Virus record (IMG/VR): IMGVR_UViG_3300020044_010635
Location: 1-27,793 of that record
Origin: a virus
Taxonomy: Duplodnaviria > Caudoviricetes
Strand: one strand, 5' to 3'
Length of the DNA stretch: 27,793 nucleotides
How positions within the stretch are numbered: the stretch's first letter is position 1; each line of letters begins with the position of its first letter. The position numbers and the translations under genes were made by a program. Shown piece by piece: positions 1-27,793 of the stretch. The notes beneath the pieces were generated by a model. It had not been told where the DNA came from. It made no database searches and saw only the letters and a program-made list of their open reading frames with translations.

Positions 1-561
1 GTGGTGCATGGGAACGGGAAAGTTAGTTTGCGTGATAATGAATTGTACAAAAAGGGTGACACGATAAATTCAAAAGGCGATGAACCGAGCACGACCAATC
101 AGACAAAACTCAAGGAAATTAAAGATAGGTTGATCAAAGCGGACCAATGTTCAATAAGGTTTCCCATCCCTTTGAACTTCTTATCCCAATGCATCTATTT
201 TAAAATGGAAATTGATAGGTCTGTCCGATGCTTTGGCCCTTTCGGTGAGATAAAAAAAAATGAAGGTTATGGCGAGCCATGCCCGCTTGGACCACATAAA
301 GAATGGACTTTCGCCCTAACAGTTTGGGAAAGAGCATCAGAAGAATTGAACAACTATCGAAATAATTTGGAATCTCGTATTTTATCCGACACCGCCAAGC
401 TAATCAAAGTCATTGAGGTTTATGAAAATGCATTCGAAGAAATGGCGGCAAATTTATGTGATTCTCAAAGCGATGAAAACCCGTGTTCGCAAATGTGGTA
501 TCAAGACTGCATTGATGAAGCCCGCGCAGAAGCAAACCGAATTGCTGGAGGTGAACAATGA
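1..561 (+). CDS. hypothetical phage protein (5' end uncertain, possibly truncated by the window edge)
   Basis: Open frame from position 1; its stop overlaps the next start (ATGA at 558-561). Confidence 0.6.
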   Translation: MVHGNGKVSLRDNELYKKGDTINSKGDEPSTTNQTKLKEIKDRLIKADQCSIRFPIPLNFLSQCIYFKMEIDRSVRCFGPFGEIKKNEGYGEPCPLGPHKEWTFALTVWERASEELNNYRNNLESRILSDTAKLIKVIEVYENAFEEMAANLCDSQSDENPCSQMWYQDCIDEARAEANRIAGGEQ

Positions 562-1031
562 ACAAAGAACAAGCAATTGAATGGCTAAAGGAGTTTATTT
601 TTGAAATTGATTCCCAAGACAATAGAGCCACAGCAAAGCCAATTCAATTTCTATTGCAACAAAAGAAAATCTATGTTGCGCATGATGATTATACTTTTAA
701 TTCCAAGACTGTTTATCATCACCACTGTATGGAAGACGAAAGCTGTGAAACATATAACGATGCGATTGAAAAACTAAAAAACTATGGATACGAAGGCGAC
801 GAGTTGGACAGTGAAATCAAAAATATCGAAAAACTTCAAATCTGCCACTATTGGGAAACGATACAATCATTTTTCACGGAGAAAGGTGTTAAACGACATG
901 TTGAATTAAATGGCCACAATCTTGGCGAATATCGAAGTTATGTTGTCCATTCATTTAGAAACCCGGAAATTAAATGTTTATTCGAGGCTATTAGAGTGAT
1001 GATTGACCTTGAGGACCCTTGCAAAGGATGA
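558..1031 (+). CDS. hypothetical phage early protein
   Basis: GGAGG RBS upstream and ATGA coupling at both ends. Segments such as QDNRATAKPI and YVVHSFRNPE look like conserved phage protein sequence. Confidence 0.8.
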   Translation: MNKEQAIEWLKEFIFEIDSQDNRATAKPIQFLLQQKKIYVAHDDYTFNSKTVYHHHCMEDESCETYNDAIEKLKNYGYEGDELDSEIKNIEKLQICHYWETIQSFFTEKGVKRHVELNGHNLGEYRSYVVHSFRNPEIKCLFEAIRVMIDLEDPCKG

Positions 1032-1246
1032 CAATTTGGGTCGGATATGAAAGACCAAAAGATTTCCCCGGCATAATTCTGGTCGCTCGAAAATGGCAGA
1101 TTGAAAAAGGAAAGTCTTTGCCCACTGAACAAACTTTGATTTTTGAATCAATTGGACAGGCCCATGAATATTTTGAAACAATGGGCCTGGTGTTTGTCGT
1201 GAGATCTGCCTTGGATGATGATTGTATCTTGGGAAGCTGGCTTTGA
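1028..1246 (+). CDS. small hypothetical protein, paralogue 1 of the YxxPxD..ARKW..DD..W family
   Basis: ATG at 1028 overlaps the previous stop. Shares motifs with 2390-2650 and 2918-3169. Confidence 0.8.
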   Translation: MTIWVGYERPKDFPGIILVARKWQIEKGKSLPTEQTLIFESIGQAHEYFETMGLVFVVRSALDDDCILGSWL

Positions 1247-1317
1247 AGTGGCTTGACTTTAACTTCCTTAAAACATAATTTAAAAACAAATTAAAACCAT
1301 TAAAGACAGGGGTAGAC

Positions 1318-2028
1318 ATGAATTGCGGCGCAATTGTGAGCGTTTTCTTTTTATTTTTTTCGATCAATTCTCATGGTGCAGAAATATCATATCGATCGGG
1401 CATAGCACTGGCCAAATCTTTAGAATCGACCTACCGACATAAATATGAAATTGTGGAAGCTGGTGAATTGTTTCTCGCTTCAAAAGATGTCTTTGGCGAC
1501 TCTATTGGGAAAATGGAATGGGCAGTGCTTGAAAAACATTTACTTAATTATTTGAGAATTCATGATGATCCGAAAATTTGGGAGCGTGAAAGACTTTTAG
1601 AATTTGGATATCCATCGCACTTGCCGACAATCAAATCTTTTTTAGCAAGTTCTCACGGAGTTTCATTCCAATCTCTGCCAGAAAAAGATATTGCGCATGA
1701 AGTCAGATCAGCGTTAAACAAAACAGAGGCGACATTCAAAGATTATTGGAAGAAATCCCAAGGCCTAAATAGGCATCAATATAAAAGTTTGATTTTCTGG
1801 GAGCACTATCTCGATATCTTGGCCACAAGATTATCAGCAGACCGAGCGAAGGAATTAGATTTCAAATATCAATTATACAGTGGCACCGAGTGGATGGCTC
1901 GAATTAATGGAACTAAGTATGCCGATGAGTTGGCGGATCGGATGGAAGCCTTGAAAGACTTTGAAAAGAGATATTTTCATTTCGTGAGGCAAACGAGATG
2001 CTCACGACATTTAGGCGACATTCAATGA
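1318..2028 (+). CDS. putative exported protein with N-terminal signal peptide (moron-like)
   Basis: AGGGG RBS; hydrophobic N-terminus AIVSVFFLFFSINSHG-A; preceded by an AT-rich spacer with TTGACT at 1253. Confidence 0.75.
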   Translation: MNCGAIVSVFFLFFSINSHGAEISYRSGIALAKSLESTYRHKYEIVEAGELFLASKDVFGDSIGKMEWAVLEKHLLNYLRIHDDPKIWERERLLEFGYPSHLPTIKSFLASSHGVSFQSLPEKDIAHEVRSALNKTEATFKDYWKKSQGLNRHQYKSLIFWEHYLDILATRLSADRAKELDFKYQLYSGTEWMARINGTKYADELADRMEALKDFEKRYFHFVRQTRCSRHLGDIQ

Positions 2029-2180
2029 TAAAACAAATACTAGCGTGGACTGTGGCAATCCCTTTCATTATAGGTGTTCTTGTCGTGTTAATACCTGCCT
2101 TTTTTGTTGCGTGGGCATTCTGCTGGATTCTTGATACATGCAAAATTCCATGTCCAGGACATGATAAAAAACAAAGTTAG
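2025..2180 (+). CDS. small membrane protein
   Basis: ATGA overlap at 2025-2028; long hydrophobic stretch ILAWTVAIPFIIGVLVVLIPAFFVAWAFCWIL. Confidence 0.65.
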   Translation: MIKQILAWTVAIPFIIGVLVVLIPAFFVAWAFCWILDTCKIPCPGHDKKQS

Positions 2181-2406
2181 GATTATTTTGAAGCCTTTAA
2201 AATTGTTTGCTGCGATGGCAAGAAATGATGATGGAAGCTATCATATTGTAGGGCTTATGCATTCCGATTTAGGCCATTTGCCAGTCGTTAATAGCAAGAG
2301 AGAAGTTGTGGAAACGTGTTTTAAAATGATTGAACAAACTATAAGGGAAAAAACAAAGATTGTAGAATTCACTTCAAATGAGGACTTTGATGTCGAAAAA
2401 GACTGA
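2161..2406 (+). CDS. hypothetical protein
   Basis: ATG at 2161 after AGGA; tiles with neighbouring genes. Confidence 0.65.
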   Translation: MIKNKVRIILKPLKLFAAMARNDDGSYHIVGLMHSDLGHLPVVNSKREVVETCFKMIEQTIREKTKIVEFTSNEDFDVEKD

Positions 2407-2650
2407 TGTCATTCATCCAAAAATTCAAGACGCATCAATTTGGACAATTCACGACAGGCCATTGCAAGACGTCAATGGGGAATTTGTGGCTAGAAAATTA
2501 GTTCTAAGGTGCAATCGATTTATAGCGACAAATGTTTGCCTAAAAAGCCCTCATTTGTCTCTCTTAAGGGAGCATTTTCAGAAAATGGGATTAGGTCGAT
2601 ACGAGAGATTAGAGCAAGACGAGAAAACTATCATTGAGACTTGGATGTGA
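2390..2650 (+). CDS. small hypothetical protein, paralogue 2
   Basis: GAGGA RBS before ATG 2390; IWTIHDRPLQD..FVARKL..MGL..R...DEKTIIETWM. Confidence 0.75.
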   Translation: MSKKTDVIHPKIQDASIWTIHDRPLQDVNGEFVARKLVLRCNRFIATNVCLKSPHLSLLREHFQKMGLGRYERLEQDEKTIIETWM

Positions 2651-2928
2651 GCCGATTGGAGCGAAAATTGGAAGATCTGGAGAATATTAAAAAATTAAAA
2701 AAAGCTATCGAAGAACTAAATGATTTAGAAAAATTGGATTTTGTATTTGCAGTTTTTACAAAGCTAGGCCTTGAATTGCCGAGTGAGTTTCGTAAATCAA
2801 AACCCAAATTATGGGACACAGCTTTTTGCCCTTGTGGTGGGGTTATTTTTGCCGATACGGAAAATTGCACAGTCCCAGTCTGCATCGAATGCGCGATAGA
2901 AATTTCAAAGGCGTATAATGGGAAATGA
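2647..2928 (+). CDS. hypothetical protein with coiled coil and Cys cluster (possible Zn finger)
   Basis: GTGA overlap with the previous stop; CPCGG...CTVPVCIEC. Confidence 0.6.
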   Translation: MSRLERKLEDLENIKKLKKAIEELNDLEKLDFVFAVFTKLGLELPSEFRKSKPKLWDTAFCPCGGVIFADTENCTVPVCIECAIEISKAYNGK

Positions 2929-3169
2929 TCCAATTCTCGAAATGTTTACTCTCTATGAGAAACCTTCGGACTATCCAAATGATTATATAGTTAGAAAATG
3001 GGAAATATTCGCAGGAAAAGACCCGAAGCCTTGTCATATTGTCTCTAAATTCGAAGCGGACGACAGAGCGTCAGCGATTTCCTATGTGAATCGATTGTTC
3101 GAAAATCACAAAGTGCTTTTGCCAAGATCGGAAGCGGATGATGCAATTGTGGTTGGGACTTGGATTTAA
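2918..3169 (+). CDS. small hypothetical protein, paralogue 3
   Basis: FTLYEKPSDYPNDYIVRKW...LPRSEADDAIVVGTWI. Confidence 0.8.
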   Translation: MGNDPILEMFTLYEKPSDYPNDYIVRKWEIFAGKDPKPCHIVSKFEADDRASAISYVNRLFENHKVLLPRSEADDAIVVGTWI

Positions 3170-3171
3170 AA

Positions 3172-3387
3172 CTAAACGAGTTTTTGCTCTATTTTATCAA
3201 TCGATTGCTTGATGATTTCAGTTAGCATTTTGCCCAACTGCCTTTTCGTTTGGCACTGGATCAAATCATACTTTCTCTTGTGATCCTCTGAAATCCAAAA
3301 CGTGACCGGAAGTCTGGTTTCTTTTTTTAGACCATTGTCTGGATTTAAGTCCAATTTGTTCAAAATATTATCGATTGAATCACTCAT
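3172..3387 (-). CDS. ribbon-helix-helix-like transcriptional regulator
   Basis: Alternating strand RLPVTFWIS followed by two amphipathic helices (EDHKRKYDLIQ, LGKMLTEIIKQSIDKI). Fills the gap between + strand genes and has its own promoter. Confidence 0.6.
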   Translation of the reverse strand: MSDSIDNILNKLDLNPDNGLKKETRLPVTFWISEDHKRKYDLIQCQTKRQLGKMLTEIIKQSIDKIEQKLV

Positions 3388-3393
3388 ATTCCA

Positions 3394-3422
3394 ATCATGG
3401 AAATCAAAAATTAAAAAGTCAA
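3394..3422 (-). promoter_or_regulatory. sigma70-like promoter for the RHH gene, probably leaderless
   Basis: Minus strand TTGACT(3422-3417)-N17-CATGAT(3399-3394), then 6 nt, then ATG at 3387; no SD. Confidence 0.55.
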
Positions 3423-3472
3423 ATACAATTAAATTAAAATAAAGTTAAAAGTTGAGTAAAGGTTTTTGATGC

Positions 3473-3496
3473 GTACCCTTGAACAAATAGGGGTAC
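3473..3496 (+). promoter_or_regulatory. inverted repeat covering the RBS of the ParB-like gene
   Basis: GTACCCTT-gaacaaat-AGGGGTAC; the right arm contains the AGGGG SD. Confidence 0.4.
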
Positions 3497-3500
3497 AGCA

Positions 3501-3992
3501 ATGATTGAAGTGAAGTGTCAATTTAAAGAAATGGTCGATCCGACTTCTCTTGTCCCGAATCCTAAGAACCCAAACAAGCATAGCGACAAACAAATAGACC
3601 TTTTAAAAAGGCTTATAGAACATCAAGGTTGGCGTCATCCTATTATCGTTAGCAATAGATCAGGATTCATCTGCGCAGGGCATGGCAGACTGCAGGCCGC
3701 TCTAAAAATGGGCGCTGAACAAGTGCCAGTAGATTATCAAGACTTTGAAAATGAAGCCGAAGAATATCAATTCATGGTCTCTGACAACACAATCCAAGAA
3801 TTGGCAGAACTCGACCTTGCAATGGTCAGTCAAGACGTTTTGGACTTCGGTCCTGATTTTGATCTTGAAATGCTGGCTTTGCCTGATTTTAAAATAGATT
3901 TGAATGGAAAAGACATTGAAATAAAAGAAAAAGAATTAGACGAAAACATAATGACAGATAAGGAATGCCCTAGCTGTGGATATAAATGGTGA
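3501..3992 (+). CDS. ParB/Srx N-terminal domain protein with C-terminal Zn ribbon
   Basis: LVPNPKNPNKH, GWRHPIIV, AGHGRLQAA, SDN motifs; ends CPSCGYKW; no HTH region. Confidence 0.9.
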   Translation: MIEVKCQFKEMVDPTSLVPNPKNPNKHSDKQIDLLKRLIEHQGWRHPIIVSNRSGFICAGHGRLQAALKMGAEQVPVDYQDFENEAEEYQFMVSDNTIQELAELDLAMVSQDVLDFGPDFDLEMLALPDFKIDLNGKDIEIKEKELDENIMTDKECPSCGYKW

Positions 3993-4980
3993 GCCGACAG
4001 TAATTTCGACTTTCTGTGGCACTGGCGGAAGTTCATTAGGTTACAAGTGGGCTGGATTTCACGAGCTTTTAGCAGTCGATTTTGATGATCATGCAGTCGA
4101 GTGTTTCAAGGCAAACTTCCCAGAGGTTCCTGTTTGGCATCGATCAGTTACCGAGATTTCTGGAAAAGAAATCATGGATTTTTGCAAAATCAAGTGGGGG
4201 GAACTAGACGTTTTTGACGGTTCGCCACCGTGCCAAGGATTTTCAACTGCGGGGAAACGACAAGTCAGCGATCCAAGAAATGATCTTTTTATGCATTATT
4301 GTCGGTTGATACATGAGCTAGGTCCTAAAGTGTTCGTAATGGAAAATGTAACTGGCATGGCTAAGGGTACTTTCAAAGGAAAGTTTATTGAGATAATGCA
4401 GACACTTAAAGGAATGAATTATGAGGTCAAATGCAAGCAAATGAACTCTATGTATTATGGAGTTCCGCAATCGAGAGAGAGATTGATTTTTATAGGCGTA
4501 CGGAAGGATTTGAAGAAAATTCCAGTTTATCCTAAAGCTTCGAAAGAAATCATTAGCGTGAGGCATGCGCTTAAGAACGTCCAAAACAAGGATTTTTGTG
4601 AAACAGACTACAAAAAACATAAACGGAAACAATTTGTTCTGTATGACTTGATTCGAAAAATAAAGCCAGGCGAAAACGCAAGTAAATATATCCATGGTGG
4701 TTTTGGTATTATAAGGCTAGACTGGAATAAGCCAAGCCCAACAATTACAAAGACATTCCCTGGTTGTAATGTAAATTTCATTCATCCAATTGAACATAGA
4801 AATATAACTATTCAAGAGGCTTTAGTTTTATCTTCATTTCCTAATGAATGGGTTATGAGTGGGACCTTTCGAGACCAATGGGCACGAATAGGAAACGCAG
4901 TAATGCCTAAATTTATGCAAGCGATCGCCGAAACTATAAAAACAGAAATCCTATGTATTGAAGGCGAAATAAAACAATGA
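3976..4980 (+). CDS. DNA (cytosine-5) methyltransferase
   Basis: Motif I FCGTGG, IV GSPPCQGFS, VI ENV, VIII QSRERL, X IGNAV. Confidence 0.95.
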   Translation: MDINGEPTVISTFCGTGGSSLGYKWAGFHELLAVDFDDHAVECFKANFPEVPVWHRSVTEISGKEIMDFCKIKWGELDVFDGSPPCQGFSTAGKRQVSDPRNDLFMHYCRLIHELGPKVFVMENVTGMAKGTFKGKFIEIMQTLKGMNYEVKCKQMNSMYYGVPQSRERLIFIGVRKDLKKIPVYPKASKEIISVRHALKNVQNKDFCETDYKKHKRKQFVLYDLIRKIKPGENASKYIHGGFGIIRLDWNKPSPTITKTFPGCNVNFIHPIEHRNITIQEALVLSSFPNEWVMSGTFRDQWARIGNAVMPKFMQAIAETIKTEILCIEGEIKQ

Positions 4981-5044
4981 GTAAAACTCGAAAGACAAAA
5001 CAAAAGAAATTATAAATGGCTAGGATAAAAATGAGGCTTGCAAA

Positions 5045-5476
5045 ATGAAAAAACAAAATAAACAGCCAAAGAAAAACGGAAGGCCTCTCAAAGAAATAGA
5101 CATGGAACAACTGGCCGCGTTTTGTCGATTGAAACCGTCAAAGTCTGATTGTGCTGCGTTTTTTAAATGCACCGAGAGGACTATTGATCGGGTTATTGAA
5201 AAGCATACTGGACTAACTTTTGGCGCATTTCGTCAACAAAACCTTGTCCACACTAGATTTGATCTAATTAGAAAAGCAATTCGCAAGGCTGAGCATAGTG
5301 ATACCATGCATATTTTTTGTCTTAAGAATCTTTGTGATTGGAGCGACAAACTTAAAACAGAAAATGAGCATTTAATTGCTCCGATTGAATCTCAAGATGA
5401 TGAAACGCTTGAGGCAAGATTGAAAATATTAGAAGAAAAACGAAATAAAATAAAACAATTAACATCGATGAGTTAA
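5045..5476 (+). CDS. terS: terminase small subunit (HTH type)
   Basis: Basic N-terminus with GRP, HTH-like CAAFFKCTERTIDR, IFCLKN..W.DK motif; lies upstream of terL. Confidence 0.75.
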   Translation: MKKQNKQPKKNGRPLKEIDMEQLAAFCRLKPSKSDCAAFFKCTERTIDRVIEKHTGLTFGAFRQQNLVHTRFDLIRKAIRKAEHSDTMHIFCLKNLCDWSDKLKTENEHLIAPIESQDDETLEARLKILEEKRNKIKQLTSMS

Positions 5477-5480
5477 AAAA

Positions 5481-5750
5481 ATGTGCAGATTTGAATATGT
5501 GAAATACGATGCGAATGCCAAGAAAGATCAGGAAGAGTTTAAGCTCAATGTGGAATCACTTGAAACTAAAATTGATACTATAGGATACAGGCTTGGACGA
5601 GTAGAACACCGAAAGGGACCTGCACGAGCCAAAGCCTTAGCATTGACGGCACTTGAGGAATGTTACATGTGGATCGGCAAAGCCATTCGTGACGATCAAA
5701 TCGCAAGAAATGGTTCAGCTACTTTGCAAGAAGAACGTGAGGATTGCTAG
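5481..5750 (+). CDS. Acb2/Tad1-like helical-hairpin protein (candidate cyclic-nucleotide sponge)
   Basis: RAKALALTALEECYMWIGKAI matches the R..[SA]LA.T.LEE..MW..[KR] hairpin signature. Confidence 0.65.
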   Translation: MCRFEYVKYDANAKKDQEEFKLNVESLETKIDTIGYRLGRVEHRKGPARAKALALTALEECYMWIGKAIRDDQIARNGSATLQEEREDC

Positions 5751-5753
5751 TGA

Positions 5754-8138
5754 ATGACTCCTGCTGAGAAACTAGAATATTTGCGCATTCTGGAAGAACT
5801 TGAACGCAGAAATAAGTATCGATTGATTGACAGTTATTATCCAGACAAAGGACCTTTAAGGCGAGAGCTATACAAAAAGCATCTTGAGTTTTTCGCAGTT
5901 GGAAATGAATACGATGAAAGATTGATTCTCGCCGCGAACAGGATTGGAAAATGTATTTCAGGAGATACCAAGATAGATTCACCTTTTGGTGAAGCAAAAG
6001 AAGTCCAAAACATTAAAGGCAAACATTGGGTTTGGGCTTGGAATGGTACTGAGAAAATTCCAGTTTTAGCGGATCAACCATTTTCTAAGAACCCTGAAAT
6101 GGTTTATCGGGTTTGGCTTGAAAACGGCCAGTTTGTAGATTGCGCTGCGGAACACCGATTCCTGAGCGAATTTGGTTGGATCTTTTTATCGAGCCTTTTT
6201 TCATCCGTTCCAGCCCTTCCGCAGTCCAATTTGGACGTTTGCCTTTTCGATTCGTTCGATGCTGTTTTGCATTTTTTTGACAAACAGCCAAAATGTTCTT
6301 TCGACCTTGATTCGTCCATTGAGGGCATTTTCCTTTCAGAGAATGTTTTAGGTGCTCACTATTTGAAGAAAACACTTCAAGATTTTCCGGGCGATTGTCG
6401 TCGGGAATATCGTTTATATGATGAACAACTTCAGTCTTATCCAAATATCTCCCAAGCTTTTTTTCCATCACAAGACGATGCTCTGAAACATAGCCAGACG
6501 CTGTTGCATTCGGATGTTGTGGGTTATAGATATAAACATAGCCCTTCACCTTTCGCCTTCCCCCCTTCCAACCAGTGTGAAGGTGCCCGCTTCGTGGACC
6601 ACTTCTCTGCGTCTGCAAATTCAATTTTTTGCAATTTCGACCGACAGTATCTCGTGAGACGCCGAGGATCGATGCCGTTTTCCACTGCGTCAAACATTGA
6701 TCCTCAATCAAATCACGAAGTTTTTTTTCATCAAGATAGATCTTCTTTGGCATTAATTTCTCCCAATGGTAAGAGTAACATGATTGTATGCTACCAGCCA
6801 ATTGGAGTTCAACCAATTTGGGATTTTCATGTTCCAATTTACAATAATTATTGCACTGCCGGGATGGTTCATCACAACACCGAAGCAATCGGCGGCTATG
6901 AGCTAACTTGTCATTTAACTGGAATTTATCCTAAATGGTGGCCAGGACGAAAGTTTAACCGACCGATTGAAGCATGGGCATGTGGCAAAACTGGACAAAC
7001 TGTCAGAGATATCATTCAAAAGAAATTGCTCGGCCCTTCGAATGACATTGGCACTGGTCTTTTGAAGCCAGAATTTATATTAGACACGACTCCAAGACGT
7101 GGAGTGCCAGAATCAATCGACACGGTTAAAGTGAAGCATATTTACGGCGGTATAAGTGAATTAGGTTTTAAGTCTTATGATCAAAAACGACAGTCATTTG
7201 AAGGCACTAAAAAAGATGTTGTCTGGTTGGATGAGGAAAGTCCTCTCGACATTTACACCGAATGTTTACTTCGAACTACTGACACAAGCGGGCTTAATCT
7301 AGGCAATGGAATGATCTTATTTACTTTCACTCCTCTCTTGGGATTGAGTGAAGTTGTCCTGCAGTTTTTGCCAGGCGGTGAGATAAATGAAATCAAAAGC
7401 GGTTCAAAATGCGTGATCATGGCATCATGGGATGATGTCCCGCATTTGACTGAAGAAGTGAAAGCCAAAATGATGGCATCGATCCCTGCATTTCAAAGAG
7501 ATGCAAGATCGAAAGGCATCCCTCAACTTGGATCAGGTGCTATTTATCCAGTACCGGAATCAGATATTGTTGTCCCAGACTTTCCATTGCCTAAACATTG
7601 GCCTCGCGGTTACTCGCTAGACGTTGGTTGGAATAGAACAAGTGCAGGATTTCATGCCTATGACCGAGAAAATGACGTGATTTATCGCTATAGCGAACAT
7701 TATCGAGGGCAAGCCGAGCCATCGCTTCATGCCGAAGCTATTAAGTCTCGAGGTACTTGGTTGAAAGGTGTTTGTGATCCTGCAGCGAGAGGGAGAAGTC
7801 AGGCAGACGGCCAACAATTGCTCCAGACCTATATTGACCTAGGCCTTGATTTAGACGTGGCATTCAATGGAGTTGAGTCAGGTATTTATGAAATGTGGCA
7901 GAGACTTTCAACTGGTAGGTACAAGGTTTTTGCAAGCTGTACAAATTGGATTTCTGAATATCGGATCTATAGACGAGATGAGAAAGGTCGAGTCGTGAAA
8001 GGCAATGATCATGCTCAGGATGACGCACGGTATTATGTGATGAGTGGACTTGATAGGTTAACTCTAGAACCTCAACCAGAAAATCAACAAAGAAAATTTG
8101 TGCAGCACGGGTCCCATTCGGACGGATGGATGACATAG
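5754..8138 (+). CDS. terL: terminase large subunit (P22 gp2-like) containing an intein; 794-aa precursor, about 485 aa after splicing
   Basis: Walker A AANRIGK|T is split by the intein; Walker B VVWLDEE; coupling motif FTFTP; RNase H-like nuclease LDVGWN...NDHAQDDARY. Confidence 0.95.
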   Translation: MTPAEKLEYLRILEELERRNKYRLIDSYYPDKGPLRRELYKKHLEFFAVGNEYDERLILAANRIGKCISGDTKIDSPFGEAKEVQNIKGKHWVWAWNGTEKIPVLADQPFSKNPEMVYRVWLENGQFVDCAAEHRFLSEFGWIFLSSLFSSVPALPQSNLDVCLFDSFDAVLHFFDKQPKCSFDLDSSIEGIFLSENVLGAHYLKKTLQDFPGDCRREYRLYDEQLQSYPNISQAFFPSQDDALKHSQTLLHSDVVGYRYKHSPSPFAFPPSNQCEGARFVDHFSASANSIFCNFDRQYLVRRRGSMPFSTASNIDPQSNHEVFFHQDRSSLALISPNGKSNMIVCYQPIGVQPIWDFHVPIYNNYCTAGMVHHNTEAIGGYELTCHLTGIYPKWWPGRKFNRPIEAWACGKTGQTVRDIIQKKLLGPSNDIGTGLLKPEFILDTTPRRGVPESIDTVKVKHIYGGISELGFKSYDQKRQSFEGTKKDVVWLDEESPLDIYTECLLRTTDTSGLNLGNGMILFTFTPLLGLSEVVLQFLPGGEINEIKSGSKCVIMASWDDVPHLTEEVKAKMMASIPAFQRDARSKGIPQLGSGAIYPVPESDIVVPDFPLPKHWPRGYSLDVGWNRTSAGFHAYDRENDVIYRYSEHYRGQAEPSLHAEAIKSRGTWLKGVCDPAARGRSQADGQQLLQTYIDLGLDLDVAFNGVESGIYEMWQRLSTGRYKVFASCTNWISEYRIYRRDEKGRVVKGNDHAQDDARYYVMSGLDRLTLEPQPENQQRKFVQHGSHSDGWMT
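6085..6753 (-). CDS. HNH homing endonuclease (HTH + HNH_3-type core + basic C-terminal repeats), antisense and nested inside the intein, 222 aa
   Basis: WKGGR...GYVYIY.PQHPNA..SGYVSEHRLVMEKKLGRYL...EVVHHIN....DNRPENL; N-terminal HTH LTQWKTASILGVSRDTVGRNCKK; GGGAG SD 6 nt before ATG 6753. Confidence 0.9.
   Translation of the reverse strand: MPKKIYLDEKKLRDLIEDQCLTQWKTASILGVSRDTVGRNCKKLNLQTQRSGPRSGHLHTGWKGGRRKVKGYVYIYNPQHPNATASGYVSEHRLVMEKKLGRYLDKTEVVHHINDIPDDNRPENLEVFSSNSEHLKHSLKGKCPQWTNQGRKNILAVCQKNAKQHRTNRKGKRPNWTAEGLERMKKGSIKRSNQIRSGIGVPQRNLQTGRFQAKPDKPFQGS
6783..6812 (-). promoter_or_regulatory. candidate antisense promoter for the nested HNH gene
   Basis: Minus strand TTGAAC(6812-6807)-N18-TACAAT(6788-6783), about 30 nt upstream of the HNH ATG. 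Confidence 0.5.
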
Positions 8139-8166
8139 ATAAAACTAAATTAAACATTTATTTAAA

Positions 8167-8192
8167 ATTGATTTTATTAAAATAAAGTCAAT
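8167..8192. repeat. near-perfect palindrome just upstream of the portal start
   Basis: ATTGATTTTATT-AA-AATAAAGTCAAT, 11/12 arm match. Confidence 0.55.
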
Positions 8193-8193
8193 C

Positions 8194-10380
8194 ATGGTCA
8201 TAATGAAAGACCAATCAGAGAAAACAGAAAACCAAAAAGTAGACAAGAAGTCATCAAAAAAACGTGCTGAGGACATTATTGCGACCGCCAAAAAGCGTTT
8301 TTCGATGGCGGAAGCGGCGGAAGCTGATATTAGGCGCGATGCATACAATGATTTGACGTTTCGATCCGGTGAGCAATGGCCTGATGATGTCAGGGCTGAG
8401 AGATCGGCTGACCAAAGACCTTGCTTAACGATCAATCGCATCCCTCAGTTTGTCCGGCAAGTCACTAATGATCAGAGACAAAATCGACCTGCTATAAAAA
8501 TTCATCCAGTTGATGATGAGGCAGATGTCGAAACGGCAAAAATTTACCAAGGTTTGATCAAGCATATTGAAAGCAATTCGAATGCTGATACTGCCTATGA
8601 CACAGCGTTTGAAGGTGCAGCGGTTAAGGGCTTTGGATATTTTTATATAACGACTGATTGGGTTGATCCACACTCGTTTGATCAAGAAATTCTAGTCAAA
8701 CGTATTCGGAATTCATTTACTGTTTACATAGATCCTGCTTCAAAAGAAATTGACGGCTCTGACATGAATTGGGGTTTTATTTTTGAAAACATTTTGAAAG
8801 ATGATTTCAAAGCAGAATATCCCGAGTCAGAGTTATGCAGCTTGGACGGTTGGTCCTCAATTGGCGATGACCAACAAGATTGGATCGATGAAGAAACAAT
8901 CAGAGTCGCTCAATACTGGTATCGCGACTATAAATCTGTCAAAATTGTTTTGCTAAGCAATGGCGTGACAATTGAAAAAGCCGATCTTGACGAATTGTAT
9001 CCCGATGGATTGCCGGACGAATTAAAAATTGTAACTGAGAGAGAATCAAAAGTTCCATACATCAAATGCTGCACAATCAATGGAGTTGAGATTCTTGAGG
9101 AAATTGATTGGCCAGGGAAATATATCCCGATTGTACCCGTTTTCGGTGACGAATTAGACATTGATGGCAAAAGAATCCTTGAGGGCATTGTTCGTCATGC
9201 AAAAGATCCTCAAAGAATGCTCAACTATTGGAAAAGCACGGAGACTGAAACAATAGCATTGGCACCACGAGCGCCTTTCATTGTAGCTGAAGGTCAAATC
9301 CCGAAAGAATATGAATACATTTGGAAAACTGCCAATCGAAAAAATCATGCATATTTGCCCTACAAGCCAACAAGTATTTCAGGCCAGCCAGTAGCACCTC
9401 CTCAAAGGAATTCCTTTGAACCTGCAGTCGGTGCAATAACGAATGCGACAATGCAAGCTGCTGATGATTTGAAATCAACTACTGGCATCTATGACGCTTC
9501 ACTCGGTGGGCGTTCAAACGAAACCTCAGGCATTGCTATTCAAAGACGAAATATGCAATCCCAGACTAGCAATTTTCATTTGATTGATAATTTAAACAGG
9601 TCAATCAAACATGCCGGACGAATTATAGTTGATTTGATTCCACATATTTATGACGCTCCTAGAACTGCTGTTATCATTGGCGAAACTGGAGAAAAAGAAG
9701 TCATTCGAATCAACCAAGAATTCCAAAAGAATGGCAAGACGACTAAATACAGCTTAGGTGTTGGAAAATATGACGTCACGGTTGAGGCCGGACCTTCCTA
9801 TGCGACAAAACGCTTGGAAGCTGCAAGTTCAATGGAGCAATTAACTCGCGCCTATCCTCAAATCATGCAGGTCGCAGGTGATCTCATGGTTAAAAATATG
9901 GATTGGCCTGGAGCTTCAGAAATTGCAGAACGGCTCAAAAAAACATTGCCGCCTAATTTGTTAGACAATGCAGAAAATGGCGAAATAAATCCAGAGCAAA
10001 TCAAAGGTCAAATGGATCAAATGAATCAGACGATCCAACAGTTGACTCAAGCTTTGGAACAAGCCAATGCGGTGATTGATCAAAAGAAAATAGAAATCGA
10101 ATCAGACGAGCGCATTGCATTCGCCAAAATGGAAACTGACTTAAGAAAAGAAATGATGAAACAATCCGACGTCAATGCTTTGAATGAAGTTTATGGTCAG
10201 ATAAATGACATCAAGGCACGCTTGCAATTGCTTGATATTCACAAGCCATTCGACGCCGGAAACCCAATGATGAATCTAGATATGAATGGCTCTGGCTTTC
10301 AACAAGCTGGACTGCCTAATGGATTTAATAACCAATCTACTGGTGGAATTTCACCAGGCCAACCCATGGGAGAATTTTAG
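8194..10380 (+). CDS. portal protein (P22 gp1-like)
   Basis: GEQWP, RPCLTINRI..FVRQVTNDQRQNRP, WPGKYIPIVP, KDPQRMLNYW, ETSGIAIQRR, GKYDVTVEAGPSYATKR; C-terminal coiled coil. Confidence 0.95.
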   Translation: MVIMKDQSEKTENQKVDKKSSKKRAEDIIATAKKRFSMAEAAEADIRRDAYNDLTFRSGEQWPDDVRAERSADQRPCLTINRIPQFVRQVTNDQRQNRPAIKIHPVDDEADVETAKIYQGLIKHIESNSNADTAYDTAFEGAAVKGFGYFYITTDWVDPHSFDQEILVKRIRNSFTVYIDPASKEIDGSDMNWGFIFENILKDDFKAEYPESELCSLDGWSSIGDDQQDWIDEETIRVAQYWYRDYKSVKIVLLSNGVTIEKADLDELYPDGLPDELKIVTERESKVPYIKCCTINGVEILEEIDWPGKYIPIVPVFGDELDIDGKRILEGIVRHAKDPQRMLNYWKSTETETIALAPRAPFIVAEGQIPKEYEYIWKTANRKNHAYLPYKPTSISGQPVAPPQRNSFEPAVGAITNATMQAADDLKSTTGIYDASLGGRSNETSGIAIQRRNMQSQTSNFHLIDNLNRSIKHAGRIIVDLIPHIYDAPRTAVIIGETGEKEVIRINQEFQKNGKTTKYSLGVGKYDVTVEAGPSYATKRLEAASSMEQLTRAYPQIMQVAGDLMVKNMDWPGASEIAERLKKTLPPNLLDNAENGEINPEQIKGQMDQMNQTIQQLTQALEQANAVIDQKKIEIESDERIAFAKMETDLRKEMMKQSDVNALNEVYGQINDIKARLQLLDIHKPFDAGNPMMNLDMNGSGFQQAGLPNGFNNQSTGGISPGQPMGEF

Positions 10381-10383
10381 TCC

Positions 10384-11295
10384 ATGTCTATAACAGTCAT
10401 TTCAAATTCCGATTCTAAATCAACCGAAGCTGTGGACGGCAATCTTGCTGATTTGGCTTCAAAAAAAGAATCAGAGGATGAAATAAATGAATCCGCGTCA
10501 TCTGAAGTGGATGACGAAAACAAAGACGAATCGGAAACGTCTGAACCCGAGGAAAATGAGTCTGAAGAAAACGAAAAACATATTGAAAAACCTAAAAAGC
10601 AAGGTGGTTTCCAGCGGCGAATTAATAAGCTGAATGCGAAATTGTCGGCAAAAGAACAGGAAGCGGATTATTGGCGACAGGAGGCTGAGAAAGCCAAAGG
10701 TCAGTCGGTTCCAAATCAAAAAAAGGTCAATCAATATGACGAATCAATCAGTGCAAAACCGAAGTCGGATGATTTTGAAAGTCATGAGGAGTACATTGAC
10801 GCATTAACTGATTGGAAAATGGAAGCAAAAATATCAGACTATGAAAACAAAAAGCGAGTCGAACTTGCAAGAAATGAAGTTCAAACGAAAGTTAAAACTC
10901 ATGCCGAGCGAGTCAAAGCCTTTGTTTCAAAACATGATGATTTCCATGATTTAATGGAGGAAGTTGATGACGTCAAAGTCTCCGGTGCAGTTCAAGAAAT
11001 CATTTTAGATTCGGAAAATGGTCCCGCCCTTATGTATGAACTTGCAAAAAACAGAGACGAATTTGAGCGCATTTGCGCAATGACGCCTCTCAAAGCTGCA
11101 AAAGCACTAGGACAATTCGAAGCAAAACTCATTTCCTCAAAAGATAAAAAAGAAACAATCAAACACTCGAAGGCTCCAACTCCTCCGACGCCAATTAGAA
11201 GCCAGTCGAAAAAAGCCACGGCTAAATCGATCTATGACAGAGATATCAGTCAGGCAGAATATGAAGCGCTGAGGAGAAAACAGCTTTCAAAATAA
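10384..11295 (+). CDS. scaffolding protein
   Basis: Acidic N-terminus, FQRRINKL coiled coil, GPALMYELAKN, C-terminal EYEALRRKQ; located between portal and coat. Confidence 0.85.
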   Translation: MSITVISNSDSKSTEAVDGNLADLASKKESEDEINESASSEVDDENKDESETSEPEENESEENEKHIEKPKKQGGFQRRINKLNAKLSAKEQEADYWRQEAEKAKGQSVPNQKKVNQYDESISAKPKSDDFESHEEYIDALTDWKMEAKISDYENKKRVELARNEVQTKVKTHAERVKAFVSKHDDFHDLMEEVDDVKVSGAVQEIILDSENGPALMYELAKNRDEFERICAMTPLKAAKALGQFEAKLISSKDKKETIKHSKAPTPPTPIRSQSKKATAKSIYDRDISQAEYEALRRKQLSK

Positions 11296-11309
11296 ATTAG
11301 GAGTTCAAA

Positions 11310-12554
11310 ATGTCAAATTCATTGCTCACAGATGACATCATCACAAAAGAAACCATGATGTCTTTGAAAAATCAGTTAGTATTTACCAAAAGCTGCAACA
11401 TGCAGTACAGCGACAATTTTGCCCAAACAGGTGCAAAAAAAGGTGCCACAATTAACGTGCGAAAACCAACACGCTATGAAGTGACTGAAGGTGCATCACT
11501 TACCATTCAAGATAGCCAAGACCAATCCGAAGCTTTGACACTTGATAAACATTATCATGTCGGCATGGCTTTCTCAGAAAAAGATAGAACCCTTTCAATC
11601 GATAGATTTAGAGAAAGATATATTGAACCTGCTACTATTGCATTGGCCAATAAAATTGATTCTCAGTTTTTTACCGATATGTATTCTCAAGTTTTTAGTG
11701 CAGTTGGTGTCCCAAGTGCTAGTGCATTTCCTTCGACTCTTAAAGGTTTTACAAATGCAAAAGCGGTTTGTGCAAGTCTTGGCGCTCCAAAAGGTATTTA
11801 CAATGCGATTGTAGATCCATTGGTTGAAGCATCTCTAGTCAATGGTCTTAGTGGGTTGTTCCAATCATCCGAAAAGATTGCAAAGCAATATGAGGATGGA
11901 GTGATGGGATTGGCCGCTGGGTGCAAATTCATGATGAGCCAAAACGTGCCAAAGCACACTAGCGGAAACGTCGCTGGGACTGCAGCAATTGACACGACTG
12001 TCAGTGCCAATGGAACTGCGACTCTCCACATCGATGGACTGACTGGTGTTATTGCGACAGTTTACAAAAAAGGTGACGTCATCACTATTGCTACAGTCTA
12101 TGCAGTGAACCCACAAACCAAAGTCAGCACTGGTCAACTCAAGCAATTTGTTGTCACCGCTGATACTGGGACTTCAACTTCCGGTGAGATTGCATCTTTG
12201 CCAATTTCCCCAGCCATTTATTTGTCTGGACCTTTGCAAAACGTGGATTCTGCACCTGCTGACGGTGATGCAGTAACTTTGTTCGGTCACGCAACATCAT
12301 ATGCTGGTGTCGTGGCACCTCAAAACATGGTTTTCCATAAAGATGCTTTCGTTTTTGGATCTGCTGACTTTGAACTTCCGAGTGAAGGAGTTAAAGCAAG
12401 CCGAGCCGTTGACAAAGATGCAGGATTGTCACTCACAATGACTTCTCAATTTGACATTGTGAATTATAGAAATATCACTCGACTGGACTTTTTAGGCGGA
12501 TGGAAATGCGTCTATCCTGAATTGGCTTGTCGTGTTGTCGGTCAACCTGCTTAG
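11310..12554 (+). CDS. major capsid protein (P22 gp5-like)
   Basis: MSNSLLT..IIT, GATINVRKP, LANKID, NMVFHKDAF, RLDFLGG...YPELACR; AGGAG RBS; followed by a terminator. Confidence 0.95.
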   Translation: MSNSLLTDDIITKETMMSLKNQLVFTKSCNMQYSDNFAQTGAKKGATINVRKPTRYEVTEGASLTIQDSQDQSEALTLDKHYHVGMAFSEKDRTLSIDRFRERYIEPATIALANKIDSQFFTDMYSQVFSAVGVPSASAFPSTLKGFTNAKAVCASLGAPKGIYNAIVDPLVEASLVNGLSGLFQSSEKIAKQYEDGVMGLAAGCKFMMSQNVPKHTSGNVAGTAAIDTTVSANGTATLHIDGLTGVIATVYKKGDVITIATVYAVNPQTKVSTGQLKQFVVTADTGTSTSGEIASLPISPAIYLSGPLQNVDSAPADGDAVTLFGHATSYAGVVAPQNMVFHKDAFVFGSADFELPSEGVKASRAVDKDAGLSLTMTSQFDIVNYRNITRLDFLGGWKCVYPELACRVVGQPA

Positions 12555-12559
12555 TCAAA

Positions 12560-12592
12560 AAAAGCGACTCGCTTTCTTAGTGAGTCGCTTTT
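12560..12592 (+). terminator. rho-independent terminator, possibly bidirectional
   Basis: AAAAGCGACTCGCT-ttctt-AGTGAGTCGCTTTT directly after the coat stop. Confidence 0.85.
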
Positions 12593-12630
12593 GAATAGTA
12601 CGTTAAAAAATTTAAACAGGAGTTTATAAA

Positions 12631-12936
12631 ATGAATACAGCTACAACTTCAAACGAAACACAAACGCCAAAAAGTGCTGACGGTTATGCAGTCGGCCAAT
12701 CATCTAGTGATTTAGTCGGGTTTTATGGTGCAACACCTATTGCTCAACCGAGTGGATCAGCGCAAGCCGCGGTCACAGATGCTAGTGGAGGCACTGCTGC
12801 ACCTACAAATGGAATTCTGACTCTCACAGGCACCTATAACAGTGCGATCTTAGGAAATGCAATTGCGACATTAGCAGCACAAGGAAATGCATTGAGAAAT
12901 GCGCTTGTGAGCCTTGGCATTCTTGCAGGATCTTAA
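12631..12936 (+). CDS. small virion protein (head decoration/fibre-like)
   Basis: AGGAG RBS; VGFYGATPIAQP and C-terminal NALRNALVSLGI; Ala/Thr/Gly rich. Confidence 0.65.
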   Translation: MNTATTSNETQTPKSADGYAVGQSSSDLVGFYGATPIAQPSGSAQAAVTDASGGTAAPTNGILTLTGTYNSAILGNAIATLAAQGNALRNALVSLGILAGS

Positions 12937-12941
12937 GACTT

Positions 12942-13625
12942 ATGAAAATATTGGTGTCCATTCCAACTTATGACGGAAAACTTCAAACGGAAGTCGTTAG
13001 ATGCTTGTTAAACGAGCAGCTTTTAGCCGTTCAAAATGGAGTGGACATTCAATTTCGGTTTTTATCAAATTGTAGTCATGCGGCGATGGGAAGAAATCAA
13101 TTGGCATCTGATTTTATGAATTCCGATTGCGATAAAATGTTTTTTCTCGATTCAGATATCAGTTTTGAACCTGGATCTATTGTGAAACTCTCTCTTTTCA
13201 ATGTGGATATCGTGGGTGGCGCTTATCGCTACAAGTTTGAAGCTGAGAATTATCCGATTGGGTGGCTTGATAAAAAAGAATTGTGGTCCAATGACAAGGG
13301 ATTAATCGAAGTCAAAAGTCTGCCTGGTGGATTTTTATGTATATCAAGAAAAGTATTTGAAGCATTTCAAGAGGCATTTCCAACCAGAGGTTATGCTCAT
13401 TTCGGTAAAGAGTCGTTTGGATATTTCCAAATGCGCTTTGAGGATGGAATGCTTTGGGGAGAAGATAGTTATTTTTGCAAAGAATGGGCAGACCTTGGCG
13501 GTAAAGTTTATTTGTATCCAGAAATAGAATTAACTCACTGGGATTTTAATAGACCTTTTAAAGGTCACATTGGAAATTGGTTGAGAGCCAGAAATGAGGA
13601 GTCATGTCCACAGTCAGTGATTTAA
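12942..13625 (+). CDS. GT-A fold glycosyltransferase-like protein
   Basis: ILVSIPTY, GRNQLA..F, FFLDSDI (DxD), GGFLCISRKVFE, GEDSYFC..W...GGKV. Confidence 0.85.
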   Translation: MKILVSIPTYDGKLQTEVVRCLLNEQLLAVQNGVDIQFRFLSNCSHAAMGRNQLASDFMNSDCDKMFFLDSDISFEPGSIVKLSLFNVDIVGGAYRYKFEAENYPIGWLDKKELWSNDKGLIEVKSLPGGFLCISRKVFEAFQEAFPTRGYAHFGKESFGYFQMRFEDGMLWGEDSYFCKEWADLGGKVYLYPEIELTHWDFNRPFKGHIGNWLRARNEESCPQSVI

Positions 13626-14311
13626 TTAAAGGATCTCTGCGATTATTTGGAGCGATTGCCCAAGGTGAAACTCCAAGTTCAAATGCATCCGCCGATGCAC
13701 TTTCTATTTTAAATGAAATGCTTGATTCATGGTCAAATGATGGGTTGATTCTTTTTGACAGAACAATCGAAACATTTTCTTTGGTCGCATCAACTTCCAG
13801 TTACACAATTGGATCAGGTGCGACATTTAACACTGCAAGACCAATTCGATTGATTCAAGCAAATGTAAAGCAGTCAGGCGATACCAGTGAATTTCCTATT
13901 CGCATTTTGAACTCTGACGAATATTCAAGAATCATTGACAAGACAATTCAGTCAGATTTGCCATTGAGCATCTACTACAATGACACTTTTCCGACTGGGA
14001 CAATTTACGTTTGGCCAGTTCCAAGTGCTACTGCAAGTTTGATTCTTTATTCTGACAAACCATTATCTAATTTCTCATTGATTGCAGACACCGTTTCTTT
14101 GCCTCCTGGATATAAGGAAGCCATGCGCTACAATTTAGCGGTGAGACTAGCCCCAGAATATGGTCGTCCAGTATCTCAAGATATCGCAATGCTTGCTTTA
14201 GAATCAAAAGCCGCAATCATGCGGACAAATACTGAACCAGTTTATATGCAATCAGATGTTTTTGGGTTAGTCGGTGATGAAAAGCAATTCAACATTCACA
14301 CGGGGTTGTAA
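13604..14311 (+). CDS. head-tail adaptor (P22 gp4-like position)
   Basis: TVSDLIKGSLRLFGAIAQGETP...DALSILNEMLDSW; LPPGYKEAMRYNLAVRLAPEYG. Confidence 0.8.
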   Translation: MSTVSDLIKGSLRLFGAIAQGETPSSNASADALSILNEMLDSWSNDGLILFDRTIETFSLVASTSSYTIGSGATFNTARPIRLIQANVKQSGDTSEFPIRILNSDEYSRIIDKTIQSDLPLSIYYNDTFPTGTIYVWPVPSATASLILYSDKPLSNFSLIADTVSLPPGYKEAMRYNLAVRLAPEYGRPVSQDIAMLALESKAAIMRTNTEPVYMQSDVFGLVGDEKQFNIHTGL

Positions 14312-16251
14312 TGAAGTTTCAAGGCTTTATCGGGCCAGCTTATTCTCTCGCCTCTTTAAATGTGGATGCTCAGCGCTGCGTGAATATGTATCCCGTGAAA
14401 ATCGAATCTGGAACAGGCAAAGGTGGGCAGCAATATTATTTGAAAGCGACTCCCGGACTTTTAGAGCTTTGCACAGTCGGCAATGGGCCAATTCGACTGA
14501 TTCATGTCGATTCGATCGGTCGGATTTTTGTCGTGAGTGGAAACCAACTCTATATTTTGACAGAAAGTAGTGGGACTTGGACCGCCACATTATGTGATAC
14601 GAGCGGAGCGGCTGGCACTGGAGATCCTTTTGTTTTTGACACGTCAGTAGGGCCAGTCAAAGCGGCATCAATGAGTTTTGTCGGAGATGGAACGGATAGC
14701 TCAACTCTGTTTGTGGATGGCGTTAACAACTATTTGTATTATGATTCTTCTCCCGATGTCTTGGGATATTTAGATGATGGTTCAATTTTGACCTGCACTT
14801 TTGCATTTAGCACTTATGCCGACGTCACTTTCACAATATCAGATTCAAGCGATATTGTGACTTTCTTAAATAAAGTTTTGAAGTTTAATACCTACACCGG
14901 ATCATCCGGAACCGGCGTCAAAATAAATCTTTCGTCATATAATTCAGCCGGTACAACTTTCATCAATATTGGTATTACAGTGGCGTCCAACACAACTTTT
15001 TCAACCGCTCAGTTGGTCGAATGGATAAACACTGGATCCGTTGCAGGCCGATCGGATGTCACGCGACAAACTTATGGTAATGTTTTATATGTTGATTATT
15101 ACAATTTGTCTGCATCCGGAGGCGATGGGACATCGGTGAGAACTGTGAGCCCAACTGCAGACGTGGATTATGAAACTCTTGTGGCGGACGGAGTAGCAGG
15201 ATTTGGTTATGGTCTTGTAGCTACTGCGACGCATATCCAATGGAGTGACGGCTATTTTTTGGTTAATGAAGGTGGAACAAATAAATTTTTCGTTTCAGAT
15301 TTAAAATCATTTAATATAGACACTTTAGAATTTGCGTCAGCCGAAGGAAGTCCTGATTTACTTGTTGGACTAATCGTGAATCATCGCAATTTAATTTTGT
15401 TTGGAGAATTAACCACTGAAGTTTTCGTCAACACGGGCAATGGTGATTTTCCTTTTGAAAGAGTGCAAGGTGGGTTTTTAGAAATTGGATGCGTCGCTAA
15501 ATATAGCATTTCAAAAGCATCTGGGACTGTTTTTTTCTTAGGCAAATCTGACATCGGACAAAGCATGGTCTACTCAATGCAGGGTTTGTCAGTTCAAAGA
15601 ATTTCAAATCATGCAATTGAATATGCCTTATCGACCTATGAGGACATTTCTACTGCTACGGCATACAACTATGAGGACAATGGAGTCATTTTTTATGTTT
15701 TAAATTTTGATGAAGCGACATGGGTTTATGATGTGTCAACGGGTTCATGGCATGAAAGAGCTTATACTAATGCGGGAGTTCTTGAGCGTCATCGTGTCGA
15801 GTGTCATGCCTTTGATTCGGCAACAAAAACGCATTTAGGCGGTGATTATGAAACAAATAAAATTTATGCAATTTCGAATGATGTCTATGCCGACGATGAA
15901 GATGCAATAACACGATTAAGGGCATCACCGCATGTATCGTCTGATCTTAAGCGATTGTTTTGCAATAGTTTTCAGCTTGATATGGAAGTCGGAATTGGTC
16001 TTGATGGAGGCGTTCAAGGTTCAAGTCCTACGGTTATGTTTGATTTCTCAGATGATGGAGGCCATACCTGGTCGAGTGAATCATGGGCTTTAGCTGACAA
16101 TGCAGCGGGTTCAATTGGAGAATATAAAACTAGAGTGAGATGGACGAGACTTGGAAGTTTTAGAGATAGAATTTTTCGAGTGAAAATGACCGATCCCGTG
16201 AAAACAGTTTGGATTGATGCCCAATTGGATGTCATTGCAGGTGAGTCATAA
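14311..16251 (+). CDS. tail hub / packaged DNA stabilization protein (P22 gp10-like) with an internal insertion
   Basis: CVNMYP, LKATPGL, DGYFLV, FASAEGSPD, RISNHAIE, TWVYDVSTGSWHER, FSDDGGHTWS, GEYKTRVRWTRLGSFRDR. Confidence 0.9.
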   Translation: MKFQGFIGPAYSLASLNVDAQRCVNMYPVKIESGTGKGGQQYYLKATPGLLELCTVGNGPIRLIHVDSIGRIFVVSGNQLYILTESSGTWTATLCDTSGAAGTGDPFVFDTSVGPVKAASMSFVGDGTDSSTLFVDGVNNYLYYDSSPDVLGYLDDGSILTCTFAFSTYADVTFTISDSSDIVTFLNKVLKFNTYTGSSGTGVKINLSSYNSAGTTFINIGITVASNTTFSTAQLVEWINTGSVAGRSDVTRQTYGNVLYVDYYNLSASGGDGTSVRTVSPTADVDYETLVADGVAGFGYGLVATATHIQWSDGYFLVNEGGTNKFFVSDLKSFNIDTLEFASAEGSPDLLVGLIVNHRNLILFGELTTEVFVNTGNGDFPFERVQGGFLEIGCVAKYSISKASGTVFFLGKSDIGQSMVYSMQGLSVQRISNHAIEYALSTYEDISTATAYNYEDNGVIFYVLNFDEATWVYDVSTGSWHERAYTNAGVLERHRVECHAFDSATKTHLGGDYETNKIYAISNDVYADDEDAITRLRASPHVSSDLKRLFCNSFQLDMEVGIGLDGGVQGSSPTVMFDFSDDGGHTWSSESWALADNAAGSIGEYKTRVRWTRLGSFRDRIFRVKMTDPVKTVWIDAQLDVIAGES

Positions 16252-17012
16252 TGGCTAATATAATTAGGACAATTGATGCGCCATTGACTGAAGCTATTCA
16301 AGATAACTTAGGAAATATGCCCTCGCTTTGGCAATTATTTTTTCGCGACCTAACGAAAATGATCAGAGATCTTGGACAAGAGCAAACATTTGCCCTGCAG
16401 AATGATCTAAATGCAAAGTCATTTGCGACAACCGACGTCAACACGTCAACTAGTGTCATCACCGAAACAAGTCACAATTATTATACTGGATTAGTTGGTC
16501 GATTCACGACTACAACGACGTTGCCGACAGGTCTTAGTTTATCAACTGATTATTATGTGATATCAATATCGGCTAATACTTATAAAGTAGCTTCAACTTT
16601 AGACAATGCAAACAATGGAATAGCCGTCAGTATAAGCAGTCAAGGCACTGGCACTCATACTTTCACACCGCGTGGAAATATTGACGAAATGAAATTTAAT
16701 TATAAGGGAGTTAGTCAAGCCACAGTGGATTTTCTTATTCAAAGAGTAACTACTTCGACAGGTGCCACAGAACTTATAGAAAGTGGGATGTTTGTTGTTT
16801 CATACAATCCGACTAGTGCCGATTGGTCTTTGACAATGATAGGTACCCCAGGCCCAGACGATAGTGGAGTAGATTTCTCAATCGATTCGAGAGGTCAAGT
16901 TCAATATGTCTCGACTTCAATCACTGGTAATGCTTCAATTTCACGAGTTATTTGGAGAGCGCGAATTTTGTCGGCAAAACACTCGACCTATAGCCAAGTT
17001 GGTGCAATGTAA
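16251..17012 (+). CDS. tail accessory protein (gp26 position)
   Basis: TAATG coupling; N-terminal W..FF..L motif; Thr-rich beta module TLPTGLS..TDYYVI; C-terminal domain shared with 21541-22161. Confidence 0.65.
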   Translation: MANIIRTIDAPLTEAIQDNLGNMPSLWQLFFRDLTKMIRDLGQEQTFALQNDLNAKSFATTDVNTSTSVITETSHNYYTGLVGRFTTTTTLPTGLSLSTDYYVISISANTYKVASTLDNANNGIAVSISSQGTGTHTFTPRGNIDEMKFNYKGVSQATVDFLIQRVTTSTGATELIESGMFVVSYNPTSADWSLTMIGTPGPDDSGVDFSIDSRGQVQYVSTSITGNASISRVIWRARILSAKHSTYSQVGAM

Positions 17013-17539
17013 TGAATGACTCTTTAGATTTAAAAGACATGGCATCTCCAATAAGTCAGGAATTATTTCCTATTGGCCACGATAATTCTATTGAAGTTCA
17101 CAATGATACAATGCTGATCAGAGAAAAAATAAATCATCTTGAGTCTGAGATGATGAAGGCACCTCAACTTGAAATAAAAACAACACATTATTTTTCAAAT
17201 GGTATTTATGCCAGAGAGATTTTCATCCCTAAAGGTACACTTTTGACGGGCAAGATTCATAAGACCGAACATATGAACATTTGCAGTCAAGGAGATATCT
17301 CAGTTTTAACAGAAGACGGGATAAAGAGAATCAAAGCACCATTTACAATGTCTTGTAGGCCTGGGACAAAGCGTGTCGGATACGCTCATGAGGATACTGT
17401 ATGGACGACAATCCATGGGACACATGAAACTGATTTAAAAATGCTTGAAAATGAACTAATCGCAACAAATCATGATCAAGTTAAATTATTAAGTGAAAAA
17501 GAAATTCAGCAATTAAAGGAGTATTTATGTCTTGGGTAG
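17012..17539 (+). CDS. cupin-fold protein
   Basis: HYFSNGIYAREIFIPKGTLLTGKIHKTEHMNI..GDISV...PGTKRVGYAHEDTVWTTIH. Confidence 0.75.
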   Translation: MNDSLDLKDMASPISQELFPIGHDNSIEVHNDTMLIREKINHLESEMMKAPQLEIKTTHYFSNGIYAREIFIPKGTLLTGKIHKTEHMNICSQGDISVLTEDGIKRIKAPFTMSCRPGTKRVGYAHEDTVWTTIHGTHETDLKMLENELIATNHDQVKLLSEKEIQQLKEYLCLG

Positions 17540-18156
17540 CAACAGCCGTTGCCGGAGGCGCCGCGCTTTCTTACATTGGCGGTCAGAACGCCGCAGACAC
17601 AGCGGCATCCGCTCAAAGAGATGCATCAAGTTCTGCAAATGCATTGCAACGATATATGTATGAGCAGAATCGGGCTGATCAACAACCATGGATGGATGCT
17701 GGGAAAACTGCCTTGGGCCAATTGCAAGATCCATATATGAGCAGACAATTTTCTGCGCAAGATTTTGTCAAAGATCCAGGTTATGATTTCAGAATGCAGC
17801 AAGGCCAAAGAAATTTAGAGTCATCTGCAGCGGCAAGAGGAAATTTGAACTCAGGTGCCACGTTAAAAGCGCTTCAGAGGTATGGTCAAGATTTTGCGTC
17901 GAATGAATATTCAAATGCTTATAATAGATTTAATTCCGACAGAGACCAGAGATGGAACAAATTGTCAAACTTGGCAGGTTTGGGCCAAAATGCTCAAAAT
18001 CAAGTTTCTAATGCAGGACAAAGTTATGCAAACCAATTTGCTCAAAATCAAATGGAAATGGGCAATGCTCGAGCAGCGAATGCAATTTCTCAATCGAACA
18101 ATATGAACAACCTTTTAGGACAAGGCATTACAGCCTATGGGTTGTATAATAGATAA
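17527..18156 (+). CDS. DNA ejection protein (gp7-like)
   Basis: Gly/Ala hydrophobic N-terminus, Gln/Ala rich, DPGYDFRMQQG, SAAARG..NSGATLKALQRYGQ. Confidence 0.8.
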   Translation: MSWVATAVAGGAALSYIGGQNAADTAASAQRDASSSANALQRYMYEQNRADQQPWMDAGKTALGQLQDPYMSRQFSAQDFVKDPGYDFRMQQGQRNLESSAAARGNLNSGATLKALQRYGQDFASNEYSNAYNRFNSDRDQRWNKLSNLAGLGQNAQNQVSNAGQSYANQFAQNQMEMGNARAANAISQSNNMNNLLGQGITAYGLYNR

Positions 18157-18176
18157 AAACTCTCAAGGAGAAAACA

Positions 18177-19265
18177 ATGCCAGGCATTGACAGTTCAATT
18201 TATTTTCAACAAAAACCGGTAGATTTTATTGGTTCCTATGAGCGCGGAATGAATATGCGCCAAATGGCTGACGAAAGAGCTTTGCGTCAACAAACATTAA
18301 AAGATGAAAAAGATTTAAAGGATGCAATGCGAGCGGGGATTATCCAAAAACCAGATGGGACTTTGGATATTAACACGGACACGACATTTGCAAGAATGGC
18401 TCAGGTAAATCCAATCAAGGCGTATGAATTCAAACAAGAAAATGAAGCAAAGATGCTTTCACAAAACAAGGCAAAAATTGAAGGTCAATTGCAAAAACTT
18501 GATTTAGGATCCCGAATTTTGTCTGGTGTAAGTGACCAAGAAAGTTTTGATAAGGCAATGGAAACTGGACAAAAGTTTGGGATGGATGTTTCTGCATTCG
18601 GAAAATACTATGACCCTGATCTAGTGAAACAATATCAGGCTATGTCCGTTTCTGCAAAAGACAAATTGAATGAACAATACAAAGCATATGATTTTGGCCT
18701 TCGTCAATCGGCACTTGGTTTGAGAGAACAAGAACTCCAGATGCGAGGTGGAGAATTACAACAAAATAGAATTGATAAACAAAAGAAAAATGCAGAAATG
18801 AGAGTTCCGGAAGCGAAACAATCCGGTCTTTATAAACTAGGACTAGAGGCAGAAAAACAATATCAAGAGGCAGTGAAAGATAAATCAAAATATGATCCAA
18901 CAAACGTCGGTCAAGTGATTGACAATAGTCAGTGGGCTCCAAATTGGGCCAAAAACGACAAAGCCATTGCCGCGCAAGCTGCACAAGCTAATTGGGTTGA
19001 AGCATTTTTGCGAGATGCCTCTGGTGCCGCAATCCCTCCAAGTGAACGAATGGCCTACGCAAAAGATTTCTTTGCACAGCCAGGAGACACTCCAGAAGTT
19101 GTGGCAAACAAAGATAAATTGCGACAAATTAAACAGGAAAACGCCAGAGTCGCCGCTGGCGGTGATCGAACACTCGCTAAAGAAAAAAATAAAGACTCAA
19201 GTGAAACGAAAGAATATCAAGGGAATATTTATAAACGTGTCGGCAATAATTGGGTGAAACAATAA
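18177..19265 (+). CDS. DNA ejection protein (gp20 position)
   Basis: AGGAG RBS; helical Gln/Lys-rich protein; LRDASGAAIP..E...Y...F..PGD motif; synteny. Confidence 0.65.
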   Translation: MPGIDSSIYFQQKPVDFIGSYERGMNMRQMADERALRQQTLKDEKDLKDAMRAGIIQKPDGTLDINTDTTFARMAQVNPIKAYEFKQENEAKMLSQNKAKIEGQLQKLDLGSRILSGVSDQESFDKAMETGQKFGMDVSAFGKYYDPDLVKQYQAMSVSAKDKLNEQYKAYDFGLRQSALGLREQELQMRGGELQQNRIDKQKKNAEMRVPEAKQSGLYKLGLEAEKQYQEAVKDKSKYDPTNVGQVIDNSQWAPNWAKNDKAIAAQAAQANWVEAFLRDASGAAIPPSERMAYAKDFFAQPGDTPEVVANKDKLRQIKQENARVAAGGDRTLAKEKNKDSSETKEYQGNIYKRVGNNWVKQ

Positions 19266-21541
19266 TGAGCGACGCAGAAACTTTTAAGGTCGGTGAAGCG
19301 CCTTGGGAAAAACAGAATATTTCTGAAAAGATGGAAGCGCCTAAATCTTTTAAAGTTGGCGAAGCACCTTGGGAAACACAAATCAAAGAACAAGAACCCG
19401 AAAGACCTTGGTATTCAGTTGATCCTAAAAATCTTGGTCCTGGTTTTTTAAAAGGTTTAGAAAATATTGATAAATACACCGGCGCTCCTATTCGGAAATT
19501 TGTCACTGAAGCCGCGACGGGAAAAGACTTTGAAAAAGCTCCAACTGGTGCCGAACAAGCGAAAATGCTAGGCGCTTCCGACACTTCCTACAAAGAATCT
19601 TGGGGAGTACCGTCCTATTTAGGCGGTGATATTTCACCGGCTGATATTTATGGCGTCGCATTAGAAACTGTGCAAGATCCCTTTGTTATAGGAAGTAGTT
19701 TAAAAAAGATTGCAACAAAAGCGGCACCTTATTTTTTGAGAGAATCAGCTCCTAAAGTCATAGCCAATGTGTCAGACAGACAAGCTGCAAAATCTGCCGC
19801 CAATTCAACTTCAAAAGTGTCTGCGACAGTTTCGGGTGGGGATTTGGCAATCGAACAATCAGGGGATTTGTTTAAGTACAAAGCTCCCGAAAGTCTCGAT
19901 GAACTTAGGCAATGGAACCCTCCAAAACAAACTGGACAAATGCCAGGGAAAGAACGACTGGCTGAAATAGTCCAAGTAGTCCCAGACCTTGAGACAAAGC
20001 CTTTAAAGTATCATTACTCGATGATGGAAAACCCTAAATCAATGAAAGAGTTAAAGCTACAATTTGAAAACTTGCCGACAGCGGATGCAAAAAAAATTGC
20101 GGCATACAATCAGGAAATAATAGACGAATCAGTCAGAAAAATAAATCAAACGGCTTATGACATGGCTGGCATGGACCCAAAAAGCCTTTCCGACTCTGGA
20201 CATGATTTTATTTCAACTGTAAAAGAAAAATACAAAGCCGAAAAAAGTGTTTTAGGTCCATTGTTTAGTGAAGTCCAGAAAAGATCTCCTGTTTTAAATC
20301 CGCGTGATTCGCGGGACTTGATTATCTCTCTAGGAGAAAATTCGAAAATAGGAAAAGTGCTTGAACAAAGTAAAGAGACTGGCCGATTTAGTCTAGCTCC
20401 TAATAGTCCAAGAACTGGATTGTCTGACAATGAACATGGTATTTTAAAGCGTGTTATAGATGATTTAAATGATGGCATGACGTTTGAAGAAATGCAGAAG
20501 ACTAGGGATTTCTTAAGAAAATCAATAGATCCAACAAATCCCGCTGCATCGGCTGAAATAGGAAAAGTTCGTTCAATAATGCTAGGCCAAATGGAAAACA
20601 TGGCAGAAAATATTGACCCTCAAATAGGGAAAACATTTAAAAGCTATGCAATCAATGAAAGGGCTCTCGAAAATATAGAAAAAATAATAGGCGGCAAAAT
20701 TGAAACACTTGATTCTATGTATGCTGCAAATCCTGACAAAGTAGTGAAAAAAGTCCTATCCAATCCTAATTATTCAAAAATAGTTAGTGAATACATAGGT
20801 CCTGAAAAAATGAATCAAATAATGTCCTCATTTGTTCAAAGTGGAATTAATAAGGCGACTGACTCTGCCAAAGGATTCGCTCCACATGCTTTTAAGAGTT
20901 GGTTAAAGTCTAATTTGACCATTTTAGAAGCAAATTTGCCTTTAGAATCTATTGAAAGACTTAATGCACTTGCGGACTATGGATATTATGGGAAAAGATT
21001 TCTTGATGAAGTCAACCCGTCTGGCACTGCAGCTAGCCTAAAGGCTATGTTAGAACCTGGTTCATTTGTCCAAAAAGTAAAGCAAAAAGGAATTACGGAA
21101 GCTATTGTTTCCGAAGTCACATCAAAAGCCACGTCAATGGCAAAACAAAGAAGTGCCATAAATACTGTTAACGAGATGATGGGAAAACAGCCGCTCAAAG
21201 TTGATAAGATTTTTAATAAAACAAATTCACTAGTGAACGGTGAGTTATTAGATCAAGGCGCGAAATTGCAAAAAGGTGCTGCAGTTGGAAGGCTCTTAGT
21301 CAGAGAAAAAGAAAATAAAGAAAAAGGTGAAAAGAAATGGGCTTCCGATGGCTATCAGAAATTAAATGATTTTGCAAAATCAAAGAACAATCAGGAATTA
21401 ACCGATCTTTTGTCTGCCCTTGATCGAAATGACAATAAAACAAAAAAACTCCTAATTGAAGCTAGCGATTTCAAACCCGGTTCGATAGGCTTTCAAAAGA
21501 TAGTTGATGAATTGAGCCGAATGAAAAAGAGAGGCAAATAA
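19265..21541 (+). CDS. large DNA ejection protein (gp16 position)
   Basis: TAATG coupling at 19263-19267; N-terminal PWE repeats; NPSGTA motif; helical; synteny. Confidence 0.65.
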   Translation: MSDAETFKVGEAPWEKQNISEKMEAPKSFKVGEAPWETQIKEQEPERPWYSVDPKNLGPGFLKGLENIDKYTGAPIRKFVTEAATGKDFEKAPTGAEQAKMLGASDTSYKESWGVPSYLGGDISPADIYGVALETVQDPFVIGSSLKKIATKAAPYFLRESAPKVIANVSDRQAAKSAANSTSKVSATVSGGDLAIEQSGDLFKYKAPESLDELRQWNPPKQTGQMPGKERLAEIVQVVPDLETKPLKYHYSMMENPKSMKELKLQFENLPTADAKKIAAYNQEIIDESVRKINQTAYDMAGMDPKSLSDSGHDFISTVKEKYKAEKSVLGPLFSEVQKRSPVLNPRDSRDLIISLGENSKIGKVLEQSKETGRFSLAPNSPRTGLSDNEHGILKRVIDDLNDGMTFEEMQKTRDFLRKSIDPTNPAASAEIGKVRSIMLGQMENMAENIDPQIGKTFKSYAINERALENIEKIIGGKIETLDSMYAANPDKVVKKVLSNPNYSKIVSEYIGPEKMNQIMSSFVQSGINKATDSAKGFAPHAFKSWLKSNLTILEANLPLESIERLNALADYGYYGKRFLDEVNPSGTAASLKAMLEPGSFVQKVKQKGITEAIVSEVTSKATSMAKQRSAINTVNEMMGKQPLKVDKIFNKTNSLVNGELLDQGAKLQKGAAVGRLLVREKENKEKGEKKWASDGYQKLNDFAKSKNNQELTDLLSALDRNDNKTKKLLIEASDFKPGSIGFQKIVDELSRMKKRGK
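19283..19381 (+). repeat. tandem peptide repeat FKVGEAPWExQ x2 (66-nt period)
   Basis: 19283-19315 and 19349-19381 encode FKVGEAPWEKQ and FKVGEAPWETQ with synonymous divergence. Confidence 0.85.
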
Positions 21542-22161
21542 TGGGCCTTTTCCTGCCAATGGTCAAAGCGAGGTTCTTCGATTCTAATGGAGATCCTCTT
21601 TCAGGAGGTCTTGTCTATACCTATCTGGCAGGTACCACGACTCCACTTGCGACTTATAGTGATCAGGAGATCACTCCAAATGCGAATCCCGTTGTCTTAG
21701 ATTCCAATGGCGAAGCTGATATTATTTTAGCCGCTGCATCAACTTATAAGATTGTCCTGAAAAACTCAGTAGGTTCAACTCAATGGACCGTAGATAATGT
21801 TGCTGGCACGGGAAGCGGTTCGTCTGGAGGCGGAGGCGGTTGGAGCGCTTTCACTGAGCATGCAGTCACCGATGCGCAATCAGCTACCGATTTGTCAGGT
21901 GAAACATTTTTATCCGCCACGTATTCAGGTGTTGATTATGCTTTTGAAATCATAAGAGGCACAACAGTCAATGCAAACGGAGAATTTAGTTTGCAAAAGC
22001 AAAATGGATCATGGCGGATAGCATTAGGTCCCTACCGAGGTGACATCCATGGCGTCACGTTTGCATTATCAGGCACGACGACTCAGCAGTTAAGAGCAGC
22101 ATTGAACACAGGAGCGGGAAATGGGACAATTAAACTTTCGAGAAGGCTCATTGCGGATTAG
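21541..22161 (+). CDS. tailspike head-binding-like anchor protein without a catalytic domain
   Basis: RFFDSNGDPLSGGLVYTYLAGTTTP..TYSD...NANPVVLDSNGEA...YKIVLK..QWTVDNV, then a GSGSSGGGGG linker and a ~100-aa domain. Confidence 0.8.
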   Translation: MGLFLPMVKARFFDSNGDPLSGGLVYTYLAGTTTPLATYSDQEITPNANPVVLDSNGEADIILAAASTYKIVLKNSVGSTQWTVDNVAGTGSGSSGGGGGWSAFTEHAVTDAQSATDLSGETFLSATYSGVDYAFEIIRGTTVNANGEFSLQKQNGSWRIALGPYRGDIHGVTFALSGTTTQQLRAALNTGAGNGTIKLSRRLIAD

Positions 22162-24127
22162 TTTAGCGATCATAGGATCGTTAATTTTTGCATTGATTGC
22201 AAGTGCTACAATCATTCCAGATGACACGACTATAGTCGGTGATTTGACAGTTCAATCGACTGATGGAATTGACGTCAATCCTGGCAGTGACGTTGACGCT
22301 GATTTGATTTCAATCGGTGTTACTGGATCTCCTAAAATAAAATGGAATGAAACTCAAGATGCTATTCAATTCATTGAGAAGTTGATTTTAGGTACAAATG
22401 CTATTCTGACAAAAACTGTCAATGGATCAGCATACACTTCAAAAATGTCTCTGGACACCGACACGACCACTGACTCAGGAGGCATTGATATCACTCGCCA
22501 TGGTAGCTCCGATGCCAGCTATGGATCGATCAGTCTATTGAGAAGTCGTGGGACTCACGCCTCGGAAGCCATTGTTCAATCAGGTGATTTAATTTCGAGC
22601 ATTGTGGGCCTTGGACACGATGGGGTTGACTATGAGCCAGTCGGTTCAATCGAAATGTATTCGGACGGTACTCCTGGTTCAAACGATATGCCTGGGAGAA
22701 TTGATTTTAAAACAGTTCCAGATGGTTCAAGAACTTTGACGCAAGTGATGCGCATAGGTCAAAGATCCGATGTCATGATCGGCACGACCACAAGCAATTC
22801 GTCTGCAATCTTTAACGTGGAGTCAACGACAAAAGGCTCAAGGCCTTCTCCTCAAATGACGACAGTTCAAAGGGATGCAATAGGGACTCCTGTCACTGGG
22901 TTGTCAGTCTATAATACAACCTTAAACACCTATGATTTTTATAATGGCACGTCTTGGCTGAATTTACTCGATACGAGTACCTTTCAAGAATTTTCCAATA
23001 AGACAGTCAGTGGTATTTTTAAATTTGAAGAGTCGGGCGGTGGTTCGAATTATATTGGATTTCAGGCACCTGCAAGCGTGACAAGTGACGTCACTTTCAC
23101 TTTGCCAGATGGAGATGGGACTTCCGGACAAGTTTTAAAAACAAATGGATCAGGAACGCTTTCTTGGTCGAATGACTCGTCAGCCGCTGTTTCTTCATCA
23201 AATGAAGTGAGCAATTTATCAATTGTTAGTTCTGTTGGTTCATCTGCTTTGACAATTGCAGTCAAAACTCAGGGCGGATCAAATGCATCTGGAGGAGATT
23301 CGATAAATATTGGTGTCCGAGATGCATCAGGCGGCTACGCGCAGAGATCGATCACGGGTGCGCTTTCCGTTGTGGTGTCCTCCGGCTCAACACTTGGCCA
23401 AACAAGTGCGGCAACGGCTAGACTATTTATTTATTTGATAGACAATGCTGGGACACTTGAACTTGCCGTGTCCCAAACACTTTACAATGACAATCAAACA
23501 ATTTCGACAACTGCTGAGGGCGGAGCAGGTGCCGCCGATTCTGGCACTGTTATTTATTCCACAACAGCCCGCTCAAATGTAAATTTTAGATTGATTGGCA
23601 CTTTACAAAATACTCAGACAACTGCTGGCACTTGGGCAAGTGCTGGCAGCAATCTGCGACTAGTAAACTCTACTGCTGACGCTGTGGAGCCGATTAATAT
23701 TCGCTATAGCACAAATACCGCTCAGTCGATCGGCAATGCCTCCTTAACAATTATTGATTTTGAGGATAGCTCTTTCGACTCGCATACTTCGGTCACAACT
23801 GGCGCTGCGTGGCACTTCACGGCACCATTTTCTGGAACCTTCGATGTATTCGCTCAAATCATGACAACAGATACTGGAAACTTTGGTGGGACAGACTACC
23901 TTGAGCTTCGGCTACACAAGAATGGGTCAGTGACTTCTTACTCCGGATACTTAGAAGCAAATTTCACAGGCTCAACAACAAATAACTCAGTAAAAATGAT
24001 CGATTCTATTAAACTGCTAGGCGGAGAATATATTGACATCCGCATGTATCAAACGTCTGGCGGATCTGTGCCGTTAATCAATGATGGAACTTACAACTTT
24101 GTGAATATTAAGAGAGTTGGAAATTAA
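22121..24127 (+). CDS. tail fibre / adhesin with C1q-like C-terminal domain and signal-peptide-like N-terminus
   Basis: Fibre motifs PQMTTVQRDAI..P..GL.VYNTT, TFTLPDGDGTSGQVLKTNGSGTLSW; C-terminal FTAPFSGTFDV..I...GEYIDIRMYQ; GGAG RBS. Confidence 0.8.
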   Translation: MGQLNFREGSLRISLAIIGSLIFALIASATIIPDDTTIVGDLTVQSTDGIDVNPGSDVDADLISIGVTGSPKIKWNETQDAIQFIEKLILGTNAILTKTVNGSAYTSKMSLDTDTTTDSGGIDITRHGSSDASYGSISLLRSRGTHASEAIVQSGDLISSIVGLGHDGVDYEPVGSIEMYSDGTPGSNDMPGRIDFKTVPDGSRTLTQVMRIGQRSDVMIGTTTSNSSAIFNVESTTKGSRPSPQMTTVQRDAIGTPVTGLSVYNTTLNTYDFYNGTSWLNLLDTSTFQEFSNKTVSGIFKFEESGGGSNYIGFQAPASVTSDVTFTLPDGDGTSGQVLKTNGSGTLSWSNDSSAAVSSSNEVSNLSIVSSVGSSALTIAVKTQGGSNASGGDSINIGVRDASGGYAQRSITGALSVVVSSGSTLGQTSAATARLFIYLIDNAGTLELAVSQTLYNDNQTISTTAEGGAGAADSGTVIYSTTARSNVNFRLIGTLQNTQTTAGTWASAGSNLRLVNSTADAVEPINIRYSTNTAQSIGNASLTIIDFEDSSFDSHTSVTTGAAWHFTAPFSGTFDVFAQIMTTDTGNFGGTDYLELRLHKNGSVTSYSGYLEANFTGSTTNNSVKMIDSIKLLGGEYIDIRMYQTSGGSVPLINDGTYNFVNIKRVGN

Positions 24128-24128
24128 A

Positions 24129-24371
24129 ATGTCTTTTGATAGTTTTCTATCCTGGGGGTTCACTGCACTTTTGTCTGGATCTTTAATTTATGGAGTTAAG
24201 ATTTTGCAAGACATTAAAAACTCAGTTGATGAGTTGAATGAACGCATGGCCACAATCATTGAAAAAACGGCATGGCACGAAAGAGAAATGGAAAAGATGT
24301 CTAATAGGATTTTATCATTAGAAAGCAAATTCTTTACAAATATGTCTATTAAATCAGGGGGGAATCAATGA
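24129..24371 (+). CDS. single-TM coiled-coil protein (lysis cassette)
   Basis: N-terminal TM FLSWGFTALLSGSLIYGV followed by heptad repeats. Confidence 0.65.
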   Translation: MSFDSFLSWGFTALLSGSLIYGVKILQDIKNSVDELNERMATIIEKTAWHEREMEKMSNRILSLESKFFTNMSIKSGGNQ

Positions 24372-24703
24372 ACTCTAAATATGAAAACGTATATGAAATA
24401 TTGTCCATTCCATTGGCTTTATACATGGCCTATGACAAATCAAAGTTAGACGGCAAGATTGACGTGTCTGACATTCAATATCTGATGGGACCTTTATTGA
24501 AGTTGTCAGGCGCTATTGAAGGTGCAGAATTGGCTTTAAAAGAACTGCAAGCCATCGATGCAGATTCAAAATCAAAGATGCTTCAAAGGCTATCTGCTGA
24601 ATTCGATATCAGTGATGACGTTTTAGAAGGAAAAATTGAAGCTGCATCGGCTTGGATATTATCAACGGCTGAGTTAGTCGGGGTTTTAAAGAAAAATGGA
24701 TGA
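24368..24703 (+). CDS. hypothetical protein
   Basis: GGGGG RBS, ATGA overlap; DGKIDVSDI loop. Confidence 0.7.
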   Translation: MNSKYENVYEILSIPLALYMAYDKSKLDGKIDVSDIQYLMGPLLKLSGAIEGAELALKELQAIDADSKSKMLQRLSAEFDISDDVLEGKIEAASAWILSTAELVGVLKKNG

Positions 24704-24884
24704 GAAAAAGCCTATTTGGAAATCCAAGACTTTTTGGACTGCGATTGGAGTCGCGGTCCTTTCCATTGTTGAAGGACCTGTCAAAGATATCATCAAAACT
24801 CAACCGCCGATTGCGGGAAGTATTCTAGGAATTGTGATCATTGTATTAAGATTTGTCACGAGTGATGGAGTGAAATGGAAATGA
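24696..24884 (+). CDS. putative holin (2 TM)
   Basis: KPIWKSKTFW followed by two TM segments and LRFVT. Confidence 0.65.
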   Translation: MDEKKPIWKSKTFWTAIGVAVLSIVEGPVKDIIKTQPPIAGSILGIVIIVLRFVTSDGVKWK

Positions 24885-25594
24885 GACTTTTTCTAGTCTT
24901 TCTTTTCTTAGTGTCTTGTTCTGGATTACCGAAGTCTGGTGATTCCCAGCCGGTGAAGTCATTCTTGTATGATCTGCGTTTTAAAGTCAATGATTTTTGG
25001 TTCATTGGTTTCGGTTTACCGCAAGGCAATAAAGATCATAAATACAGAATTGAAATCGAACCGCCAGGGGAAAAGATTGACCGACTTATTATCACAACAT
25101 GCCATCGGCAAGACGTGATTGATAAACCTGGAAATGTTGGTTGGTTCAATAAAAGTGTGATGTATGACTATTCCAATCACGATGAATTAGAGAATTTAAG
25201 AACCTGTCCTATGCATATTTATGCATTAGAAGAAAAATCAAGACGTGTTGGATTTGGATTTATTGATTTCCAAGATGACAGACCAGAATTTGATCTTTCA
25301 ATGTCTATGCAGTGCAACGGCAAAACTAGGTACTTTATAGGCCGTGGGTTTTGTCAAAGTGCTGAGGAGTTGGTCCAAAAGTTTACCTTTCCAGAAAAAG
25401 TTATTGTTACACCAGAAAGCCAAAGAGATGAGTGCAAGATATTTGATCGAAATCCCAGTGATTCGTTTGAGTTTAAAATGCCTCAAGGCCTTTGCGCTTA
25501 TCAATTTGTATCGAAACGAAAGCACGCCAACGGTGAGCGCATGAGAATTCGAATTCATACCTATGGAGTGACCGACGTGCCAGTCAGATTTTAG
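24881..25594 (+). CDS. Cys-rich lipoprotein
   Basis: MRLFLVFLFLVS-C lipobox; ATGA overlap at 24881-24884; six further Cys. Confidence 0.75.
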   Translation: MRLFLVFLFLVSCSGLPKSGDSQPVKSFLYDLRFKVNDFWFIGFGLPQGNKDHKYRIEIEPPGEKIDRLIITTCHRQDVIDKPGNVGWFNKSVMYDYSNHDELENLRTCPMHIYALEEKSRRVGFGFIDFQDDRPEFDLSMSMQCNGKTRYFIGRGFCQSAEELVQKFTFPEKVIVTPESQRDECKIFDRNPSDSFEFKMPQGLCAYQFVSKRKHANGERMRIRIHTYGVTDVPVRF

Positions 25595-25606
25595 TCTAAA
25601 GGAGAA

Positions 25607-25933
25607 TTGATGATCCAATCGATATTGGCTTTGATTTCAAGTGTCATCGGCAATCAATCAATTGGTCGGATTCTGCTTTTAGGGATTGAATGGTTTCTCC
25701 AGAAAAATAAGACAGACAAAGAGTCGAGAGAATTGGCTGTGAGCCTGGCCATGAGTTTAAGACGTCAAGGAGTGACCGATGTCATCATGTCTTATAATTC
25801 TGACAGGGATGGGGATTTGGCGGTTGAGGAGTGGGAAAGAATAGAGAAAGAGGGGAAACTAAAAGCCTATAGCAACACGGCTACAGCATTGCCTAATGAG
25901 GACAAAAATTTCATTACCATTGAAAGAAGTTGA
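25607..25933 (+). CDS. hypothetical protein with amphipathic N-terminus
   Basis: AGGAG RBS (start 25607 or 25610); ILALISSVIG...ILLLGIEWFL. Confidence 0.7.
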   Translation: MMIQSILALISSVIGNQSIGRILLLGIEWFLQKNKTDKESRELAVSLAMSLRRQGVTDVIMSYNSDRDGDLAVEEWERIEKEGKLKAYSNTATALPNEDKNFITIERS

Positions 25934-25942
25934 GGAGAAAAA

Positions 25943-26491
25943 ATGACTCAAGCTGACGTTAACGAGATCTTAAACAATGGCCTTGCGGCCTATGCAAAAA
26001 CATTTGAAGGAGTGAGAGAAGTCGGGGGAAACAACAAAGGCGAATTTGTTCGAATGTTCCAAAAAGCAGTTGATGGAAATGCGAGCGGTGAGGCGTGGTG
26101 CGCTGGGTTTTCAAGTTATTGCATCAAAACCTGGGGAAATGTCATGAAATCAGCGATTGATATTCCAGGATTCAAATATTCAAGTGCTTTGGTTTTGAGC
26201 GAATCGGTCTGCAATTTTTGGTTCAATAATCCGGTATCATTTCGAATTGAAAAACCCGAAGTTGGCTCCTTGATTTTGTGGAGGAGATGGATTGACGGCA
26301 AGGCTAGTTGGCAAGGTCACATAGGCATTGTGGTCAATATCGTCTCGGATGACGTGGTTCAAACTATTGAGGGAAATACCTCAAGTGATAATTCAAATGA
26401 GCGCGACGGCGATGGAGTTTTTCTCAAAAATCGGCATATAAAGAGAAACTATGGGAGTTTGAGGCCTTTGGGGTTTTTGAAGGTGTTTTGA
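25943..26491 (+). CDS. CHAP-domain endolysin
   Basis: GVRE.GGNN.G, AWCAGF (catalytic Cys), GHIGIV (catalytic His), TIEGNT; GAGGAG RBS. Confidence 0.9.
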   Translation: MTQADVNEILNNGLAAYAKTFEGVREVGGNNKGEFVRMFQKAVDGNASGEAWCAGFSSYCIKTWGNVMKSAIDIPGFKYSSALVLSESVCNFWFNNPVSFRIEKPEVGSLILWRRWIDGKASWQGHIGIVVNIVSDDVVQTIEGNTSSDNSNERDGDGVFLKNRHIKRNYGSLRPLGFLKVF

Positions 26492-26567
26492 CCAAACTGT
26501 CAACCGACCCAAATCCTAAAGTTAAGTCGGATAATTTCGTCTGTTAAAATAACGCATTGAACAATTA

Positions 26568-26595
26568 AGTAATTAAATTACGTAATTTAATTACT
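26568..26595. repeat. perfect 28-bp palindrome made of two tandem 13-bp palindromes
   Basis: AGTAATTAAATTACGTAATTTAATTACT = A + GTAATTAAATTAC + GTAATTTAATTAC + T. Confidence 0.9.
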
Positions 26596-26604
26596 GAATT
26601 TGAA

Positions 26605-26620
26605 TGTTCCACGTGGAACA
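26605..26620. promoter_or_regulatory. parS: chromosomal-type parS site
   Basis: Perfect 16-bp palindrome TGTTCCACGTGGAACA matching the bacterial consensus TGTTNCACGTGNAACA; intergenic. Confidence 0.88.
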
Positions 26621-26687
26621 AATGCCGAATATCGTTGATTTTTCCCCGAATTAGGCGTACTAGTGCGCTTGATTTGAGGCAAATACG

Positions 26688-26918
26688 ATGCAGAATTGCA
26701 ACTTTGAGGTTTTCCGCTGGGCTAATCGAATCGGCTATCGAAAGGCCGTGGCCTTGTTATATGTGCGAGGAATTTCGGCGCGAGTCAGCGAATTGCTTTG
26801 TCAGGGCAAATACACCAAAAAGCCTGGGCCAATGATCAGACACCACATTCTTGATGCAATGAAAGAGTGCCCAATAAAGAAGAAAGAAACCAAAAAAGAG
26901 GAAAACCCAAATGAGTGA
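26688..26918 (+). CDS. small basic protein, possible Cro-like HTH regulator
   Basis: GAGG RBS; AVALLYVRGISARVSELLCQGKY..KP resembles an HTH; first gene of the operon. Confidence 0.5.
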   Translation: MQNCNFEVFRWANRIGYRKAVALLYVRGISARVSELLCQGKYTKKPGPMIRHHILDAMKECPIKKKETKKEENPNE

Positions 26919-27793
26919 TTTAGAAAGATTCGAGAATATCAGGCAAATTGTCGGTCGAATTGAACCGGAATTTACAGAACTTGCCAAGATCCATAACGCG
27001 GTGAATTTTAAACGAGAGGCATCTTTTGCACTCGATATTTTAAAAGGCAATTCCTATATGGCATCGGTCGCCATGGGCGATCAGGATAGCTTCAAACGAG
27101 CGATTATCAATGTCGCAGCTATCGGCCTAAGCCTAAGTCCTGTCTCGAAGCTTGCCTATCTCGTCCCAAGGGGAAAGAAAATCTGTCTGGACATTTCATG
27201 TCGTGGCTATATCCAATTGGCGGTTGATATCGGAGCGGTGAAATGGGTTAAAGCAGAATTGGTCAAAGAACTAGACGTTTTCGAATATCAGGGGATGGGC
27301 AAAGAACCCTTGCATCGCTTCAATCCGTTCAAAGAGAGAGGTCCCACTCTAGGCGCTTATTGTGTCGCTAAAACTCATGATGAGGAGTTTATCGTTGAAA
27401 TGATGTCGATCGAAGAAATCTATTCGATCAGAGACCGGTCTGAGGCTTGGAAATCCTATGAGAAAGACAAATCGAAAAGGAATCCCTGGGTGACAGACGA
27501 AAGTGAGATGATCAAAAAAACCGTGATAAAAAGAGGTTATAAGTCTTGGCCTATGACCGATACGCGTCAAAGATTTGAAAAGGCCATTGATGTCTCAAAC
27601 GAAACGGACGTCATTGAGTTGAATCAAACTGTTAAGACATTGGATTCTGGCGCTTTGAAAAAGGCTAGGTCTTTGCTAGCTCAACTAGACAAAAGTGAAG
27701 AACAGTTTATGGAACATGCGGTGAGAGTTTTTAAAAGAAACGTGAAAACCCTTGATGATTTGACCAATCAGGAAATCAATCAGGCAATTTCTA
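26911..27793 (+). CDS. recT: RecT-family single-strand annealing protein (3' truncated by the window; absent from the ORF track)
   Basis: Translated by hand from ATG 26911: NFKREASFAL, AIINVAAIGLSLSPVSKLAYLVPR, CLDISCRGYIQLA, GAYCVAKT, IRDRSEAWK, PWVTDESEMIKKTVIKRGYKSWP. Open to the end of the window. Confidence 0.92.
   Translation, partial: MSDLERFENIRQIVGRIEPEFTELAKIHNAVNFKREASFALDILKGNSYMASVAMGDQDSFKRAIINVAAIGLSLSPVSKLAYLVPRGKKICLDISCRGYIQLAVDIGAVKWVKAELVKELDVFEYQGMGKEPLHRFNPFKERGPTLGAYCVAKTHDEEFIVEMMSIEEIYSIRDRSEAWKSYEKDKSKRNPWVTDESEMIKKTVIKRGYKSWPMTDTRQRFEKAIDVSNETDVIELNQTVKTLDSGALKKARSLLAQLDKSEEQFMEHAVRVFKRNVKTLDDLTNQEINQAIS

Follow-up and report, generated by a model that had tools for sequence, protein, structure and literature searches.

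A terminase intein carrying an HNH endonuclease gene on its antisense strand, probably one mobile element encoded on two strands

We describe here a contiguous intein that interrupts the large terminase subunit (TerL) of a tailed phage and carries, on its opposite strand, a complete HNH endonuclease gene. It lies in the window, a stretch of 27,793 nucleotides (IMG/VR record IMGVR_UViG_3300020044_010635). We consider it probable that the two form a mobile two-strand element, in which a sense cis-splicing intein is paired with an antisense HTH-HNH homing endonuclease.

The interrupted terminase and the gene on its other strand

The TerL precursor (5754..8138, plus strand) has 794 aa and gives matches to Terminase_6N (E 2e-9) and Terminase_6C; it is followed by a P22-like portal gene (8194-10380) and a coat gene (11310-12554). 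It is partitioned into an N-extein of 66 aa, an intein of 309 aa and a C-extein of 419 aa, with a TerL of 485 aa predicted from the sequence after splicing. The 309 codons of the intein (5952..6878, plus strand) run from a Cys to a terminal His-Asn between ...ANRIGK and TEAIG..., which places the insertion in the Walker A motif between Lys and Thr (ANRIGK|T) and makes Thr the +1 residue. Both ends are set by comparison with an allele lacking the intein (locus L274), which is 92% identical to 5766-5951 and 94% identical to 6876-9735, and by sequencing runs X1 and X18, in which 5951 is joined to 6888 with 9 letters between. An in-frame insertion with exact ends that is missing from homologous alleles is expected of a class 1 cis-splicing intein, and the Hint fold, the splice residues and the empty allele bear out the original prediction of a 309-aa intein splitting the terminase Walker A.

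The N-terminal splicing region (residues 1-92; 5952..6227, plus strand) is modeled with high pLDDT and contains C1 and the block B His68 (codon 6153-6155), both invariant across 10 homologues. Canonical inteins have TxxH in block B; here the motif reads AAEH, with Ala in place of the usual Thr. The C-terminal splicing region (6738..6878, plus strand) holds the block F Asp291 (6822-6824) and H307-H308-N309. Confident beta regions were modeled by AlphaFold at both the N-terminus (10-residue block means of 80-92) and the C-terminus (86-88), and all 20 matches listed at E<=0.001 in a fold search of the PDB were Hint/intein structures (best E 1.7e-5). Profile searches, which had been proposed for both strands, succeeded on the antisense strand with an HNH_3 match above the cut-off, whereas Pfam and NCBIfam intein profiles stayed below theirs on the TerL ORF (E 0.004 and 0.026).

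Between the splicing regions lies a sense linker (residues 93-262; 6228..6737, plus strand), a stop-free shadow of the antisense gene. Its pLDDT is below 50 at residues 93-133 and 141-262, suggesting that it is unfolded in the model, a Pfam search of it gave no nuclease match, and it is deleted in homologues P0006 and P0008. The linker between blocks B and F is thus, as anticipated, devoid of a recognizable endonuclease, which sets the element apart from canonical bifunctional inteins. Nor is it a fractured gene with a split intein, given the single 794-aa ORF and a nuclease gene that is antisense and overlapping.

The antisense gene (6085..6753, minus strand) encodes 222 aa and matches HNH_3 (PF13392) with 45 bits against a cut-off of 24.8 (E 8e-12). 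The stop-free frame of the minus strand extends from 6888 to 6085, and an upstream TTG start at 6888 was considered and rejected because homologues begin at the Met at 6753 and the Shine-Dalgarno-like sequence sits there. The protein is laid out as an N-terminal three-helix HTH-like unit (HTH matches are found in its relatives), an HNH_3 core at residues ~88-135 with the pattern EHR...HH...DN...N...H, and C-terminal helices with a ~30-aa duplication, followed by a tail that overlaps intein block B. Pfam gave no support for identifying these helices as NUMOD3. H92, R93, H111, H112, N120, N124 and H134 are invariant in 27 aligned sequences, and both the HNH_3 domain and the catalytic His/Asn/His of an HNH_3 homing endonuclease are present; 730 relatives were found at E<=1e-3, and the mean pLDDT of the model is 78.7. 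The HNH_3 core, the conserved catalytic pattern and the helical DNA-binding modules resemble I-HmuI-type phage endonucleases, but direct similarity to I-HmuI is weak (profile E 0.15, fold E 0.89), and fold and profile searches of the PDB gave no match at E<=0.001. The N-terminal HTH also differs from the domain order of I-HmuI. While the original prediction of a complete 222-aa antisense HNH gene inside the intein holds, this gene reaches beyond the linker. Its final ~45 codons share their DNA with intein codons ~45-92, block B included, and 76 of 80 lineages have the HNH stop somewhere in intein codons 1-80.

Selection and expression signals on the two strands

Strand-specific selection was examined in a clade (L016; 30 distinct sequences) that is related to the window but has another insertion register. 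Pooled over non-independent pairs, dN/dS in the overlap was 0.11 for the HNH frame and 2.2 for the sense frame, while the two splicing regions gave 0.065 and 0.077. Polymorphic sites at sense codon positions 1, 2 and 3 numbered 24/83, 14/82 and 76/82 in the N-terminal 247 nt, and 21/171, 74/171 and 15/171 in the overlap. Between the window and 8 relatives, whose HNH proteins are 49-64% identical, HNH codons agree at 0.32-0.44 of third positions and at 0.66-0.75 of second positions. The open sense frame is not a matter of chance, since synonymous shuffles of the HNH gene introduced a mean of 8.2 stops into the TerL frame, which stayed open in 0 of 200. The HNH frame is therefore under selection, and selection also keeps the sense frame open. 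Conservation on the HNH strand beside a drifting but stop-free sense linker is what had been predicted, and the antisense ORF has not accumulated stops, a premature one occurring in 1 of 133 distinct long sequences. Phe-[Ile/Met/Thr/Asn/Lys] pairs are absent from nested HNHs (0 of 202) but not from free ones (31 of 122); an open sense frame forbids them by construction, and their absence is no independent evidence.

A Shine-Dalgarno-like GGGAG (6760..6764, minus strand) stands 6 nt upstream of the HNH ATG, where the sense frame reads Ser-Pro with a Pro that is invariant in 10 homologues. Such a sequence together with the ATG was found in 70 of 95 long lineages versus 0 of 16 mini-inteins. A sigma70-like promoter, TTGAAC-18-TACAAT (9/12; 6783..6812, minus strand), lies 30 nt before the ATG within codons of the C-terminal splicing region, a position common to the family. 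In the window alone, promoter matches are not above chance (5 sites versus 4.1 +/- 2.2 expected). Across the family, an antisense promoter score of at least 10/12 is reached in 38 of 95 long lineages and in 0 of 16 mini-inteins, as compared with 6.7 lineages expected from synonymous shuffles (maximum 12) and a sense-strand count of 3 of 95. The intein's C-terminal portion thus appears, judging by these conserved motifs, to contain both promoter and ribosome-binding site of the HNH gene. The original prediction had called the intein a neutral container for the nuclease gene; a contiguous container is supported, but not a fully neutral one if its C-terminal codons carry these signals. In the window, a weak terminator-like hairpin is tentatively placed ~90 nt past the HNH stop (5978..5993, minus strand; 3 such sites versus 2.3 +/- 1.5 expected). 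The RNA run X18 covers the intein-free allele only, and its contigs, being blind to strand, are silent on expression.

A family with one strand and one phase, and its empty and reduced alleles

Among long-intein lineages, 95 of 96 carry the antisense HNH, all in a single phase, although matches found by HNH alignment are biased to intact genes and the lineages share ancestry, so that the counts are not independent events. The set anchored on the intein alone gives 36 of 37. The best 80 of 535 viral HNH matches are all (80/80) antisense, nested in an intein and in this phase, as are 8 of 40 HNH matches in genomes. Strand and phase remain constant while the long lineages diverge to less than 30% intein identity. 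C1, the block B His, the block F Asp and a +1 Cys, Ser or Thr are present in 95 of 95 long lineages and the terminal His-Asn in 93 of 95. The strict catalytic HNH pattern is kept in 82 lineages; 16 long sequences fail it, and on reading only one of these (L198) has a premature HNH stop. The host proteins comprise TerL, clamp-loader-like (DNA_pol3_delta2), AAA, SbcC/SMC-like, TraG-D-like and helicase proteins. Excluded from these numbers are 13 of 154 loci, whose intein ends could not be delimited, and 12 of the 88 loci in the nested set, and some intein N-termini were assigned, as a guess, to the nearest Cys. A query with a single intein found no loci in viral contigs, whereas an alignment query did. 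Among 50,697 records of annotated phages there was no full-length member, none covering 80% of the intein or of the HNH protein.

Trees of the splicing domain and of the HNH broadly agree (Mantel rho 0.74, reached by 0 of 499 permutations), and no in-frame copy of the nested HNH was seen among the inteins retrieved. We also considered that the phase is kept as the one easiest to hold open; in free HNH relatives, however, it has 4.2 stops per 100 codons versus 2.9 and 3.9 in the other phases, and the single phase is therefore attributed to descent. Most likely, a mini-intein took up a free HNH gene once, long ago, and all lineages owe their common strand and phase to that event.

Intein-free alleles are found at 84-94% identity, and run X1 contains both forms, the empty one at a depth of 48.5 and an occupied one, which shows 41 differences over 1104 nt, at 5.2. 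When 45 distinct TerL loci from relatives were compared, 41 were empty at the site, 1 was occupied and 3 (L298, L317, L330) were unscorable, a patchy distribution with empty cognate alleles as expected of homing endonucleases of the HNH_3 type. Deletion products comprise 16 mini-intein lineages and two with HNH remnants (L126, L148), and deleted and full forms are paired at one site in L012/L008, L148/L133 and L005/L075. The commonly seen exit from the full form is thus deletion to a mini-intein, which has occurred repeatedly. Within the L016 clade, the identity of the intein correlates with that of its flanks (Spearman 0.80), indicating that much of the spread is vertical or local.

Proposed mechanism, alternatives and related systems

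Going by its fold and residues, the sense intein would splice itself out of the terminase precursor, taking along a linker peptide devoid of meaning, and so restore the Lys-Thr junction of the Walker A. The conserved signals suggest that the antisense HTH-HNH is expressed from the promoter and ribosome-binding site within the C-terminal codons of the intein. By analogy with HNH homing and in keeping with the allele patterns, the HNH may then nick or cut the intein-free Walker A DNA of a relative, be it co-infecting or co-resident, and the element would be copied into the cut allele during repair. It is possible, and we put it forward tentatively, that the layout is a stable design rather than an accident, in which the splicing codons double as host-polymerase promoter and ribosome-binding site, so that production of the nuclease is uncoupled from the late terminase gene and set to coincide with DNA replication or co-infection. 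The Walker A DNA target would in the same tentative reading have let a single intein-HNH lineage pass between unrelated ATPases with a P-loop (terminase, clamp loader, RecA-like, AAA, SbcC-like, TraG-like and helicase) and whole-codon shifts within the motif.

The original prediction had also suggested an intermediate in endonuclease capture or intein splitting, and a preprint on actinobacteriophage inteins likewise proposes, in its available text, a transient stage (bioRxiv 10.1101/2025.01.02.630785). In such a scheme, a free HNH gene has recently entered a mini-intein and is heading to an in-frame bifunctional form, a split form or decay. The mini-intein lineages, with their remnants and several pairings with full forms, would fit, as would the stop in the HNH of L198 and a TAG in the sense linker of L131, the only linker with a stop. 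L131, however, lacks an in-frame restart codon ahead of block F and is therefore not a working split intein. The constancy of strand and phase in 95 lineages, the correlated splice and HNH distances and the lack of an in-frame form among the inteins retrieved further speak against a passing stage, making it unlikely and the claim of an intermediate weakly supported at best. Instead, the antisense family looks like a stable mobile unit that decays to mini-inteins.

HK97 gp74 offers a model for an HNH protein acting as a terminase cofactor. The HNH may have been domesticated for such a role, or as a weapon against the terminase gene of co-infecting relatives, with homing secondary. Its seat in a packaging gene, its purifying selection and the co-occurrence of empty and occupied alleles in run X1 are compatible with this, and an intron endonuclease in the competition of co-infecting phages has been published (PMC11620839, in the text available). 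An essential cofactor role is nonetheless excluded by the near-identical phage without the whole element (L274), the 41 of 45 related TerL loci that are empty, the non-terminase hosts of the HNH family and the mini-inteins that lose the HNH. A competition role would be compatible with homing, while domestication as such seems quite improbable. A reading in which the sense linker is what functions, and the antisense ORF is a relic without expression or a shadow arisen by chance, is barely credible, since the weak promoter match in the window (9/12) is outweighed by variation concentrated at HNH wobble positions, a linker pLDDT below 50, the catalytic pattern in 82 lineages and the Shine-Dalgarno and ATG in 70 of 95 versus 0 of 16.

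With respect to known systems, the original prediction of an undescribed third architecture did not survive, because the available text of the same preprint (10.1101/2025.01.02.630785) reports antisense LAGLIDADG and VSR-like genes in intact actinobacteriophage inteins, and cites Gorbalenya 1998 for antisense LAGLIDADG in Synechocystis DnaX and Chloroflexus SpoVR. Those elements share with ours an intact intein, a stop-free unstructured linker and, encoded on the other strand, a separate endonuclease ORF; there too, terminase large subunits house many of the non-canonical inteins, and signs of continued spread are seen. The present element is an intact intein with a complete opposite-strand endonuclease gene and thus a variant of this layout, differing from the reported LAGLIDADG and VSR-like class in that its nuclease is HTH-HNH_3, a type the available text lists only in frame. 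What is new here, as far as that text goes, is the HNH class; a literature search whose coverage left out most subscription journals, InBase and preprint supplements found no antisense HNH intein. The word 'promoter' is absent from the preprint's main text, whereas antisense promoter-like signals are seen here. The preprint regards such layouts as rarities and predicts rapid decay of antisense ORFs after homing ends, while here a single phase is retained in 95 lineages even though their P-loop hosts are unrelated. Antisense-nuclease inteins, described as rarities and possible stepping stones to ordinary inteins, can thus be what a large clade normally carries over long periods, here a family found in uncultured phages, with 95 lineages in a limited sample. 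With ~670 bases constrained on both strands, they offer a clean natural case of such double constraint. Annotation overlooks one gene of the pair or labels these inteins 'degenerate'. As many empty, full and mini alleles exist, questions on nuclease gain and loss in inteins, on the expression of a nested gene versus a late phage gene and on host-gene switching via an ATP-binding motif become directly testable.

Other systems, each as described in its available text, share parts of this arrangement. In a dnaX intein from cyanobacteria, whose LAGLIDADG gene is out of frame (bioRxiv 10.64898/2026.09.14.751524), splicing and nuclease also occupy separate overlapping frames, omega is above 1 in the host frame and below 1 in the nuclease frame, the nuclease has its own Shine-Dalgarno, and empty, mini and full alleles coexist in a clamp-loader subunit; that gene is described as a +2 ORF of LAGLIDADG type in one cellular host gene, whereas ours is antisense, HNH and spread over many phage hosts. 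Fractured genes (PMC2677866), known from environmental metagenomes, likewise have the endonuclease as a separate gene in the intein locus, but consist of three same-strand ORFs in which a GIY-YIG or Vsr-like gene separates the halves of a split intein, in contrast to the contiguous, antisense and overlapping layout here. ShiLan, an out-of-frame HNH insertion in phage methylases (PMC11855218), also conceals an HNH gene, read in a different frame, within an insertion that leaves the host frame open; it has no splicing domain, and its gene is placed in frame 3 relative to the host gene, with no antisense wording in the available text.

The terminase intein and the gene on its other strand

In this phage contig the terminase large subunit ORF (TerL; 5754-8138, plus strand, 794 aa), with P22-like portal and coat genes downstream, is interrupted in its Walker A motif (ANRIGK|T) by a 309-aa intein (5952-6878, plus strand; TerL residues 67-375), with Cys at its start, His-Asn at its end and Thr next. 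The ends given in the original prediction are fixed by L274, a near-identical phage lacking the insert (nucleotide identity 92% on one flank and 94% on the other), and are supported a second time by the presence of the joint in two public sequencing runs. An AlphaFold model of the intein, built on a 10-sequence alignment, is confident at both ends, with pLDDT below 50 in linker residues 93-133 and 141-262, and matches solved inteins in a fold search (best E 1.7e-5). Of the HMM searches proposed for the two strands, that on the minus strand placed HNH_3 above the cut-off, and intein HMMs gave weak matches on the sense strand.

The HNH gene, predicted to lie complete within the intein, indeed runs from ATG at 6753 to a stop at 6085 on the minus strand (222 aa). 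It spans intein codons ~45-268, and thus overlaps block B and not the linker alone. At residues ~146-175 the C-terminal 'PxWTxEG' helix unit is duplicated over ~30 aa, a feature that among 27 aligned proteins is common only to this HNH and the homologue P0010.

Selection on both strands

Position 1 of every antisense codon lies opposite position 1 of a sense codon, which places the HNH wobble bases opposite the second bases of sense codons. Among 30 distinct inteins of equal length from the related L016 group (86-100% identical), polymorphism in the N-terminal region was at sense position 3 in 76/82 versus position 2 in 14/82, whereas in the HNH overlap it was at position 2 in 74/171 versus position 3 in 15/171. 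Pooled dN/dS, from non-independent pairs, was 0.11 for the HNH frame versus 2.2 for the overlapping sense frame; the splicing regions gave 0.065 and 0.077. The HNH of the window likewise shares 66-75% of second positions with 8 relatives versus 32-44% of third positions. Shuffling its codons gave a mean of 8.2 sense-frame stops and 0/200 open frames, and 80 nested HNH genes had no sense-frame stop versus 6.5 expected. The opposite strand was open in 80/80 best viral HNH matches (of 535), found by an HNH-anchored search that made no such demand. The sense frame is kept open by selection; the intein locus is real and is under selection on both strands, with a conserved HNH strand and a drifting yet stop-free sense linker, the pattern that the original prediction named as support for its model.

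A lone TAG is present in the sense linker of one locus (L131:975-977; host RecA-like by motif reading), with the antisense HNH intact and no in-frame restart between the TAG and block F. Read-through, recoding, error or a dead allele are possible explanations.

An intein family in Walker A motifs

The intein alignment query contributed 80 of 117 viral loci and 73 metagenome loci, and the HNH alignment query 80 of 535 viral loci and 40 genome loci; 13/154 loci and 12/88 loci were left out for unclear intein ends. The resulting 217 inteins (171 distinct sequences) form 114 lineages at 70% identity, comprising 96 long forms, 16 mini-inteins and 2 with an HNH tail only. HNH is carried by 95/96 long lineages (36/37 in the intein-anchored set alone), with a premature HNH stop in 1/133 distinct long sequences (L198). 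The gene lies antisense inside an intein, in one shared phase, in 80/80 best viral HNH matches (of 535) and in 8/40 genome matches, the remaining 32 being more distant and outside inteins. In approximate trees from short alignments, distances between splice domains correlate with those between HNHs (rho 0.74, reached by 0/499 permutations) and mini-inteins are scattered next to full forms.

Minis have been produced by deletion: in the pairs L148/L133 and L012/L008, and in L126, a full allele at the same site has been cleanly reduced to a mini-intein. Of the antisense HNH, L148 and L126 retain just the tail. At L151:2872-3906 a related splicing domain instead carries an in-frame NUMOD3 and a TnsA/NERD-like (PD-D/ExK-type) nuclease replacing the antisense HNH, by domain matches that are all weak (E about 1e-3). 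In three distant HNH relatives (L265, L267, L272) a long ORF in a different frame of the same strand runs across the core; these differ in lacking intein motifs and resemble ShiLan-type insertions.

The family is spread over P-loop hosts. Insertion is just before xGKT in 58 lineages, between GK and T in 48, including that of the window, and nearby in 8. Matches among the 35 host proteins scanned, many of which had no host-domain match, include Terminase_6N, DNA_pol3_delta2, AAA, SbcC/SMC, TraG-D_C and Helicase_C, with Mg_chelatase for a mini-intein. The insertion point has moved by whole codons along Walker A in members of the window's clade, to GKGE|T or back to |xGKT (L170, L197, L205, L208; L182, L196, L203, L204, L227). 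Two hosts (L049:2872-6063 and L237:468-3374) apparently hold a second Hint element or LAGLIDADG-like domain further downstream.

The HNH start mostly lies 107-149 nt from the intein 3' end. This stretch holds a Shine-Dalgarno sequence and ATG in 70/95 long lineages versus 0/16 minis, in which part of it may be deleted. Antisense sigma70-like sites (score at least 10/12, last 135 nt of the intein) occur in 38/95 long lineages versus 0/16 minis, 3/95 on the sense strand, and 6.7 expected (maximum 12) from synonymous shuffles of intein codons. Their -10 positions form a cluster at 84-93 nt from the intein end; the window's candidate (6812-6783, minus strand; score 9), alone not significant, falls inside this cluster.

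Allele patterns, a homing model and precedents

Of 45 distinct related TerL loci, 41 have no intein at the window's site, 1 carries one and 3 could not be scored. Both alleles coexist in sequencing run X1: an empty one at depth 48.5, with 84% identity to the window in the upstream extein, and an occupied one at depth 5.2 that has 96% identity across 1104 nt. An occupied contig from run X2 shows 21 or more differences across 183 nt of N-extein, and no more than 57 across the 927-nt intein. These data fit intein transfer between diverged terminase alleles. In the L016 clade, intein and flank identities correlate (Spearman 0.80), which speaks against frequent long-range transfer there.

We infer a homing unit that, taken as a whole, is very likely a working homing intein. 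The terminase precursor would splice in cis by the class 1 route, and HNH would be transcribed independently from the predicted promoter embedded in the intein, to nick or cut empty Walker A-coding DNA, with copy-in repair following. More speculatively, HNH might come into play earlier than the late terminase gene, and might be used against co-infecting phages, for which PMC11620839 is reported to offer a precedent.

The original prediction inferred a third architecture and left it to be confirmed whether this had been described before. bioRxiv 10.1101/2025.01.02.630785 describes the antisense layout and credits its LAGLIDADG type to Gorbalenya 1998, PMC11855218 reports an HNH out of frame with no intein, and PMC2677866 covers fractured genes; on these accounts the architecture was already known. 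Frame-dependent selection, the same as here, is likewise described for a cyanobacterial dnaX intein in bioRxiv 10.64898/2026.09.14.751524. An antisense HNH intein was not found in the literature searched, which is mostly open-access, and preprint supplements might list such cases. The value of the present family lies in its size and uniformity, in promoter-like and Shine-Dalgarno signals written in intein codons, and in the way it has moved from one Walker A site to another.

An 89-aa gene (5481-5750, plus strand) separates the upstream HTH gene from terL and matches the Acb2/Tad1 hairpin domain (PF24729, E 7e-8). Members of the Acb2/Tad1 family act as sponges of bacterial immune signals. Close relatives from runs X1, X2 and X18 have other sequence in this slot or skip it, so that the gene looks like a variable cassette. 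A ParB_N-like gene and, after it, one for a C5 cytosine methyltransferase (3501-4980, plus strand) lie just upstream of the packaging genes.
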